Source of the DNA: Gammaproteobacteria bacterium
GTDB lineage: Bacteria > Pseudomonadota > Gammaproteobacteria > Eutrophobiales > Eutrophobiaceae
Assembly (NCBI GenBank): GCA_965215365.1
Contig: CBDCDS010000003.1
Span: 1 to 64,000 of the forward strand
Reading direction: 5' to 3'
Length of the DNA: 64,000 bases
How positions within the stretch are numbered: position 1 is the first letter of the stretch; the number at the start of each line of letters is the position of its first letter. The translations under genes and the position numbers were made by a program. Positions 1-64,000 of this stretch are shown in pieces. The notes under the pieces are model-generated. The model had not been told where the DNA came from and made no database searches. It worked only from the letters and a program-made list of their open reading frames with translations.

Positions 1-616
1 CGTCTAAATCGCCCTGATGCACGGTATCGATGCGGATATAACCGCAGCGCCCGTCCGGCTGCGGTTTGCGCCGTACACCGATCTCACGCACCACCGGGCG
101 GGTCTTGTCTATCGTGTGGCGCTGACGTTGGTAGGTCTTCGAGCGCCGTAAGTTGTACAGGTGCGAGACCGAGATCCCGGCCAAGCGTTCATACTCGACC
201 TGGCCGAACACCTGATAGGCTCACTCACAGAGCTTCTTTAGGGTCAACCCATTCGGGGTATTGTGGCGCTCGTCCATGGCCGCTAGCAGGCGGATATCGG
301 CCTTCGTGTAGCGTCGGACAAAGCCCCGCGCCGTACACTGGCGCACCGCTAACGTACCGGTCTCCCGGTAGCGCCCAATCAGCCGCTTGACCTGTGCCCG
401 GGAATACCCGCTCACCTTCATCAGGTACGCCGTGAGCGCCCCTTTGTCCGCCTTGCTGCAGCCCAGGTAATCAAACGTCACCAGGGTGCGCCGTATCCAG
501 TCATACCGACTCTGCTTGTCGCTGGCAACCTCAAACATCACCCGCTGGGTCCCGGCCAGAAAATCGCGCACCTGCTCAATACGCGTTAAGTCATTCGCAT
601 TCATGATCGTTTTCAT
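1..616 (-). pseudogene. Integrase-core (ISNCY/IS481-like) transposase with an internal nonsense codon; runs off the left edge
   Basis: ORF 221-616 ends ...LKKLCE*, but the same frame continues AYQVFGQVEYERLAGISVSHLYNLRRSKTY...GYIRIDTVHQGDLD to base 1. Confidence 0.75.
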
Positions 617-646
617 CCTCGTATCATGAACGGGAATACCGGCTCG

Positions 647-705
647 TTCAGGCTCATTTCATGTTGGAATCACACCCGCCCTTCAGGCTCATTTCATATT
701 GGAAA
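647..705. repeat. Subterminal direct repeats of the IS end
   Basis: TTCAGGCTCATTTCATGTTGGAA (647) and TTCAGGCTCATTTCATATTGGAA (682), just upstream of the transposase start. Confidence 0.65.
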
Positions 706-2078
706 ATACTGTAGCTGGAGATGCGGCAGTAGGTGTCGGCGTAGGCGGTGGTTCGGAAGCAGCCGGAGACTTTTTGTTTGACTTTAGCCATACGGATATC
801 GCGTTCGGCGCGGTTGTTGGTGAACGGCACGTTGGGGTCGCGGGCGAAGCGGAGGACTTCGGTTTCGTACTTGACGAGGGCGTCATGGAGGTTTTGTGCC
901 TCACATTGGGCAATCCGTCCGCGTTGGCCGGTGAGCCGTTTCGGGGGTGTGGGGAGTTCCCGTTTGGCTTGTGTCAGGATAGTCCGGTAGCGGGTGCGCA
1001 GGGACTGGTAGTCGGTCTCGCTGAGTGCCTTGTTTTTATGTGTGCGCACCTGTCGGCAGGTCTTGAGCAGGAGGCGGCTCATACGTTGGGCCCAGGCATG
1101 GCCGTGGGCGTCCTCGATAAAGGCCAAGTTACGCAACAGGTGACTGCCGCACAGGGCATGCTCGCAGTTGTCATAGGCGAAGTAGCTGGCCCAGCGGTCG
1201 TGCACGAGAACACCGCCGTAGCGGGGGACGATGCCGATGTCCTTGAGGGCGTCCCCGCCCCGCTTGCGGTGGCAGTGTTTCAGTACCAGGTTCCCGGCAC
1301 TGGTGCTGTGCAGCCAGTGTTGTGTGCGGTCGATGCGCAAGGAGGTCTCATCGGCGTGCAGCACGGGCTCTGTGAGCAGGCGGGCGATAGCCGCCCGCTC
1401 CCACCCGGCCAGGGCCTCATGCACCCGCGTGAGCCAGGCCAGTAAGGTCGCCTCGGCGACGGCGCGCCCGGTCAGTGCATGAAGTGTCTGCGCCGTACGT
1501 TTGAGCGAGAGCATTTGGGCCGTTAACAGGTGCGTGGCGAAAGCCACGATGCCAGGGCCGTATTGTAAAGGCCCCGGCATGTCATCGGGAAACGCCCCGT
1601 GGGTCTCAGTGCCACAGCGCGGACAGGTTTTTATCTCGGCGTCAATGGTCAACTCGGTCGTCTCGAAGACTATATCGACCTTGACTCGTCGCACATGGCC
1701 GGTGGGGGCGGTGCCTTTGAGATCATGCCCGCAGGCCCGGCAGCCGGTCACGGGCACCGTGCGGGTCTGAGCCACCACGCGCCGGGACGCGCTGGGCACC
1801 GTCCCGGTCTGCGGCCCCTTGCCCTGCTTGCCGGGCCGTGTGCGCGCACTGTCATCGGGGTCGGTGCGGGAACTGGGCAGGCTGGAGTTGTGCGCCCCCT
1901 TCGGTGTGGTCTTCTCTAAGAACACCGCCAGCAGCAACTCGAATAGCAGCAACATCGACTCGAACAGCGCACGCCCTTCGGGACTCAGCGCGCCGTCGGC
2001 GCACAACGCCTTAAAACGCATTCGGATGGCCTCGAACTCCGCACGCAATGAGGCCTTGTTCACCGTGGCCATGTGCAC
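654..2078 (-). mobile_element. IS66-family transposase, 3' end interrupted by the neighbouring IS
   Basis: Zn-finger CxxC...CxxC, LHADETSLR, VHDRWASY, HALCGSHLLR, FTNNRAERDIR. After CRISSY the frame reads into the IS-end repeats. Confidence 0.9.
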
Positions 2079-2752
2079 TGTGCCTCCACCGCCATCATCG
2101 CCGCCAGCACCGCCAGCCGCTCGGCCGGGGGCAAGTCACGATAACGCCGCCCCCAGTTCTCAGCCTTGCGCTTGACCTGCTGGCGGTGCGTGAAGTTGCG
2201 CCCCGCATAGCGCACCCAGTGCACCCGGTCCGGCACAAAATTGAACCAGACCCGCTCGGTCACCACCCCGCCCTGATTCATCACCTGCAAGGACACACTG
2301 CGCCAGCCCGCCAGCACCTCATCATACAAGGCCGAAGGATACCCCGACACCATCACCGCACAGGGCAGCCCCTGCAGTAACGCCAGCAGCGCCTCATGGT
2401 CTGAGTCCTCGTAGTCATACCGGTAACGGTGCCGTGACTTGCGCGTGCTGTGCAGGTAGGGCGGGTCGCTGTACACCAACTCCGTGCCGTCAAACGGAAA
2501 AGTCGCCAACCAGCGGTGACAACACCCCTGCACCAACTCCACCGGATACCTACACGTAAACCCCGCCAACGCCCGCACATCAAGATCAATCCCAATGTTG
2601 CGCAACGCCGCCGGCTTGCGCTGCATAATCGCCCCGCCGCCTAAGTGTGTCTCAATGTACACACTGTGCGGCGGCATCATCGCAATGAGCGGCTGGCACA
2701 GACCCGTCGTGGCTTTCGACCCTCGGTACGCATTCCCCATGACGACCAACAT
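2060..2752 (-). CDS. DNA adenine (N6) methyltransferase, Dam/D12-like
   Basis: N-terminal YxGSK, motif I YIETHLGGGAI, catalytic VYSDPPY. Confidence 0.85.
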   Translation of the reverse strand: MLVVMGNAYRGSKATTGLCQPLIAMMPPHSVYIETHLGGGAIMQRKPAALRNIGIDLDVRALAGFTCRYPVELVQGCCHRWLATFPFDGTELVYSDPPYLHSTRKSRHRYRYDYEDSDHEALLALLQGLPCAVMVSGYPSALYDEVLAGWRSVSLQVMNQGGVVTERVWFNFVPDRVHWVRYAGRNFTHRQQVKRKAENWGRRYRDLPPAERLAVLAAMMAVEAQCTWPR

Positions 2753-2924
2753 AACGCCATGACGCTATGTTGTCAAGGACGCCTTGACAAAAAATTCAGT
2801 AGAATTAGAGGGAGGGGGCGAGTAGTTACATAAATACTTTAGAAAAAAAATTTATATATAGGCTACAGCCTGTGGCGAATAAGCAATTAAAGCAACCGAC
2901 CAAAATACAATTACGGAGAGAGTA

Positions 2925-4205
2925 ATGTCCACTACAGTATTTGCAATTGAGGGAAAATTGGGAAGCACAAAATATTATGTTGTTACGATGAAAGCAAGCG
3001 AAGTCGTTAGCAAAATCCGTATCCCAAAAGAAGTCGAGGGGTGGGAATATTTAGACATTGAAAATCGTTACCAGAGGGAAATTAATGATCTTCGAGTTAA
3101 GAGAGATATTGCGCCTTACCTAGCAAATGACAAAGACCGTTTTTTTGGATCACTCCTAGTAGCTATGCAACATGCGGATCAAATAACTTTTGAGCCTCTA
3201 ACAGATGTAGCTACAAAATTACCTGTTGCATATAAAACTCCAGCCGCCGGCGCAGGCTTTCTGACCTTAACAGGGGGTGAGGTAATGTTTCCCATAGACG
3301 GGCAGCACAGGTTAAGAGCTATAAAATATGCGATTGATGGCAGGGACTCTGCGGGCAAGGATCTAGACCTAACACCATCAACAGGTTTAGCACAAGACGA
3401 TGTAGTTGTTGTCCTGTTTAAATTTGAAACAGACATATCAAGAAAAATTTTCAGCAAGGTCAATAGATACGCAAGAACCACAACAAAAGCTCAGAATTTA
3501 ATCACCGATGATGATGATGTCATAGCAGTAATAACTAGGGAAATTGCTAATGATGTTGATGTCATCGGTGCTAGGATGGTCAATTTTAAGAGTAATACAT
3601 TGAGCAACATGGCCGTTGAGTTTACAACCTTGGCAACTTTATATGATTGTATTGATTATATTATATCAGCAGACCATGGTAAAATTGATAAATCTGTGCT
3701 CCCGGATCCTCAAAAAAAGAAACTCCTCTATAGAAGCACTAAGCAGGTAATTCAAACCTTGGTCGATAAAATAGAACATTTTGAGACCATGTTAACCGAC
3801 ACAGGTGGAACTGGTGATGAAAAAAGGAGGGAGTTGAGACAAGAAACTTTATTATCGAAACCTATCTCTCAGTTATGCCTAGTTAGGGCATTTGTTAATA
3901 TTCAACATAGCAAAACATCAGACAATAGGACACCAACGGAAGATGAAATATGTGGAAAGCTGAATCAGATAGACTGGGATATGAAAAACCCAAGTTGGCA
4001 AAAAATATTGATGAATGGAAACAAGATTATGGCAGGAAAAGGAACCGTCAATTTAGCAACGGAGTTCATAGTGTATCTTGCCGGGTTTCTACCAACAGAT
4101 AAGGTGGACGATTTATTTGGCAAATATCTAAATTCTTTTACCGAAGAGGAGAGAAAACACAAAAGTTTAGAAGGAATTAGAGAAAATCTTGTAAGGGGAC
4201 TTTGA
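2925..4205 (+). CDS. DGQHR-domain protein (DndB-like, ParB/Srx superfamily)
   Basis: YQR motif, PIDGQHRL and IFSKVN. Markedly AT-rich relative to its flanks; RBS GGAGAG. Confidence 0.85.
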   Translation: MSTTVFAIEGKLGSTKYYVVTMKASEVVSKIRIPKEVEGWEYLDIENRYQREINDLRVKRDIAPYLANDKDRFFGSLLVAMQHADQITFEPLTDVATKLPVAYKTPAAGAGFLTLTGGEVMFPIDGQHRLRAIKYAIDGRDSAGKDLDLTPSTGLAQDDVVVVLFKFETDISRKIFSKVNRYARTTTKAQNLITDDDDVIAVITREIANDVDVIGARMVNFKSNTLSNMAVEFTTLATLYDCIDYIISADHGKIDKSVLPDPQKKKLLYRSTKQVIQTLVDKIEHFETMLTDTGGTGDEKRRELRQETLLSKPISQLCLVRAFVNIQHSKTSDNRTPTEDEICGKLNQIDWDMKNPSWQKILMNGNKIMAGKGTVNLATEFIVYLAGFLPTDKVDDLFGKYLNSFTEEERKHKSLEGIRENLVRGL

Positions 4206-4237
4206 GTTGTTAGCCCAAGTTTAACATTTTTCGGCTG

Positions 4238-4829
4238 TTGGGATGGGAAATCGGGGACGGGGTGCTGGGGTTCTGGGCGGCACTGGCCGAAGTGTATCCC
4301 ACGACCCGCACACAGCGCTGTTGGGTGCACAAGATAGCGAATATCTTAAACAAGCTCCCTCAGAGCGTGCAGAACAAGGCCAAGACGGGCTTACACGCTA
4401 TCTGGATGGCCGAGAGCCGGGCGGCGGCGCTGGAGGCCTTGAACCGATTTATTCGCACCTATGAAGACAAGTACCCGAAGGCGACCGCCTGCCTCGACGA
4501 AGACCGCGAGGCCTTACTGGCCTTTTATGACTTCCCGGCCGCGCACTGGCAGTCTATCCGCACCACCAATCCCATTGAATCCACGTTTGCCACCGTGCGC
4601 CTGCGCACCGCCAGGACACGGGGCTGTGTCAGCCGCACCAGCCTGCTCACCATGGTCTATAAGCTCGGTTTATGTGCTGAGCAGAACTGGCGCCGGCTGC
4701 GGGGGTTCAAGCACCTGGCCGACGTGATCGAGAATGTAAAGTTTATTGACGGAGTAAAACAACAGACTATTGAACAACACCAACGGGCCGCCTGACTATG
4801 AGGCTATACACCAGATTTGACAATAACTC
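4238..4829 (+). mobile_element. IS256-family transposase, 5'-truncated remnant with right end
   Basis: IGDGVLGFW, QRCWVHK, HWQSIRTTNPIESTFATVR. ACACCAGATTTGACAATAACTC after the stop resembles an IS256 terminal IR. Confidence 0.85.
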
Positions 4830-5030
4830 GTTGTTTTTAGGTAGTGTCTCCGGTCAAGGCAAGCATATTTCCCGGTGCTGTACATCGAAGACAAGACAGA
4901 CTACCTGTGAAAGATGGACTCTTTCTCACTCTATCACCCTCCCTACCCCGAGGTTCATCCGGGTCATCCCTTTCCGGGCACATTGAGGGACGACCGCAAC
5001 CGACAGGTTCTCTACCAACCAATTTTATCA

Positions 5031-5071
5031 AATTTAGGAAGTTTATGAAAATTTTATAAACTTCCTAAATT
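5031..5071. repeat. AT-rich 41-bp palindrome
   Basis: AATTTAGGAAGTTTAT-gaaaatttt-ATAAACTTCCTAAATT, with perfect 16-bp arms. Confidence 0.85.
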
Positions 5072-5079
5072 CGCTATAA

Positions 5080-5305
5080 GGCCACCTCTAAAAATTAGAG
5101 GTGGCCGTGCAGCATAAGGATATGCTGCCAGTAACAGCAAGCACGCAAGTGCTTGAAAATCAAGGAAATGAAAAATCACACTTTTTCATTTCCGTCTCAC
5201 AAATCCGCCCCGGGCGGATTTGGACGTCCGCAGGACGCCCGCAGGGGGCGTCCCAAGGATGGGGCGCATCACAAAATACCACGGAGGGTATTTTTAGAGG
5301 TTCCC
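5080..5305. mobile_element. Putative non-autonomous element (MITE type 2)
   Basis: Imperfect terminal IRs GGCCACCTCTAAAAAT / ATTTTTAGAGGTTCCC, internal GC hairpins and no convincing ORF. Confidence 0.55.
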
Positions 5306-5637
5306 ATAACTCTGGCATGGACCCTGTCAGGAATCCTTATGTACCGGGCGCGGGGTGACCTCGCTTGCTCCCCTACGCAGCCAACTGATTGCGAAAGGCA
5401 TGAGCTGGAGTCCAAGTCATGGCGATACTGCGTTCACAGCGCCGCTGTTTGCCGGTTTCATGCAACGTGTCATGCCGGGTGCCCACTGGAAAACCGAATG
5501 ACCTCGTACTCCCTGGCGAAGTCAGATACGGGTTCTTGCGGAGGGTAGTCTGTGGGTTTGATTTCATATTGACTCTGAAATTATCATGTTTATTATAGAA
5601 CACATTCTAAAATTTACATGCTTGATATACAGCAGAA

Positions 5638-6777
5638 ATGACATTATTAAACCGCTACCTGAGGAATTGCATCCATTACGATTTGGCTGAGAAAATGGTT
5701 TTCCTCGGCGGACCGAGACAGGTGGGCAAGACGACACTTGCGCTCAGCCTGATCGAAGGCGCTGATGAATCCCATCCCGCCTACCTTAACTGGGATCTTC
5801 ACGACACCCGGCGCATGCTGCTGGATGGAGGCTTGCCGGCAGGGCAACCGTTGGTTATCTTTGACGAGCTCCATAAATACCGGCATTGGCGCAACCTGAT
5901 TAAGGGTTTTTACGATAAGTTCAAATCATCCAGACGCTTTCTCATCACCGGTTCGGCCCGGTTAGACCATTACCGCAGAGGCGGGGATTCGTTGCAGGGG
6001 CGCTACCACTACCACCGTCTGCACCCGCTTTCGCTGTATGAGTTGAATAACAAGCCAACCCGATCGGACCTGTCTGCCCTGTTGCGCTATGGCGGTTTTC
6101 CCGAGCCGTTTTTGAAACAAAATATGCGACATTGGAAGAGGTGGCAGCGAGAGCGGCAAAGCCGGGTCATACAAGAGGATTTGATCAACCTGGAAAACGT
6201 TAGAGAGGTCTCGCAACTGGACCTGCTGGCGCGGACTTTGCCGGAGAAGGTTGCCTCCGTCCTCTCCCTGAATAAGCTGAAACAAGACCTGTCGGTAGCT
6301 TATGAAACCGTGGACCGCTGGATTACGATCCTGGAAAACCTTTACTACTGTTTCAGAATTTCTCCTTACGGACTGCCCCGCCTTCGGGCCGTGAAAAAGG
6401 AACGCAAGCTGTATTTGTGGGACTGGTCGTTGTGCGCAAATGAGAGTGCCCGTTTTGAAAACCTGGTGGCGTCGCAGTTACTGAAATATTGCCATTTTCG
6501 GGAAGACACCGAAGGCGATGAAATGGAATTGAGGTTTGTCAGAGATGCCGCAGGCAGAGAGCTGGACTTCGTGGTCATTGAAAATAATAAACCGTTATTT
6601 GCGGTTGAGTGCAAAACGGGAGACCGGCAGCTGAGCAGGAATATTGCCTATTTCTCCCAGCGCACGGATATTCCATTTTATTATCAGGTACATCTGGGGG
6701 ACAGGGATTATGAACGGGCAGATTTGAAGGCAAGAGTTATGCCGGCAACCAGTTTTTGTGAATTGTTAAGAGTTTAG
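5638..6777 (+). CDS. AAA ATPase with DUF4143 and C-terminal PD-(D/E)xK-like domain
   Basis: GPRQVGKT, IFDELHK, ITGS, GGFPE, KLYLWD, ELDFV...AVECK. Confidence 0.9.
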   Translation: MTLLNRYLRNCIHYDLAEKMVFLGGPRQVGKTTLALSLIEGADESHPAYLNWDLHDTRRMLLDGGLPAGQPLVIFDELHKYRHWRNLIKGFYDKFKSSRRFLITGSARLDHYRRGGDSLQGRYHYHRLHPLSLYELNNKPTRSDLSALLRYGGFPEPFLKQNMRHWKRWQRERQSRVIQEDLINLENVREVSQLDLLARTLPEKVASVLSLNKLKQDLSVAYETVDRWITILENLYYCFRISPYGLPRLRAVKKERKLYLWDWSLCANESARFENLVASQLLKYCHFREDTEGDEMELRFVRDAAGRELDFVVIENNKPLFAVECKTGDRQLSRNIAYFSQRTDIPFYYQVHLGDRDYERADLKARVMPATSFCELLRV

Positions 6778-6808
6778 CCCGCATATCTCACTAAATTTCT
6801 TGTTACGT
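6778..6808. repeat. MITE type 1 end fragment
   Basis: TTAG|CCCGCATATCTCAC...; the TAG is the stop codon of the upstream gene. Confidence 0.7.
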
Positions 6809-6853
6809 TGACCCACCGTCCGCAGTCCACCTTGCCCTTGCCGGACCTGACAC

Positions 6854-8092
6854 TCAATCCGCAGGTATGGAAAAAATGATGACACAGGCCAGTATTACGG
6901 CAAGGGCTACGAACAGCGCCTGATTGGCGAGCGTCGCTCTTGCTAGGGGCGGGGAATCCTTGTAGTTGTAGAAGATGGCCAGCAAGGTTTGCAGGAAATA
7001 ATAGGCGGCAAAGGCGCGTGATGCCAGTGTGATAATCTCCAGGATGTCGGCTTCCCAAACCAGCAGAATTGCCAGGGCTGCCACTGCCAGGTAGCCGTTT
7101 CTGGTGGACAGGCGCTGCCGGCTGTTTTCCCGCAACAGGCCGCCGCCACCGCCTAAGTCTGCCACTGCCGCACTGAACTGGCTCATCAGCGCCGCCACCA
7201 TCAACATCACCGGCAGCACCACCGCCACCGGCGCCATGGCGCCGATGATATCCGACAGGTTGATATGGACGAGGTTGATATGTTGCACCACCGGCAGCAG
7301 CAGGATGACCGAGACCACGTACAAAATGCCGGAGATAATCTGGGCATTGCGCATGCTTGACACCCGGGCTTGTGGGCTGTACCTGTCTCCCAGAAAGCGC
7401 GATGTCTCGAACCCCTGGACTATCAGGAGCACGCCGGCGAGCATCCGAAACTGTGTGGGCAGGTCCCGTTGCGGATACTCGAAGCGCAGCTCGTGGCCGT
7501 TCAGGAAGGTCATGCCAAAGGCGAACAGTCCCAGTATCAGCGACAAAATCACGGCCAGCTGAATGGTGACGGAGTAAGCCTCCAGGCGTTCCAGCCCGGC
7601 CAGCCCCCTGACGTAACCGACCGCAGTAATGAACAGGATAATGGCCGTTGTGAGCGACCGTTCCAGCACCTGACTGTCGATGCCCAGGTAGCTCAGCAGA
7701 AAATTTGACAGCAGGGACAGGTAGAAGGCGACGGCCACCACATAAGCCAGCACCAGCACAACATTGGCCATGTATTCGATTTCCCGACAGGGCCCGGACA
7801 GCTCTCCGCTTGCTATGCGCGGTTCGACATGCAGGATGTTGAAGCGGATGACATGCCCAATCGAATAGGCGAGAACCACTATGACCAGTATCGCCAGCGG
7901 CGCATGCACCCCCACGATGCTGGCAAGCAGCGGCGCCATGATCAGGAACCCGCTGCCGATAATGGAGGAGAACGGAGTCAGAGTCGCAGTCCAAAGCCCG
8001 TTCTTCAGCAACCCCGACCATACCAGCGCCAAGCCGGTGACCAGACCGGAAATAACCAAGATGGAATTGAACGCAACGCTCGAAGCCAGCAC
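6854..8092 (-). CDS. APC-like polytopic membrane transporter
   Basis: About 11-12 hydrophobic segments; TPFSSIIGSGFL and VQGFETS motifs. Confidence 0.75.
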   Translation of the reverse strand: MLASSVAFNSILVISGLVTGLALVWSGLLKNGLWTATLTPFSSIIGSGFLIMAPLLASIVGVHAPLAILVIVVLAYSIGHVIRFNILHVEPRIASGELSGPCREIEYMANVVLVLAYVVAVAFYLSLLSNFLLSYLGIDSQVLERSLTTAIILFITAVGYVRGLAGLERLEAYSVTIQLAVILSLILGLFAFGMTFLNGHELRFEYPQRDLPTQFRMLAGVLLIVQGFETSRFLGDRYSPQARVSSMRNAQIISGILYVVSVILLLPVVQHINLVHINLSDIIGAMAPVAVVLPVMLMVAALMSQFSAAVADLGGGGGLLRENSRQRLSTRNGYLAVAALAILLVWEADILEIITLASRAFAAYYFLQTLLAIFYNYKDSPPLARATLANQALFVALAVILACVIIFSIPAD

Positions 8093-8223
8093 GCTCAGGT
8101 AACCCCTGTCGTTAAGGTTGTGGCAGCTGAGTTAATCAGAGGTCTCTTACGTTGTCACGGCATTATACCAGCCATAGCAAAGCCAGTCGTACGGTTTGGC
8201 GATATAGACGCCCAGCCAGCCCT

Positions 8224-8247
8224 TGACGTTATGACGTTATGACGTTA
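8224..8247 (+). promoter_or_regulatory. Probable TA operator overlapping the promoter, (TGACGTTA)x3
   Basis: Three tandem 8-mers ending 10 bp before the antitoxin ATG. Confidence 0.6.
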
Positions 8248-8257
8248 TTGTGCTGGC

Positions 8258-8491
8258 ATGAAGACAGCATCCAAACGGGCAACGATCTACTTATATCCTG
8301 AGCTTCACCGCGCGTTGCGCCTGAAGTCTGTTGAGACCAACCGGTCTGTATCAGATATTGTAAATGAGGCTGTGCAGTTGAGCCTTGCAGAAGATGCCGA
8401 GGATCTGGAGGCTATAACAAGTCGCGCCGGAGAACCGGACCTGGTGTTTGAAGACGTGGTAATGGATTTGAAACGTCGTGGAAAAATATAA
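8258..8491 (+). CDS. CopG/RHH antitoxin
   Basis: KRATIYL...LHRALRLKS...SVSDIVNEAV; overlaps the toxin start. Confidence 0.85.
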   Translation: MKTASKRATIYLYPELHRALRLKSVETNRSVSDIVNEAVQLSLAEDAEDLEAITSRAGEPDLVFEDVVMDLKRRGKI

Positions 8492-8744
8492 AATCCTCAT
8501 CAAGCCTTCCGCAGCAAAGGAACTCGAAGCAATCTCTCAAAAGAAAATCCGGCAGCGGATAGTTCACCGAATTGAGGGTTTGGCAACGGACCCCTTTCCA
8601 CCTAGAACCAGTAAACTGGCAGGGTCTGATCACTTCAGACTGCGCCAGGGCGCCTATAGAATCATTTATGCGGTGCGGAAGCTGGAACTTATCGTCAACA
8701 TAATCAAGGTTGGACACAGGCAGGGCGCCTACCAGGGTCGATAA
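8478..8744 (+). CDS. RelE/ParE-family toxin
   Basis: YKILIKPSAAKEL, KLAG, FRLRQGAYRIIY, IKVGHR. Confidence 0.9.
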   Translation: MEKYKILIKPSAAKELEAISQKKIRQRIVHRIEGLATDPFPPRTSKLAGSDHFRLRQGAYRIIYAVRKLELIVNIIKVGHRQGAYQGR

Positions 8745-8755
8745 GAGTTTGGAGA

Positions 8756-8832
8756 TGGCGCGCCCGGAGAGATTCGAACTCCCGACCGCCTGGTTCGTAG
8801 CCAGGTACTCTATCCAGCTGAGCTACGGGCGC
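8756..8832 (-). tRNA. tRNA-Arg(ACG)
   Basis: Reverse complement GCGCCCGTAGCTCAGCTGGATAGAGTACCTGGCT-ACG-AACCAGGCGGTCGGGAGTTCGAATCTCTCCGGGCGCGCCA. Confidence 0.97.
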
Positions 8833-8914
8833 ATAGCACCTATTATCACCTATACCCGGGGAAAAATAAAGGGTACTGGCTTGTTACGCCATTCCCGCTA
8901 ACTACCGAGCCTGC

Positions 8915-10591
8915 TCAGAACAAGCCGGTAATGTTGCCCTCGGCGTCCACATCGATCTTCTCGGCAGCCGGGACTTTGGGCAATCCCGGCATGGTCATCA
9001 TGTTGCCGGCGATGGCCACGATGAAACCGGCGCCGTTTGCGAGCCGCACTTCGCTCACTTCCACGTTGTGCCCTACCGGCGCGCCCCGCACCGCAGGGTC
9101 GGTGGTAAAGGACATCTGCGTCTTGGCCATACATACCGGGAACCGGCCGTAATCCTGGTTCAGCTTATCGATCTCCGCCCGCACCTTGCTGTTGGCGGTG
9201 ACGCTGCCGGCGCCGTAGATTTTCCTGGCGACGGCCTCTATCTTGTCCCACAGGTGAGCATCATCCTGGTACAGGTAACTGTGGCTGCCGGGGTTGTTGT
9301 CCACTACGTCGGTAACGGCGCGGGCCAGTTCTTCGGCGCCGGCGCCGCCCTCGGCCCAGTGGCGCGCCACTACCGCCCTGCCGCCCTGCGCCTCGACCCG
9401 GTTTTGCAGCAGCTCAACCTCGGTGTCGGTATCGTGGGTGAAGTGGTTGATGGACACGATACAGGGCAGGCCGTAGTGTTGCTGTATGTTGTTCAGGTGC
9501 CGTTCTAGGTTGACCAGACCTTTATCCAGTGCTGCCAGATTTTCCATGTTCAGGTCTTCCTTGTTGACGCCGCCATGATATTTCATGGCGCGGACAGTGG
9601 CGACCAGCACCACCGCCGCCGGGTTCAGCCGGGCCATACGGCACTTGATGTCGATAAACTTCTCCGCGCCCAGATCCGCGCCGAAACCGGCCTCGGTGAT
9701 CACGTAATCCGCCAGTTTCAACGCAGTCCTGGTGGCGGTGACGCTGTTGCAACCATGCGCAATGTTGGCGAACGGCCCGCCGTGCACCAGCGCCAGATTG
9801 TTCTCCAGGGTCTGTACCAGATTGGGCTTGATGGCATCTTTCAGCAAGGCCGCCATGGCGCCGTGGGCATTCAGGTCGCGGGCGTGCACCGGCGTCCGGT
9901 CGCCACAGGTGTAGCCGATGACGATGTTGCCGAGCCGTTCCTTCAGGTCGGCAAGGGATGTCGCCAGACAGAAAATGGCCATCACCTCGGAGGCAACGGT
10001 AATGTCGTAACCGTCTTCGCGCGGGAACCCGTTGGCCGTGCCGCCCAGGGAAATGACAATCTTGCGCAAGGCGCGGTCATTCATATCGACAACCCGTTTC
10101 CAGGCAATCAGACGCGGGTCCAGGTTCAGGCGGTTGCCGTGGTTGATGTGATTGTCCAGCATGGCCGAGAGCAGGTTGTGCGCGGCACCGATGGCGTGAA
10201 AATCGCCAGTGAAATGCAGGTTGATATCTTCCATGGGCACCACCTGAGCATAACCGCCGCCAGCGGCGCCGCCCTTGACGCCAAAGCAGGGACCGAGTGA
10301 AGGTTCACGCAGGCAGATTAAGGTGTGTTTGCCGATCCTGTTCATGGCATCACCCAGACCGACTGTAGTGGTAGTCTTGCCCTCGCCCGCCGGGGTGGGA
10401 CTGATGGCAGTGGTCAGGATCAGCTTGCCGTCGGCCCTGTCCTGCAGGCTGTCGATGTAATCCAGCGACAACTTGGCCTTGTAATGACCGTAAGGCTCCA
10501 GGTGCTCACTGCCGATGCCGTACTGCTCGGCGGCGAGGCCGATAATCTGCTTTTTACTGGCCCGCCGGGCGATTTCGATGTCTGACAGCAT
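8915..10591 (-). CDS. fhs: Formate-tetrahydrofolate ligase
   Basis: MLSDIEIA start, [41 protein letters not shown]. Confidence 0.97.
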
Positions 10592-10672
10592 GGGAACATT
10601 CTCCGTCTTCAACTGCTTGTTTTTTTTGATGACCGGTATATTATATCGGCTGACGGAATTTAAGGAAGATAC

Positions 10673-10927
10673 ATGCCAACAATATTGAGACAATCAGGGT
10701 GGCGATTTTTCTTTTACTCGAATGAAGGAAATGAACCCCCTCATATTCACTGTCGAAAAGCCGGGAAGGAATGCAAGTACTGGATCGGCACAGGCTATTA
10801 TGACATCCGGGAAGACTATGCCTTCGACTTATCTCCGAGAGACAAGAGGCAAATCAGGAAAATCATATTTGCTCATCTGGATTACATCATGGAGCAATGG
10901 GATAAACTTCAGCAGAGGCGGCAATAA
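10673..10927 (+). CDS. DUF4160 protein (putative TA component)
   Basis: [22 protein letters not shown]. Confidence 0.85.
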
Positions 10928-11184
10928 TGCGTAAATACCACAAAGTGGAAAATGTCTGCGTAAAGAACGGTCGCCTCAGTCTGGATGTCGACGGGCGGCA
11001 TATCGAACATACGTTGGGGGAAACTTCCAAAGCGCTGGCACTTGCCAGAGAGGACGAACAACAGGTATTTGAAGTTTCTCCTTCCGGTTATGGAATCCAC
11101 TGGCCGCTGCTCGACGAGGACCTGTCGATAGATGCGCTGATGGGTATTGAGCATAAACCTGCTCTTACACAAAAAAGCGCTTAA
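10927..11184 (+). CDS. DUF2442 protein (partner of DUF4160)
   Basis: GYGIHWPLLDEDLSIDAL; translationally coupled to the previous gene. Confidence 0.85.
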   Translation: MRKYHKVENVCVKNGRLSLDVDGRHIEHTLGETSKALALAREDEQQVFEVSPSGYGIHWPLLDEDLSIDALMGIEHKPALTQKSA

Positions 11185-11212
11185 CCCGCATATCTCACCA
11201 AGTCGCTTGTTG
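11185..11212. repeat. MITE type 1 end fragment
   Basis: TTAA|CCCGCATATCTCACCAAGTCGCTTGTTG on the DUF2442 stop codon. Confidence 0.8.
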
Positions 11213-11215
11213 CGC

Positions 11216-11576
11216 CCTCCCTGTAGTTTGCCCCTGCGGGGCCAGCTGCGCTGACGCTACGCTGTTCAAATTCGCTCCCGGCGAATTTGTCGAACCCGGG
11301 TGTTGATTATCGAGGGTTCGAAGCCACACTCAACAACTATGGCAAGGGGGGTCGTTGACCCCCTTGCCATAGTTGGCGGAGAGAGAGGGATTACAAACTA
11401 CCTCCCTGTAGTTTGCCCCTGCGGGGCCAGCTGCGCTGACGCTACGCTGTTCAAATTCGCTCCCGGCGAATTTGTCGAACCCGGGTGTTGATTATCGAGG
11501 GTTCGAAGCCACACTCAACAACTATGGCAAGGGGGTCGTTGACCCCCTTGCCATAGTTGGCGGAGAGAGAGGGATT
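11216..11576 (-). repeat. tRNA-linked tandem repeat (RtT-like), 185-bp period, 2 units
   Basis: CCTCCCTGTAGTTTGCCCC starts at 11216 and 11401. Each unit carries a long hairpin (CAACTATGGCAAGGGGG...CCCCCTTGCCATAGTTG) and the last ~19 nt of tRNA-Ser. Confidence 0.85.
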
Positions 11577-11648
11577 CGAACCCTCGATGGGCTGTTAACC
11601 CATACTCCCTTAGCAGGGGAGCGCCTTCAGCCACTCGGCCACCTCTCC
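11558..11648 (-). tRNA. tRNA-Ser(GCT)
   Basis: Reverse complement GGAGAGGTGGCCGAGTGGCTGAAGGCGCTCCCCT-GCT-AAGGGAGT...GGTTCGAATCCCTCTCTCTCCGCCA; long variable arm; usual position after csrA. Confidence 0.97.
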
Positions 11649-11713
11649 GGCGCTGGGCCGGCATAGCCGGCCCGCCCCGTTGTCAACGGGTTACACCCCG
11701 TCTTGAGGACTGA

Positions 11714-11998
11714 CTACGCGTTTCCCTGATTCTCTTCTTCTTCCTCTTCGGGGTCCGCTCCGGGTTCGCCCCCGTCCTCATCCCCGTCCTCATCCAGATA
11801 TTCCTGGGCAAGCTGGGCTTTCGCCTTCTTCACCTTTTCCAGTTGTATCCGCTCGTAGATTTCCTCCCGGTGCACTGCGATTTCCTTGGGGGCATTAACC
11901 CCGATACGAACCTGATTACCGCGTATTCCAAGAATGGTTACATTGACGTCATCCCCGATCATCAGAGACTCGCCAATCCTGCGTGTTAATATCAACAT
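11714..11998 (-). CDS. csrA: Carbon storage regulator with acidic C-terminal extension
   Basis: [18 protein letters not shown]...[11 protein letters not shown]. Confidence 0.97.
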
Positions 11999-12083
11999 CT
12001 CATCTTCTCCTGTTTAAATCCCTAGGTAATAACTGATTATTGTAGCCTTTTTCGGCAACAACTCTTCAATGATAACACTTTAT

Positions 12084-13324
12084 TCAGCCGACGGCATCAT
12101 TGATTATAGCGCTACCATTTTCAAGACCGAATGCAGAGTGTAACGTTCTTACACCCAATTCCAAGTACTTTTCGTCAACAACTACGGATATTTTTATTTC
12201 AGACGTGGATATCATCTGAATGTTAATGCCCTCGGCAGCCAGCGCCGAGAACATTTTGCTGGCGATACCGGCATGGGAGCGCATGCCCACTCCGACCACG
12301 GAAATCTTGACAATACGGTCGTCGCTAAGGACTTCTGCGGCACCCAGTTCCTGTGCGGTTTTTCCCAGCAGGACTGTGGCCTTGGCGAAGTCGTTGCGAT
12401 GCACGGTAAAGGTAAAGTCGGTGGTATGATCCACGCCCGTATTCTGCACGATCATGTCAACTTCAACCCCGGCCTCGGCAATGGGACCAAGTATTGCGCC
12501 GGCGATACCCGGTCGGTCCGGCACCCCGCGCAAGGTCAGCTTGGCTTCGTCGCGGTTGTGAGCGATACCCGCTATCAGCGCCCGTTCCATTGCTTCATCC
12601 TCGTCTGTGATTAACGTACCCTGGCCTCCCTCGAAGGAAGACAGTACGCGTAATGGTACTTTATATTTGTTGGCAAATTCTACCGAGCGGATCTGCAGCA
12701 CCTTCGCCCCCAGACTGGCCAGCTCCAGCATTTCCTCGTAGGCAAGCCGGCCCATGCGTCTGGCCGCGGGGACGATCCGGGGGTCGGCGGTGTAAACGCC
12801 GTCCACATCTGTATAAATCCGGCACTCGGCAGCGTTTAACGCCACGGCCATGGCGACCGCGGTGGTGTCTGTGCCGCCCCGACCCAGAGTAGTTATATTA
12901 CCGTTTTCGTCGACACCCTGAAAGCCTGCAATCACCACAATTTTATGTTCTGCCAGTGCTTTTTTCACGCGCGCCGACTCGATATCAATGATGCGCGCCT
13001 TGTTATGGACGTTATCCGTCAGGATCCGAACCTGCCCGCCGGTGTAGGAAACGGCAGGATGATCCCGTTCCTGCAATGCCATACTCAGCAAGGCGATAGT
13101 CACCTGCTCGCCAGTGGATAATAGCACATCCAGTTCCCGGGAATCGGGGATTGTGGCGACCTGCTCCGCCAGCTCGATAAGCCGGTCAGTCTCGCCGGCC
13201 ATAGCCGACAGCACCACCACCAGCTGGTGTCCCTGCTTGCGCGTGGCGATGACGATGTCGGCAACTGCCTTGATGCGTTCTACATTGGCGACCGAGGTGC
13301 CGCCGAATTTTGCTACGATTAAGG

Positions 13325-13328
<4 letters not shown>
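12084..13328 (-). CDS. lysC: Aspartate kinase
   Basis: [19 protein letters not shown], two ACT domains, alaS-lysC-csrA synteny. Confidence 0.96.
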
Positions 13329-15994
<2,666 letters not shown>

Positions 15995-16002
15995 GCCGTC
16001 TG

Positions 16003-16458
16003 TTATTCACTGTCGCTGAATGCCATGCGGATCTGCTCGGAGGTAAAACCGCGGTACTGCAGAAAACGTGACTGTTGTGCCTGTTCCCTGAAGCTCGCAG
16101 GCGCCGGCAAGCCGTATTTCTTGCGACGCACAGCCCGGATACGCTCTTCCCAATCTATATCCATTGTGACCAATACCTGTTCTGCCAATTCCCCGGCTAC
16201 TCCTCGTTCACACAGTTCCCGGGTAATGCGTAACGATCCGTAACCTTTTGCCGCGCGGTTGCGACTGTAGGCCTCGGCATAGCGTGCATCGTCCTGCAAT
16301 CCCGCCGCTTTCAGTTCTGCTAGGACTGCTGCGACTGTTGCCGTAGCATACCCGCGCGCCAGCAGTTTTCCCTGTAGTTCCTTAGCGGAGTGCTCGCGCC
16401 GGGCCAGCAGGTCCAGCGCCCGTTGCCTGATCGCGGCTGACTGCGGCTGACCGCTCAG
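16003..16458 (-). CDS. recX: Regulatory protein RecX, extended upstream of the ORF-track call
   Basis: The frame is open upstream of 16299 and reads [19 protein letters not shown]; C-terminal RFLQYRGF. Likely CTG start overlapping the recA stop. Confidence 0.9.
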
Positions 16459-17498
16459 ACCGGCGCAGCCTCCCCCGATTGCGCGGCATCCAACTCCGCC
16501 GTCTCAACCTGCGGCAGCACTTTGCGTTTTACCGCCTGCTCAATTTCCAGCGCCAGCTCGGGATTATCCTGAAGATGCACGCGTACGTTATCCTTGCCCT
16601 GACCAATGCGCTCACCGTTGTAACCATACCAGGCGCCGGTCTTCTCGATAATGCCGTGCTGCACGCCTAAGTTGATGATTTCACCTTCGCGGGAGACGCC
16701 GCGACCGTACAGGATGTCGAAAAAAGCCTCCTTGAACGGCGGCGCCACCTTGTTTTTCACCACCTTCACCCGGGTTTCGTTACCTATCACCTCATCGGCC
16801 TTCTTGATGGCGCCGATGCGGCGGATTTCCATACGCACGGACGCATAAAACTTCAATGCGTTGCCGCCAGTAGTAGTTTCCGGGTTGCCGAACATGACAC
16901 CGATCTTCATACGTATCTGGTTGATGAATATCACCAGCGTATTCGAGCGTTTGATATTGGCGGTGAGTTTCCGCAGCGCCTGCGACATCAGGCGCGCCTG
17001 CAACCCCATGTGGCTGTCGCCCATCTCTCCTTCTATTTCCGCCTTGGGGGTTAATGCCGCCACGGAGTCGATGATGATCAGGTCGGTAGCACCAGAGCGC
17101 ACCAGCATATCCGTGATCTCCAGGGCCTGCTCGCCGGTATCAGGCTGGGAAACCAGCAGATCGGACATTTCCACGCCCAGTTTTTCCGCGTAGCTCGGGT
17201 CCAGGGCATGTTCTGCATCCACAAACGCGGCCGTGCCGCCGATTTTTTGTATTTCCGCTGCCGCGTGCAGGGCCAGGGTGGTCTTGCCGGAAGATTCCGG
17301 CCCGTAGATTTCCACCACCCGGCCGCGCGGCAAGCCGCCGATGCCCAGCGCCAGATCCAGCCCCAGCGAGCCCGTGGACACGGCGCGGACTTCGTGGTCA
17401 ACAGACCCGTCACCCATGCGCATGATCGAGCCCTTGCCGAACTGCTTTTCAATTTGCCCCAGCGCGATGTCCAGGGCCTGTTTTTTCTTCTCGTCCAT
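16455..17498 (-). CDS. recA: Recombinase A
   Basis: [34 protein letters not shown]. Confidence 0.99.
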
Positions 17499-17586
17499 TG
17501 TCACCGTCTCAAAATTGGTAAGTGCATATTATCCCACAATACAGCCCATAACGCATTCAGAGATTTTCAGCCGCAGATAACCTGCA

Positions 17587-17883
17587 TCATTTCAGGTTAT
17601 TCACCACCAGGGTGAGGTTGAAGATCACCAGCAACACCATGATAGCCCGGAACACAATACCCAGCGCGCCGCTTCTGGGCGCGTACGCCCACATCACGCC
17701 GCCAACGACGATGGAACCGACCAGGAAGGCCAGCGCCGCCGGCCCTGTTAAAAAATCCACTGCGGTCTGAAACGCGGTGGTGATAAAGTCCAACGGCCCG
17801 CCAGTCGTGCCGATGTCAAATTCAGCCCACACGATACCGGGGCAATACAACAGTGCAAATAAGCAAATACGATCACGCATCAT
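17587..17883 (-). CDS. TrbC/VirB2-like pilin
   Basis: Signal peptide ending in VWA, 'VDFLTGPAA' followed by two hydrophobic helices, ~98 aa, RBS AGGAG. Confidence 0.6.
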   Translation of the reverse strand: MMRDRICLFALLYCPGIVWAEFDIGTTGGPLDFITTAFQTAVDFLTGPAALAFLVGSIVVGGVMWAYAPRSGALGIVFRAIMVLLVIFNLTLVVNNLK

Positions 17884-17906
17884 CCTTCTCCTTCATACAG
17901 GTTAGC

Positions 17907-18227
17907 TTAGTCAGTCATCATAAAACGCCGGCGCGCGACAACATCCGCGCGCAGGCAGGTAATCCGTTTCAACAGCCGTTTTCTTATCACGTACAACCAT
18001 ACTGCGATGCCATTCGGGTCATGCCGGCACACCCGGCTCAGCAGAAAAATACCGAAGGCTGAAATGAGTAAAAACAAGAGGACAGAGCGCAGCTGCACGC
18101 CCAGCAGTGCGGCAGTGACTATAATGGAAAGCAGCGCGTTGGCGGGGTAGCCGAAATAACGCTTGTGTGCCGTCAGTGACGACCGGTTGCTGTATGCGTC
18201 TTCCCCAGTATCCATGACTGTATCCAT
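17907..18227 (-). CDS. VirB3/TrbD-like small membrane protein
   Basis: SSLT..KRYFGYP, two TM helices, then 'HDPNGIAVW' (the DP motif typical of VirB3). Confidence 0.55.
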   Translation of the reverse strand: MDTVMDTGEDAYSNRSSLTAHKRYFGYPANALLSIIVTAALLGVQLRSVLLFLLISAFGIFLLSRVCRHDPNGIAVWLYVIRKRLLKRITCLRADVVARRRFMMTD

Positions 18228-18355
18228 GACTTCTTCAATGTATGAATGGTTTTGCGGCCCTGATTGTCCCGATTACATGGTGCTGTACAGCCTGTACTTA
18301 TAAGAGTTGTTCAGGGTAGAGTCAACAGTTTTTTTAATGTGGGCGCCGGCTTTAA

Positions 18356-18594
18356 CCCGCATATCTCACCAAGTGATGCGAAGATCGCGCCGGATTGGTT
18401 CTGCCTGCGGGTGCCTGCGACCGAAAGCATAGCGGTAGCTATGGTTGAGGAAGCACGTGCCCGCAGGCAGAACCAGGACCAGCGAGGGCGCAGCAAGCGC
18501 AGTGTGTTATGTGGAAAGAGCAGCAGCATTACCATAACTTATTGAGAGCAATAATGTTTCACAAGGCAACAAGCGACTTGGTGAGATATGCGGG
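18356..18594. mobile_element. MITE type 1, full-length copy (239 bp)
   Basis: Terminal IRs CCCGCATATCTCACCAAGT / ACTTGGTGAGATATGCGGG flanked by TTAA on both sides; internal IR TGGTTCTGCCTGCGGG / CCCGCAGGCAGAACCA. Confidence 0.9.
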
Positions 18595-19890
18595 TTAAGC
18601 CAGACTCTGCATTTCCCGCGCCGCGGCCAGTGCCGCAAGGCGGGCGAGCACGCCATAGCTGTAAAAGCGGTTCAGGTGGGCCGCGGGCGGCTGCTGCCGG
18701 TCCGGTGAGTTGCAACATTCCTCAAACGCCAATCGCTCGAAATACATGCCCGGCGAGTTGAGGTTTTCATTGGTGGCCCGTTGCGGGTGCACCCGGTAGA
18801 AACCGCCTACCACGTTCTGGCCGATGAGATACACCACCGGTTCTGCCACCGTGTCGGGCTTGCCCCAGGTTTCATGGGTATAGACCCCCTCCTGAATAAT
18901 GGCCTTGGTGACTTTCTGCCCCTCCTTCACCGTCGCCATCTTCGTCCGTTGCTTGCGGTTCAGGTCGTGGACTTCCTCGGCACTGTGCACAGACATGACA
19001 CCCATACCGTAAGTACCGGAATCTGCCTTAATCATGACAAACGGGTCGCTGTTGATGCCGTACTCGTGGTACTTTTTGCGGATGGCATTGAGCAGCGCTT
19101 CCACATTCCTAGACAGGCAGGATTCACCGGCGCGTTTCATGAAGTCCACCTCGCCACAGTTGCGGAACAGGGGTTCTATCAACCAGGTGTCGATATCCAA
19201 CAGCGCCGCGAATTCCTGTGCGGTGTCCCGGTAGAAACCGAAATGCACGGATTTCAGCCGCTCCGACCAGCCCAGGTTGAGCGGTGGCATGAGCAGTTGC
19301 TCCGCACCCTGCAGCAGCTCCGGCACACCGGATGACAGATCATTATTCAATACCAGCAGTTCCGGCTGAAAATCCTGCACGAACAGGCTGTCGCCCTCCC
19401 GCTGCAGGGGTTCTAGGCACAGCGCCGCGCCGCTGTTCAGGCTGATGTGCATGGCCTGCTCTAGGTCGGGCAATAATGAGCCGACCCGGGTCTCGAAACC
19501 CGCTTTCACAAAAATCCCCTGCAATAGCGCAAGGCTCTCTAGGTAGTGCATGTTGCGGGTGTGGTTCTCGGGAATGATCAGTACCCGGTCCACCGGTTGC
19601 GCCAGCCGCCCCAGCGCTGACTGCACCGCCTGTATGCACAGCGACTCGAAAGCCGGATTGAGGTTATTAAAGCCAGCCGGAAACAGGTTGGTGTCAACGG
19701 GGGCTATCTTGTAGCCGGCATTACGCAAGTCCACGGACGCATACAGAGGCGCCGGTGTCTTGCGCCACTGGGAACGGAACCAGGATTCGATCCGGGCCTG
19801 ATGCTCCAGGATGACACTCTCAATGATATTCAACGGACCACTCAGGGCCGTCGTCAGGTGGGGCACTATCTCCGCTGCTGCTGCAACCAT
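18595..19890 (-). CDS. gshA: Glutamate-cysteine ligase
   Basis: VPHLTTALSGPL, SVDLRNAGYKIAPVDTNLFPAGFNNL, KADSGTYGMGVM. Confidence 0.95.
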   Translation of the reverse strand: MVAAAAEIVPHLTTALSGPLNIIESVILEHQARIESWFRSQWRKTPAPLYASVDLRNAGYKIAPVDTNLFPAGFNNLNPAFESLCIQAVQSALGRLAQPVDRVLIIPENHTRNMHYLESLALLQGIFVKAGFETRVGSLLPDLEQAMHISLNSGAALCLEPLQREGDSLFVQDFQPELLVLNNDLSSGVPELLQGAEQLLMPPLNLGWSERLKSVHFGFYRDTAQEFAALLDIDTWLIEPLFRNCGEVDFMKRAGESCLSRNVEALLNAIRKKYHEYGINSDPFVMIKADSGTYGMGVMSVHSAEEVHDLNRKQRTKMATVKEGQKVTKAIIQEGVYTHETWGKPDTVAEPVVYLIGQNVVGGFYRVHPQRATNENLNSPGMYFERLAFEECCNSPDRQQPPAAHLNRFYSYGVLARLAALAAAREMQSLA

Positions 19891-20032
19891 AACCGCTGTT
19901 CCAATTTGAAAGGGGTATTATACCAGAGGAGAGAAACTCAGTTTGTTGCATTGTCCTTACAGGCAATGGTTGCCGCTAACCCCGGCATTTGGATGTTTCA
20001 GCCGCGAGAGGCTAAAATAGGCGTATGCTTAA

Positions 20033-20165
20033 CCCGCATATCTCACCAAGTCGCTTGTTGTCTTATGAAACATGTTTGCTCTCAATAGGTTATGATAATG
20101 CTTCTACTTTCCACATAACATACTGCGCTTGATGCGCCCTCGCTGGTCTTGGTGAGATATGCGGG
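20033..20165. mobile_element. MITE type 1, internally deleted copy with 21-bp flanking direct repeat
   Basis: Both terminal IRs present; CTAAAATAGGCGTATGCTTAA at 20012-20032 and 20166-20186. Confidence 0.88.
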
Positions 20166-20178
20166 CTAAAATAGGCGT

Positions 20179-20640
20179 ATGCTTAAATCCATCAGGGAAT
20201 TCTTTGAGCGCGGCCTGCAAGACACTGTCGACCGCGGCGGCGCCGGTTCCAGCAACCGGGTGGAGCTGGCCGCGGCCGTGCTCATGGTCGAAATCAGTCT
20301 GGCGGATGCGTCCGTAGGCGCTGAAGAACTGGCTGTCATCAAGGCTACCCTGACCGACCATTTTGCTATCCCCGTACAGCAGGTGGATGAATTGATTGAC
20401 ATGGCGCGCCACGAGGTTGACCTGGCGGTTTCCCTGCACGAGTTTACCCGTATGCTCAACGACAACCTCGATGCCGCCGAAAAAATCCACATCATCGAAG
20501 CACTCTGGAAGGTCGCATTTGCCGATGCCGTGCTGGACAAATATGAAGAATACTACCTCAGGAAGATAGCCGATTTGCTCTATATCTCGCACAAGGATTA
20601 CCTCATGGCAAAACATCGGGTGGCGGATAGCGGCCACTAA
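20179..20640 (+). CDS. TerB-family protein
   Basis: LAAAVLMVEISLAD, LWKVAFAD..LDKYEEYYLRKIADLL. Confidence 0.88.
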   Translation: MLKSIREFFERGLQDTVDRGGAGSSNRVELAAAVLMVEISLADASVGAEELAVIKATLTDHFAIPVQQVDELIDMARHEVDLAVSLHEFTRMLNDNLDAAEKIHIIEALWKVAFADAVLDKYEEYYLRKIADLLYISHKDYLMAKHRVADSGH

Positions 20641-21428
20641 TTTTCAACATACCTGCCATTACCTCCATTTGCCAGACTGTTACTTTTCCCATCTTCAACA
20701 CAGCGCAACCAGGCCTGCTCCAGAGTGGTTGCCTGGAACTCATGACGGCACGCCGTCGGTGAGCCAAGATAACGGAGCCGGCTCTGGTGCAATATGGCTA
20801 CCCGGTCGCACAGCATTTTCACGTCTTCGAGCAGGTGGGTAGCAAAAAAGCAGGTGACACCCTGCCGTTTCAGCTCATACAGGTGGTTATGCAGGCCGGC
20901 GCGCGCGCTAGGGTCGAGGCCGCTCAGCGGCTCATCTAGGATGAGCAGCTTTTTTTCACTCAGCAGACAAGCGGCCAAACCAAGTTTCTGCGCCGTTCCC
21001 TTGGACAGGCGCCCGGCGCGCTGTTGCAGTTCAGTCGATGCCAGAGCCAGGGCTTTGAGAATTTTCCCGGCCCGACCCTGGTCGAGCGCCAAACCGTGGA
21101 GGCGGCATATAAACCCCAGGAATTCCCAGCCGTTGAGGTAACACGGCGGGCGAAAATTTTCCGGCAAATAGGCCAGATACTCCCTAGCTGCGGGCCGGGT
21201 ATGCTGTGTGCCGAAGATACTGGCGCGGCCTGAGGTCGGCATATCTAGGTTCAGCAGACACTTTATCAGGGTGGTCTTACCGGCGCCGTTGACACCGGTC
21301 AACGCTAGGAATTCACCCTCGGCCACCGTCAGGTCCAGCGCCGACAATACGGTTTTATCCCCGCGCCGTTTCGTCAACCGCCGTATCTCAATAGCGGACG
21401 CTTGTGTGCACATAGCCTTGGCATCCAT
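20637..21428 (-). CDS. ABC transporter ATP-binding protein
   Basis: GVNGAGKTT, LSKG signature, LILDEPLSGLDP, ATH. Confidence 0.92.
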   Translation of the reverse strand: MDAKAMCTQASAIEIRRLTKRRGDKTVLSALDLTVAEGEFLALTGVNGAGKTTLIKCLLNLDMPTSGRASIFGTQHTRPAAREYLAYLPENFRPPCYLNGWEFLGFICRLHGLALDQGRAGKILKALALASTELQQRAGRLSKGTAQKLGLAACLLSEKKLLILDEPLSGLDPSARAGLHNHLYELKRQGVTCFFATHLLEDVKMLCDRVAILHQSRLRYLGSPTACRHEFQATTLEQAWLRCVEDGKSNSLANGGNGRYVEN

Positions 21429-21443
21429 GCTCTGCGGGCAAAG

Positions 21444-22244
21444 TCAGTACAAAAACACTGCATTGCAGCGGGTATTGTCGCTGTCCACGTTCCAGGACGA
21501 CCCCGTGGCATCGGCGTTGTTGATGCAGGGCGCGCCGGTAGTGGCCGACCACAGCACGGTCTCACTGCCAGGGGTGCCGGCGCCGAAGTCGGCGCCGCCC
21601 ACCGTGCTCTCACCATTTTTTGCAGCACTCACCGTGCCGCGCACCACACCGCTGCCCGGGTCGCCATCATCCAGCTTCACATCCAGTTCCCGCAGCAGCG
21701 TCGGCGTGACACCGGCACCGAACACATAAGCCAGACGCACGGTTGACCCGGCCGTGGCACCACCGTCGTCGTAATCATCGGTGAACCCCAGCAGCACCGG
21801 TTGCTGAAACGCATTACCCGGCACCTGACCGGTCAAAACCCCGGCCTCATACTCCGCCGCGCTGCCGGTGCTGCCGCCATGGCTGCCGTTGAGCAGCCGC
21901 GCATGGGCCAGGTGCGCCCACACTGCGCCAGCTTCCTGCCATTGGTCAATACGCCCGTTCTGGTTGCCGCCAATAGTAGGGGTAGCGCCACAGTTGGCAT
22001 CAACTTCGGCAGTAATGGCGGCACATGCCAGTGCCGCCGGCATATCGCCCGGCACCTGCCGGTAACGGTCGATAAAACCGTAATACGCCGCCTGTATGCC
22101 GGCATTCTGAGCAGCCATATTGCGCACGCGGGCACTGCTGATCAACTGTTGCCCCTTGAGAACGCCGCCCAGCAGGAGTCCGATCAGGACCAGGACGACC
22201 GCGATTTCCACCAGGGTAAAACCTGATGACTTACGTGTATTCAT
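21444..22244 (-). CDS. Prepilin-type N-terminal cleavage/methylation protein
   Basis: MNTRKSSG/FTLVEIAVVLVLIGLLLGGVL class III signal; C-terminal Cys pair. Confidence 0.9.
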   Translation of the reverse strand: MNTRKSSGFTLVEIAVVLVLIGLLLGGVLKGQQLISSARVRNMAAQNAGIQAAYYGFIDRYRQVPGDMPAALACAAITAEVDANCGATPTIGGNQNGRIDQWQEAGAVWAHLAHARLLNGSHGGSTGSAAEYEAGVLTGQVPGNAFQQPVLLGFTDDYDDGGATAGSTVRLAYVFGAGVTPTLLRELDVKLDDGDPGSGVVRGTVSAAKNGESTVGGADFGAGTPGSETVLWSATTGAPCINNADATGSSWNVDSDNTRCNAVFLY

Positions 22245-22485
22245 AAAGATATCCTCCATGAAGTACGATTGAGTTTCCGTTAAGCGCAAGGTTTGGTCAA
22301 AACGACCGTACCCTTCACCGTGTAACGCTACAGATGGTAGAACAACAGATCTGCTACGTCAAGCCCTTTGTCCAGGTTCAATACATGACAGCTGGCCAAT
22401 AAACCAACGGGTGCCTCTCACAAACATGAGGCACCCGTGCAGCACAGGGAGGTGCTGCGGTGTACGCGACGGTGTCTTGCAGCCG

Positions 22486-22586
22486 CATAACCCCTCATTT
22501 TACCCCCTTTTTTCACGCACATAACCTGTTTTTATCCCCCTTTTTTTACATAAACCACTTGTTTTTATCCCCTGTTTTTTACATAA
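22486..22586. repeat. Three imperfect ~32-bp tandem repeats
   Basis: Core TTTTA(T/C)CCCC...TTTTTT...ACATAA at about 22498, 22530 and 22563. Confidence 0.75.
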
Positions 22587-22616
22587 TCGGGTTCTTATCC
22601 TCATCTCCGGACCTAT

Positions 22617-23978
22617 ATGAAGCGCATACAGTCAGCTTACCTTGAGGAATGGATAAACCGCAAGTCTAGGAAGCCGTTGATCATTCGCGGTGCTCGCCAA
22701 GTCGGCAAAACCACTCTGGTGCGGTTGCTTTGCGAAGAGACCGGTTTACGGCTCATTGAGGTAAACATGGAAGACCCCCACGAGTTTCCTTTGTTACTGC
22801 GCCAGAATGATCCACATAAGGTATTTCAGGCCATTGCACTGAGCCGGCGCATCGACAACATAGACCCCGACAAGTGTATCTTCTTCTTTGATGAAGCCCA
22901 GCATTGCCCGCAGCTGGTGCCCTTTTTACGATACTGTTTTGAGCGAGCCCCTGAATACCGCGTCATAGTGACCGGTTCGCTGCTTGAATTTACCATTGCG
23001 GCAGAAAATTATTCGTTCCCTGTCGGGAGAGTGGAATTTCTCTATCTCGGCCCGATGACGTTTGAGGAATATCTGGACGGCACAGATAACCATAACGCCG
23101 TTGAGCTGCTGCAACAGGCCAGTGTGGAAGAACCGTTCAACGAGGCCCTGCACAATACGTTTCTCAGCCACCTGCGAGACTACCTGATTGTCGGTGGCAT
23201 GCCAGAGAGCATCAATACATTTCGGGAAACTCGTTCTTGGCTGGAGGTCGAACGGGTGAAGCACACCATCACCACCACCTATCAGGCAGATTTTCACAAA
23301 TACTCCGACAAGGCCGATATACACCTGCTGAACCAGTTGGTCGCGACAATCCCCCTTGAGTTGGGGAAAAAGGCCATCTATGCCAGACTGGCTCGGGGAA
23401 AGCGCAGCGAGCAGGTCCGGGAAGCGCTTGATTTACTCGAACTGGCAAAGGTGGTACAGCGTTGTTATCACAGTTCGGCAGGCGGTTTGCCGCTGGCCGC
23501 TCAGCAAAAAAACAAGCATTTCAAACTGCTGTTCCTAGATGTGGGGCTGATCCAGTCCATGCTGGGCATTTCTCCGGCGGTGGTTGAATCTACCCGGGAG
23601 GTTAATGAAATAGCAAAAGGCAGTCTGGCGGAACAATTTATTGGTCAGCACCTGCTGTATGATCGTCCCATGTACGAGGCCCCGACTATCCACTACTGGG
23701 AGCGGGAGGTAAAACACAGCACCGCTGAGGTTGACTATCTGGTTCCGCTGCAGGGCCAGGTATTACCGATAGAAGTGAAAAGCGGACACAAAGGACACAT
23801 GAAATCGTTGCAACAGTTTCTCACGGAAAAAAATTACAACCGTGCCCTCAGGTTTTCATCAGGTCCGTTACTACTCAAAAATTACGACCACACCAACGCC
23901 CCCAACTTTCGTTTCCTGAACGTTCCGCATTATCTGGTCGGCCAGTGGTCGCGCCTCGCCCGGGTGCTGGTCGAGTAA
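22617..23978 (+). CDS. AAA ATPase with DUF4143
   Basis: GARQVGKT, FFDEAQ, VTGS, VGGMPE, LFLDVGL, EVDY...PIEVKSG. Confidence 0.9.
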   Translation: MKRIQSAYLEEWINRKSRKPLIIRGARQVGKTTLVRLLCEETGLRLIEVNMEDPHEFPLLLRQNDPHKVFQAIALSRRIDNIDPDKCIFFFDEAQHCPQLVPFLRYCFERAPEYRVIVTGSLLEFTIAAENYSFPVGRVEFLYLGPMTFEEYLDGTDNHNAVELLQQASVEEPFNEALHNTFLSHLRDYLIVGGMPESINTFRETRSWLEVERVKHTITTTYQADFHKYSDKADIHLLNQLVATIPLELGKKAIYARLARGKRSEQVREALDLLELAKVVQRCYHSSAGGLPLAAQQKNKHFKLLFLDVGLIQSMLGISPAVVESTREVNEIAKGSLAEQFIGQHLLYDRPMYEAPTIHYWEREVKHSTAEVDYLVPLQGQVLPIEVKSGHKGHMKSLQQFLTEKNYNRALRFSSGPLLLKNYDHTNAPNFRFLNVPHYLVGQWSRLARVLVE

Positions 23979-24110
23979 TGAATAATTCAAAAGATAGGGG
24001 ACACATTCGGTCTGCGATCCAAGATGAACTGCAAGCGATGATCGATTTATTACCAAGCCTACGCACCGGCGAGGCTATTATTTCAGGTGAAGGTGTTAGA
24101 ATTCCATCTC
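23978..24110 (+). pseudogene. C-terminal remnant of a HerA/DUF87-like ATPase
   Basis: DRGHIRSAIQDELQAMIDLLPSLRTGEAIISGEGVRIP, cut by a MITE. Confidence 0.55.
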
Positions 24111-24242
24111 ACAGGCAGAACCAAGACCAGCGAGGGCGCATCAAGCGCAGTGTGTTATGTGGAAAGAGCAGCAGTATGATCATCACTTATTGAGAACCAT
24201 CATGTTTCATAAGACGACAAGCGACTGGGTGAGATATGCGGG
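24111..24242. mobile_element. MITE type 1, right half
   Basis: Matches 18464-18594 and ends GAGATATGCGGG|TTAG. Confidence 0.85.
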
Positions 24243-25792
24243 TTAGTAAGCGTTTACAGGAAACATGGCCGAGACTGCAAGGAAAAAAACCGCAGCTGCC
24301 GCACTTTCTTGACGAGATGCGCCTGTCCGGTATCCGGGGTATTGATGACTTGCGAGTGGTATTCGATTACCCGGTAAGCGTTATCGCCGGTGGTAACGCC
24401 AGTGGCAAATCTACGACGCTGTTTGCCGCCGCGTGCGCCTACAAGGTACCTGATGCAGGGGTAAAAGACTTTGTTCCATCAACTCTTTTCCCGGATTACC
24501 GCCCCAAAAGCGGCGCTCGCCAAGATGCAACACAAACAATCAGCATTGAGTTTGACTACTCTACACCCGAGGGACGGCGTTCAATGCGGTGGCGCCGGAA
24601 CAAAGGTTGGAACCGCAGTTTTTTTGGCCGCAGGGGAGGTAAACAACCGGAACGTCCGGTATACCTGCGAACCTTAACCAATCTTAGTAATCCCTCCGAA
24701 GTCCGTGGTGTGCTCAGGATGTCCCGCGCCAATATTCCGCCGAACGAGACACCCCTGACAGCATCCCAAATCAATTTCGCGCAGAAGATGCTGCCCTTCA
24801 ATTATGCCGAAGTGATCAATTTATCCAGCGGCAAAAAAAATCTGTTGTTCGCTGAGCATAAACACGGTGCAGCCTACTCTGAACTGCACATGGCAGCAGG
24901 GGAACGTGCAATTCTGCGCCTCTCACATGAGCTCGCACAGCTTCATGGCGGCCTCGTGCTGATTGATGAGCTGGAAGCCGGCCTTCACCCCTGGGTACAG
25001 CAACTTCTTATGTTGCAGTTGCAACAACTGGCTTTACGCAATGATTTGCAGATCATCGTCACTTCCCACAGCCCTGTGGTACTTGATTCGGTTCCCCCGA
25101 ACGGTCGTATTTTTCTGGAACGGGACGATACCGGTCGCGTAAAGCTGTTGCTGCCGTATCGGGATATCATACAGGATGCGCTTTATGGACGCTCCAACGA
25201 TACGCTCAATATCTTATGCGAAGATGATGTGGCGGAAAGTATTTTACATGGCGTTCTTGACAGCTTGCTCACCGAGCAACGGATAGCGCGCCAGTCTGTT
25301 CGCGTTGGCCGCGATACCGGCGCCTCGGAATTTCCCACCCATGCGGCAGCGTTTCGAAAGTTCGGCATGTTGGATAACTTTGTATTTGTTCTCGACGGCG
25401 ATCAAAAACAAAGTGGCATGGCCCAGAAAATACGTAATGCCACAGACGGCACAAACGTGCCGGTGTTATTCCTGCCGGGGGACTCTGCCCCGGAGGCATG
25501 GATCTGGGAACGTTTGACAAGCCGGCGCTCAGCAGCAGCCCCACAGTTGGGAATCGACCCGACAAACCTGACCACGGAAATAAACCGGATAGATGCAATT
25601 TACAGCCCGGCAGAAGACACCCAAGCTGAGATTGCCAAAACCAAACTTGACGATCTGGCCGATACGCTGGAGCGGTCTGTGCCCGAGGTTTGCCGACTGG
25701 TCGTTCGTCTGGAGATGGCGGATGAAACCAGCGAGGTCCAGACTTTGCTAGAAGATTTGAAAGATACTTTGCAGCAGTGGCGAGCTGATTGA
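24236..25792 (+). CDS. ABC-type ATPase with TOPRIM-like domain (OLD/AAA_21-like putative defence nuclease)
   Basis: GGNASGKST, HMAAGE, VLIDELEAGLHP, IVTSHS, then ILCEDD and VLDGD. Confidence 0.8.
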   Translation: MRVSKRLQETWPRLQGKKPQLPHFLDEMRLSGIRGIDDLRVVFDYPVSVIAGGNASGKSTTLFAAACAYKVPDAGVKDFVPSTLFPDYRPKSGARQDATQTISIEFDYSTPEGRRSMRWRRNKGWNRSFFGRRGGKQPERPVYLRTLTNLSNPSEVRGVLRMSRANIPPNETPLTASQINFAQKMLPFNYAEVINLSSGKKNLLFAEHKHGAAYSELHMAAGERAILRLSHELAQLHGGLVLIDELEAGLHPWVQQLLMLQLQQLALRNDLQIIVTSHSPVVLDSVPPNGRIFLERDDTGRVKLLLPYRDIIQDALYGRSNDTLNILCEDDVAESILHGVLDSLLTEQRIARQSVRVGRDTGASEFPTHAAAFRKFGMLDNFVFVLDGDQKQSGMAQKIRNATDGTNVPVLFLPGDSAPEAWIWERLTSRRSAAAPQLGIDPTNLTTEINRIDAIYSPAEDTQAEIAKTKLDDLADTLERSVPEVCRLVVRLEMADETSEVQTLLEDLKDTLQQWRAD

Positions 25793-25845
25793 GTGCTTAT
25801 GGCCATAAACCCTATCGTTTTTACTGCCCCCCTTGGCATTCTTAG

Positions 25846-25868
25846 CCTGCATATCTCACCAAGTGATG
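25846..25868. repeat. MITE type 1 left-end fragment
   Basis: TTAG|CCTGCATATCTCACCAAGTGATG. Confidence 0.7.
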
Positions 25869-25946
25869 AGGGCTAAAAATTAGAGATGGCCGGTAATGCC
25901 TGTTTCAAATCTCTATCGCGGGATTTGGGTAAATTTCACAGGCTGG

Positions 25947-26234
25947 TCAAGCCGCTCTACGAACAGATACCGATACACGCAGACCTGCCGCGTCCAACAT
26001 GTTCACCAGTCGGTCAATGCTAAACCTGTCATAGCGCCCGTTGATTACATCATTCAGGAGCGGCTGTGTCGTGTCCAATCGTTCAGCTGCTTCTGCCTGA
26101 GGCAGGCCGGTGTCCTTGACCCATTTCCTGATTGCGACCATTAATTCAGAACGCAATTTCAGGTTCTCCGCATCAGGAAGGTTCAAATCAGCGAAAATAT
26201 TGCCGCCCGAAGGCGTTGTATGGTTACTTTTCAT
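25947..26234 (-). CDS. XRE/HigA-like antitoxin
   Basis: SGGNIFADL, QAEAAERL, FSIDRLVNML. Confidence 0.88.
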   Translation of the reverse strand: MKSNHTTPSGGNIFADLNLPDAENLKLRSELMVAIRKWVKDTGLPQAEAAERLDTTQPLLNDVINGRYDRFSIDRLVNMLDAAGLRVSVSVRRAA

Positions 26235-26237
26235 GGT

Positions 26238-26406
26238 TTATCCCCGCATACGCTGCACAGCGCGAAAACGTCGTTCAGCAAGATCTAAATCTCTCTTGGA
26301 GGTGCGCTGTGTTTTCTTGTTGAAAGCCCGCATTCCGACGGGCAGGTATCGGGAAAGCACACAGGGTTTCGTAGCTATCGCCCATCCATTCGATCCGTTT
26401 TTCCAT
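26238..26406 (-). pseudogene. HigB/Gp49-like toxin with an internal deletion
   Basis: N-terminal MEKRIEWMGDSYETLCAFPIPARRNAGFQ joined out of frame to C-terminal AFNKKTQRTSKRDLDLAERRFR. Confidence 0.8.
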
Positions 26407-26446
26407 GACTTTTATTATAGCAGACTTGATATAGGGGCGCCTGACC

Positions 26447-27892
26447 CTAAAAAAACACCTGCGTGCGGAACGACAGGTAGTGCGGGTCGCCGGCACTGGT
26501 GCCCCAGTCGCAGGTGTTGGCACCGCTGTTGTCGCAGAATGTCTTGACGTAGTTCAGCCTGAAAATCATGCTGTTGTTGATGTACCAGTTCAGCGCCGCG
26601 CTGAAAACCTCGCCACGGTCGGCGCCGATACCGGCGCCAAGGTCGGTGGAACTGTAGCGCAGGCCCAGTTCCCAAGCACCCCAGCCGCCGTTGCCGACCG
26701 GGCTGTTTACCTTGACGCCGCTGAACTTGCCATTTTTATAGCCGCGGCTCTCACCGGTAAGAAAATAACTGCCTTGCACGTAAAACCCTTCCATATCCGT
26801 TGCGCCCAGCGCAGTCGTGCCGCCAAAATCGCCGTAATAGTATTCTGCACTGGCCGCGAACGGGCCCCAGATGCCAGCCGTCTCCAGGTTCATGCTCCAG
26901 TAGTCATCCGCAGTGATGGCCTGATCGGAATCTACGATCCGAGCCCCTTCAGACACAGATGGGCGCACTCGGAAGCGATTCACGGTCTTGTTGGGATAAT
27001 GCTTATAGCCGAGCCCGGCGCCGATGTGTAGCAGTTGGTTGTCCGACTGGTGGAGCGGCAACCAGGTGGCTTGCCCCATGAAGCCCCAGCCGTCGTCGAG
27101 CTTGCGTTCGGTGATGGAGTCCGTCTCGCTTTCAGAGCGCTGGCGCATCAGGTAAAAGCCACTGCTGAAGGTACGAGACTTGCCGGCGTGTTCCAGGATG
27201 ATACCGGGGGCGCGGCCGCCGATGCCGAGAGCTTCCGAGGCAAACAGGTTGGTCGGCACGGCGCGCTCTAAGAAGGTGATATACTTGGAACTGGTGCGCG
27301 AGCCTAACGAGAACGACGTTCTGCGCTGGCCGATCATGATGGTTGCCGGACCCCAGCCCCGGTATCTGAGGTAGTTGTCTTCAATGGCCATGCCACCATC
27401 GTCGGCGTCCTCAAAGTCAAACTGGATCTTCCAGTCCCAGTGTTCCCAGGCGGTGCCGGACAGAAACATGCGCGCCCGGCGGAATTGGTATTCACTGCTG
27501 CCCACATGACCGGCGCCGTCGTTACCCACCAGTGTGATGTCATGCTCGGCGCGCCCGCCGATGCGAAATTTATGGGCCTCGGTCTTGAATTCCAGTTTTC
27601 CCTTTGTGGTAATTTCAGGTGACGGTTTGACAGCTGCAACGACTTGCGGGGCGGGCGCGGTGGCTGTCTGCACAGGCGTCTCTGCGGCACTTGACGGCGC
27701 AGGTTTGTCCGTCTCTGCCAGGACTGTGTCCCTGAGCAGTTCGAATTCCTGCTGGGTGATGCTGCCCTTGTCCTTGAGAATCTTCAGCAGTTCCAGCAAC
27801 GCGCCGTTGGCTGTATGAGCCGGCACATTCATCACTGACAGGCTGCCCGTAAGCAGCGCCGTGCATAGAAACTTGTAGCTTGCTTTATACAT
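26447..27892 (-). CDS. Phosphate-selective porin, OprO/OprP family
   Basis: Signal peptide, FRRARM, TSSKYITFLERA, GFYVQGSYFLTGE, GAWELGLRYS, ALNWY, terminal Phe. Confidence 0.9.
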   Translation of the reverse strand: MYKASYKFLCTALLTGSLSVMNVPAHTANGALLELLKILKDKGSITQQEFELLRDTVLAETDKPAPSSAAETPVQTATAPAPQVVAAVKPSPEITTKGKLEFKTEAHKFRIGGRAEHDITLVGNDGAGHVGSSEYQFRRARMFLSGTAWEHWDWKIQFDFEDADDGGMAIEDNYLRYRGWGPATIMIGQRRTSFSLGSRTSSKYITFLERAVPTNLFASEALGIGGRAPGIILEHAGKSRTFSSGFYLMRQRSESETDSITERKLDDGWGFMGQATWLPLHQSDNQLLHIGAGLGYKHYPNKTVNRFRVRPSVSEGARIVDSDQAITADDYWSMNLETAGIWGPFAASAEYYYGDFGGTTALGATDMEGFYVQGSYFLTGESRGYKNGKFSGVKVNSPVGNGGWGAWELGLRYSSTDLGAGIGADRGEVFSAALNWYINNSMIFRLNYVKTFCDNSGANTCDWGTSAGDPHYLSFRTQVFF

Positions 27893-27972
27893 ATTTGTTC
27901 TCCTCTGGAACCATAGCAACGGTACTGCCGGTTTTCCGGCAATTCCAAACGTGGGTTTGCAGACTACACGGG

Positions 27973-28016
27973 ATAAATGACAGGAATATTAATTCCGAAT
28001 GACCTTCCTGTTACAA
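27973..28016 (-). promoter_or_regulatory. Pho box array (4 x 11 bp) upstream of the porin
   Basis: Minus strand TTGTAACAGGA-AGGTCATTCGG-AATTAATATTC-CTGTCATTTAT. Confidence 0.7.
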
Positions 28017-28025
28017 CAAGACTAG

Positions 28026-28081
28026 CCCGCAGGCAGAACCAATCCGGCGCGATCTTCGCATCACTGGGTGAGATATGCGGG
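28026..28081. mobile_element. MITE type 1 mini-derivative (56 bp)
   Basis: CTAG|CCCGCAGGCAG...GAGATATGCGGG|CTAG; corresponds to the reverse complement of the first ~56 bp of the full copy. Confidence 0.85.
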
Positions 28082-28112
28082 CTAGTAGCGCTTAGGCCTG
28101 GCGCCGGCCGGG

Positions 28113-28925
28113 TCAAAACCCCCGGTTTTCCTTGATGCGCTCATACGCCTGGCGGATTTCGTGGGTGCGTTGGGCGGCTATTTTCATCATCTCTTCGGGC
28201 AGCCCTTTAGCGACCAGTTTATCCGGATGATGCTGGCTCAGCAAGCGCCGGTAGGCCTTCTTGACCTCGGCGTCGTTAGCGTCTGCCGGGACGTTTAATA
28301 CGGTATAGGCATCGTCCAGTGACAGGCGACCGTCCTTGCCATGACGATGATGCAACTCTGCGGAAACCGCCGCCAGGATCGATTCCAGCTCAGCACCGGG
28401 GAAACCGATTTCAGCGCAAACCAGACCCAGCAGGCGTTGTTCGGCCGGGTGCAGCGTGCCGTCGGCGTAAGCGGCAAAACAGAGTATCTCGATGAACATG
28501 CGCTGCAAGGTGGAGCGGCGACCAACCTCGCGGCGGAACTGGGTGAGTACCGCGTGGATGTCGAACCCGTCTTCCTTGCCTTCATTGAACAGGGCTTTGG
28601 CGGCGGCGCGTTGCTGGGGGGACAGCTCCATGTCCTGCATGACGCGGGTCGCCATGCGGATCTCGTCCCGGGTAACCCTGCCGTCGGCCTTGCTGAGCTG
28701 GCCCATGGTCGAGAATACTGCGGTAAAAAAGGCGGCCTGCACGCGGAACTGGTGGCCGCGCGGCAGGCCGCCCTGCGCGCCGGCGCCAGCGCGCTGGCCC
28801 TGTTCAAATTTCCCACCCAGGCCGCGGTCGAAATTACGGCCCACCACCGCGCCCAGCGCGGCGCCGATGGGTCCGCCCAGCATGAAACCGAAGGCGCCGC
28901 CGGCCAGCGTTCCCCACCATGACAT
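28113..28925 (-). CDS. djlA: Co-chaperone DjlA
   Basis: Gly-rich N-terminal anchor, TerB-like KADGRVT, J-domain HHPDKL. Confidence 0.95.
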   Translation of the reverse strand: MSWWGTLAGGAFGFMLGGPIGAALGAVVGRNFDRGLGGKFEQGQRAGAGAQGGLPRGHQFRVQAAFFTAVFSTMGQLSKADGRVTRDEIRMATRVMQDMELSPQQRAAAKALFNEGKEDGFDIHAVLTQFRREVGRRSTLQRMFIEILCFAAYADGTLHPAEQRLLGLVCAEIGFPGAELESILAAVSAELHHRHGKDGRLSLDDAYTVLNVPADANDAEVKKAYRRLLSQHHPDKLVAKGLPEEMMKIAAQRTHEIRQAYERIKENRGF

Positions 28926-29458
28926 CAGGCGCCGCTCCTGTTCGTGTCCACCACGTCTGCCGGTCTTATCAGATGCAGCAGTTCACCTGCCGCCGCCTTG
29001 CTCATCGAGCCGGAGTCGGCAAAACCGAGTACCGCCAGCGTCGCGGTAGTCATAAGTTTTCCGGTCTCCGTCAAGGGTGGGGGAGTCCTGCTCAGGCAAC
29101 GTAATAATTCATTCATGCCGGGGTTATGGCCGGTGAGCATGAGCTTGTTGCAATCCCGGCTGTATTCTTCCACCAACCCCAGCAACGCGCACAGGGATGC
29201 GCCATACAGGGCATCTTCATATACAATACGCGTGACGCCCAGTTTGTCATTGACTGCCGCCAGGGTTGCCCTGGTACGGGCGGCCGGTGAGCAGACGCTG
29301 AGGTCCGGGATAACGCCGTTGCGCTGCATCCAGTAGCCGATGCGCGGCGCGTCTTTGCGACCACGCGGCGCCAACGGACGCGCAAAGTCCGCGGCAACGC
29401 CACTGTGCCAGTCAGATTTGGCATGTCGGAGCAGGATCAACTGAGCTTTATTCACCAT
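28925..29458 (-). CDS. sixA: SixA-like histidine phosphatase
   Basis: LILLRHAKSDW, SPAARTRAT, GHNPG; start trimmed to MVNKAQL. Confidence 0.88.
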   Translation of the reverse strand: MVNKAQLILLRHAKSDWHSGVAADFARPLAPRGRKDAPRIGYWMQRNGVIPDLSVCSPAARTRATLAAVNDKLGVTRIVYEDALYGASLCALLGLVEEYSRDCNKLMLTGHNPGMNELLRCLSRTPPPLTETGKLMTTATLAVLGFADSGSMSKAAAGELLHLIRPADVVDTNRSGA

Positions 29459-29521
29459 CAAAGTGGACAGGTCCAGAGTAACAAGCCGTATTTCAACATA
29501 AAGTCCTTCGGATTGTACAAC

Positions 29522-31015
29522 ATGAGCTCCCCTCTGAGTGAAACTTTTGCCGCGGTTGACCTGGGCTCCAACAGCTTCCACCTGGTCGTCGCCAAACTGG
29601 AAGACGGTCAGGTGCGTGTCATCGACCGTCTCAAGGACATGGTGCGCATCGCCTCCGGACTGGACTGCGACAACAATCTCACCGAAGAGGCGACGACACA
29701 GGCGCTGGAGTCCCTGCGCCAGTTCGGGCAACGCATCCGGGAAATACCCCGGACTAATGTGAAAGCGGTGGGCACCAATACCCTGCGTCTGGCGCACAAC
29801 GGCAATGAGTTTATCCGGCAGGCGCGCGCCGCTCTAGGCCATAATATCGACATCATCTCGGGCCGGGAGGAGGCGCGGCTGGTCTTTCTCGGGGTTGCCC
29901 ATAGCGTCTATAACCACGATGGCTCCAGCCTGGTGATCGATATCGGCGGCGGCAGCACCGAACTGGTCATCGGTAAGGGCTTTCAGCCGCATCTGGCCGA
30001 AAGCCTGTATATGGGCTGCGTCAACATCAGCCAGCGTTTCTTTGCCGATGGCAATATCACCGGCAAGCGCCTGCACAAGGCCATACTGTTTGCGCGCACA
30101 GAACTGGAAACCATCGTCGCCGAATACCGCCGCCGCGGTTGGGATACTGTGCTCGGTTCTTCGGGGACGATGCGCGCCATCGCCGATGTGGTCCTGGCCC
30201 AAGGCTGGAGCGAAGTCGGGATAACCCGCGCCGCCGTCGAGCACCTGAGCCAGCAGTTGATTGCGGCCGGCCACCATGACAACCTGTGCCTGACAGGGCT
30301 GTCCGAGCGCAGGAAACCGGTGTTTGCCGGCGGCGTTGCCATCCTCAGCGCGATCATGGCAGCGCTGGACTTGGACCAGCTGCAGGTCACCGACGGTGCC
30401 TTGCGCGAGGGCCTCATTTATGAGCTGATCGGCCGGCGCCAAAACCAGGATATACGCAAATCCACCGTCACCGACATAGCGCTGCGCTATAACGTCGACC
30501 AGGAACAGGCCGACAAGGTCGCCGCCAGCGCGGCAGACCTGTTTGAGCAGGTGCACAAGCGCTGGCGTTTTGACGACAGCGACCGGGATACCTTGCTGTG
30601 GGCGGCGCAACTGCATGAAATCGGCCTGGCTATCGCCCATGCCCAATATCACCGCCATGGTGCCTACCTGCTGTCCTACTCCGACATGCCGGGTTTCTCC
30701 CGCCAGGAACAGCAGCACCTGTCCCTGCTGGTGCGCGCCCACAGACGGAAATTCCCGTTGCTGGAATTTACTCAGGCAACCCCGGAGAACCCGCGCAAAC
30801 TACAGCATCTCGCCATCCTGCTGAGGCTGTCCTGCGTGCTCAACAGGAGCCGTTCCTACAGTGCCCCGCCGGACCTCAAGGCCAGCGCCAATGCCGACAC
30901 CCTGTCACTGAAATTCCTCAAAGGCTGGCTCGACAACCACGCTCTCACCCGCGCCGACCTGGAGACCGAGGCGCTGTATCTGGAAGCAATTGAGTTCAGC
31001 TTGAAATTCGGTTGA
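29522..31015 (+). CDS. ppx: Exopolyphosphatase
   Basis: AAVDLGSNSFH, DIGGGSTE, GALREG, LHEIG. Confidence 0.95.
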   Translation: MSSPLSETFAAVDLGSNSFHLVVAKLEDGQVRVIDRLKDMVRIASGLDCDNNLTEEATTQALESLRQFGQRIREIPRTNVKAVGTNTLRLAHNGNEFIRQARAALGHNIDIISGREEARLVFLGVAHSVYNHDGSSLVIDIGGGSTELVIGKGFQPHLAESLYMGCVNISQRFFADGNITGKRLHKAILFARTELETIVAEYRRRGWDTVLGSSGTMRAIADVVLAQGWSEVGITRAAVEHLSQQLIAAGHHDNLCLTGLSERRKPVFAGGVAILSAIMAALDLDQLQVTDGALREGLIYELIGRRQNQDIRKSTVTDIALRYNVDQEQADKVAASAADLFEQVHKRWRFDDSDRDTLLWAAQLHEIGLAIAHAQYHRHGAYLLSYSDMPGFSRQEQQHLSLLVRAHRRKFPLLEFTQATPENPRKLQHLAILLRLSCVLNRSRSYSAPPDLKASANADTLSLKFLKGWLDNHALTRADLETEALYLEAIEFSLKFG

Positions 31016-31042
31016 TCATGCCGGGGTCAACGGACGCTTGCC

Positions 31043-33112
31043 TCAACGGCAATAATTCTCCAGCAGTTGTTGCTGGGTGTTGCGGGGTTTCTGGTGACCG
31101 GGGCGGGCTCGTTTGTAGGAGCCGTCGCTTTGCAGCAGCCAGGCCTGGGTGTTGTCGCTGAGGTAGTTGAGCAGGCCGAATTTGATGATCTGGTCCTTAG
31201 GCCGTTTTTCCTCAATGGGGAAACAGGCTTCCACGCGGTGGTGCAGGTTGCGCGGCATCCAGTCGGCGGAGGAGCACATGACCTGCTCGTTGCCGCCGTC
31301 CAGGAAATAATACACCCGGGTATGTTCCAAAAAGCGCCCGACGATGGAGCGCACCTGGATATTTTCTGACAGGCCCGGCACGCCGGGACGCAGGCAGCAG
31401 ATGCCGCGCACGATCAAATCCACCCGTACTCCCGCCATGGACGCGTGGTACAGGGCGCGAATGATTTCCGGGTCCACCAGGGCATTCATCTTGGCGATAA
31501 TGCGGGCGTTGCGACCGGCCGTGGCATGGGCGCTCTCGTTTTCGATAAACCCAAGCAGGGATTTGTGCAGGGTGAACGGCGACTGCAACAGTTTCTTCAG
31601 TTTTGACGCGCGCCCCAAGCCGGTCAGCTGTAAGAACAGCATATTGACGTCTTCTGCCACAGCCTTGTCGCAGGTCAACAGGCCGTAGTCGGTATATAGC
31701 CGGGCGGTGCGGGCGTGGTAATTGCCGGTGCTCAGGTGCACGTAACGGCGCAGGCTGCGGCCCTCCCGGCGCACAATCATCACCATTTTTGCGTGGGTCT
31801 TGAAGCCGACTACGCCATACACGACATGCGCGCCGGCTTCCTGCAATTCATTGGCCAGCTCGATATTGGCCTCCTCATCGAAGCGCGCGCGCAACTCGAT
31901 GACCACCATCACCTCCTTGCCCTGGCGCGCGGCATCCTTGAGGGCTTCGACCAGGGCCGAGTCATCCCCGGTGCGATACAGGGTCTGTTTGATGGATAAC
32001 ACGCTGGGGTCACTGGCCGCCTGGCGCACAAAGTCAATGACCGGGGCAAAAGACTGGAACGGATGGTGCAGCAGAATATCGCCGTTTTTCAGGACATCAA
32101 AGATGCTGACGTTTTTTTGCAAACGCGGCGGCAGTTCGGGAGTGAACCCGGGGAAAGTCAGCTCCGGCCGGTCCACCAGGTCGCAGATGGCCATCAGCCG
32201 GTTCAGGTTCACCGGCCCGTTCACCTTATACAGGTCGCCCTCTTCCAGATCGAATTGGTGCAATAAAAACGCACTGAGCTCGGTCGGGCAGTTGTCTGCC
32301 ACCTCCAGCCGCACCGCGTCATTGAAACGCCGGGACGGCAGTTCCCCTTCCAACGCGATCAACAGGTCGTCCACTTCTTCATCATCCACAAACAGTTCGC
32401 TGTTGCGGGTGACCTTGAACTGGTAACAACCCGTCGCAGTCATACCGGGAAACAGGTTATCCACATGGGCATGGATGATGGACGACAACAGCACGAAGTT
32501 CCAGTTGCCGTTGCTGATGTCTTCCGGGAGGTGCACCACCCGGGGCAAAGAGCGGGGCGCCTGCACAATGGACAGGCGGGTCTCGCGCCCGAAAGCATCC
32601 TTGCCGTCCAGCGACACGATGAAATACAGGTTCTTGTTCAGCACCCGCGGGAACGGATGCACCGGGTCCAGCCCGATGGGGCTCAGCACCGGTAGCACGT
32701 TACCGTTGAAATAGCGCTTTATCCAACGGGCCACGGCAGGTTTCCAGCGCGCGCGGCGCAACAGGTGGATCTTTTCCTGCTCCAGCTTCGGCGTGATGGA
32801 GCCATTGAGTACCGCGTACTGGTTGTCCACCAGCTCATGGGCGACCCTGCCGATCTGTTTTAAGGTCTCCACCGGGCTGAGGTTGTCGGGGCCAGTCTGC
32901 ACGGAACCGTACTTCACCTGCTGTTTGACGCCGGCGACCCGGATCTCGAAGAACTCATCAAGGTTGGTGCTGGCGATGCAGAGGAACTTCAAGCGTTCCA
33001 GCAACGGCAGGGATTCATCCTCGGCTTGGGCAATGACGCGCCGGTTGAACTCCAACAGGCTTAATTCCCGGTTGATATAAAATTCGGGGTTAGTGAGGTT
33101 TGGCGTGTCCAC
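31043..33112 (-). CDS. ppk1: Polyphosphate kinase 1
   Basis: YINRELSLLEFNRRV, LHHPF, KTHAK, VGRFLEHTR. Confidence 0.97.
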   Translation of the reverse strand: MDTPNLTNPEFYINRELSLLEFNRRVIAQAEDESLPLLERLKFLCIASTNLDEFFEIRVAGVKQQVKYGSVQTGPDNLSPVETLKQIGRVAHELVDNQYAVLNGSITPKLEQEKIHLLRRARWKPAVARWIKRYFNGNVLPVLSPIGLDPVHPFPRVLNKNLYFIVSLDGKDAFGRETRLSIVQAPRSLPRVVHLPEDISNGNWNFVLLSSIIHAHVDNLFPGMTATGCYQFKVTRNSELFVDDEEVDDLLIALEGELPSRRFNDAVRLEVADNCPTELSAFLLHQFDLEEGDLYKVNGPVNLNRLMAICDLVDRPELTFPGFTPELPPRLQKNVSIFDVLKNGDILLHHPFQSFAPVIDFVRQAASDPSVLSIKQTLYRTGDDSALVEALKDAARQGKEVMVVIELRARFDEEANIELANELQEAGAHVVYGVVGFKTHAKMVMIVRREGRSLRRYVHLSTGNYHARTARLYTDYGLLTCDKAVAEDVNMLFLQLTGLGRASKLKKLLQSPFTLHKSLLGFIENESAHATAGRNARIIAKMNALVDPEIIRALYHASMAGVRVDLIVRGICCLRPGVPGLSENIQVRSIVGRFLEHTRVYYFLDGGNEQVMCSSADWMPRNLHHRVEACFPIEEKRPKDQIIKFGLLNYLSDNTQAWLLQSDGSYKRARPGHQKPRNTQQQLLENYCR

Positions 33113-33245
33113 TCTGGCACCTTGTTGCGTTAACGCCCGACTCGGAATCCGGCAGACAAACTTCTGTTACAAGGAGTAGTTTTATCGACTAGATTGCGGC
33201 TTGCGCCGGAATGACGGACAGACTTTTTCGCCATTACGCGCAAGC

Positions 33246-33956
33246 TCAACCGTTTTTGACGGTATCTTCCATCTGCTCAATGCTGATATGGCGCACATCC
33301 TTGCCTTCGACAAAATAGATAACGTACTCGCAGATATTGCGAGCATGATCAGCAATGCGCTCTAACGCCCGCGCCACCCACACCGCGTCGATAACGCTGC
33401 TGATGCTGCGTGGATCTTCCATCATATAGGTCACCAGTTGGCGCAACAAGGCGGCGTACTGTTCGTCGGATTCGGGTTCCTTGCCGGCGGTGACCAGGGC
33501 GCCCTGGCTGTCCATACGGGCAAACGCGTCCAGCGCCTCGCGCACCATGCCTATGACAAACATGCCCATAGCATTGATGCCGGTGTAGCAGGAACGATGC
33601 CCCGATTTCTCCGCCAGACTGATGGTCATCCTGGCTATTTTTTCCGCCTCATCACCGATGCGCTCCAAGTCGGTGATAGTCTTGATAACCGCCATCACAA
33701 AACGCAGATCGCCGGCTGCTGGCTGCCGGCGCGCCAGCAACGTCACGCACTCTTCATCAATGGCCACCTCACAGGAGTTCAGCCGGATTTCATTTTCTAT
33801 GACCCGCTCGGCGCGGGACACATCGAAGCGTTTCAGCGCCTCCAGCGCGTCGGAAAACTGCTGCTCGGCCAGCCCCCCCATGGCCAGCACGTTGGAACGT
33901 ATGGTTTCCAACTCATTGTCGAACTGTCTGGAGATGTGCTGAGTGATATTGTTCAT
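33246..33956 (-). CDS. phoU: Phosphate signalling protein PhoU
   Basis: RRQPAAGDLR, DLERIGDEA, LERIADHARNICE. Confidence 0.97.
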   Translation of the reverse strand: MNNITQHISRQFDNELETIRSNVLAMGGLAEQQFSDALEALKRFDVSRAERVIENEIRLNSCEVAIDEECVTLLARRQPAAGDLRFVMAVIKTITDLERIGDEAEKIARMTISLAEKSGHRSCYTGINAMGMFVIGMVREALDAFARMDSQGALVTAGKEPESDEQYAALLRQLVTYMMEDPRSISSVIDAVWVARALERIADHARNICEYVIYFVEGKDVRHISIEQMEDTVKNG

Positions 33957-33994
33957 GCCGTTATCCGCCTGCTGCTCGTAGAGTCTGCCAAAAA

Positions 33995-34849
33995 CTAACC
34001 GTAACGCCCGGTAATGTAATCTTCGGTCATCTTCTCGGCAGGGTTGGTAAACAGGGTATTGGTGTCATTGAACTCGATCATCTCGCCTAAGTACATGTAG
34101 GCCGTATAATCGGATACCCGTGCGGCCTGCTGCATATTGTGCGTCACTATCACGATACTATAGTTGGCCTTGAGTTGGTAGATGAGCTCTTCCACTTTCA
34201 GGGTGGAGATGGGGTCCAGGGCTGAGCAGGGCTCGTCCAGCAATAGGATTTCCGGTTCGATGGCGATGGCCCGGGCAATTACCAGGCGTTGCGCCTGACC
34301 ACCGGAAAGCCCCAGGGCGTTATCATCAAGCCGGTCCTTAACCTCATCCCATAGGGCTGCGCGTTGCAGCGATTTCTCCACCACTGCATCCAGCGTGCGG
34401 CGATTGTTGACGCCCTGGATGCGCAGACCATAAGCCACGTTTTCGTAAATGGACTTGGGAAACGGGTTGGGCTTTTGAAAAACCATGCCGACTTTTCTTC
34501 TGAGCTCGGACACGTTTACCGACTTGTTAAAAATATCTTCGCCGCCAATCCTGATGGCGCCGCTGGTGCGCACCGTATCAATGAGGTCGTTCATACGATT
34601 AAAGGAACGCAGCAGGGTTGACTTGCCGCAACCACTGGGGCCGATGAAGGCGGTGACCTTTTTCTCCGGGATTATCAGGGTAATATCCTTCAAGGCCTGT
34701 TTCTCTCCGTAATACAGGTTGAAACCGCTGACGTTAATACAGGGGGTCTCAGCGGCCAGCGACAGCTTCTCTGCGCCCCCTGCCAGGGTGGCCGGATTCA
34801 CCCCGTGAGTCAGCGTTGCCGCGCGCGCCGGGTTGGTTTGCTCAGTCAC
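33995..34849 (-). CDS. pstB: Phosphate ABC transporter ATPase
   Basis: [28 protein letters not shown]. Confidence 0.97.
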
Positions 34850-34863
34850 TTTGTTTTGTCCGG

Positions 34864-36534
34864 TCAGTGTTGCTCGGCGGCCCGATACTTCTCGCGCAGC
34901 CGGTTACGAATTTTAATCGCAGTCAGGTTCAAACAGATAATGATCAGGATCAACAAAAAAGCCGTGGCATATACCAGCGGCCGGGCGGCTTCCACGTTCG
35001 GGCTCTGGAAGCCGACATCATAAATATGAAACCCCAGGTGCATGAACTTGCGGTCCAGGTGCAGGAACGGGAAGTTCCCGTCCAGCGGCAAGGACGGCGC
35101 CAGCTTCACCACTCCCACCAGCATCAACGGCGCCACCTCGCCGGCGGCCCGGGCCACGGCCAGGATCAGGCCGGTCATCATCGCCGAGGCCGTCATCGGC
35201 AGCACCGTGCGCCATAGCGTCTCGGCCTTGGTGGCGCCTAGCGCCAGACTGCCCTCGCGGAGGGCGCGCGGCACTCGCGACAGACCTTCCTCGGTGGACA
35301 CGATGACCACGGGTACGGTCAGTATGGCCAGGGTCAGCGACGCCCACAGAATGCCCGGCGTACCGAAGGTGGGCGCCGGCAGAGACTCGGGGAAAAATAA
35401 TTCGTCAATCGTGCCGCCCAGGAAATAAACGAAAAAACCTAGGCCGAATACCCCGTAAACCACCGACGGCACGCCGGCAAGGTTATTCACGGCGATGCGT
35501 ATCAGCCGGGTCAGCAGCCCTTGTTTGGCATACTCGCGCAGATAGACCGCCGCCACCACGCCAAACGGCGTCACCAGCACCGCCATGATCATCACCATCA
35601 TCACAGTGCCGAAAATAGCCGGGAAAATGCCGCCCTCGGTGTTGGCCTCCCTGGGGTCTCCTGAGACAAACTCCCAGAGTTTCTCAAAGTAGAACGCGAC
35701 CTTGTCGGTGACGCTCATGGCATTCGGCCGGTAGGCGCGCACCACTTTGGCAAACGCAACTTCGGCTTCCTGGCCATCAGCCAGTTGCGCCACAAAAGCA
35801 TACCTGTTCAGTTGTTCGTACAGGCTGGCAAGACGTTCCGTGTACCCGTCATACTCCTCCTGCAATATTGCGCGTTGTGCCGCTATCCCCATGTAGGCAG
35901 GGCCGCCTTCAGGTTGGCCATCCAGAGCCAGCCGCCGTTCCCGGAGGCGCAGCCGTTCCATATCATAATTCACCGAACCTATCAGATTTTTCTCAATATG
36001 GCGTATTTCTCCCAGCAACTGCTGGCTGTCGGCGATGTAGCGCTGGAATAAGGCCCAGTCCGGGTCGGCATGAACCACTTCGCCATCCCCCTTGATGGCT
36101 TTCAGGTAACCGTAGAAGTTCCCCCACTCATACCTCTCCACGGCCATGAGGTCGGCCGGGTAAGACAGGTTACGCACGGCGACATCCAGCACCCAGCGGT
36201 AGTCAAAACCAGTGTAATCCCGGTTGCCGATCCGGACCAGACTGCGCTCGATAATATCGATATCCGCCGGCACACGGCTGTCGTTGCCCGCCAACCGGGC
36301 GCGCGGCACTGCTTCGGCATCAATGAATTCACCTGCCAACGCAATCACGGCACCGTCGCTGTCGGTGTAAGCAAACGCGGCCACGTCACTCGGCCAAAAA
36401 TGGCCCAGACCGCGCACCATGATCAGGAGAATCAGGCCGACCACCATGATGATCGACAGGCTGACGGCGCCCGCATTCAACCAGACGAAAGGTTCGCCGC
36501 TGTTAAACCAGTGCCTGAACGAGGAGCGGCTCAT
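34864..36534 (-). CDS. pstA: Phosphate ABC transporter permease (long form)
   Basis: [39 protein letters not shown]. Confidence 0.95.
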
Positions 36535-38792
36535 AACGAACTGTATTTTACCCGCAGCCGCTGCCTGACGACCTCGGCAACGGTGTTGAACAGAAACGTA
36601 GCCAGGAACAGCACCAGGCCGGCCAGGAACAAGAGTCGGTAATGGGTGCTGCCGACCTCGGATTCCGGCATTTCCACGGCGATATTGGCGGACAGGGCGC
36701 GAAATCCCTCAAAGATATTCATGTCCATGATGGCCGTATTGCCCGTAGCCATGAGCACGATCATGGTCTCGCCCACGGCCCGGCCCAGGCCGATCATCAC
36801 CGCGGAAAAAATGCCGGGGCTGGCGGTCAGCAACACCACCCTCACCACCGTCTGCCAGGGTGTGGCGCCCAGAGCCAAAGAACCGGTCGTCAGGTGTTTG
36901 GGCACGCCGTACACGGCGTCTTCACTGATGGAAAAAATAGTGGGGATCACAGCAAAGCCCATGGCAATGCCCACCACTAGGGAGTTTCTCTGGTCGTAGG
37001 TGATACCCAGTTCATCGGTCAGCCACAACGGCATATTGCCGGCGAACAGGGCAATCTCGATGGGCTTGCTGAGCGCAAAGGCGAACAGGGCCGTGGCAAT
37101 AATAACCGGCACCAGCAGGGCCGCTTCCCAGCCCTCCGGCACCTTGTGGCGCACGCGGTCCGGCAGGCGGCTCCAGCCGTAGGCGGCGCCGATCATGCTC
37201 AGCGGCAACAGCAACAGGCACAGAAACAAGCCCGGCATGTTCTGCTCCACGAACGGCGCAAACCACAGGCCGGCGAGAAAGCCGAGTATCACCGTGGGCA
37301 AGGCTTCCATTATTTCAATGGTGGGTTTGACCAGCCCGCGCATTTTCGCCGACATGAAATAAGCGGTGTAGATGGCGCCCATAATAGCCAGCGGGACGGC
37401 GAACAACATGGCATAAAACGCCGCCTTCAAGGTGCCGTAGGCTAACGGCGTGAGGCTGAATTTCGGTTCAAAATCGCTGCTGGCCGAGGAGGATTGCCAG
37501 ATGTGTTCCGGTTGCTCCCGGCTCTCATACCAGACCTTGCCCCAGATCGCCGACCAGGATATTTCCGGGTGCTCGTTGTCTATCTCCCGGAATTGCAGCG
37601 TGCCGCTCTCATCTTCCACCAGCATGGCATTCGCGCGCGGCGCCACCGCCAGATGCGTCAGCCTGCGCGCGCTGATTTGCTGCAGCTGCACGGTGCGCTG
37701 CGCGGTGGTGTGATAAATGCCCAGGTAGCCGGTGTCATCGGTGGCCAGAAAACCCTTTCTGAAATACTCAGGCGCAATAGCCGTGATAGGCGCCGACTGT
37801 GAGGCAAACGCGCGTATTGGCTCGAGCGTGTAGTTGTTGTGCGCATCGCGCACCGGGAACCACTGAGTGATCTTGCCCGCGGAATCACCCACTAGGATGG
37901 AAATGCCACCACTGAGAAAAGACAGGCTGGTAATTTCTATCGGGGTGCGTACCGCCGGCAGCCGTTGCACCAGCGCCGGTTCGGCTTTGTTGCTGACATC
38001 GTACCAGGCAATCAACCCGCCCCGTTCGGCCACATAGAGTTCCCGGTGTTCCACATCCAGCGCCAGCAACATCACCTCGCCGGCCACCGGAATCCGGCTG
38101 CGGGTGATGGTGGTTGCCACTTCATCGCCCAGCAATGACTGCTGTTTGGTGACGTTCACCAGCAACAGGCGCCGGTCTGCCGTGAGCGCCGCGACCGTGA
38201 CCTGATCCTCATCGGCCTGGGCGGTGATCAGGTTGAGCGGCTGGCCGGCCTCATCAATGAGCAGTGGCGCGTTGCCGACGGGCCAGTCTATTCCCGGCCG
38301 AATGACGCGCACATCCTGCGGATAACTCACCTGGTATGCGTGTACCGCCAGCAGGGCGCTACCGTCATCGAGCCCAAGGGCCAGCAGCCGTTGGGACGGG
38401 TCGCCGGTCGCGAATGCAGTGACCTGCGCCGGGGTTTCTCCCGTCAACAACTGCCGCCGCACCAGACTGCCGTCGGTGGTGTTGAAAAACACGGCGCTGC
38501 CGTCGCCGGTGACCCGCAGGCCAATTTCACGTTGCTCTTCCATGGCGTAATACAAGGTCTCCGTTGCGGCGCCGGCAGGCACCGGGTAGCTCGCCACCGG
38601 TTCAATATGTGGCGGCTTGAACATCGGCACGACGACGTAAAACAGGTAGAACGCGATCAGGACAATGGCGATGATGACGCTGATGCCGCCCAGCGCCATG
38701 ACATAGCGCATCAGCACATCTTTCAGGTGGCGATAATAGCGATATTTTTGTGCGGTGGCTGAACTCAGCGATGTTGAACTTGCCTCGTTCAT
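36531..38792 (-). CDS. pstC: Phosphate ABC transporter permease (long form with beta-propeller-like insert)
   Basis: KPTIEIMEALPTVILG, GRAVGETMIVLM; operon position. Confidence 0.93.
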   Translation of the reverse strand: MNEASSTSLSSATAQKYRYYRHLKDVLMRYVMALGGISVIIAIVLIAFYLFYVVVPMFKPPHIEPVASYPVPAGAATETLYYAMEEQREIGLRVTGDGSAVFFNTTDGSLVRRQLLTGETPAQVTAFATGDPSQRLLALGLDDGSALLAVHAYQVSYPQDVRVIRPGIDWPVGNAPLLIDEAGQPLNLITAQADEDQVTVAALTADRRLLLVNVTKQQSLLGDEVATTITRSRIPVAGEVMLLALDVEHRELYVAERGGLIAWYDVSNKAEPALVQRLPAVRTPIEITSLSFLSGGISILVGDSAGKITQWFPVRDAHNNYTLEPIRAFASQSAPITAIAPEYFRKGFLATDDTGYLGIYHTTAQRTVQLQQISARRLTHLAVAPRANAMLVEDESGTLQFREIDNEHPEISWSAIWGKVWYESREQPEHIWQSSSASSDFEPKFSLTPLAYGTLKAAFYAMLFAVPLAIMGAIYTAYFMSAKMRGLVKPTIEIMEALPTVILGFLAGLWFAPFVEQNMPGLFLCLLLLPLSMIGAAYGWSRLPDRVRHKVPEGWEAALLVPVIIATALFAFALSKPIEIALFAGNMPLWLTDELGITYDQRNSLVVGIAMGFAVIPTIFSISEDAVYGVPKHLTTGSLALGATPWQTVVRVVLLTASPGIFSAVMIGLGRAVGETMIVLMATGNTAIMDMNIFEGFRALSANIAVEMPESEVGSTHYRLLFLAGLVLFLATFLFNTVAEVVRQRLRVKYSSL

Positions 38793-38826
38793 TGCCGGGG
38801 CTCAATACGCTGCCGCGCAGACCTCA

Positions 38827-39804
38827 TCAGTTGCCGCCGCCGGCCGCCGCGCCGACACCGGCCAGCTGCCTGGCGGCAACGCCGGCCGGCAGTGGGATAT
38901 ACCCATCCTTGACAACCACTTCCTGCCCGGTCTTCGACATAACCATCCTGATGAACTCCCGTTCCAATGGGGGCAACGGGTCGTTCGGCGCCTTGTTCAC
39001 ATAAACATAAAGAAATCGTGCCAGGGGATACGTCCCGGCGACCGCATTGGCGGCGCTGGCTGTTATGAATTCGGCGCCGTCCTTGCTCAGCGGCACTGCG
39101 CGTACGCCGGAGGTGCGGTAGCCGATACCGGAATAACCGATACCGTTGATCGACTTGGTTACCCCTTGCACTACGGACGCAGAACCGGGCTGTTCATTGA
39201 CATTATTCTTGAAGTCACCTTTGCACAGCGCCACTTTTTTGAAGTAACCATAGGTGCCGGACACCGAATTACGCCCATATAACTGTAGCGGACGATTGCT
39301 CCAGCCGTCGCCCAACCGCAGTTGCCCCCAACGGGTGATGTCCTCGGGGTGGCCGCACTTGCGGGTGGCGGAGAACACCGCGTCCACCTGCGCAATGGTC
39401 ATACCGGTCAACGGGTTGTCCTTGTGTACATACACCGCCAGCGCATCGATGGCGACTGCGACCGGAGTCGGCTTGTAACCGTAGCGGGTCTCGAACCCGG
39501 CCACCTCCTTGTTTTTCATCATGCGGCTCATGGGGCCGAAGTTGGCCGTCCCCTCCGTCAGCGCCGGCGGCGCGGTGGAGGAACCTGCCGCCTGAATCTG
39601 TACATTGACATTGGGATAGAGTTTCTTGAATTCCTCCGCCCACAAGGTCATCAGGTTCGCCAGCGTATCAGAGCCGACACTGATCACGTTGCCTGAGACG
39701 CCGCTGGACTTGCTGTAAGCGGCCAGCTCCGGATCCAGTTCCACGGCTGTTACGGGCGCCGAGATGCACAACGCCAGGATTAACGACAGGAATTTATTGG
39801 TCAT
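38827..39804 (-). CDS. pstS: Phosphate-binding protein
   Basis: Signal peptide, [31 protein letters not shown]. Confidence 0.95.
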
Positions 39805-39848
39805 AATAATAGTCTCTCTACAAGGTCGGGTGGCTTATACAGCTACGC

Positions 39849-39885
39849 AGTATTGAACAACAGAATTGTTAAGGAAATGTGACAA
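39849..39885 (-). promoter_or_regulatory. Pho box and -10 element of pstS
   Basis: Minus strand TTGTCACATTT-CCTTAACA followed by CAATACT. Confidence 0.6.
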
Positions 39886-39889
39886 CATT

Positions 39890-41179
39890 CTACCGGACCA
39901 GACGGTGCTCCGGGATCAGGCATGTTACCGTTGTGCCCTGCCCCGGTTCACTGCTGATAGTTAATTCGGCATCATGCTGCACCATGACGTGCCGGGCAAT
40001 GGACAGGCCGAGGCCGGTACCTCCTTTTTCCCTAGAACGTCCCTTGTCCACCCGGTAGAAACGCTCTGTGACGCGATGGATATGCTCTGCCGGGATACCG
40101 TCGCCGGAATCCGTCACTTCCAGGCAGGCGCCAGCGTTCGTCTGGTACCATTTAATCCTGATTTCGCTGCCGGCGGGGGTATATTGCACGGCGTTAAACA
40201 CAATATTGGAAAAGGCGCTGTAGAGGCTGTCGTAATCTCCCCTGACGTTCAGGCACGGTTGCAGTTCCGGCGTGAATACATGGTTGTACTCTGCACTCAA
40301 GGTCTGTGCTTCGGCCTGTATCGCCGAGAGTAACTCGGTCATATCCACTTCATTATCAAGTTTTGCCGGCGGGTCGCTTTCCAGTCTTGATAGTTTCAGC
40401 AGATCTTCAATCAGGTTCTGCATGCGCCGGGTCTGGTTGCGCATTTGCCTGACGCGTGGTTGCCAATCCGGCAACAGCTCTGCGGTTTCATGTTCCACGG
40501 CTTCAAGATAACCGGCGAGCACCGTGATAGGCGTGCGCAGCTCATGGGAGGCGTTGGCGATAAAATCCTTGCGCATCCGGTTGGCGCGCCGAATCTCCGT
40601 GATATTTCCCGCCACCAGCAGCAGGGACGATTCGGCATACCTGATGATCCTGATTTCCAGACTGGTCTCCGCGTTCAACGGCGAGCTGATAACCAGACTT
40701 TCAGGCGCGCTTCCATTACCTGCAGCAGTGAGATAATCCAGCAAATCGGGTTGTCTGATGAGGTGCGAGAAGCGTTGTCCGCGGTCCCTGGGAAAGGCTA
40801 TGCCCAGGTATTCGGCGGCCTTTTTGTTGGCCCAGTCCACCTGACCGTCGGCGTTCATAACCACAACGGCATCGGGCAGGGCCTCGGTGGCCTCTTCAAA
40901 ACGCGCCAGCCGGGCGGATAGTTCTGCCGCGCGCCGCTTAGTGCGTGCGCGCAGGGAACTGATTTCCCTGATGATCTCGTTGATAACACCGGGGGTGTCC
41001 GGTGGACTTTGGGCGGGGCCCTGGCGCAGGAATTTGCTGATATAGCGCAACATCCGGTATTGCCATACCAGGCACACCAGCAGGCCCGCACACAGGCCGA
41101 TGAAAACGTTGCCGGCAAACTGTCCGGCCAGACCGGAGAGGATAACTATGGAGCCCAGCCGCAAGAGGTCAGGATGCAT
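39890..41179 (-). CDS. phoR: Sensor kinase PhoR
   Basis: PAS domain, ANASHELRTP, ERFYRVDKGRSR, GTGLGL. Confidence 0.95.
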   Translation of the reverse strand: MHPDLLRLGSIVILSGLAGQFAGNVFIGLCAGLLVCLVWQYRMLRYISKFLRQGPAQSPPDTPGVINEIIREISSLRARTKRRAAELSARLARFEEATEALPDAVVVMNADGQVDWANKKAAEYLGIAFPRDRGQRFSHLIRQPDLLDYLTAAGNGSAPESLVISSPLNAETSLEIRIIRYAESSLLLVAGNITEIRRANRMRKDFIANASHELRTPITVLAGYLEAVEHETAELLPDWQPRVRQMRNQTRRMQNLIEDLLKLSRLESDPPAKLDNEVDMTELLSAIQAEAQTLSAEYNHVFTPELQPCLNVRGDYDSLYSAFSNIVFNAVQYTPAGSEIRIKWYQTNAGACLEVTDSGDGIPAEHIHRVTERFYRVDKGRSREKGGTGLGLSIARHVMVQHDAELTISSEPGQGTTVTCLIPEHRLVR

Positions 41180-41194
41180 GGCTGCCGGTAACGT

Positions 41195-41884
41195 TCAGTT
41201 TTTGGCGGAAAAGCGGTATCCGACGCTACGCACTGTCTGAATCAGGTGGCTGTAATGGTAAGGCTCCAGGGTCTTGCGCAAACGCCGGATATGCACATCT
41301 ACAGTGCGCTCTTCGACATAGACGTTCTGACCCCAGACATGGTCCAGCAACTGGCCGCGGCTATAGACCCGTTCCGGATGAGTAATGAAGAAATGCAGCA
41401 GACGAAATTCCGTGGGGCTGATTTCCACAATCTGCTCATCCACGGTGACCCGGAACGTTTCTGTGTCCAAGGCCAGCCCGTGCACGGAAATAACACCGTC
41501 GGCGTCGGTATTTTTGGTGCGCCTCAGCAGCGCCCGGATGCGCGCCAGCAGTTCCTTGCCGGAGAACGGTTTGGTGATGTAATCGTCGGCGCCGGTGTCT
41601 AGGCCGCGCACCTTGTCTGATTCTTCCCCGCGCGCGGTCAGCATGATGATCGGAATGTCCCTGGTATCGGGGCTGTTACGGATGCGCCGGGCATAATCCA
41701 CCCCACTCATGCCCGGCAGCATCCAGTCCAGCAGCAGCAGATCGGGCTTGTCCGCGGCAATCAACGAGCGCGCCTGTTGCACATCTGCGGCTTCCCGGAA
41801 GGTATAACCTTCTTTCATAAGCGTATAACCGAGCATTTCCCTGATGGGCGCCTCGTCCTCAACGAGGAGAATCTTACCTTTCAT
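41195..41884 (-). CDS. phoB: Response regulator PhoB
   Basis: LLDWMLPG, VYVEERTVDVHIRRLRK. Confidence 0.96.
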   Translation of the reverse strand: MKGKILLVEDEAPIREMLGYTLMKEGYTFREAADVQQARSLIAADKPDLLLLDWMLPGMSGVDYARRIRNSPDTRDIPIIMLTARGEESDKVRGLDTGADDYITKPFSGKELLARIRALLRRTKNTDADGVISVHGLALDTETFRVTVDEQIVEISPTEFRLLHFFITHPERVYSRGQLLDHVWGQNVYVEERTVDVHIRRLRKTLEPYHYSHLIQTVRSVGYRFSAKN

Positions 41885-41908
41885 AAGCTGGCTGTGCCGG
41901 AGCATGGG

Positions 41909-41945
41909 AGTATTACGCAGCCATTATATTACAGGATGATGACAC
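41909..41945 (-). promoter_or_regulatory. Pho box of phoB (autoregulation)
   Basis: Minus strand GTGTCATCATC-CTGTAAT, then TAATACT. Confidence 0.7.
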
Positions 41946-42012
41946 CGGCTCAAAGGCCGAGCACGGAATCACACCCGCCGGGGGCGAACCCCGTTTCATG
42001 CAAACAGGCGGC

Positions 42013-43329
42013 TTACATGGTCAGGATGCTGAGCAGGTTCTTGTAGTCTTCCTCAATCCGGTTATCGCGCTGGCGCAATTCATCCACCTTCCGGTGCGCG
42101 TGCAGCACGGTAGTATGGTCGCGCCCGCCGAATGAATCGCCGATCTCCGGCAGGCTGTGGTTGGTCAGCTCCTTGGCCAGGGCCATGGCGACCTGCCGCG
42201 GCCGGGCGATGGAACGGGTTTTCCGTTTTGACAGCAAATCGGCCACCTTGATCTTGTAATACCCGGCGGTCACTTTCTGGATGTTCTCCAGGGTGACCTG
42301 ACGCTCCTGTAACAGCAGCAAATCGCGCAAGGCCTGTTGGCAGAACTCGATGTTAATGGGTTGGCCGGTCAGGTTGGCATTGGCGATGACCCGGTTCAAG
42401 GCGCCCTCCAGCTCGCGCACATTGGAAACGAAGTGCTTGGCGATGAAAAAGGCGACATTGTCCGGCAGGTCGATCTGCGCGCGCTCCGCCTTGGACTTGA
42501 CGATGGCCACCCGGGTCTCGTATTCCGGCGGCTCGATGGCAACCGTCAGACCACTGCTGAAACGTGAGCGCAACCGACCTTCTATGCCGTCAACCTCCTT
42601 GGGGTAACGGTCACAGGTCAGCACCACCTGGTTTTTTCCTTCCAGCAAGGTGTTGAACGTGTAGAAAAACTCTTCCTGCGACCGATCTTTGCCGGCAAAG
42701 AACTGGATATCATCGATCAGCAACACATCCAGGGAACGATAATTACGCTTGAACTCGTCGATGGTATTGTGGCGCAAGGCATTTACCATATCCGCCACAA
42801 AGCGTTCGGAGTGCAGGTAGGCGATGTTCATGCCGGGACTGCGTTCTAGGATGGAGTTGCCAATGGCGTGCATCAGGTGCGTCTTGCCGAGACCGACACC
42901 GCCGCACATGAACAACGGGTTATAGGCCGTACCAGGGTTCTCCGCGACCTGAATGGACGCGGCCCGGGCCAGTTGATTCGACTTGCCCTCGACAAACGAG
43001 TCGAACCGGTAACTGCGGTTAAGGTTTTCTGGCAGATAGCCGCGGTTGGCGGCGTTCACCTGAGGCTGCGCCTTCTGTCTGCCCCCCTTCTTCTGGCTGC
43101 CGACCTCAACGGACAAGGACAGCTTAGCGCCCTGTTCGCAGCGCTGCAACAACTCATTGATGCGTTGCAGGTACTTCTCACTGACCCAGTCCAGCACAAA
43201 ACGGTTCGGTGCCAGCAAGCGCAACTTACCCTTGCTCTGTATGGCCTGTAACGGGCGAATCCAGGTGTTGAACTGGTCCGGCGGCAATTCACCGGAAAGT
43301 TGCTCAAGACATGTTTTCCAAACCGACAT
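42013..43329 (-). CDS. dnaA: Replication initiator DnaA
   Basis: [35 protein letters not shown]. Confidence 0.98.
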
Positions 43330-43460
43330 CTGTACCCAGCACCCTCACGAGAAGCAAAACGGGAAGAGGGCTACAAGTTTATACTTGTTGGGCAGGGTTG
43401 TTCAATACTTCGCGGCTCTGCGCGGTCCTGTTTTTTGAAATTTTTAGTACTTCGGGTCGC

Positions 43461-45359
43461 TCAGCCCAACAGCAAGGCATCGGCACCGGCGAAGAGGAAG
43501 CTGGCGTCGGTAAGGTCGTCCCGTTCTATGCCGGTGAGAGTGAGCGTGCCGCCGCCGTGCCCGGTGAAGTCGATGACGAGGCCCTGCGGGCCGGGTTGTA
43601 AGGTTAAGTCGCTGACGGTACTGAGGTCGGCGAAGGCGCTCAGGTCAATGCGGTCGTCCCCGCGCCCGAAGTCGGTGACGGTGTCGTGGCCGGCGCCGGG
43701 GGTGAAGATGAAGGTATCGTTGCCGTCCCCGCCGGTGAGGGTGTCAGCGCCGTCCCCGCCGTGCAAAGTATCATTACCATCCCCGCCGCGCAGGGTATCC
43801 TCGCCGAGGTTGCCGCGCAGGGTGTCGTGGCCGGCCCCGCCATGCAGGGTATCGTTGCCCTTGCCGCCGAACAGCCGGTCATGGCCAGCCCCGCCGTGCA
43901 GGGTGTCATCGCCGCCCGCCGGGCCGCCGTAGAGGGTGTCGTTGCCGCCGCCGCCGGTTAAGGTGTTGTCACGCCCGTCCCCGGCTAAGATGTCGTGGTA
44001 GTCCGAGCCGTGTAAGTGCTCGATGTCCAACAGTGTCTCGCCCTCCGTCATCCCCGCCACCGGGGTGAAGGTATCGCCCTCGGCATGACCGCCGTGCGCC
44101 TGCCCGCTGTGCAGGCGCACGATGACACCGGCATCGGAGTAGCGATACGAGGCGGTGTCCTGACCGTCACCCCCGCTGAGCACATCCGCCCCGGCCTCGC
44201 CTTCAAGGCGGTCGTCCCCGGCGCGCCCTGCAAGGCGGTCGTCCCCGCCCCGCCCTTCAAGGCGATCGGCCCCGGAGGCGCCGATTAACACATCGTCATG
44301 CTCCGAGCCGTCTAAGTATTCAATGTCGGCCACCCGACCACTGCGCACCCCCCCGGCGGCATCCGTCCAGGTGACGAGCTGACGCCCGGGAAAGGTATCA
44401 CCCTCGGCGTCCCCGCCGACAGCCTGCCCGGTGGTGAGGTTCACCGTCACCCCGGCCGGGGAGGCGGCGTAGCTCACCGCATCGAAGCCCGGCCCGCCGC
44501 GCAGTACATCAGCGCCAGGGCCGCCGGTGAGCCAGTCATTGCCATCCCGACCGTCTAAGGTATCAGCGCCCTCGCCCCCGTCTAAGTCATTGGGCAAGGC
44601 ATTACCGATGAGCACATCACTATGTGCTGAGCCAATGAGGTTCTCAACATCCGGGACATTGCGCACGCGGGTCTGCCCGACGGCATCGATAACAGTGATG
44701 CGTTGCACCCCGAAGCTGTCACCGGTCGCGTGCCCGCCCTGTGCGCGGCCGGTCTCTAAGCGTATGCTCACCCCAGCGCCGGAGTCGCCGTACCAGGCGG
44801 TGTCACTGCCGGGCCCGCCAATGAGCCTGTCACCGCCGGGGCCGCCGGCTAAGGTGTCATCGCCACCGCCGCCGTCCAAGGTGTCATCGCCGGGGCCGGC
44901 ACTGTCGCCGGTCGGCAAACGGTCGTCCTCAGCACTGCCGGTGAGCCGGCGTGCCGTGAAGGCGCCGCTATCATACAGGCGCAGCTCATAGCGCCCGGCA
45001 TGGTCTTGGGTCGGGTTACGGGTATAGACTGCGGCTTGCAGGTAATATATCCCATCGGTATTGGGCCTAAACGTCAGCTGCGAGTGGGTCTCCCCGGCGC
45101 TGAAGTTGACATCATCGTTACGGGCTACCTGCGCGCCGGTGTTATCGTACAGCGTGAGCACCGTATCGCCGGCCGGCCCCGGGCCAATGCCGCCTAAGGT
45201 CATGGTGTAGGTCTCCCCGGCGGTTAACTCTACCCGTACCCAGTCGGCATCGGTGCGCGTGGCAATCAGGCCACGAAAGCGTGCGCCCACGGCCAGGGTG
45301 TAAGGAGTGTCAACGCCAGCCGGGGCGTCTTGCCCGGGACGTTCGTAGGCAATCGTCAT
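43461..45359 (-). CDS. RTX (haemolysin-type Ca-binding) protein with N-terminal PPC-like domain
   Basis: Many GGxGxDxL nonapeptides and DADWVRVELTAGETY. Start set at MTIAYER (ATGA overlap with the upstream gene; RBS AGGAGG). Confidence 0.88.
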   Translation of the reverse strand: MTIAYERPGQDAPAGVDTPYTLAVGARFRGLIATRTDADWVRVELTAGETYTMTLGGIGPGPAGDTVLTLYDNTGAQVARNDDVNFSAGETHSQLTFRPNTDGIYYLQAAVYTRNPTQDHAGRYELRLYDSGAFTARRLTGSAEDDRLPTGDSAGPGDDTLDGGGGDDTLAGGPGGDRLIGGPGSDTAWYGDSGAGVSIRLETGRAQGGHATGDSFGVQRITVIDAVGQTRVRNVPDVENLIGSAHSDVLIGNALPNDLDGGEGADTLDGRDGNDWLTGGPGADVLRGGPGFDAVSYAASPAGVTVNLTTGQAVGGDAEGDTFPGRQLVTWTDAAGGVRSGRVADIEYLDGSEHDDVLIGASGADRLEGRGGDDRLAGRAGDDRLEGEAGADVLSGGDGQDTASYRYSDAGVIVRLHSGQAHGGHAEGDTFTPVAGMTEGETLLDIEHLHGSDYHDILAGDGRDNTLTGGGGNDTLYGGPAGGDDTLHGGAGHDRLFGGKGNDTLHGGAGHDTLRGNLGEDTLRGGDGNDTLHGGDGADTLTGGDGNDTFIFTPGAGHDTVTDFGRGDDRIDLSAFADLSTVSDLTLQPGPQGLVIDFTGHGGGTLTLTGIERDDLTDASFLFAGADALLLG

Positions 45360-48300
45360 GGCCTGCCTCCTGCTGCGGTGGGTGCCGGCGCCCCGGCGGG
45401 GCGCTCGGAGATTGGGGGCGGTGGCGCTGCGCCGGGGCTCAGTTGCAAGGTCAGCAGGGCATCGGCGCCGCGCCCGGCGTGTCCTAAGCTGAGCGCACCG
45501 CGCAGCTGCGCGCCGCCGGGCAAGCGCCAGCCGTGCCCGGCGCGCACTTCCAGCGCCCAGGTGGGGCGGGTGCTCAGGGCGCGCCGCTCGTGCAGACGCT
45601 CGGCCCACAGCGTATCGGTGGCACCGGCATCATCGCCCCAGCGGGACTCGACACTGAAGCTCGTGCCCGCCGGGCCGGGGGTGCGCCGGGATACCGCTAA
45701 GCGCAACCCCCGTTCGCGATAGCCGGTCGCGCCCGGCATGGCCAGCAGGCGCCCCTTGACCGTCAGCTGCCACAGACCGTGGGTACTGTCCAGTCCGCCG
45801 GCGAGCTCCAGTGCCTGCCCGGACTGCCCGGTGCCGGCGTCGGTGCGCCCGTGCAGTGCCAATGACGGGCTTAAGGTGAGCTCGGGGTGCGCCGACCAGG
45901 ATGGCAACTGCCCGCCGCCGGCCAGCCCGATACGCACGGTGCGCACCGTCTCGGCTTGCAAGGTGTGGCCGGCATCGTCTAAGCGCGCTAAGCGCGCCCA
46001 AGACGAATCGGCGCGTGCAGCTAAGGTCATGCCGGCGAAGTGACCTAACGGGTGTGCCACTTCCACGACGCCCATAGTCAGCCCCAGCGGCAAGGAATCC
46101 GGCACTATGCTACCGTCTTGTGCCGGCGCCGGTGCTGCGCCCGGGCTCGGGCTATCATACCCGGTGCTGCGCCCGAAGCCGCCCAGCGCGCTGATGCGGG
46201 TGGCACCGTGAGACCAGGACAGGTACGGATGCACGGCGGTCAACCCGTTGGGGTCTTGTTGCCGTGATAAGGCCAGACCCAGTCGGGCGCTGTCACCGAT
46301 AGGGGTGTCTAAGCCCAGCCAGGCGGTGCGCAGCTCGGTATTGAGGCCGGAGTGCGCCGGCAGGGCAGCGACACTGTTGACGTGACCTTGCCCCCACAGC
46401 GTCCAACGGCGACCGGCACCGGCACCGTCCTCATCCGTCCGGCTTAAAGTCAGGGCAAAGCCACTGTCTTGCCATAAGGCACGGTCTAACCCGCCGGCGC
46501 GTAACTGCCCGCTCAGCAACTGGTAGGTCAGCGTCTCCCACAAACCCGCAGCGCCGGTATTCGTGGCACTGCCCTGTGCGCTTAAGTCCATGCCGCAGGC
46601 GGCGGTCGTCCAGGAGGCACAACGCCCGGTGGCATCAACCCAGGGGTGCGCGTGGGCCAGTGCCGGGCTCAGTGCTATCGGGTCGACCGCATGACCGAGA
46701 GCGCCGGCGCCGTCAGCACCCCACAGTGCTTCCCACGACAAGGTGCGCCCGGCTAAGGTGAGGTGGTCGCGGGCGTGCGCCTCGGCGTCTGAACGCGCGC
46801 CCAGCACGGCGCGCGCGCCGTTTAAGTGACTGCGCGCCAGCGCTGCTAACGCCCCGCTCGGCAGTGGCGCCGGGGCGACCGGCTCGGCGGTCGTCTCAGG
46901 TGTTGGCGCGGGCGTGGCCTCAGCAGCAGTCGCCGGGGTCGCAGCTGCGTCCGGGGTGACGGCGGCGGTCGCAGCTGGGGTCGTATCCGCTGCCGGGGTG
47001 GTGTCGGCGCCGGTCGCAGGCGTGGTTTCGGTCGCCGCCGGGGTGGCGTCAGCGCCCGCCTCAGGGGGTGGCTCAGTGGCCGCGGCCGGGGCCGGCTCGG
47101 AGTCGGCGCCCGGCGCCGCATCGGTCTCAGCCGCCGGCTCCGCCGGTCGGTGTTTGCGTGGGTCGGCGCCGCCATCGCCGACGATGACCGTCACTTCCGG
47201 GATGGGTACGCCGTCATAGCCGCCGCCGCGCAGGCGGTGAGTAATGCCCACCCGCCCGGCGCGCACGCCGGTCACGGTCACGAGGTGCGGTGCGGTCCAG
47301 TTGGCCGGAGTAATTTGCAGCGGCGCGCTGACCGTGGCGATGGTCGAATCTGAGCTCACCGGCGTGATGAGCACCGTACCGGCAGGGCGGCGCGACAGTC
47401 TGAGCTGATAGCTGACACGGTGCGCATCGGTATCCGGCGTGGCCACAGCGTCCGCCACCGCCACGCGCAGTGCGCCGGGCGGGGTGATGGTCACCGCCGC
47501 CGTGCCGGGTGCGGCCGGTGCCGGGCTGGGGCTGCCGCCGCCGCCACTGCTGCTGCCGCTGCCGTTATTGTTATTGTTGTTGTTGTTATTGTTGTTGTTG
47601 TTGTTATTGTTGTTGTTGTTGTTATTGTTGTTGGCAGGGGGCGTAGCCGGCGTCGTAGGTGTGGTGGGCGTGTTGGGTGTGGCGGGGGGCGTAGCCGGGG
47701 TGTTGGGTGTGGCGGGGGGCGGGACGGCTCCGGTCTCCGTGACGGTCACGGCCAGCGTCACGCCGCTGCCCTCTTGGCGCCCCCCGGTTGGCGTGTGGAT
47801 GAGCGCGGCGCGGTCGTTCGCGGCGTCCTCGTCTTGGGCAGCCGTGACGGTGACCGTCTGCGGCGCGTTCCAGTTGGTGTGAGTGAAGTCGAGCGCCGCC
47901 GGGGAGACGGTCACGTCGGGGTTATTCGAGGTGATGGCAACAACGGTCCCGCCGATGCCAGCGGGGGGCTGGGAACCTAGCGCCACCGTGTAGGTGCTCT
48001 GCCCGCCTTCTGCCAGCGTCAGTGAGTCGACCGACAGCCGCAGCGGCGGCGCCATGGGCGTGACCCGCTGCGGGTCTGAGGGTGTCCCCTTAGTTGAGCC
48101 TGCCAGCGCCCGCACCCGGAAGGTATAAGCCACATTGTTGCTCAGGCCGGTCACCACATAACCGACCGTGTCGGCATCGCTGTTGGGGATGGGGCGCCAG
48201 TCACCGAGGTGCCAGTACTCCCAGCCGGTGATGACGGCGTTGTTGGGGTTCGTCCATGACAGAGTCACCCGGGTATGGCCGGGCGTGGCGGTGAAGCCGG

Positions 48301-51286
48301 CGGGCTTGGCCGGCGGTGTGTCATTATCAGTGACGGTGACAGCCACCGTGGCGGTGACACTGCCATAGCCGCCGCCGCTGGCGCTGTGGGTGAGCGTGGC
48401 ACTGTCGTTGTCTGTGTCGGCGTCCTCATCGGCCGCCACGGTGACGGTTTGCGCGGTACTCCAGTTGGTCGTCGTGAAGGCCAGCGTGGACTGGTTGCCG
48501 GGCGCTGTGCTATCGGTATCGACCGTCACCTCGCCGCTGGCGCCTGAGACCGTGACCGTCACGCTCCCGGTGGGCTGCGTGGTCAGCGCCACGGTGTAGG
48601 TGGCGCTCTCGCCTTCGGTCACCGTCAGAGCGGTCGGATTGAGCACCAGGGCGGGGGTGGTGTTGTCGGTGATGTCAAAGTCCGCTAAGTTGTCGGTGCC
48701 CGAAGCGCCGCCGCCAAGGCCGGTGCCGGAATTCGCGTTCAGCGTGTCGAGGCCGATGACCACCGTCTCGCCGCCCGACTCCGTGGTGTTGTCCGCCGTC
48801 GCCGTTAAGGTCAGCGTGACCGTGGTGGCCGTCGTCCCCGTGCTCGGCCCGGTGAAGGTCACCATCGCGTTGCCGGAGTCCAGGTTCGCACAGGTCACCC
48901 CGGTCGGCGGGGTCGGCGGGCAGGCCGTGGTGTAGTCCGTGCCCCGCGTGGCGGCGCCGCTGAAGGTCAGCGGTACCGCCAGCGTCTCGCCGTTCACCAG
49001 GCCGCGGTCTAAGGTGATGGTGAAGGTCTTCGTTGCGCCCTCGGCGACATCCCCGGCGGCGCCCGCGAGCGTCACCGTGGTCGGGTCGTTGTCCACCACC
49101 GTGACGGTGGCCGCGGTGCCGCTCAGGCTGTGGTAGCTGCGGTCCGGGGAGGATGTGGTGTAGGTGACGGACAGTTCCCGGCCGAGCGGGCTGTCCGTGC
49201 TGTCGTCGGTGGCGCGCACCGTCACCGTCTGCGGCGTGCTCCAGAAGGAGTTGGTGAAACCGATCTGCGCGCTGCTGGCGAACGTGCTGCCTGTAGAGAG
49301 CTCCAGCCCGGCGGGCGCGGTGACGGCGACCGCGACGGCGTTCGACGGCCGGGTGCTCAGTGCCACCGTGAAGGTGGCCGTGTCCGTGGTGCTGCCCTCG
49401 GTCACCTGCCTGTCGGTGGGCTGCGCCGTGGTCACGCCGGCGGTGGCGGCCGCCGTCGGCGTCGCGGTCGCCTCGGCCGAGGCCGCGCCGTTCAGCGTCC
49501 CGTCCACGGCGCGGACCTGGAAGCCGTAGGCCGTGCCGTTGGTCAGGCCCGTGACCGTGTGGGTGGTGGTGGTGGCGGTGCTGCTGGCGATGGCCGTCCA
49601 GGTTCCCCAGCTGCCGGTGTCCGGCGGGGTGCGCTGGCGGAACTGGTAGCCGCTGATGGCGGCGTCGGACGGGTCGGTCCAGCTCAAAACGACTTGGCCG
49701 TCGCCCGCCGCCGCGGCGAAGCCGGCGGGGGCCAGCGGCGGGTCGTCGTCCTCGATGGTCAGCGTGACCGTCGTCCGGCCGCCGAGGTCGTAGCCGGCGC
49801 CGTCGGCCAAGGTCAGGATGACCGTCTCGGGGCCCTCGCGCAGGGCGTCCTGGACGACGGCGACGCTGATGTCCACCTCGTCGATGCCCGCGCCCACGGC
49901 CGCGCTGCCCGAGGTCGTGAAGTCCGTCCCCCGGGTCGCGGTGCCGGTCACCGTGTAGGTCACCGTGATCGCCGCTAACGGAGCCGGGTCGAGAACGAGC
50001 GTGTAGCCCCTCGCGAAGGAGGCGCCCTCGCTCAAGGAAGCCGCCGAATCGTCCGCGAACTGCACCACCGGCGTCGACGCCATCGGCGTGGCGGACACGA
50101 TGGACGAGGGTAAGCCAATCACCGTCCCGATCGCCGCACGCACCTGGAAGCTGTACGCCGTGCCGCCCGTCAGGCCCGTCACCGTGTGGGTGGTGGTGCT
50201 CGCACTGCTGCTCGCGATGTCCGTCCATTTCCCCCAGCTGCCGCCGCCCGGCCTCTGGCGGAACTCGTACTCGGTGATGGCACTGTTGCTCGGATTGGTC
50301 CAACTCAGGACGACCGCGCCCGCGCCCGCCGTCGCCGTCAGCCCGGCCGGGGCCGCCGGTGGGGTTCGCGGCGTTGCGCTCACGGTTTCCGATGCCGCGC
50401 CATTCACCGTCCCGGCCACCGCGCGGATCTCGAAGCTGTACTCGGTGCCGTTCGTCAGATTGATGATCGCTCTCGTGACAGTGGTGGCATCGCTCGCCGC
50501 GAAATCCGTCCATCCCCCCCAGCTGCCGCCGGCCGGCCTCTGGCGGTACTGGTACTTCGTGATGGCGGCGTTCGACGGGTCGTTCCACTCCAAAACGACC
50601 TCCGCGTTGCCCGCCGTCGCCGTCAGACCCGTCGGCGCGGCCGGCGCGGGGATGCCCTTGACGGCGAATCGCATGGATTGGTTCGATGCAAACCAATTAT
50701 CGCTTTGCCGGAAGCGGCTCCCGTTGTTGATACTCCAGCCGGTCAGGCCGGTTTGCCCGTCACCTCTGGCAGCGGTTACAGGGATATTCTGAGGAGATGC
50801 CGTCGGTGTGCCGTCGTTGAACACGAGGAAATAGGTCGTGTTCGCCGCGAGCACGGTGCCCGCCGGGGCGGTGAAGGTGTTCAGGGCATCTAACGTGAAA
50901 CTGCTCGGGTTGACGAGCGTCGCCACGAGCGCGCCGGGGTTCGTGCCTCCGCCTGCGCGGATCGTGACAACCGTGGTTCTGCCCGTCAAGTCCGTTACGC
51001 TGCTGCGCCCCAGTGCTATGTCCACCTCCGAGAGCGCGTAGCCCGCGGCGTTGGCCCCGGTGGTGAATTTCGTTGCAAACTCGAACAAAAAACTGCCAGT
51101 AGCTGTCTGACCCGTGTTGCTGACCAGCGTCGTCTGCGCCTCGGCACCCTGGGCGAAGCCGGCCAGCAGCGGCAGGGCGAGCAGGGCGGCGGCGAGGGTG
51201 CGCCAGGCTGAACGGCGGCGCGGGGCGGGCTTACGCGGGGAGAGGTAACGCCATACCGCCGACGGGCTTACGCGCGACCGTGGCAT
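45356..51286 (-). CDS. Large secreted adhesin-like protein: fibronectin type III repeats, Calx-beta-like domains, Pro/Thr/Asn linkers, autotransporter-like C-terminus
   Basis: Signal peptide ending AEA/Q; four 'PAAPxGLTATAG..VVLSW...YQYRQ...GLTNGTAYSFQVRA' units; DALREGPETVILTL; aromatic amphipathic C-terminal strands. Confidence 0.85.
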   Translation of the reverse strand: MPRSRVSPSAVWRYLSPRKPAPRRRSAWRTLAAALLALPLLAGFAQGAEAQTTLVSNTGQTATGSFLFEFATKFTTGANAAGYALSEVDIALGRSSVTDLTGRTTVVTIRAGGGTNPGALVATLVNPSSFTLDALNTFTAPAGTVLAANTTYFLVFNDGTPTASPQNIPVTAARGDGQTGLTGWSINNGSRFRQSDNWFASNQSMRFAVKGIPAPAAPTGLTATAGNAEVVLEWNDPSNAAITKYQYRQRPAGGSWGGWTDFAASDATTVTRAIINLTNGTEYSFEIRAVAGTVNGAASETVSATPRTPPAAPAGLTATAGAGAVVLSWTNPSNSAITEYEFRQRPGGGSWGKWTDIASSSASTTTHTVTGLTGGTAYSFQVRAAIGTVIGLPSSIVSATPMASTPVVQFADDSAASLSEGASFARGYTLVLDPAPLAAITVTYTVTGTATRGTDFTTSGSAAVGAGIDEVDISVAVVQDALREGPETVILTLADGAGYDLGGRTTVTLTIEDDDPPLAPAGFAAAAGDGQVVLSWTDPSDAAISGYQFRQRTPPDTGSWGTWTAIASSTATTTTHTVTGLTNGTAYGFQVRAVDGTLNGAASAEATATPTAAATAGVTTAQPTDRQVTEGSTTDTATFTVALSTRPSNAVAVAVTAPAGLELSTGSTFASSAQIGFTNSFWSTPQTVTVRATDDSTDSPLGRELSVTYTTSSPDRSYHSLSGTAATVTVVDNDPTTVTLAGAAGDVAEGATKTFTITLDRGLVNGETLAVPLTFSGAATRGTDYTTACPPTPPTGVTCANLDSGNAMVTFTGPSTGTTATTVTLTLTATADNTTESGGETVVIGLDTLNANSGTGLGGGASGTDNLADFDITDNTTPALVLNPTALTVTEGESATYTVALTTQPTGSVTVTVSGASGEVTVDTDSTAPGNQSTLAFTTTNWSTAQTVTVAADEDADTDNDSATLTHSASGGGYGSVTATVAVTVTDNDTPPAKPAGFTATPGHTRVTLSWTNPNNAVITGWEYWHLGDWRPIPNSDADTVGYVVTGLSNNVAYTFRVRALAGSTKGTPSDPQRVTPMAPPLRLSVDSLTLAEGGQSTYTVALGSQPPAGIGGTVVAITSNNPDVTVSPAALDFTHTNWNAPQTVTVTAAQDEDAANDRAALIHTPTGGRQEGSGVTLAVTVTETGAVPPPATPNTPATPPATPNTPTTPTTPATPPANNNNNNNNNNNNNNNNNNNNNNNGSGSSSGGGGSPSPAPAAPGTAAVTITPPGALRVAVADAVATPDTDAHRVSYQLRLSRRPAGTVLITPVSSDSTIATVSAPLQITPANWTAPHLVTVTGVRAGRVGITHRLRGGGYDGVPIPEVTVIVGDGGADPRKHRPAEPAAETDAAPGADSEPAPAAATEPPPEAGADATPAATETTPATGADTTPAADTTPAATAAVTPDAAATPATAAEATPAPTPETTAEPVAPAPLPSGALAALARSHLNGARAVLGARSDAEAHARDHLTLAGRTLSWEALWGADGAGALGHAVDPIALSPALAHAHPWVDATGRCASWTTAACGMDLSAQGSATNTGAAGLWETLTYQLLSGQLRAGGLDRALWQDSGFALTLSRTDEDGAGAGRRWTLWGQGHVNSVAALPAHSGLNTELRTAWLGLDTPIGDSARLGLALSRQQDPNGLTAVHPYLSWSHGATRISALGGFGRSTGYDSPSPGAAPAPAQDGSIVPDSLPLGLTMGVVEVAHPLGHFAGMTLAARADSSWARLARLDDAGHTLQAETVRTVRIGLAGGGQLPSWSAHPELTLSPSLALHGRTDAGTGQSGQALELAGGLDSTHGLWQLTVKGRLLAMPGATGYRERGLRLAVSRRTPGPAGTSFSVESRWGDDAGATDTLWAERLHERRALSTRPTWALEVRAGHGWRLPGGAQLRGALSLGHAGRGADALLTLQLSPGAAPPPPISERPAGAPAPTAAGGRP
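47564..47632 (-). repeat. (AAC/AAT)23 poly-Asn tract
   Basis: 69-nt trinucleotide run, in frame. Confidence 0.95.
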
Positions 51287-51355
51287 CTGCGGTCTGCGGT
51301 CTGCGGTCTGCGGTCTGCGGTCTGCGGTCTGCGGTCTGCGGTCTGCGGTCTGCGG
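51286..51355 (-). repeat. Perfect heptamer tandem repeat (CCGCAGA)10
   Basis: TCTGCGG x10 on the plus strand; the last A is the A of the adhesin ATG. Confidence 0.97.
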
Positions 51356-51360
51356 TCAAC

Positions 51361-51420
51361 ATTATGTCGATTTCCTCAGCGTTTGTCAAGCAGTTTTTTG
51401 GCTTTTTTGGTATTTTTTTC
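51361..51420 (-). promoter_or_regulatory. Sigma70-like promoter with A-tract UP element
   Basis: TTGACA-17 bp-CATAAT preceded by phased A tracts; the same -35/UP module occurs at 51945, 52447 and 52989. Confidence 0.7.
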
Positions 51421-51452
51421 AGTGAGATAAAAATAAGAGTTTGCCTGCTGTT

Positions 51453-51863
51453 TCAACCGTCCGTACCGGTGCCAGGCAGACCCAAATGCCCTTCAATCCG
51501 ATGCACCTGACCCGACAGAGTATCTACTTTTTGGCTCAAAGTATCCACTCTTTGACCCAGTGCGTTGATGTTATCTTTCTGATCATCGATACGCTTGTTT
51601 ACGTCATCGATACGCTTGTTTACGTCATCGATACGCTTGTTTACACCATCGAAGCGTTTGTCGATGCTTTCTTTCAAATCATGGAAGCGTTTGTCGATGC
51701 TTTCTTTCAAATCATGGAAGCGTTTGTTCATATCATCGAAGCGTTTGTCAATGCTGTCCTTTAAGTCGCCGATGCGGGTGAACAGAACGCAGACAATGAT
51801 AAGTACAGCCAGATTGATGAGGTCGGGCAGGCGGTCGAACAGCATGCTGATAATGGCGTTCAT
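51453..51863 (-). CDS. Membrane-anchored coiled-coil repeat protein, copy 1
   Basis: N-terminal TM helix; 11-aa DLKESIDKRFH and 7-aa DVNKRID repeats. Confidence 0.8.
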   Translation of the reverse strand: MNAIISMLFDRLPDLINLAVLIIVCVLFTRIGDLKDSIDKRFDDMNKRFHDLKESIDKRFHDLKESIDKRFDGVNKRIDDVNKRIDDVNKRIDDQKDNINALGQRVDTLSQKVDTLSGQVHRIEGHLGLPGTGTDG

Positions 51864-52015
51864 GGTTGTATTCCCTCTGCTTCAAGTGGAGGTGATGCGC
51901 TTACGCGCGAGCGCGGCTAATCATTCTGGCATTTCCCCCGTGCTTGTCAAGCAGTTTTTGGCTTTTTTTGTAATTTTTTTCACAGTGAGATGGGAAGAAA
52001 AGTTTGCCTGCTGTT

Positions 52016-52351
52016 TCAACCGTCCGTACCGGTGCCAGGCAGACCCAAATGCCCTTCAATCCGATGCACCTGACCCGACAGAGTATCTACTTTTTGACTC
52101 AAAGTATCCACCCTTTGACCCAGTGCGTTGATGTTATCTTTCTGATCATCGATACGCTTGTTGACGTCATCGATACGCTTGTTCATATCATGGAAGCGTT
52201 TGTCGATGCTTTCTTTCAAATCATGGAAGCGCTTGTCGATGCTGTCCTTTAAGTCGCCGATGCGGGTGAACAGAACGCAGACAATGATAAGTACAGCCAG
52301 ATTGATGAGGTCGGGCAGGTGGTCGAACAGCATGCTGATAATGGCGTTCAT
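52016..52351 (-). CDS. Membrane-anchored coiled-coil repeat protein, copy 2
   Basis: Near-identical to copy 1 with fewer repeats. Confidence 0.8.
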   Translation of the reverse strand: MNAIISMLFDHLPDLINLAVLIIVCVLFTRIGDLKDSIDKRFHDLKESIDKRFHDMNKRIDDVNKRIDDQKDNINALGQRVDTLSQKVDTLSGQVHRIEGHLGLPGTGTDG

Positions 52352-52517
52352 GGTTGTATCCTCTCTGCTTCAAGTGGAGGTGATGCGCTTACGCGCGAGC
52401 GCGGCTAATCATTCTGGTATTTCCATTCTGGTATTTCCCCCGTGCTTGTCAAGCAGTTTTTGGCTTTTTTTGTAATTTTTTTCACAGTGAGATGGGAAGA
52501 AAAGTTTGCCTGCTGTT

Positions 52518-52907
52518 TCAACCGTCCGTACCGGTGCCAGGCAGACCCAAATGCCCTTCAATCCGATGCACCTGACCCGACAGAGTATCTACTTTTTGAC
52601 TCAAAGTATCCACCCTTTGACCCAGTGCGTTGATGTTATCTTTCTGATCATCGATACGCTTGTTGACGTCATCGATACGCTTGTTTACGTCATCGATACG
52701 CTTGTTCATATCATGGAAGCGTTTGTCGATGCTTTCTTTCAAATCATGGAAGCGCTTGTCGATGCTTTCTTTCAAATCATGGAAGCGCTTGTCGATGCTG
52801 TCCTTTAAGTCGCCGATGCGGGTGAACAGAACGCAGACAATGATAAGTACAGCCAGATTGATGAGGTCGGGCAGGTGGTCGAACAGCATGCTGATAATGG
52901 CGTTCAT
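52518..52907 (-). CDS. Membrane-anchored coiled-coil repeat protein, copy 3
   Basis: Near-identical, intermediate repeat number. Confidence 0.8.
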   Translation of the reverse strand: MNAIISMLFDHLPDLINLAVLIIVCVLFTRIGDLKDSIDKRFHDLKESIDKRFHDLKESIDKRFHDMNKRIDDVNKRIDDVNKRIDDQKDNINALGQRVDTLSQKVDTLSGQVHRIEGHLGLPGTGTDG

Positions 52908-53104
52908 GGTTGTATCCTCTCTGCTTCAAGTGGAGGTGATGCGCTTACGCGCGAGCGCGGCTAATCATTCTGGTATTTCCCCCGTGCTTGTCAAGCAGTT
53001 TTTGGCTTTTTTTGTAATTTTTTTCAATGAAACAGTAACGCAAGATTGGCCCACCGGGTACCGGATTAGGCTTGGTATGACTAACAGGTTTATTCAGCAC
53101 CCGG

Positions 53105-53356
53105 TCACACCCCCGCAAACAGCTTCATAAAACCTAACAACAGTCCTGCGAGCAATCCGGTCTGCGCAATCAACGCGCCGATCATCCATTTCAGTAAATC
53201 GGCCTTAAGCTCCAGCAGATTCTGCTTAGTGGCCAGATTGCTGTTCAGTAAGGTCACCTGCTCGTCCGCCAACGCCTCGGCTTGCGCCTCGGTGAACCCG
53301 GTCTGCGTCAGGCGCTTGATAAAGCGGTGGGTATCAAATGCAATGGCTTGGCTCAT
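53105..53356 (-). CDS. DUF1640/CCDC90-like protein
   Basis: FDTHRFIKRL..GFTEAQAEAL, LATK, C-terminal TM helix. Confidence 0.8.
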   Translation of the reverse strand: MSQAIAFDTHRFIKRLTQTGFTEAQAEALADEQVTLLNSNLATKQNLLELKADLLKWMIGALIAQTGLLAGLLLGFMKLFAGV

Positions 53357-53480
53357 AACGGTACTATACAAGGATGCTGCGGGTTATGCAAGGGGTGTCC
53401 AGGTTCAATACATATGAGACTCAGGGGTGTGCTGTGTGAGTTGTTGATAATGCTCCATCGGGGTCAATAAACCCATACCG

Positions 53481-53743
53481 TCATGCGGGCGGGCGCGCCT
53501 TGGTTTGGGTGATCTGTCGGGCTCTTTGCATCTCTGTATGGTTAAAGGCATCTCTGATACAAACGGAGATTCCACTAAGGGCATGGCCGGGGCAATGGCA
53601 AAAGCATCCTTTCGTTCAAGCCACATGGGTGCATAGCGAAACATGCTGAACTGTCGCTCACCGTCCTTTTCAAATATGAGCTCGCCCACCTTGGCGGCAC
53701 GATTGCCCAGCACCACTGAGAGACGAGATGTTCTTTTATTCAC
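53481..53743 (-). pseudogene. HipA-like toxin remnant
   Basis: HipA coupling-domain-like N-terminus (VGEL...SMFRYAPMWL...AFAIAPAMPL) with no kinase core; a probable C-terminal tail RDAFNHTEMQRARQ lies in another frame. Confidence 0.7.
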
Positions 53744-53764
53744 GGCGTGCTTTTGACTGTCGTA

Positions 53765-54097
53765 TCAGGCGCCACAGAGGGCATTGTTAGGGGTTGATCG
53801 ACGAATCCGTTTTGGTAGTGCTTCGAGGTCCATGACCAGACCGGTATCATCCGAGGCTATCTCTAGTAAGTCGTGCAGCCGCCTGAGCTCGCCGAACGCT
53901 AGCAAGGCCATGGCCAACGCTAAAATTGAAACACCGGGGTCACCTTTTTCGAGACGCCTGACGGTGCCTTCTGACATACGCATTCTGGCAGCTAGATCGG
54001 ACTGCGTCATACGCCGTTTGCGACGGGCGATGCTGAGATCCCTGCCTAATCGCTCTAAGGTTTTATTAACTGCTATAGATTGCGGCTTATTTTTCAT
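53765..54097 (-). CDS. XRE HTH protein (HipB-like antitoxin)
   Basis: LGRDLSIARRKRRMTQSDLA...RLEKGDPGVS, LPKRIR. Confidence 0.85.
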   Translation of the reverse strand: MKNKPQSIAVNKTLERLGRDLSIARRKRRMTQSDLAARMRMSEGTVRRLEKGDPGVSILALAMALLAFGELRRLHDLLEIASDDTGLVMDLEALPKRIRRSTPNNALCGA

Positions 54098-54167
54098 AGT
54101 ACGCTATAAATAGCATTTTAGACTTGTGAAATCAATACCAAGGGTGATCGTAAATGTAACAGTCACG

Positions 54168-54197
54168 TTGACAAGCCCGCAAACAATCAGGTAGAAT
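54168..54197 (+). promoter_or_regulatory. rpmH promoter
   Basis: TTGACA-18 bp-TAGAAT. Confidence 0.6.
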
Positions 54198-54230
54198 GCC
54201 TGCAAATTCTGGAAACCGAACAGCACGCCA

Positions 54231-54365
54231 ATGAAACGTACATACCAACCCAGTAACATCAAACGCAAGCGCCGGCATGGCTTTCGGGCGCGGATGCGCA
54301 CCAAGGCCGGGCGTCTGATACTCAAGGCGCGCCGGGCCAAAGGCAGGAAGCGGTTGTCCGCTTGA
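54231..54365 (+). CDS. rpmH: 50S ribosomal protein L34 (not in the ORF track)
   Basis: [44 protein letters not shown]. Confidence 0.98.
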
Positions 54366-54709
54366 GTCGTTTTCAGCGCCAACACCGACTCAACAACGGC
54401 GCGGATTTCAACAGGGTTTTCAAGACCTCCTGTCGCTCCCGCGATGCGCAGTTTGTGGTCCTCGCGTGCAGGAACAGCCAGCAGTATGCGCGCTTGGGAA
54501 TGGCAATTTCCAAAAAGGCGGTGCGCTCAGCCGTTGCCAGAAACAAGGTGAAACGCACCATTCGGGAAAGCTTTCGCGCTCATACAGACAGATTGTCGGG
54601 GCTCGATATAGTAGTCCTGGCGCAACAGCAAACAAAATCGAGTGAAAGCAGGCTCATGAACCAGTCCCTCACCAGGCATTGGCAAAGGATTTTGCGATGC
54701 GTAAAGTAG
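54362..54709 (+). CDS. rnpA: RNase P protein
   Basis: [27 protein letters not shown]. Confidence 0.95.
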
Positions 54710-54963
54710 TGACCCGAACCTCATATCCCCATGCGGTCAAGGCCTCGCTAACTGTTAGAGATGCCTTGACCGCAATCATCCGCTGTTATCAGCGCTTTAT
54801 CAGCCCGTTGCTGGGCCTGAACTGCCGCTTCTACCCTTCCTGTTCCAGTTATGCCGGCGAAGCGGTGGCAAGGCATGGCGTAGTGCGCGGCATCTGGCTC
54901 AGCGTGCGGCGCGTGTGCCGTTGCCACCCGCTGCATCCCGGCGGCGTTGATCCCGTTCCCTAA
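54697..54963 (+). CDS. yidD: Membrane protein insertion efficiency factor
   Basis: [35 protein letters not shown]. Confidence 0.95.
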
Positions 54964-55047
54964 CCCGCAGATCTCACCAAGTCGCTTGTTGCCTTGTGAA
55001 ACATAATTGCTCTCAATAAGTTATGGTAATACTTCTGCTCTTTCCAC
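54964..55047. repeat. MITE type 1 partial copy
   Basis: CTAA|CCCGCAGATCTCACCAAGTCGCTTGTTGCC... on the yidD stop codon. Confidence 0.85.
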
Positions 55048-55066
55048 CTGACAGACAACCTGCATT

Positions 55067-56716
55067 ATGGATACCCAGCGTTTTATCCTGATACTGGCGT
55101 TATCGCTGGTGGCGCTCATGCTGTGGCAGGAGTGGCAGCAGGATTATGGCTCTGCGCCCGTCGCGGTGGGCAACCAGGAGCCTGGGGCACCTGCTGAAGA
55201 CCCCGGCATACCACAACTGAAACCGGACGAAATGGCCGTACCGGATGTTGCCGACGCTGGCGCGAGCGCGCCAGCCGGCGCGGTGGTGACGGTGGCAACC
55301 GACGTATTGCATCTGAAAATCGATCAGGGCGGCACTATCGTGTTCGCGGAACTGTTTGATTATCCGGTATCCCTAGAGCAGAAAGAGCAACCCTTCGTGC
55401 TGCTGGATAACAGCGCCTCCCGGTACTACGTCATCCAAGGCGGCATTGTCGGCGAGTCGGCGCCGACCCACAAGGCGGTGTTTACAGCTGCACAACAGAA
55501 CTACACCCTGGACGCGGGACAGCAGACGCTGGAAGTGCCGCTACGCTGGACTGCCGAGGATGGCGTAACGGTAACCAAAGTGTTTGTATTTGAACGCGGG
55601 TCTTACCGGGTTTACATCAAATACCTCGTTGATAACGGTTCTGATAACGCTTGGGAAGGCCGCCAATACACCCAAATCAAGCGGGATGACCCGTCCCGGG
55701 AAGGTCGGCGGTTGATCTATACCTATACCGGCGCGGTGCTGTCCAGCCCCGATAACCGTTACGAGAAAATCAGCTTCGGCGACATGGAAGATCAGGACGC
55801 GGATGCACAAATCAGCAACGGCTGGGCCGCCATGATCCAGCATTATTTCCTGACTGCGATTCTGCCCGCCGACATAGAAGCTACCCACCGCTATTACACT
55901 CGTACGTTTCCCTCCGGCTATTATTCCATCGGCAGCGTTTCCCCGGCCCTGCGCCTGGACCCCGGGCAACAGGGGGAATTGACCGGTTATGTCTATATCG
56001 GCCCCAAGGTACAATCGGTGCTGGAAACGCTGGCGGACAAGCTGGAACTTACGGTCGATTACGGCATGCTCTGGTTTCTGGCGAAACCGCTGTTCTGGTG
56101 TCTGGAACGCCTGCATGGTCTGACCGGCAACTGGGGTTGGTCGATCATCTTGGTGACAGTGCTGCTCAAGTTGCTGTTTTACCATTTATCTGCGGTGGGT
56201 TACCGCTCCATGGCCAACATGCGGCGGGTGCAGCCGCGGCTGCTGGCCATTCGCGAACGGCACAAGGATGACCGCGCGCGCCTGAATCAGGCCATGATGC
56301 AGATTTACAAGGAGGAGAAGATCAACCCGTTGGGCGGTTGCTTCCCGATCCTGGTGCAGATTCCGGTGTTCCTGGCACTGTACTGGGTATTGCTGGAAAG
56401 CGTGGAGCTGCGGCAGGCCGACTTCATCTTCTGGCTCAACGACTTGTCGAGCAAGGATCCGTTTTTCGTGCTGCCGATCATGATGGGCGCCACCATGCTG
56501 ATCCAGCAGAAGCTCAATCCCGCGCCCATGGACCCCATGCAGGAGAAGGTGATGAAGGCGCTGCCGTTTGTGTTCACCATCTTCTTTGCCTTTTTTCCTT
56601 CCGGGCTGGTGTTGTACTGGGTCACCAATAACGTCCTGTCCATTGCTCAGCAATGGCTGATCATGAGAAAGCTGGAGAAAGAGGGGCTTGCTGCGGGTAA
56701 CAGCAGCTCCCGCTGA
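55067..56716 (+). CDS. yidC: Membrane insertase YidC
   Basis: VDYGMLWF, GNWGWSII, NPLGGCFPILVQIPVF, PSGLVLYW. Confidence 0.97.
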   Translation: MDTQRFILILALSLVALMLWQEWQQDYGSAPVAVGNQEPGAPAEDPGIPQLKPDEMAVPDVADAGASAPAGAVVTVATDVLHLKIDQGGTIVFAELFDYPVSLEQKEQPFVLLDNSASRYYVIQGGIVGESAPTHKAVFTAAQQNYTLDAGQQTLEVPLRWTAEDGVTVTKVFVFERGSYRVYIKYLVDNGSDNAWEGRQYTQIKRDDPSREGRRLIYTYTGAVLSSPDNRYEKISFGDMEDQDADAQISNGWAAMIQHYFLTAILPADIEATHRYYTRTFPSGYYSIGSVSPALRLDPGQQGELTGYVYIGPKVQSVLETLADKLELTVDYGMLWFLAKPLFWCLERLHGLTGNWGWSIILVTVLLKLLFYHLSAVGYRSMANMRRVQPRLLAIRERHKDDRARLNQAMMQIYKEEKINPLGGCFPILVQIPVFLALYWVLLESVELRQADFIFWLNDLSSKDPFFVLPIMMGATMLIQQKLNPAPMDPMQEKVMKALPFVFTIFFAFFPSGLVLYWVTNNVLSIAQQWLIMRKLEKEGLAAGNSSSR

Positions 56717-56718
56717 CT

Positions 56719-58164
56719 TTGACAACAGATACCATCGCAGCCATCGCGACGCCGCCCGGACTAGGAGCGGTAGGCATCGTAAAAGTCTCCGGGGCGGACA
56801 GCGGCAACATCGTCACGGCGCTATGTCGGCTCAAGCCCGGACACCGGGAAGCGCGCTACACGGCATTTTATGACGCCCGGGGACAGGTGCTGGATCGCGG
56901 TCTGGCGTTGTTTTTTCAGGGGCCTGACTCCCACACCGGCGAGGATGTGGCCGAACTGCATGGACACGGCGGCCCGGTGGTGATGAATCTGTTGCTGCAA
57001 CGCGTGCTGGCCCTGGGCGCGCGCTATGCGCGTCCCGGGGAATTCAGCGAGCGGGCGTTCCTGAACAACAAGATCGACCTGCTACAGGCCGAAGCCGTGG
57101 CAGACCTGATCAGCAGTGCCTCCGAGCAGGCGGCGCTGAGTGCAGTGCGCGCCCTGGAGGGCGCATTCTCTGCCCGATTGCAGGAACTGGCCGACAAGGT
57201 GATCGAACTGCGCCTGTTCGTCGAAGCCATGCTGGACTTCCCCGAAGAGGAGGTCGATGCCCTGACGGATATGGAATTAGCCAGCCGGTTGGCAGACTGC
57301 CGGCGCTGCCTAGACGCTATTTCTGCGCAAGCGGAAACCGGCAGGTTACTGGCGGAAGGGCTGAAAATCGCGCTGCTCGGCAAACCCAACGCCGGCAAAT
57401 CCAGCCTGTTGAACCGGCTTGCCGAAGCTGAGCGCGCCATCGTTTCCCCCCAGCCCGGCACCACCCGCGACACCATTGAGCAGCAGATTTTGATCGACGG
57501 TATCCCGCTCAACGTCATCGACACCGCCGGGATAAGAACGGCCGGCAACCAGATTGAACAGGAGGGCATCAGGCGGGCCGAGGCGGCGGCGGTTGCCGCG
57601 GATATTGTGATTCTGATCGCCGATACCTGCAGGGACGATATGCCTGATTTACGCGCCGTCGCCGCGCAGTTGGGGCCTGGAAAAAACCTGTTGTACGTCT
57701 TCAACAAGATCGACCTGTCAGGCCGGGCACCGGGCAAAGCAGGGCCGGATGGGGACGCCCCGCCGCTTACTCCATGCGGGGGCAGGCTTGAAGCCGTTCC
57801 GTCCGGCAGCGTTGCAAGGACTGGGGGCGGCGCATCGGCAACGGCCAACGCGGCGCGCGCGATTTATGTCTCGGCCAAAACCGGAGCCGGGATGGACGCA
57901 CTGAAACAGGAAATAAAAGATATGGTGCGTGGAGCGGACTGTACAGAGAACAGTTTCATCGCCCACACCCGCCATATTGACCTGTTACACAAGGCGGCCA
58001 CGCAGCTCCGGGACGCGGCGGCACAATTCCACCAACACCGGGCGACGGAACTGTTCGCCGACGATCTCACCCGGGTGCAGCAGACCCTGGGGGAGTTGAC
58101 CGGTACGCACACCCCGGATGACCTGCTCGGCGAGATCTTCGCCCGATTTTGTATCGGCAAGTAG
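56719..58164 (+). CDS. mnmE: tRNA modification GTPase MnmE/TrmE
   Basis: DTIAAIATPPG, GKPNAGKSS, GTTRD, DTAG, NKID, FCIGK. Confidence 0.97.
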   Translation: MTTDTIAAIATPPGLGAVGIVKVSGADSGNIVTALCRLKPGHREARYTAFYDARGQVLDRGLALFFQGPDSHTGEDVAELHGHGGPVVMNLLLQRVLALGARYARPGEFSERAFLNNKIDLLQAEAVADLISSASEQAALSAVRALEGAFSARLQELADKVIELRLFVEAMLDFPEEEVDALTDMELASRLADCRRCLDAISAQAETGRLLAEGLKIALLGKPNAGKSSLLNRLAEAERAIVSPQPGTTRDTIEQQILIDGIPLNVIDTAGIRTAGNQIEQEGIRRAEAAAVAADIVILIADTCRDDMPDLRAVAAQLGPGKNLLYVFNKIDLSGRAPGKAGPDGDAPPLTPCGGRLEAVPSGSVARTGGGASATANAARAIYVSAKTGAGMDALKQEIKDMVRGADCTENSFIAHTRHIDLLHKAATQLRDAAAQFHQHRATELFADDLTRVQQTLGELTGTHTPDDLLGEIFARFCIGK

Positions 58165-58223
58165 CCGACCATGGGCCGCCCTTGCCTGCTTGCGCCAAGC
58201 CGTGAATGCACCGTGAATAGGCC

Positions 58224-59162
58224 GTGAATAAGCCGGGCGGCAGGTTTTTATTCATTACCCTCAGCAACATCGGCGATGCCTTGCTGACTACGCCGGTATT
58301 GGAGTTTTTGCACGAATACGACGCCCGCGCAACCATCGACATTGTCGGTGATGAGCGCTCCTCCGTGCTGTTCCGGTACTGTCCCTACCGGGGCGAAATT
58401 TATCACAAACATAAAAAACGCCTGCTACGAGGCGTACCCGCCCTGCTGGCGGCGCTACGCGGGAACCACTATGACCTGGTGGTGGATTTGCGCACGACGT
58501 TCCTGGCCTACCTGATCAAGGCTGAGCAACGGTTTGCCCGCAGCAACCGGGACACACGCCTGCATGCGGTTGAAAGGCACTTTTCCACCATTGCCGGCAT
58601 CGCCGGGGCCCAGGAAATACCGCCCACTGTCTTGTGGCTCAGCCGGACTGAGCGGGATTATGCGGAGGGGATATGCCGGCAGTTACCCGGACAGAAGTGG
58701 TTGTGCATCGGCCCCGGCGCCAACTGGGAACGCAAGATCTGGCCGGCGGAAAACTATGCGCAAACCGCGAATGCGCTGGGTGCCGAGTTCGAGGCACTGG
58801 TACTGCTGGGCAGCGCCGCCGACACCCATCACGCGCAGCGGCTCGCCCAGTCTGTGCGGCTACCCTGCGTCAACCTGTGCGGACAAACCACGCTGTTGCA
58901 AGCCGCCGCAGTGCTGGAACGGATGACCCTGTTGCTCGGCAACGACTCCGGCCTCGGCCATATCGCCGCCGCGCTCAGCACACCCTCCTTCACCCTGTTC
59001 GGCCCCGGCCACCCGGCACGCTACCACCCCTGGGGACCGCACGCAGCCTGGCACGCGGCGCCGGCTCGGGTTATCGAGACCATCCCGGTCAGTACCGTAC
59101 TGGCTGCAGTGCGCCTGCACCTGGCTCGTATTTCTCAGCCTGGGGCCAGTAGTATCCTATAG
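58224..59162 (+). CDS. Glycosyltransferase family 9 (heptosyltransferase-like)
   Basis: NIGDALLTTP, PGANW..K.WP, GNDSGLGHIAAA, LFGP. Confidence 0.9.
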   Translation: MNKPGGRFLFITLSNIGDALLTTPVLEFLHEYDARATIDIVGDERSSVLFRYCPYRGEIYHKHKKRLLRGVPALLAALRGNHYDLVVDLRTTFLAYLIKAEQRFARSNRDTRLHAVERHFSTIAGIAGAQEIPPTVLWLSRTERDYAEGICRQLPGQKWLCIGPGANWERKIWPAENYAQTANALGAEFEALVLLGSAADTHHAQRLAQSVRLPCVNLCGQTTLLQAAAVLERMTLLLGNDSGLGHIAAALSTPSFTLFGPGHPARYHPWGPHAAWHAAPARVIETIPVSTVLAAVRLHLARISQPGASSIL

Positions 59163-59363
59163 TGTGTGGGTATCGCTGTTTTTATTCGATATTTTTTTGT
59201 GCTGATATAGTACACTCGTTAACCAAGAGGATATAAACTGCCAGCTTGCTGATTTCAGGTTGATGATAGAATTACCTGTGCCTCCCTACACGTCAGGGAT
59301 AGCGGCTATTCGCCACAACAAACCATCAATGTAAAACTATTATACCGCTAATACGGAGTATTT

Positions 59364-60743
59364 ATGAGTCGTCTCCTAAACGTACCGGAAGCTGGGGCGG
59401 TAAAAAACGTGCCGAAGATGGTTCTCGCTGCCGATGTGAAGGTTCCTGAAACCTTCGATTCAAAGGCGACTTATCCCTTTCACTACGAGGTCATGGGACA
59501 TGACCAACTGCCTCATGTAGTTAAATTTTCTGGCGGACGTTCCAGTGGAATGATGTTGTTCATGCTCTTGGAAAACAACTTCCTTAAGCCAAAACGGGGC
59601 GATGTCATCATATTTAACGACACTTCAGCTGAACATCCGGAGACTTATAATTTTACGGCAAAGTGCAAACGTATTGCTGAAGAGCGATACGGGATCCCAT
59701 TTTTTTGGATCCAGTTCCAGACATACGAAGATGCCAGGGGAGGAAAATGGGTGCGCTTGCCCGCGTATCGCCTGGTGAAACCCGTGCCCTGGTCGGCAGA
59801 CGAACCAGACGGATACCACTGGAAAGGCGAAGCCTTTGAGGAGCTACTTTCCTGGTCAGGGTACGTGCCGAATCAATTTCAGAGAACCTGCACTCAAAAT
59901 CTGAAGCTGGAAGTCACCAGGCAGTTTTTACGAGACTGGTTCGCCTGCAAAGACAGAACCAACCGGTTGGGGCATTATGGGGGCGGTAGCCGAATGGACG
60001 ATGACACGATGTATGCTTATCATCAAAAACACAGGGGAAAAGTTCCTAAAGAAATATTCCTTGCGAAAAAATCCTATGTCCGTTCCCGTCCCGTGTTTCG
60101 CAATGAACAATTTTTTTCAGATTTTTCCCGCATAACACAATCAATAGATAATCCGTATCTCACCGGCAAGCAATTCGGAGGCAACGCCACTTTTGGCGAT
60201 GGTGGCATTGAGTATATTACTTTTGTCGGACTGCGCCACGATGAAATGCGCCGGGTTATCAAAGTCCAAAGACGTAACTCCGGGGGACCCGAAGCGAATG
60301 GTTATGAGGGGGAACATGTTTATATGCCGCTGGCAAAGATCGGAGTAACAAAAGAAGATGTGGATGAGTTTTGGAACAACCAGAACTGGGGATTGAACCT
60401 GCCGAGTGAGGCTGGTTTGTCTAATTGTGTCTATTGCTTCCTCAAGGGTGCCGGGGCTTTGCGTAAGGTGCATAAGCAAATGGAAGCCGCCAAGGGGAAA
60501 ACAACATCGGCCATTGATTCGCCATGTGATATTAACTGGTGGAAACGGATGGAGCTTCGCTATGGCAGAGATCTGAAAGCGGAAAAACGAGTACTGCAAA
60601 AGAAAGAAAGAGCAGGAGCGGTGATTGGATTCTTCGGTATTGAGAGCGGATTTTCGTATGATCTGCTGGGAAAGAGCGATAATGGAAAAACAGATCTTTC
60701 CAAATTCACCAAAACCGTTTTGCCCTGCGATTGTACAGATTAA
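59364..60743 (+). CDS. PAPS-reductase/PP-loop family protein (distantly DndC/SspD-like)
   Basis: PP-loop FSGGRSSG, NDTSAEHPET, RTCTQNLK, VGLRHDE..R, SNCVYCF, C-terminal PCDC. Confidence 0.78.
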   Translation: MSRLLNVPEAGAVKNVPKMVLAADVKVPETFDSKATYPFHYEVMGHDQLPHVVKFSGGRSSGMMLFMLLENNFLKPKRGDVIIFNDTSAEHPETYNFTAKCKRIAEERYGIPFFWIQFQTYEDARGGKWVRLPAYRLVKPVPWSADEPDGYHWKGEAFEELLSWSGYVPNQFQRTCTQNLKLEVTRQFLRDWFACKDRTNRLGHYGGGSRMDDDTMYAYHQKHRGKVPKEIFLAKKSYVRSRPVFRNEQFFSDFSRITQSIDNPYLTGKQFGGNATFGDGGIEYITFVGLRHDEMRRVIKVQRRNSGGPEANGYEGEHVYMPLAKIGVTKEDVDEFWNNQNWGLNLPSEAGLSNCVYCFLKGAGALRKVHKQMEAAKGKTTSAIDSPCDINWWKRMELRYGRDLKAEKRVLQKKERAGAVIGFFGIESGFSYDLLGKSDNGKTDLSKFTKTVLPCDCTD

Positions 60744-60750
60744 AAACAGC

Positions 60751-61908
60751 GTGAGGAATAAGGTAGTTTACTTGGATAATCAGGCAACCACGCCAGTTGA
60801 CCCTCTGGTGTTGGATGCGATGCAACCCTATTTTTCAAGGGAATATGGCAATCCCCATTCAACGGGGCACGCTTATGGATGGAATGCTGAAGCCGCCGTA
60901 AATACCTCCCGACAAAGTGTAGCGACAATGATAGGGGCTGACGCCAGAGAAATTATATTCACGTCCGGCGCAACTGAATCCTGTAATCTGGCACTACGAG
61001 GGGTGGTAGGCGCCCAAGAAAAAAATAGTGCTAACTCACGTCGCAAAATAATAACAACTGCTATTGAGCATCCTTGTGTCTTAGAAACCTGCGAAGACCT
61101 GAAAAAGAACGGCTGGGAGGTTATAGTCGCCGCTGTAGATTCTGACGGGCTGATCGATATCGACGAGTTGTACAAGACAGTAGATGAACAGACGCTGGTT
61201 GTTTCAGTTATGGCGGCAAACAATGAAATCGGCGTTATACAACCCATTGAAGAAATCGGAGAAATTTGCCGGTCAAGGGGGGCGTACTTACACACCGATG
61301 CCACTCAAGCTGCAGGAAAAATACCGATTGACGTTAGAAAATGGAATGTTGACCTGATGAGTCTATCCGGACACAAAATGTATGCCCCCAAAGGCATAGG
61401 TGTCTTGTTTGTAAGATGGCAGCCACCCGTGAAGATAAAGCCGTTGGTAACAGGCGGCGGACAAGAGGCTGGACTTCGTCCGGGCACGATACCTGTCGCC
61501 CAAGTCGTCGGCATGGGCGAGGCATGTCGTATAGCGATAGATTCCATAGACAGGGAGTCTGTTGCACTTCGGAAATTAACTGAAAAGCTACGGCTGAAGT
61601 TGTTTGAAATACGCCCCGATGCAGTTTTATTCGGCCATTGGAAAAAACGTGTGCCAGGCAATATCAATATCGGCTTTCCAGGGTTTTCAGGGGAGGATAT
61701 AGTTTCCTCGGTTGGTGATGAAATAGCAATTTCCGCCGGTTCTGCCTGCTCTTCAGTTAAAGTTGAGCCTTCTCATGTTTTACTGGCCCTAGGTGTTGGT
61801 GCAGAAGCGGCGCAATCAGCTTTGCGCATCAGCCTAGGACGATTTAATACAGAAAGTGATGTTGACAAGGCGCTTCACGTCTTGTCGGAAATTATAACAA
61901 ACCCTTAA
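60751..61908 (+). CDS. Cysteine desulfurase (IscS/DndA/SspA-like)
   Basis: YLDNQATTP, YGNPHS, FTSGATE, HTDATQ, SGHKMY, SAGSACSS; GTG start at 60751. Confidence 0.93.
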   Translation: MRNKVVYLDNQATTPVDPLVLDAMQPYFSREYGNPHSTGHAYGWNAEAAVNTSRQSVATMIGADAREIIFTSGATESCNLALRGVVGAQEKNSANSRRKIITTAIEHPCVLETCEDLKKNGWEVIVAAVDSDGLIDIDELYKTVDEQTLVVSVMAANNEIGVIQPIEEIGEICRSRGAYLHTDATQAAGKIPIDVRKWNVDLMSLSGHKMYAPKGIGVLFVRWQPPVKIKPLVTGGGQEAGLRPGTIPVAQVVGMGEACRIAIDSIDRESVALRKLTEKLRLKLFEIRPDAVLFGHWKKRVPGNINIGFPGFSGEDIVSSVGDEIAISAGSACSSVKVEPSHVLLALGVGAEAAQSALRISLGRFNTESDVDKALHVLSEIITNP

Positions 61909-61927
61909 ATCAGGGAGGAGACTGTTG

Positions 61928-63616
61928 ATGCAAACAGAAAATAAGCCCATAGAAAGCTGGTTGGAAGATATAAGAAGAGGCGTGGTCAGGTTACCGCGCT
62001 TTCAGAGAAGAGAAGCGTGGACTTTCAAACACGTTGAAAATTTTCTGGCTACTGTAATTCTTCATGACCGGCCCATAGGTGTTTTATTGACGCTGGAGGT
62101 GGATTCAGCCAATCAGCCCTTTGAAACAAGATCGTTGGAAGGCACTGTTAATAATGGTGAGAAATGCAGATACCACTTGCTTGATGGTCAGCAGAGACTC
62201 ACCGCTCTCTGGAAAGCGTTAAATGACAAATATGAGGATCGTGCCTACTTTGTCGTTTTTGAGGAGGAAAATGAAGGCTTTATTTGTAACTCCGTCAAGG
62301 GAGTGCCCAGAAAAACGAATCCATGGGTGAAAAATTTGTCGGAGGCTTTCAACAAGAATTTGATTCCAGTCAGCCTGTTAAATCCCAAGGTGTCTCACAG
62401 CGAAATAGAAGTCTGGCTGAAAAATGTAGCGGATGAGGGCCAAAAAACTGTTTTACGAGAGTTGGTAATGAACTTATGGAAACGGGTCAGCAGCAAACCG
62501 TTTCCCTCGTTACCTCTGCCTCAATCTACCCGGCCGGATGAGGCAATTGACATTTTCATAAATACAAATACGTCATTCGTACGGTTGACCCCCTACAATA
62601 TTGCAGTCGCAATGTTCGAGGCTGACACTCAAGAATCTTTACAGGGCGTAGTGGATGAAGTCGGTCAGGAAGTTTCCGGCATCATCGATCTTGAGGGGGA
62701 AGATGGCTTGGGCGACCTTGTTCTCAAGGTGGCGTGTCTATTTCAAAACATGGTGCCAACCTACGGAAATTACAGAAAACTCGATATGCCTGAGCTTAGG
62801 GGACAGCAAAGTCAAATTCTGGAGGGAATCAGGTGGGCTACCGACACCTTAAACAAGGAGAAAATATGGACTGAGAGACAGCTCCCGAGTTCGGTTCCAC
62901 TGCGAGTTTTGCCAGCATTATTTCGATTTCTTCCGAAGCACGGTGATGATCGCGCCAAAGCAGACAGGCTTGTGCGGCAGTATATCTGGCGTTCTTTTGT
63001 CACTGACCGATATGACCGGCAGGCCAACGACAGGTTGAAGAAAGACTACGATGCAATTCAAAAGGCGCTGCAAAATAAACGCTTTCAGTGCTCGGACAAA
63101 AACACAGTATTTGCCGAACAACTCCCAAATAAAGAGGAGTTGCTTGCGGAGGGTTGGCCCCGAAGCAAAGGCATAAGAAAGCGGGCTGCCTTGGCAATTT
63201 GCACCAGAGAAGGGTCAAGAGATATCGCAAGCAATGTCGAAATTTCTCTCGATGAGATACGTAAACGACAATATCATCATATTTTTCCGAAGGGACTTTT
63301 GAGAAAAGTGGACTCTAATCCTGATCTCGTATTGAATTGCATGCTCATAGACGAACCGACCAATCAGGATTGGAGCGATCGGTGGCCGGGGGATTACATC
63401 CTGGAGAGAATAGAGCAATCAGGGCTTCATGGTGAGGAGGCAAAACAAGAGTTGCGGCAACGACTGGAGTCCCACCTGGTTCCACCTGATGCCATATTAA
63501 ACGCAACAGATGATGGCGGCGCTTCACTGCAGCAAAAGTATGAAGATTTTCTCAAGCAACGGGCTGAGTTGATTATTGCAAAGATGATAATACTCTGCAG
63601 AGGAAAAACTGATTGA
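61928..63616 (+). CDS. DUF262 (ParB-like NTPase) plus C-terminal HNH-like domain (GmrSD/SspE-like)
   Basis: LPRFQR..AW, LLDGQQRLT, IFINTN; C-terminal YHHIFPK...LNCMLI...TN; RBS GGAGGAG. Confidence 0.85.
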   Translation: MQTENKPIESWLEDIRRGVVRLPRFQRREAWTFKHVENFLATVILHDRPIGVLLTLEVDSANQPFETRSLEGTVNNGEKCRYHLLDGQQRLTALWKALNDKYEDRAYFVVFEEENEGFICNSVKGVPRKTNPWVKNLSEAFNKNLIPVSLLNPKVSHSEIEVWLKNVADEGQKTVLRELVMNLWKRVSSKPFPSLPLPQSTRPDEAIDIFINTNTSFVRLTPYNIAVAMFEADTQESLQGVVDEVGQEVSGIIDLEGEDGLGDLVLKVACLFQNMVPTYGNYRKLDMPELRGQQSQILEGIRWATDTLNKEKIWTERQLPSSVPLRVLPALFRFLPKHGDDRAKADRLVRQYIWRSFVTDRYDRQANDRLKKDYDAIQKALQNKRFQCSDKNTVFAEQLPNKEELLAEGWPRSKGIRKRAALAICTREGSRDIASNVEISLDEIRKRQYHHIFPKGLLRKVDSNPDLVLNCMLIDEPTNQDWSDRWPGDYILERIEQSGLHGEEAKQELRQRLESHLVPPDAILNATDDGGASLQQKYEDFLKQRAELIIAKMIILCRGKTD

Positions 63617-63626
63617 AAGTTCAGCT

Positions 63627-64000
63627 ATGACAAATAAGAAAAAACAAAAAAAACCTTCCTTACACTTTGGCCCGGGTGACATGGCCGGCTGGACGCCGGT
63701 TGGTTTGAGTGGCTACCGGGCATTGAAACCAACCGCCGCCATACGTGAATTGATACAAAATGGACTCGATGCCGCTGATGCAAGGGAAACCCCGGCCCGT
63801 ATGCGCTTCCGAGTGGAAACATGTCAGATCAATGATGTGCCGGGCATAGCTACGTATCGAGAAGCTTTTCAGGAAGCGCAAGAGACCCAACTTAGTCTCT
63901 CTGGAGGTAAAATGCCTGATAATGCTGAAGCCGTCATCAAGGATATAAATTCGTGCTTGGGAGAACAAACATGCCATATTCTGCATGTTCTGGATAATGG
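63627..64000 (+). CDS. GHKL/HATPase-domain protein, N-terminal part (runs off the edge; not in the ORF track)
   Basis: Open from ATG 63627 to the end of the window: MTNKKKQ...AAIRELIQNGLDAA...ILHVLDNG (GHKL N-box and G1-box). Confidence 0.8.
   Translation, partial: MTNKKKQKKPSLHFGPGDMAGWTPVGLSGYRALKPTAAIRELIQNGLDAADARETPARMRFRVETCQINDVPGIATYREAFQEAQETQLSLSGGKMPDNAEAVIKDINSCLGEQTCHILHVLDN

Follow-up and report, generated by a model that had tools for sequence, protein, structure and literature searches.

The island described here, which begins near the end of the window (the whole stretch of 64,000 nucleotides that was analysed) and runs past it, probably encodes a sulfur-based (phosphorothioation-type) DNA modification–restriction system with new partners. 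Most likely, this is a variant, not described before, of anti-phage immunity in which the cell marks its own DNA with sulfur. The original prediction of a non-canonical sulfur-transfer DNA modification or defence system is supported, as canonical partners are absent, the linkage of the genes is conserved and the PP-loop protein is homologous to SspD. It is amended in that the DUF262-HNH gene is accessory, the last three genes form a trio that PADLOC already lists as the candidate system PDC-M33, and a canonical ssp locus is present in the same genome.

Organization of the island

Four co-directional genes of lower GC content, separated by gaps of 7–19 bp, had been predicted from the letters of the window. 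All four open reading frames are found on the + strand at 59364–64000, with gaps of 7, 19 and 10 nt between them, and these four genes have a GC content of 0.43–0.50 as compared with 0.60–0.64 immediately upstream; for the island as a whole the values are 0.42–0.50 as compared with about 0.62 in the flanks. These genes are, however, only the front of an operon that continues beyond the window. Contig and window positions share identical numbering, and when the contig is read past the window end the full operon consists of six genes over about 8.1 kb and stops ahead of ilvE. The gene order is PP-loop, desulfurase, DUF262-HNH-like, GHKL ATPase, B, C and then ilvE (Table 1). The island does follow mnmE as described, with the addition of a family-9 glycosyltransferase gene in between.

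Table 1. Genes of the island and its immediate flanks.
Feature	Positions	Strand	Product length	Remarks
Family-9 glycosyltransferase gene	58224–59162			Pfam E 5.7e-35; between mnmE and island
PP-loop protein, SspD-like PAPS-reductase-type ATP pyrophosphatase	59364–60743	+	459 aa	
Cysteine desulfurase, IscS/NifS class, SspA/DndA type	60751–61908	+	385 aa	GTG start
DUF262 (GmrSD_N) protein	61928–63616	+	562 aa	ATG start; HNH-like C-terminal motif
GHKL ATPase, PDC-M33A-like	63627–65597	+	656 aa	Window holds N-terminus, 63627–64000
Gene B	65603–66436		277 aa	After GHKL gene
Gene C	66433–67308		291 aa	GTGA overlap with gene B
ilvE	starts 67504			GC back to about 0.62

Two starts in Table 1 differ from those of the listed open reading frames. 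The listed desulfurase start (TTG 60625) falls inside the PP-loop gene, and the start consistent with homologues is GTG 60751, leaving the 7-nt gap. Similarly, the DUF262 gene is listed from TTG 61925 and its homologue-consistent start is ATG 61928, after the 19-nt gap.

Scans of the locus for promoters (11 found, 11.4 expected) and terminators (7 found, 8.9 expected) remained at chance level, and a search around the island for flanking direct or inverted repeats as mobile-element ends gave none that were suggestive. In one genome of the same family (G274) ilvE and the genes downstream of it are syntenic with the 3' flank of the island; no empty insertion site is demonstrable there because the upstream flank of the island is absent from that genome. 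The six-gene island was most likely acquired horizontally, and the patchy spread over phyla together with the low GC content fit a mobile defence island.

The PP-loop, desulfurase and DUF262 proteins

On sequence grounds, the PP-loop protein is genuinely homologous to SspD but has diverged from it, and is not a member of the SspD family; it is the proposed sulfur-inserting enzyme. The motifs named in the original prediction are present in its translation and in the homologue alignment as SGGRSS (residues 56–61), R174-T-C176-T177, C355-x-x-C358 and a terminal C455-D-C457; SGG(R/K)(S/T)S and the five cysteines (C176, C355, C358, C455 and C457) are kept in 26 of 26 aligned homologues. The protein reaches no curated family threshold in Pfam or NCBIfam. 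The PADLOC SspD model gives E 3.1e-10 (38.2 bits, with no single stretch passing), BrxP gives E 1.2e-4 (18.5 bits) and DndC gives E 0.0081 (13 bits). Pfam PAPS_reduct scores 20.8 bits, under its cut-off of 22.5, and the NCBIfam DndC and SspD models do not match at all, in keeping with the predicted divergence from DndC.

Aligning the protein with 10 canonical SspD proteins by hhalign gives a probability of 98.2% (E 5.6e-14) over a region that spans the PP-loop, RxCT..LK, an R-x-DE motif and CxxC in the same motif order. SspD is about 280 aa long as compared with 459 aa for the island enzyme, which contains two large insertions (about residues 112–155 and 193–282) and ends in CxC rather than CxxC. 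These insertions and the different C-terminus mean that a different substrate or product is possible. The nearest PDB folds to an AF2 model of the protein (pLDDT 77.6) are all PP-loop enzymes, matched weakly (best E 2.5e-3), and a PDB sequence-profile search with the family returned nothing meaningful. When plasmids were searched with the protein, 3 weak partial matches in unrelated contexts were obtained. The predicted complex of the PP-loop protein with protein C is uninformative, as it scores 0.61 and the control 0.59.

The desulfurase is matched by the PADLOC models for SspA (5e-150, 498 bits) and DndA (5.7e-150) and by Pfam Aminotran_5 (3.2e-88). The NCBIfam IscS, NifS and DndA models score 420–449 bits, each under its equivalog cut-off. 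The protein contains the motifs SGHKMY and SAGSACSS, which we take to be the PLP lysine and the catalytic Cys loop, respectively.

The DUF262 protein is predicted to be an accessory nuclease of GmrSD/BrxU/SspE architecture. It matches Pfam GmrSD_N (1.8e-19, 71 bits), its best PADLOC match is HEC-05 (1e-15), and the PADLOC SspE and SspB models give no match at E≤0.01. In a PDB profile search the N-terminal 320 positions match 7p9k, a ‘DUF262 domain-containing protein’ (E 1.9e-13) that is presumably BrxU, and positions 423–508 weakly match the Cas9 HNH domain (E 0.054). The C-terminal domain is not detected by Pfam, and the HNH-like nuclease tail is assigned solely from its H-H...N...N motif. 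DGQQR (87–91) and the tail residues H451, H452, N471 and N480 are conserved in 26 sequences, which bears out the original description of a DGQQR DUF262 protein with an HNH-like tail.

The GHKL-B-C trio and its partners

The assignment of the fourth gene as a GHKL ATPase is upheld by Bergerat motifs I–III (E41/N45/D48, D123-x-G125-x-G127 and G150/G153/G155), which are invariant in 28 sequences. A Pfam scan of the full-length protein gives no match, HATPase included, and its PDB profile matches are weak (Hsp90, E 0.013; MORC3, E 0.25). Its C-terminal region contains a conserved D-E-N-x-D-x-T-C-D motif. With PADLOC, the full-length protein matches PDC-M33A (1.2e-32), B matches PDC-M33B (2.2e-8) and C matches PDC-M33C (1.7e-3). 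PDC-M33 is a candidate system already defined by PADLOC, without sulfur genes. Its A, B, C order and adjacency are present in the island; the individual match of C is weak, as is the hhalign comparison of C with canonical PDC-M33C/DUF6339 proteins (58%), and the GHKL protein is distant from canonical PDC-M33 A (111 bits as compared with 250–340 bits). Literature searches for PDC-M33 and for DUF6339, with subscription journals and supplementary files outside their scope, found neither name.

Protein C is modelled with confidence (pLDDT 91) as an all-alpha fold, and a Foldseek search of the PDB with this model returned no neighbour (best E 2.4). PDB sequence-profile searches with B and C gave nothing meaningful, Pfam and PDB searches with B found no relative, and among 35 homologues of B scanned with Pfam there were only scattered single matches. 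An Atlas search yielded nothing usable for C, and the look-alikes of B were all unnamed clusters. Searches by Pfam, PDB profile or structure revealed no nuclease fold in any of the GHKL protein, B and C.

The linkage of the genes was counted in 80 related loci from many phyla, and it is strongly conserved. After the PP-loop gene, which the GHKL gene adjoins, the GHKL gene is found in 78 loci, B in 76, C in 73 and the desulfurase gene in 64. Median gaps are 5, -1 and -4 nt, the median between the PP-loop and desulfurase genes being 5 nt. Two loci (L006 and L069) contain the PP-loop gene without the GHKL-B-C trio. The DUF262 gene occurs in 28 of the 80, at two alternative positions. The core consists of the PP-loop protein, desulfurase, GHKL ATPase, B and C, with the DUF262-HNH gene as an accessory. 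Further accessory genes are PbeA (14 loci, E 4.8e-151), PbeC (nine loci, E 1.1e-44) and DndB (six loci, Pfam E 2.4e-31), all labelled from one scanned representative per BLAST cluster. DUF262 and PbeA co-occur in 0 of the 80 loci, and at 30 loci all of the accessory genes named here are absent from the locus DNA covered. In the sections of PMC10853773 covered, modules of Pbe type are also found where phosphorothioation genes are absent, and together with methylases, and the presence of Pbe near the cassette is therefore suggestive only.

The alternative partners of the trio were counted in 18 PDC-M33-like cassettes (A plus B or C) from 1,203 genomes. A C5 methylase is directly adjacent in 10 of these, three of them confirmed by Pfam (E 1.7e-63 to 3.9e-36); a member of the island's PP-loop family is present in three, a fusion in two, and nothing was detected in the other three. 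In the first fusion (L113), a single protein consists of PDC-M33C (E 1.2e-15, residues 80–250) and an SspD-like domain (E 1.4e-13, residues 270–489). Its gene is preceded by those of PDC-M33A (E 1.5e-75) and PDC-M33B (E 1.5e-38) and followed by that of a DUF262 protein. The second (L114) is a full-length homologue, 52% identical. On plasmids, two of four PDC-M33 loci have a nearby dcm with its own endonuclease, and a fourth cassette lies inside a type I system. The adjacency of methylases to PDC-M33 may in part reflect defence-island clustering.

Comparison with known systems and alternative readings

Compared by models with Dnd, Ssp and BREX type 4, with TdpABC outside the comparison, the island is best read as a variant set apart from all three. 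Canonical Dnd identity was rejected on the DndC scores given above and the lack of DndD and DndE, and canonical Ssp identity on the SspD model score and the lack of SspB and SspC. Indeed, none of the six island proteins matches the SspB or SspC models at E≤0.01, and no DndD or DndE was found among them; where canonical dndD/E or sspB/C might have followed downstream, GHKL, B, C and then ilvE are found instead. TdpC, as reportedly described by An et al. in 2025, is the sole modification enzyme of its system, with TdpA/TdpB as the restriction pair. PDB profile searches with the PP-loop family, GHKL, B and C returned no chain named Tdp.

Similarly to SspABCD-SspE, the island contains an SspA-type desulfurase and a PP-loop enzyme with the SspD motif order, and its optional putative nuclease has a DUF262 N-terminus and an HNH-like tail, as in SspE (DUF262 + DUF1524). 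It differs in that the GHKL ATPase, B and C stand where SspB/SspC would, and in that the DUF262 protein is not matched by SspE models. SspC is a Cdc6/Orc-type AAA+ protein according to the sections of PMC10853773 covered, which agree with the original remark that neither DndD nor SspC belongs to the GHKL class. A canonical ssp locus lies elsewhere in the same genome (contig C1); SspB and SspC are found there, sspC is split, and the locus is apparently broken. The genome's own canonical SspD scores 451 bits with the PADLOC SspD model as compared with 38 for the island PP-loop protein.

With DndABCDE and its DndFGH or PbeABCD partners the island shares a desulfurase and a PAPS-reductase-type enzyme, and DndB, PbeA and PbeC lie beside related cassettes; DndD and DndE are lacking and the DndC match is poor. 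The four established phosphorothioate writers are Dnd, Ssp, Tdp and BREX type 4, and in the last of these the PglX methylase is replaced by a PAPS-reductase protein that makes phosphorothioate (PMC12914056, sections covered). The island is alike in that a PAPS-reductase-type enzyme takes the place of the methylase in a conserved multi-protein chassis, the PP-loop enzyme or the C-SspD fusion alternating with C5 methylases beside PDC-M33 A-B-C. It is unlike BREX type 4 in its low BrxP score and its GHKL ATPase chassis, and BrxC, PglZ and BrxL have no matches among the island proteins.

The last three genes correspond to PDC-M33 A, B and C by model match, order and size, whereas the sampled canonical cassettes carry a C5 methylase and not a PP-loop gene. 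GHKL ATPases have been described in laterally mobile predicted restriction-modification operons, often beside cytosine methylases (Iyer, Abhiman and Aravind 2008, PMC2292703). The island resembles these MORC/paraMORC operons in having a GHKL ATPase in a mobile predicted modification-restriction operon. The partners given in the sections of PMC2292703 covered are a helicase, nuclease and methylase, and ‘PAPS’ and ‘Dnd’ occur 0 times there, in contrast to the sulfur enzymes of the island. The DUF262 protein is similar to GmrSD/BrxU type IV enzymes in its matches to GmrSD_N and 7p9k and its conserved H-H...N...N tail; it differs in that its gene sits inside a predicted sulfur-modification operon and its C-terminal domain is missed by Pfam. 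Literature searches for GHKL with PAPS reductase and desulfurase, or for phosphorothioate with MORC, with subscription journals and supplements outside their scope, gave no description of the combination, and the phrase ‘histidine kinase-like ATPase’ is absent from the literature matched by a related search.

In the proposed mechanism, the desulfurase would draw sulfur from cysteine as a persulfide and pass it to the SspD-like PP-loop enzyme, in which the five invariant cysteines are likely sulfur-relay and metal or Fe-S ligands. This enzyme would then activate a DNA backbone phosphate with ATP and insert the sulfur. GHKL, B and C would fill the role of SspB/SspC or DndD/DndE as a DNA-handling engine, with the sulfurtransferase docked to it, probably through C. 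Since it is partnered elsewhere by a C5 methylase, the trio is probably also the reader of the mark and works against DNA that lacks it; the DUF262-HNH protein would be a swappable extra nuclease. The DNA substrate, the phosphorothioate product, the restricting part and the anti-phage activity are each elements that we infer.

A wider proposal is put forward more tentatively. The PP-loop, desulfurase, GHKL, B and C proteins may constitute a further, undescribed class of DNA sulfur writer, with GHKL-B-C as a general mark-reading restriction chassis that recognises self by either 5-methylcytosine or sulfur; the DNA sulfur modification made may differ from the known phosphorothioate, and lateral spread would have occurred among symbiont-rich lineages. 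Each new phosphorothioate writer so far has brought new sequence specificities, restriction partners and tools. If true, the present reading would add a writer dependent on a GHKL rather than a P-loop ATPase, and would provide the first functional handle on the candidate PDC-M33, on C, which has no solved-structure neighbour, and on B, for which no relative is recognisable. The alternation of methylase and sulfurtransferase on one chassis also poses a clean question, namely what the chassis reads.

The PP-loop enzyme occupies the place of a base-modifying C5 methylase in homologous cassettes, and its scores place it far from SspD and DndC; it also has two large insertions and a CxC terminus. 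These features would suit a module that thiolates a DNA base (for example a 2-thio or 4-thio pyrimidine, or a thio-purine) in the manner of PP-loop tRNA thiolases, with no backbone phosphorothioate and with the trio reading the base mark. The weak structural neighbours of the PP-loop model include the tRNA thiolases NcsA and TtuA and the sulfur transferase LarE (E 0.15–0.65), and a second, different mark would make sense in a genome that already has an ssp locus. However, SspD is the only significant family relation of the protein, the accessory genes (DndB, Pbe and the DUF262 nuclease) are those of phosphorothioation loci, and we know of no thio-base in DNA made by such a PP-loop enzyme. Base thiolation is thus rather unlikely.

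It is also unlikely that independent defence genes simply lie side by side in the island, namely those of an orphan pair for sulfur modification, of a GmrSD/BrxU-like type IV restriction enzyme that acts alone and of a PDC-M33 system that likewise acts alone. Such genes do cluster in islands, one PDC-M33 cassette adjoining Shedu and a type II system, and PDC-M33 cassettes occur without any PP-loop gene. Nevertheless, the GHKL gene keeps the same order at nearly all of the PP-loop loci, where the genes overlap or lie only a few bases apart, and two genomes encode a fusion of C with an SspD-like domain. Juxtaposition is quite possible for the DUF262 gene taken by itself, which is found in a minority of the loci and whose product is similar to a stand-alone DUF262 protein of solved structure. 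Lastly, PP-loop and desulfurase pairs serve tRNA thiolation and cofactor synthesis, and the SspD profile also matches MnmA weakly (E 2e-4). An RNA or small-molecule target (tRNA thiolation, a cofactor or natural-product sulfur chemistry) with unrelated neighbours is nevertheless very improbable. Genes for RNA binding or biosynthesis were not seen nearby, and linkage is conserved instead with DndB, Pbe and DUF262 genes and with a GHKL trio that also lies next to DNA methylases; the patchy distribution and low GC content, too, fit a mobile defence island.

With regard to the phosphorothioation-type reading, the PP-loop family has over a thousand members, all of them unnamed where a name is given, and surveys restricted to dnd and ssp would therefore undercount sulfur-marked genomes.

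The six-gene island

The window covers the first 64 kb of a 2.63-Mb contig, and the operon was traced beyond its end. It consists of six co-directional genes starting at 59364. Re-reading the ORFs on the contig confirmed the four genes, gaps and all motifs named in the original prediction of a sulfur-modification operon, but the four-gene unit proved to be only the front two-thirds of the island. The interpretation is supported, though the list of components changes: it gains two genes, and the DUF262 protein becomes an accessory. The GC content of the island is 0.41–0.50, against 0.60–0.66 in both flanks. Upstream lie mnmE and a family-9 glycosyltransferase gene, and downstream ilvE and envelope glycosyltransferase genes.

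Genes of the island, with positions on contig CBDCDS010000003.1 (C3)
Product	Start codon	Position	Strand	Length (aa)	Spacing to next gene
PP-loop protein		59364-60743	+	459	7 nt
Cysteine desulfurase	GTG	60751-61908	+	385	19 nt
DUF262 protein	ATG	61928-63616	+	562	10 nt
GHKL ATPase (A)		63627-65597	+	656	5 nt
Protein B		65603-66436	+	277	4-nt overlap
Protein C (last island gene)	GTG	66433-67308	+	291	

The PP-loop protein falls below all curated family thresholds. Profile–profile comparison with ten canonical SspD proteins, drawn from whole genomes including its own, nevertheless gave a probability of 98.2% (E 5.6e-14), with an alignment spanning the PP-loop, the T-x-E-x-P-x-Y stretch, RxCT..LK, the R-x-DE motif and CxxC. 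It differs from SspD in two insertions (residues ~112–155 and 193–282) and in a C-terminal CxC in place of CxxC. The AlphaFold model (pLDDT 77.6) has only PP-loop enzymes as PDB neighbours, all weak. The family comprises 1,151 proteins at E<=1e-3 among 4,254 candidates; the best 120 are 363–561 aa long, all but one at least 430 aa, with identity of at least 53%, and four of these have a source name, in each case ‘hypothetical protein’. A solved chain of 270 residues, 21fy_C (‘PptA’), matches the SspD profile (E 9.6e-11) and does not appear at E<=1 in the PDB search with the island PP-loop family profile.

The desulfurase hits the SspA and DndA models with E-values near 5e-150; its scores against the IscS, NifS and DndA equivalog models stay under their cut-offs. 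The genome contains three IscS-like genes (C3:60763-61896, C1:62668-63816 and C3:86812-87507), none of which attains the equivalog level for IscS. The two highest-scoring lie in DNA-sulfur loci, the island (the best) and a canonical ssp locus; the third gives 118 bits only.

The last three genes form a trio corresponding to the PADLOC candidate defence system PDC-M33 (A 1.2e-32, B 2.2e-8, C 1.7e-3, the last weak). The GHKL protein keeps its Bergerat ATP-binding motifs. Protein B has no recognisable relative in Pfam or PDB profile searches, and its look-alikes in the Atlas are all unnamed. Protein C may be related to canonical C proteins (58% probability in profile comparison) and is confidently modelled as all-helical (pLDDT 91, pTM 0.89), with no PDB structural neighbour in Foldseek (best E 2.4). 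No nuclease fold was recognised in any of the three. The C-terminal third of the GHKL protein is variable around an acidic motif, D-E-N-x-D-x-T-C-D (residues ~562–570, contig about 65310–65340), of which D562, E563 and D566 show little or no variation across 28 sequences; this could be a metal site.

Conservation of the cassette and its accessory genes

Scanning the PP-loop alignment over species-representative genomes gave 184 confirmed relatives, and neighbouring genes in the best 80 loci were scored by tblastn. The linkage implied by the original prediction is conserved: in these best 80 of 184 loci the PP-loop gene is accompanied by GHKL in 78, B in 76, C in 73 and the desulfurase in 64. 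The exceptions are L069, a locus with the PP-loop gene alone, and L006, with PP-loop and desulfurase genes only; several misses of B or C fall at contig or locus ends (L020, L039, L067, L079). The genes are tightly packed, with a median gap of 5 nt between PP-loop and desulfurase genes (<=100 nt in 63/64), -1 between GHKL and B and -4 between B and C.

By record title, the hosts are Gamma- and Alphaproteobacteria, Thermodesulfobacteriota, Binatia, Dehalococcoidia, several acidobacterial orders, Latescibacterota, Spirochaetia, Nitrospinota, Rhodothermales and Limisphaerales, and include names of sponge symbionts (Poriferihabitaceae, Porifericomitales, Porisulfidus, Entotheonella). Identity between phyla is ~51–59%, and a search of one genome from the same family did not find the cassette; these features and the low GC point to acquisition of the island by lateral transfer.

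The DUF262 gene occurs in 28 of the best 80 loci, at one of two positions: upstream of the GHKL gene or downstream of C. From these linkage counts the core is the PP-loop gene, usually the desulfurase, GHKL, B and C, and DUF262 is accessory; it is possible that the DUF262 gene is independent of the rest of the island. Its product matches Pfam GmrSD_N and the solved DUF262 protein 7p9k (E 1.9e-13), and its tail carries a conserved HH...N...N with a weak match to a Cas9 HNH domain. No match to SspE models was found.

The remaining ORFs up to 4.5 kb from the cassette were clustered, and one representative per cluster was scanned. As the loci reach only ~10 kb downstream, the counts are lower bounds: among the best 80 loci, PbeA (PADLOC, representative E 4.8e-151) occurs in at least 14, PbeC (PADLOC, E 1.1e-44) in at least 9 and DndB (Pfam, E 2.4e-31) in at least 6. 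Two unnamed proteins, one of ~658 aa with a sigma-70 region-4 HTH (at least 12 loci) and one of ~492 aa without a family match (at least 11), are both encoded just downstream of gene C (L059, L062, L070 and nine more loci), the former usually before PbeA. Within the DNA covered, 30 of the 80 have neither DUF262 nor any of these accessories. DUF262 and PbeA never occur together (0/80), the pattern expected of interchangeable restriction modules that share a modification core. PbeABCD was described as a phosphorothioate-dependent antiviral module (PMC6459918), but because such modules are, by a later analysis, also found alone or beside methylases (PMC10853773), their association with the cassette is suggestive and no proof.

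The GHKL-B-C trio in other settings

Three phylum samples, each of 401 genomes, were searched with the PDC-M33A model, which matched 5, 14 and 14 genomes. Scanning 31 loci with local HMMs (three centre genomes left out) gave 18 in which A is accompanied by a recognised B or C; 13 weaker A-only loci, one with a methylase 3.6 kb away, were left out of the count. A C5 cytosine methylase directly adjoins 10 of the 18 cassettes (L088, L089, L091, L112, L120, L126, L127, L129, L134 and L138), three of the methylases being confirmed by Pfam and the others called from a local HMM (190–301 bits). The island PP-loop family is found in three (one, L128, probably the same genome as L056), a fusion of C to an SspD-like domain in two, and nothing was detected in three. 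The adjacent methylases suggest that canonical PDC-M33 may be a methylation-linked, restriction-like system. The methylase link calls for caution in view of four plasmid cassettes: in three dcm lies 2–4 kb away, in two of those with its own endonuclease beside it, and the fourth is inside a type I system. All four have an annotated ORF of ~76–80 aa upstream of the GHKL gene on the same strand (L092 5684-5914, L093 5668-5898, L094 5666-5893, L095 5512-5754), from a few-base overlap to ~540 nt away by annotated coordinates; the island operon has no counterpart.

The first fusion locus, L113, contains canonical A (E 1.5e-75) and B (E 1.5e-38), then a single 538-aa protein (6390-8003, minus strand) with an N-terminal PDC-M33C part (E 1.2e-15) and a C-terminal SspD-like PAPS-reductase domain (E 1.4e-13). 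A DUF262 gene (Orf5/HEC-06/SspE-like) follows, and a desulfurase gene lies 3 kb off. The second, L114 (6421-8112, minus strand), encodes a homologue 52% identical to this fusion.

A probable sulfur-based system and its alternatives

The PP-loop enzyme thus needs the trio, with GHKL in 78 of the best 80 loci, and the trio is independent of the PP-loop enzyme. Beside the trio there usually lies an enzyme that modifies DNA: a C5 methylase, or else a PAPS-reductase-type sulfurtransferase, whose recruitment took place at least twice, in one case as a gene of its own upstream and in the other by fusion to C. Similarly, in BREX type 4 BrxP replaces the PglX methylase to give phosphorothioate (PMC12914056); there the exchange was shown by experiment. 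The association with methylases also fits the prediction of MORC-like GHKL ATPases in restriction-modification operons with cytosine methylases (PMC2292703). From the dependence on the trio, the alternating modification enzymes, the BREX parallel and the MORC prediction we therefore infer that the island is, on balance, probably a sulfur-based (phosphorothioation-type) modification-restriction system with unstudied partners. The desulfurase and SspD-like enzyme would write the sulfur mark, GHKL-B-C would be the DNA-handling chassis and the DUF262-HNH protein an exchangeable nuclease. Recurrent extra restriction-type modules (DUF262, Pbe) favour the trio as part of the writer, like SspB/C and DndD/E, and methylase-linked cassettes favour a reader or restriction arm; each role is possible, and the trio may do both, as in BREX.

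A thiolated DNA base instead of a backbone phosphorothioate would suit a very divergent PP-loop enzyme occupying the place of a base methylase, in a genome that already has an ssp locus, yet is improbable beside the phosphorothioation-type reading. The C-SspD fusion and the 78/80 linkage in the best loci make it unlikely that the core is simply a set of unconnected defence genes lying side by side. An RNA or small-molecule target, for which general PP-loop enzyme chemistry and nothing further speaks, is very improbable.

The components of the island set it apart from Dnd, Ssp and BREX type 4, identity with which is ruled out as it does not carry the full defining set of any of them. In Tdp (An et al., 2025, as described in a citing paper), tdpC alone makes the mark. 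The trio is already listed by PADLOC as the candidate PDC-M33; its union with sulfur enzymes is probably new. In a search of main texts outside subscription journals, no paper was found that names PDC-M33 or DUF6339, or that describes a GHKL ATPase in combination with genes for a PAPS reductase and a desulfurase.

The canonical ssp locus of the same genome lies outside the window on another contig (C1:62000-76315, locus L111). No SspE was detected there up to the contig end. It encodes SspA (divergent), SspB, SspC and SspD (451 bits). SspC is split, with model positions 1–213 at L111 2974-3897 and 211–1044 at 7046-9967. About 3.1 kb separates the two parts; the ORFs in it run on the opposite strand, and one includes a fragment resembling a type II methylase.
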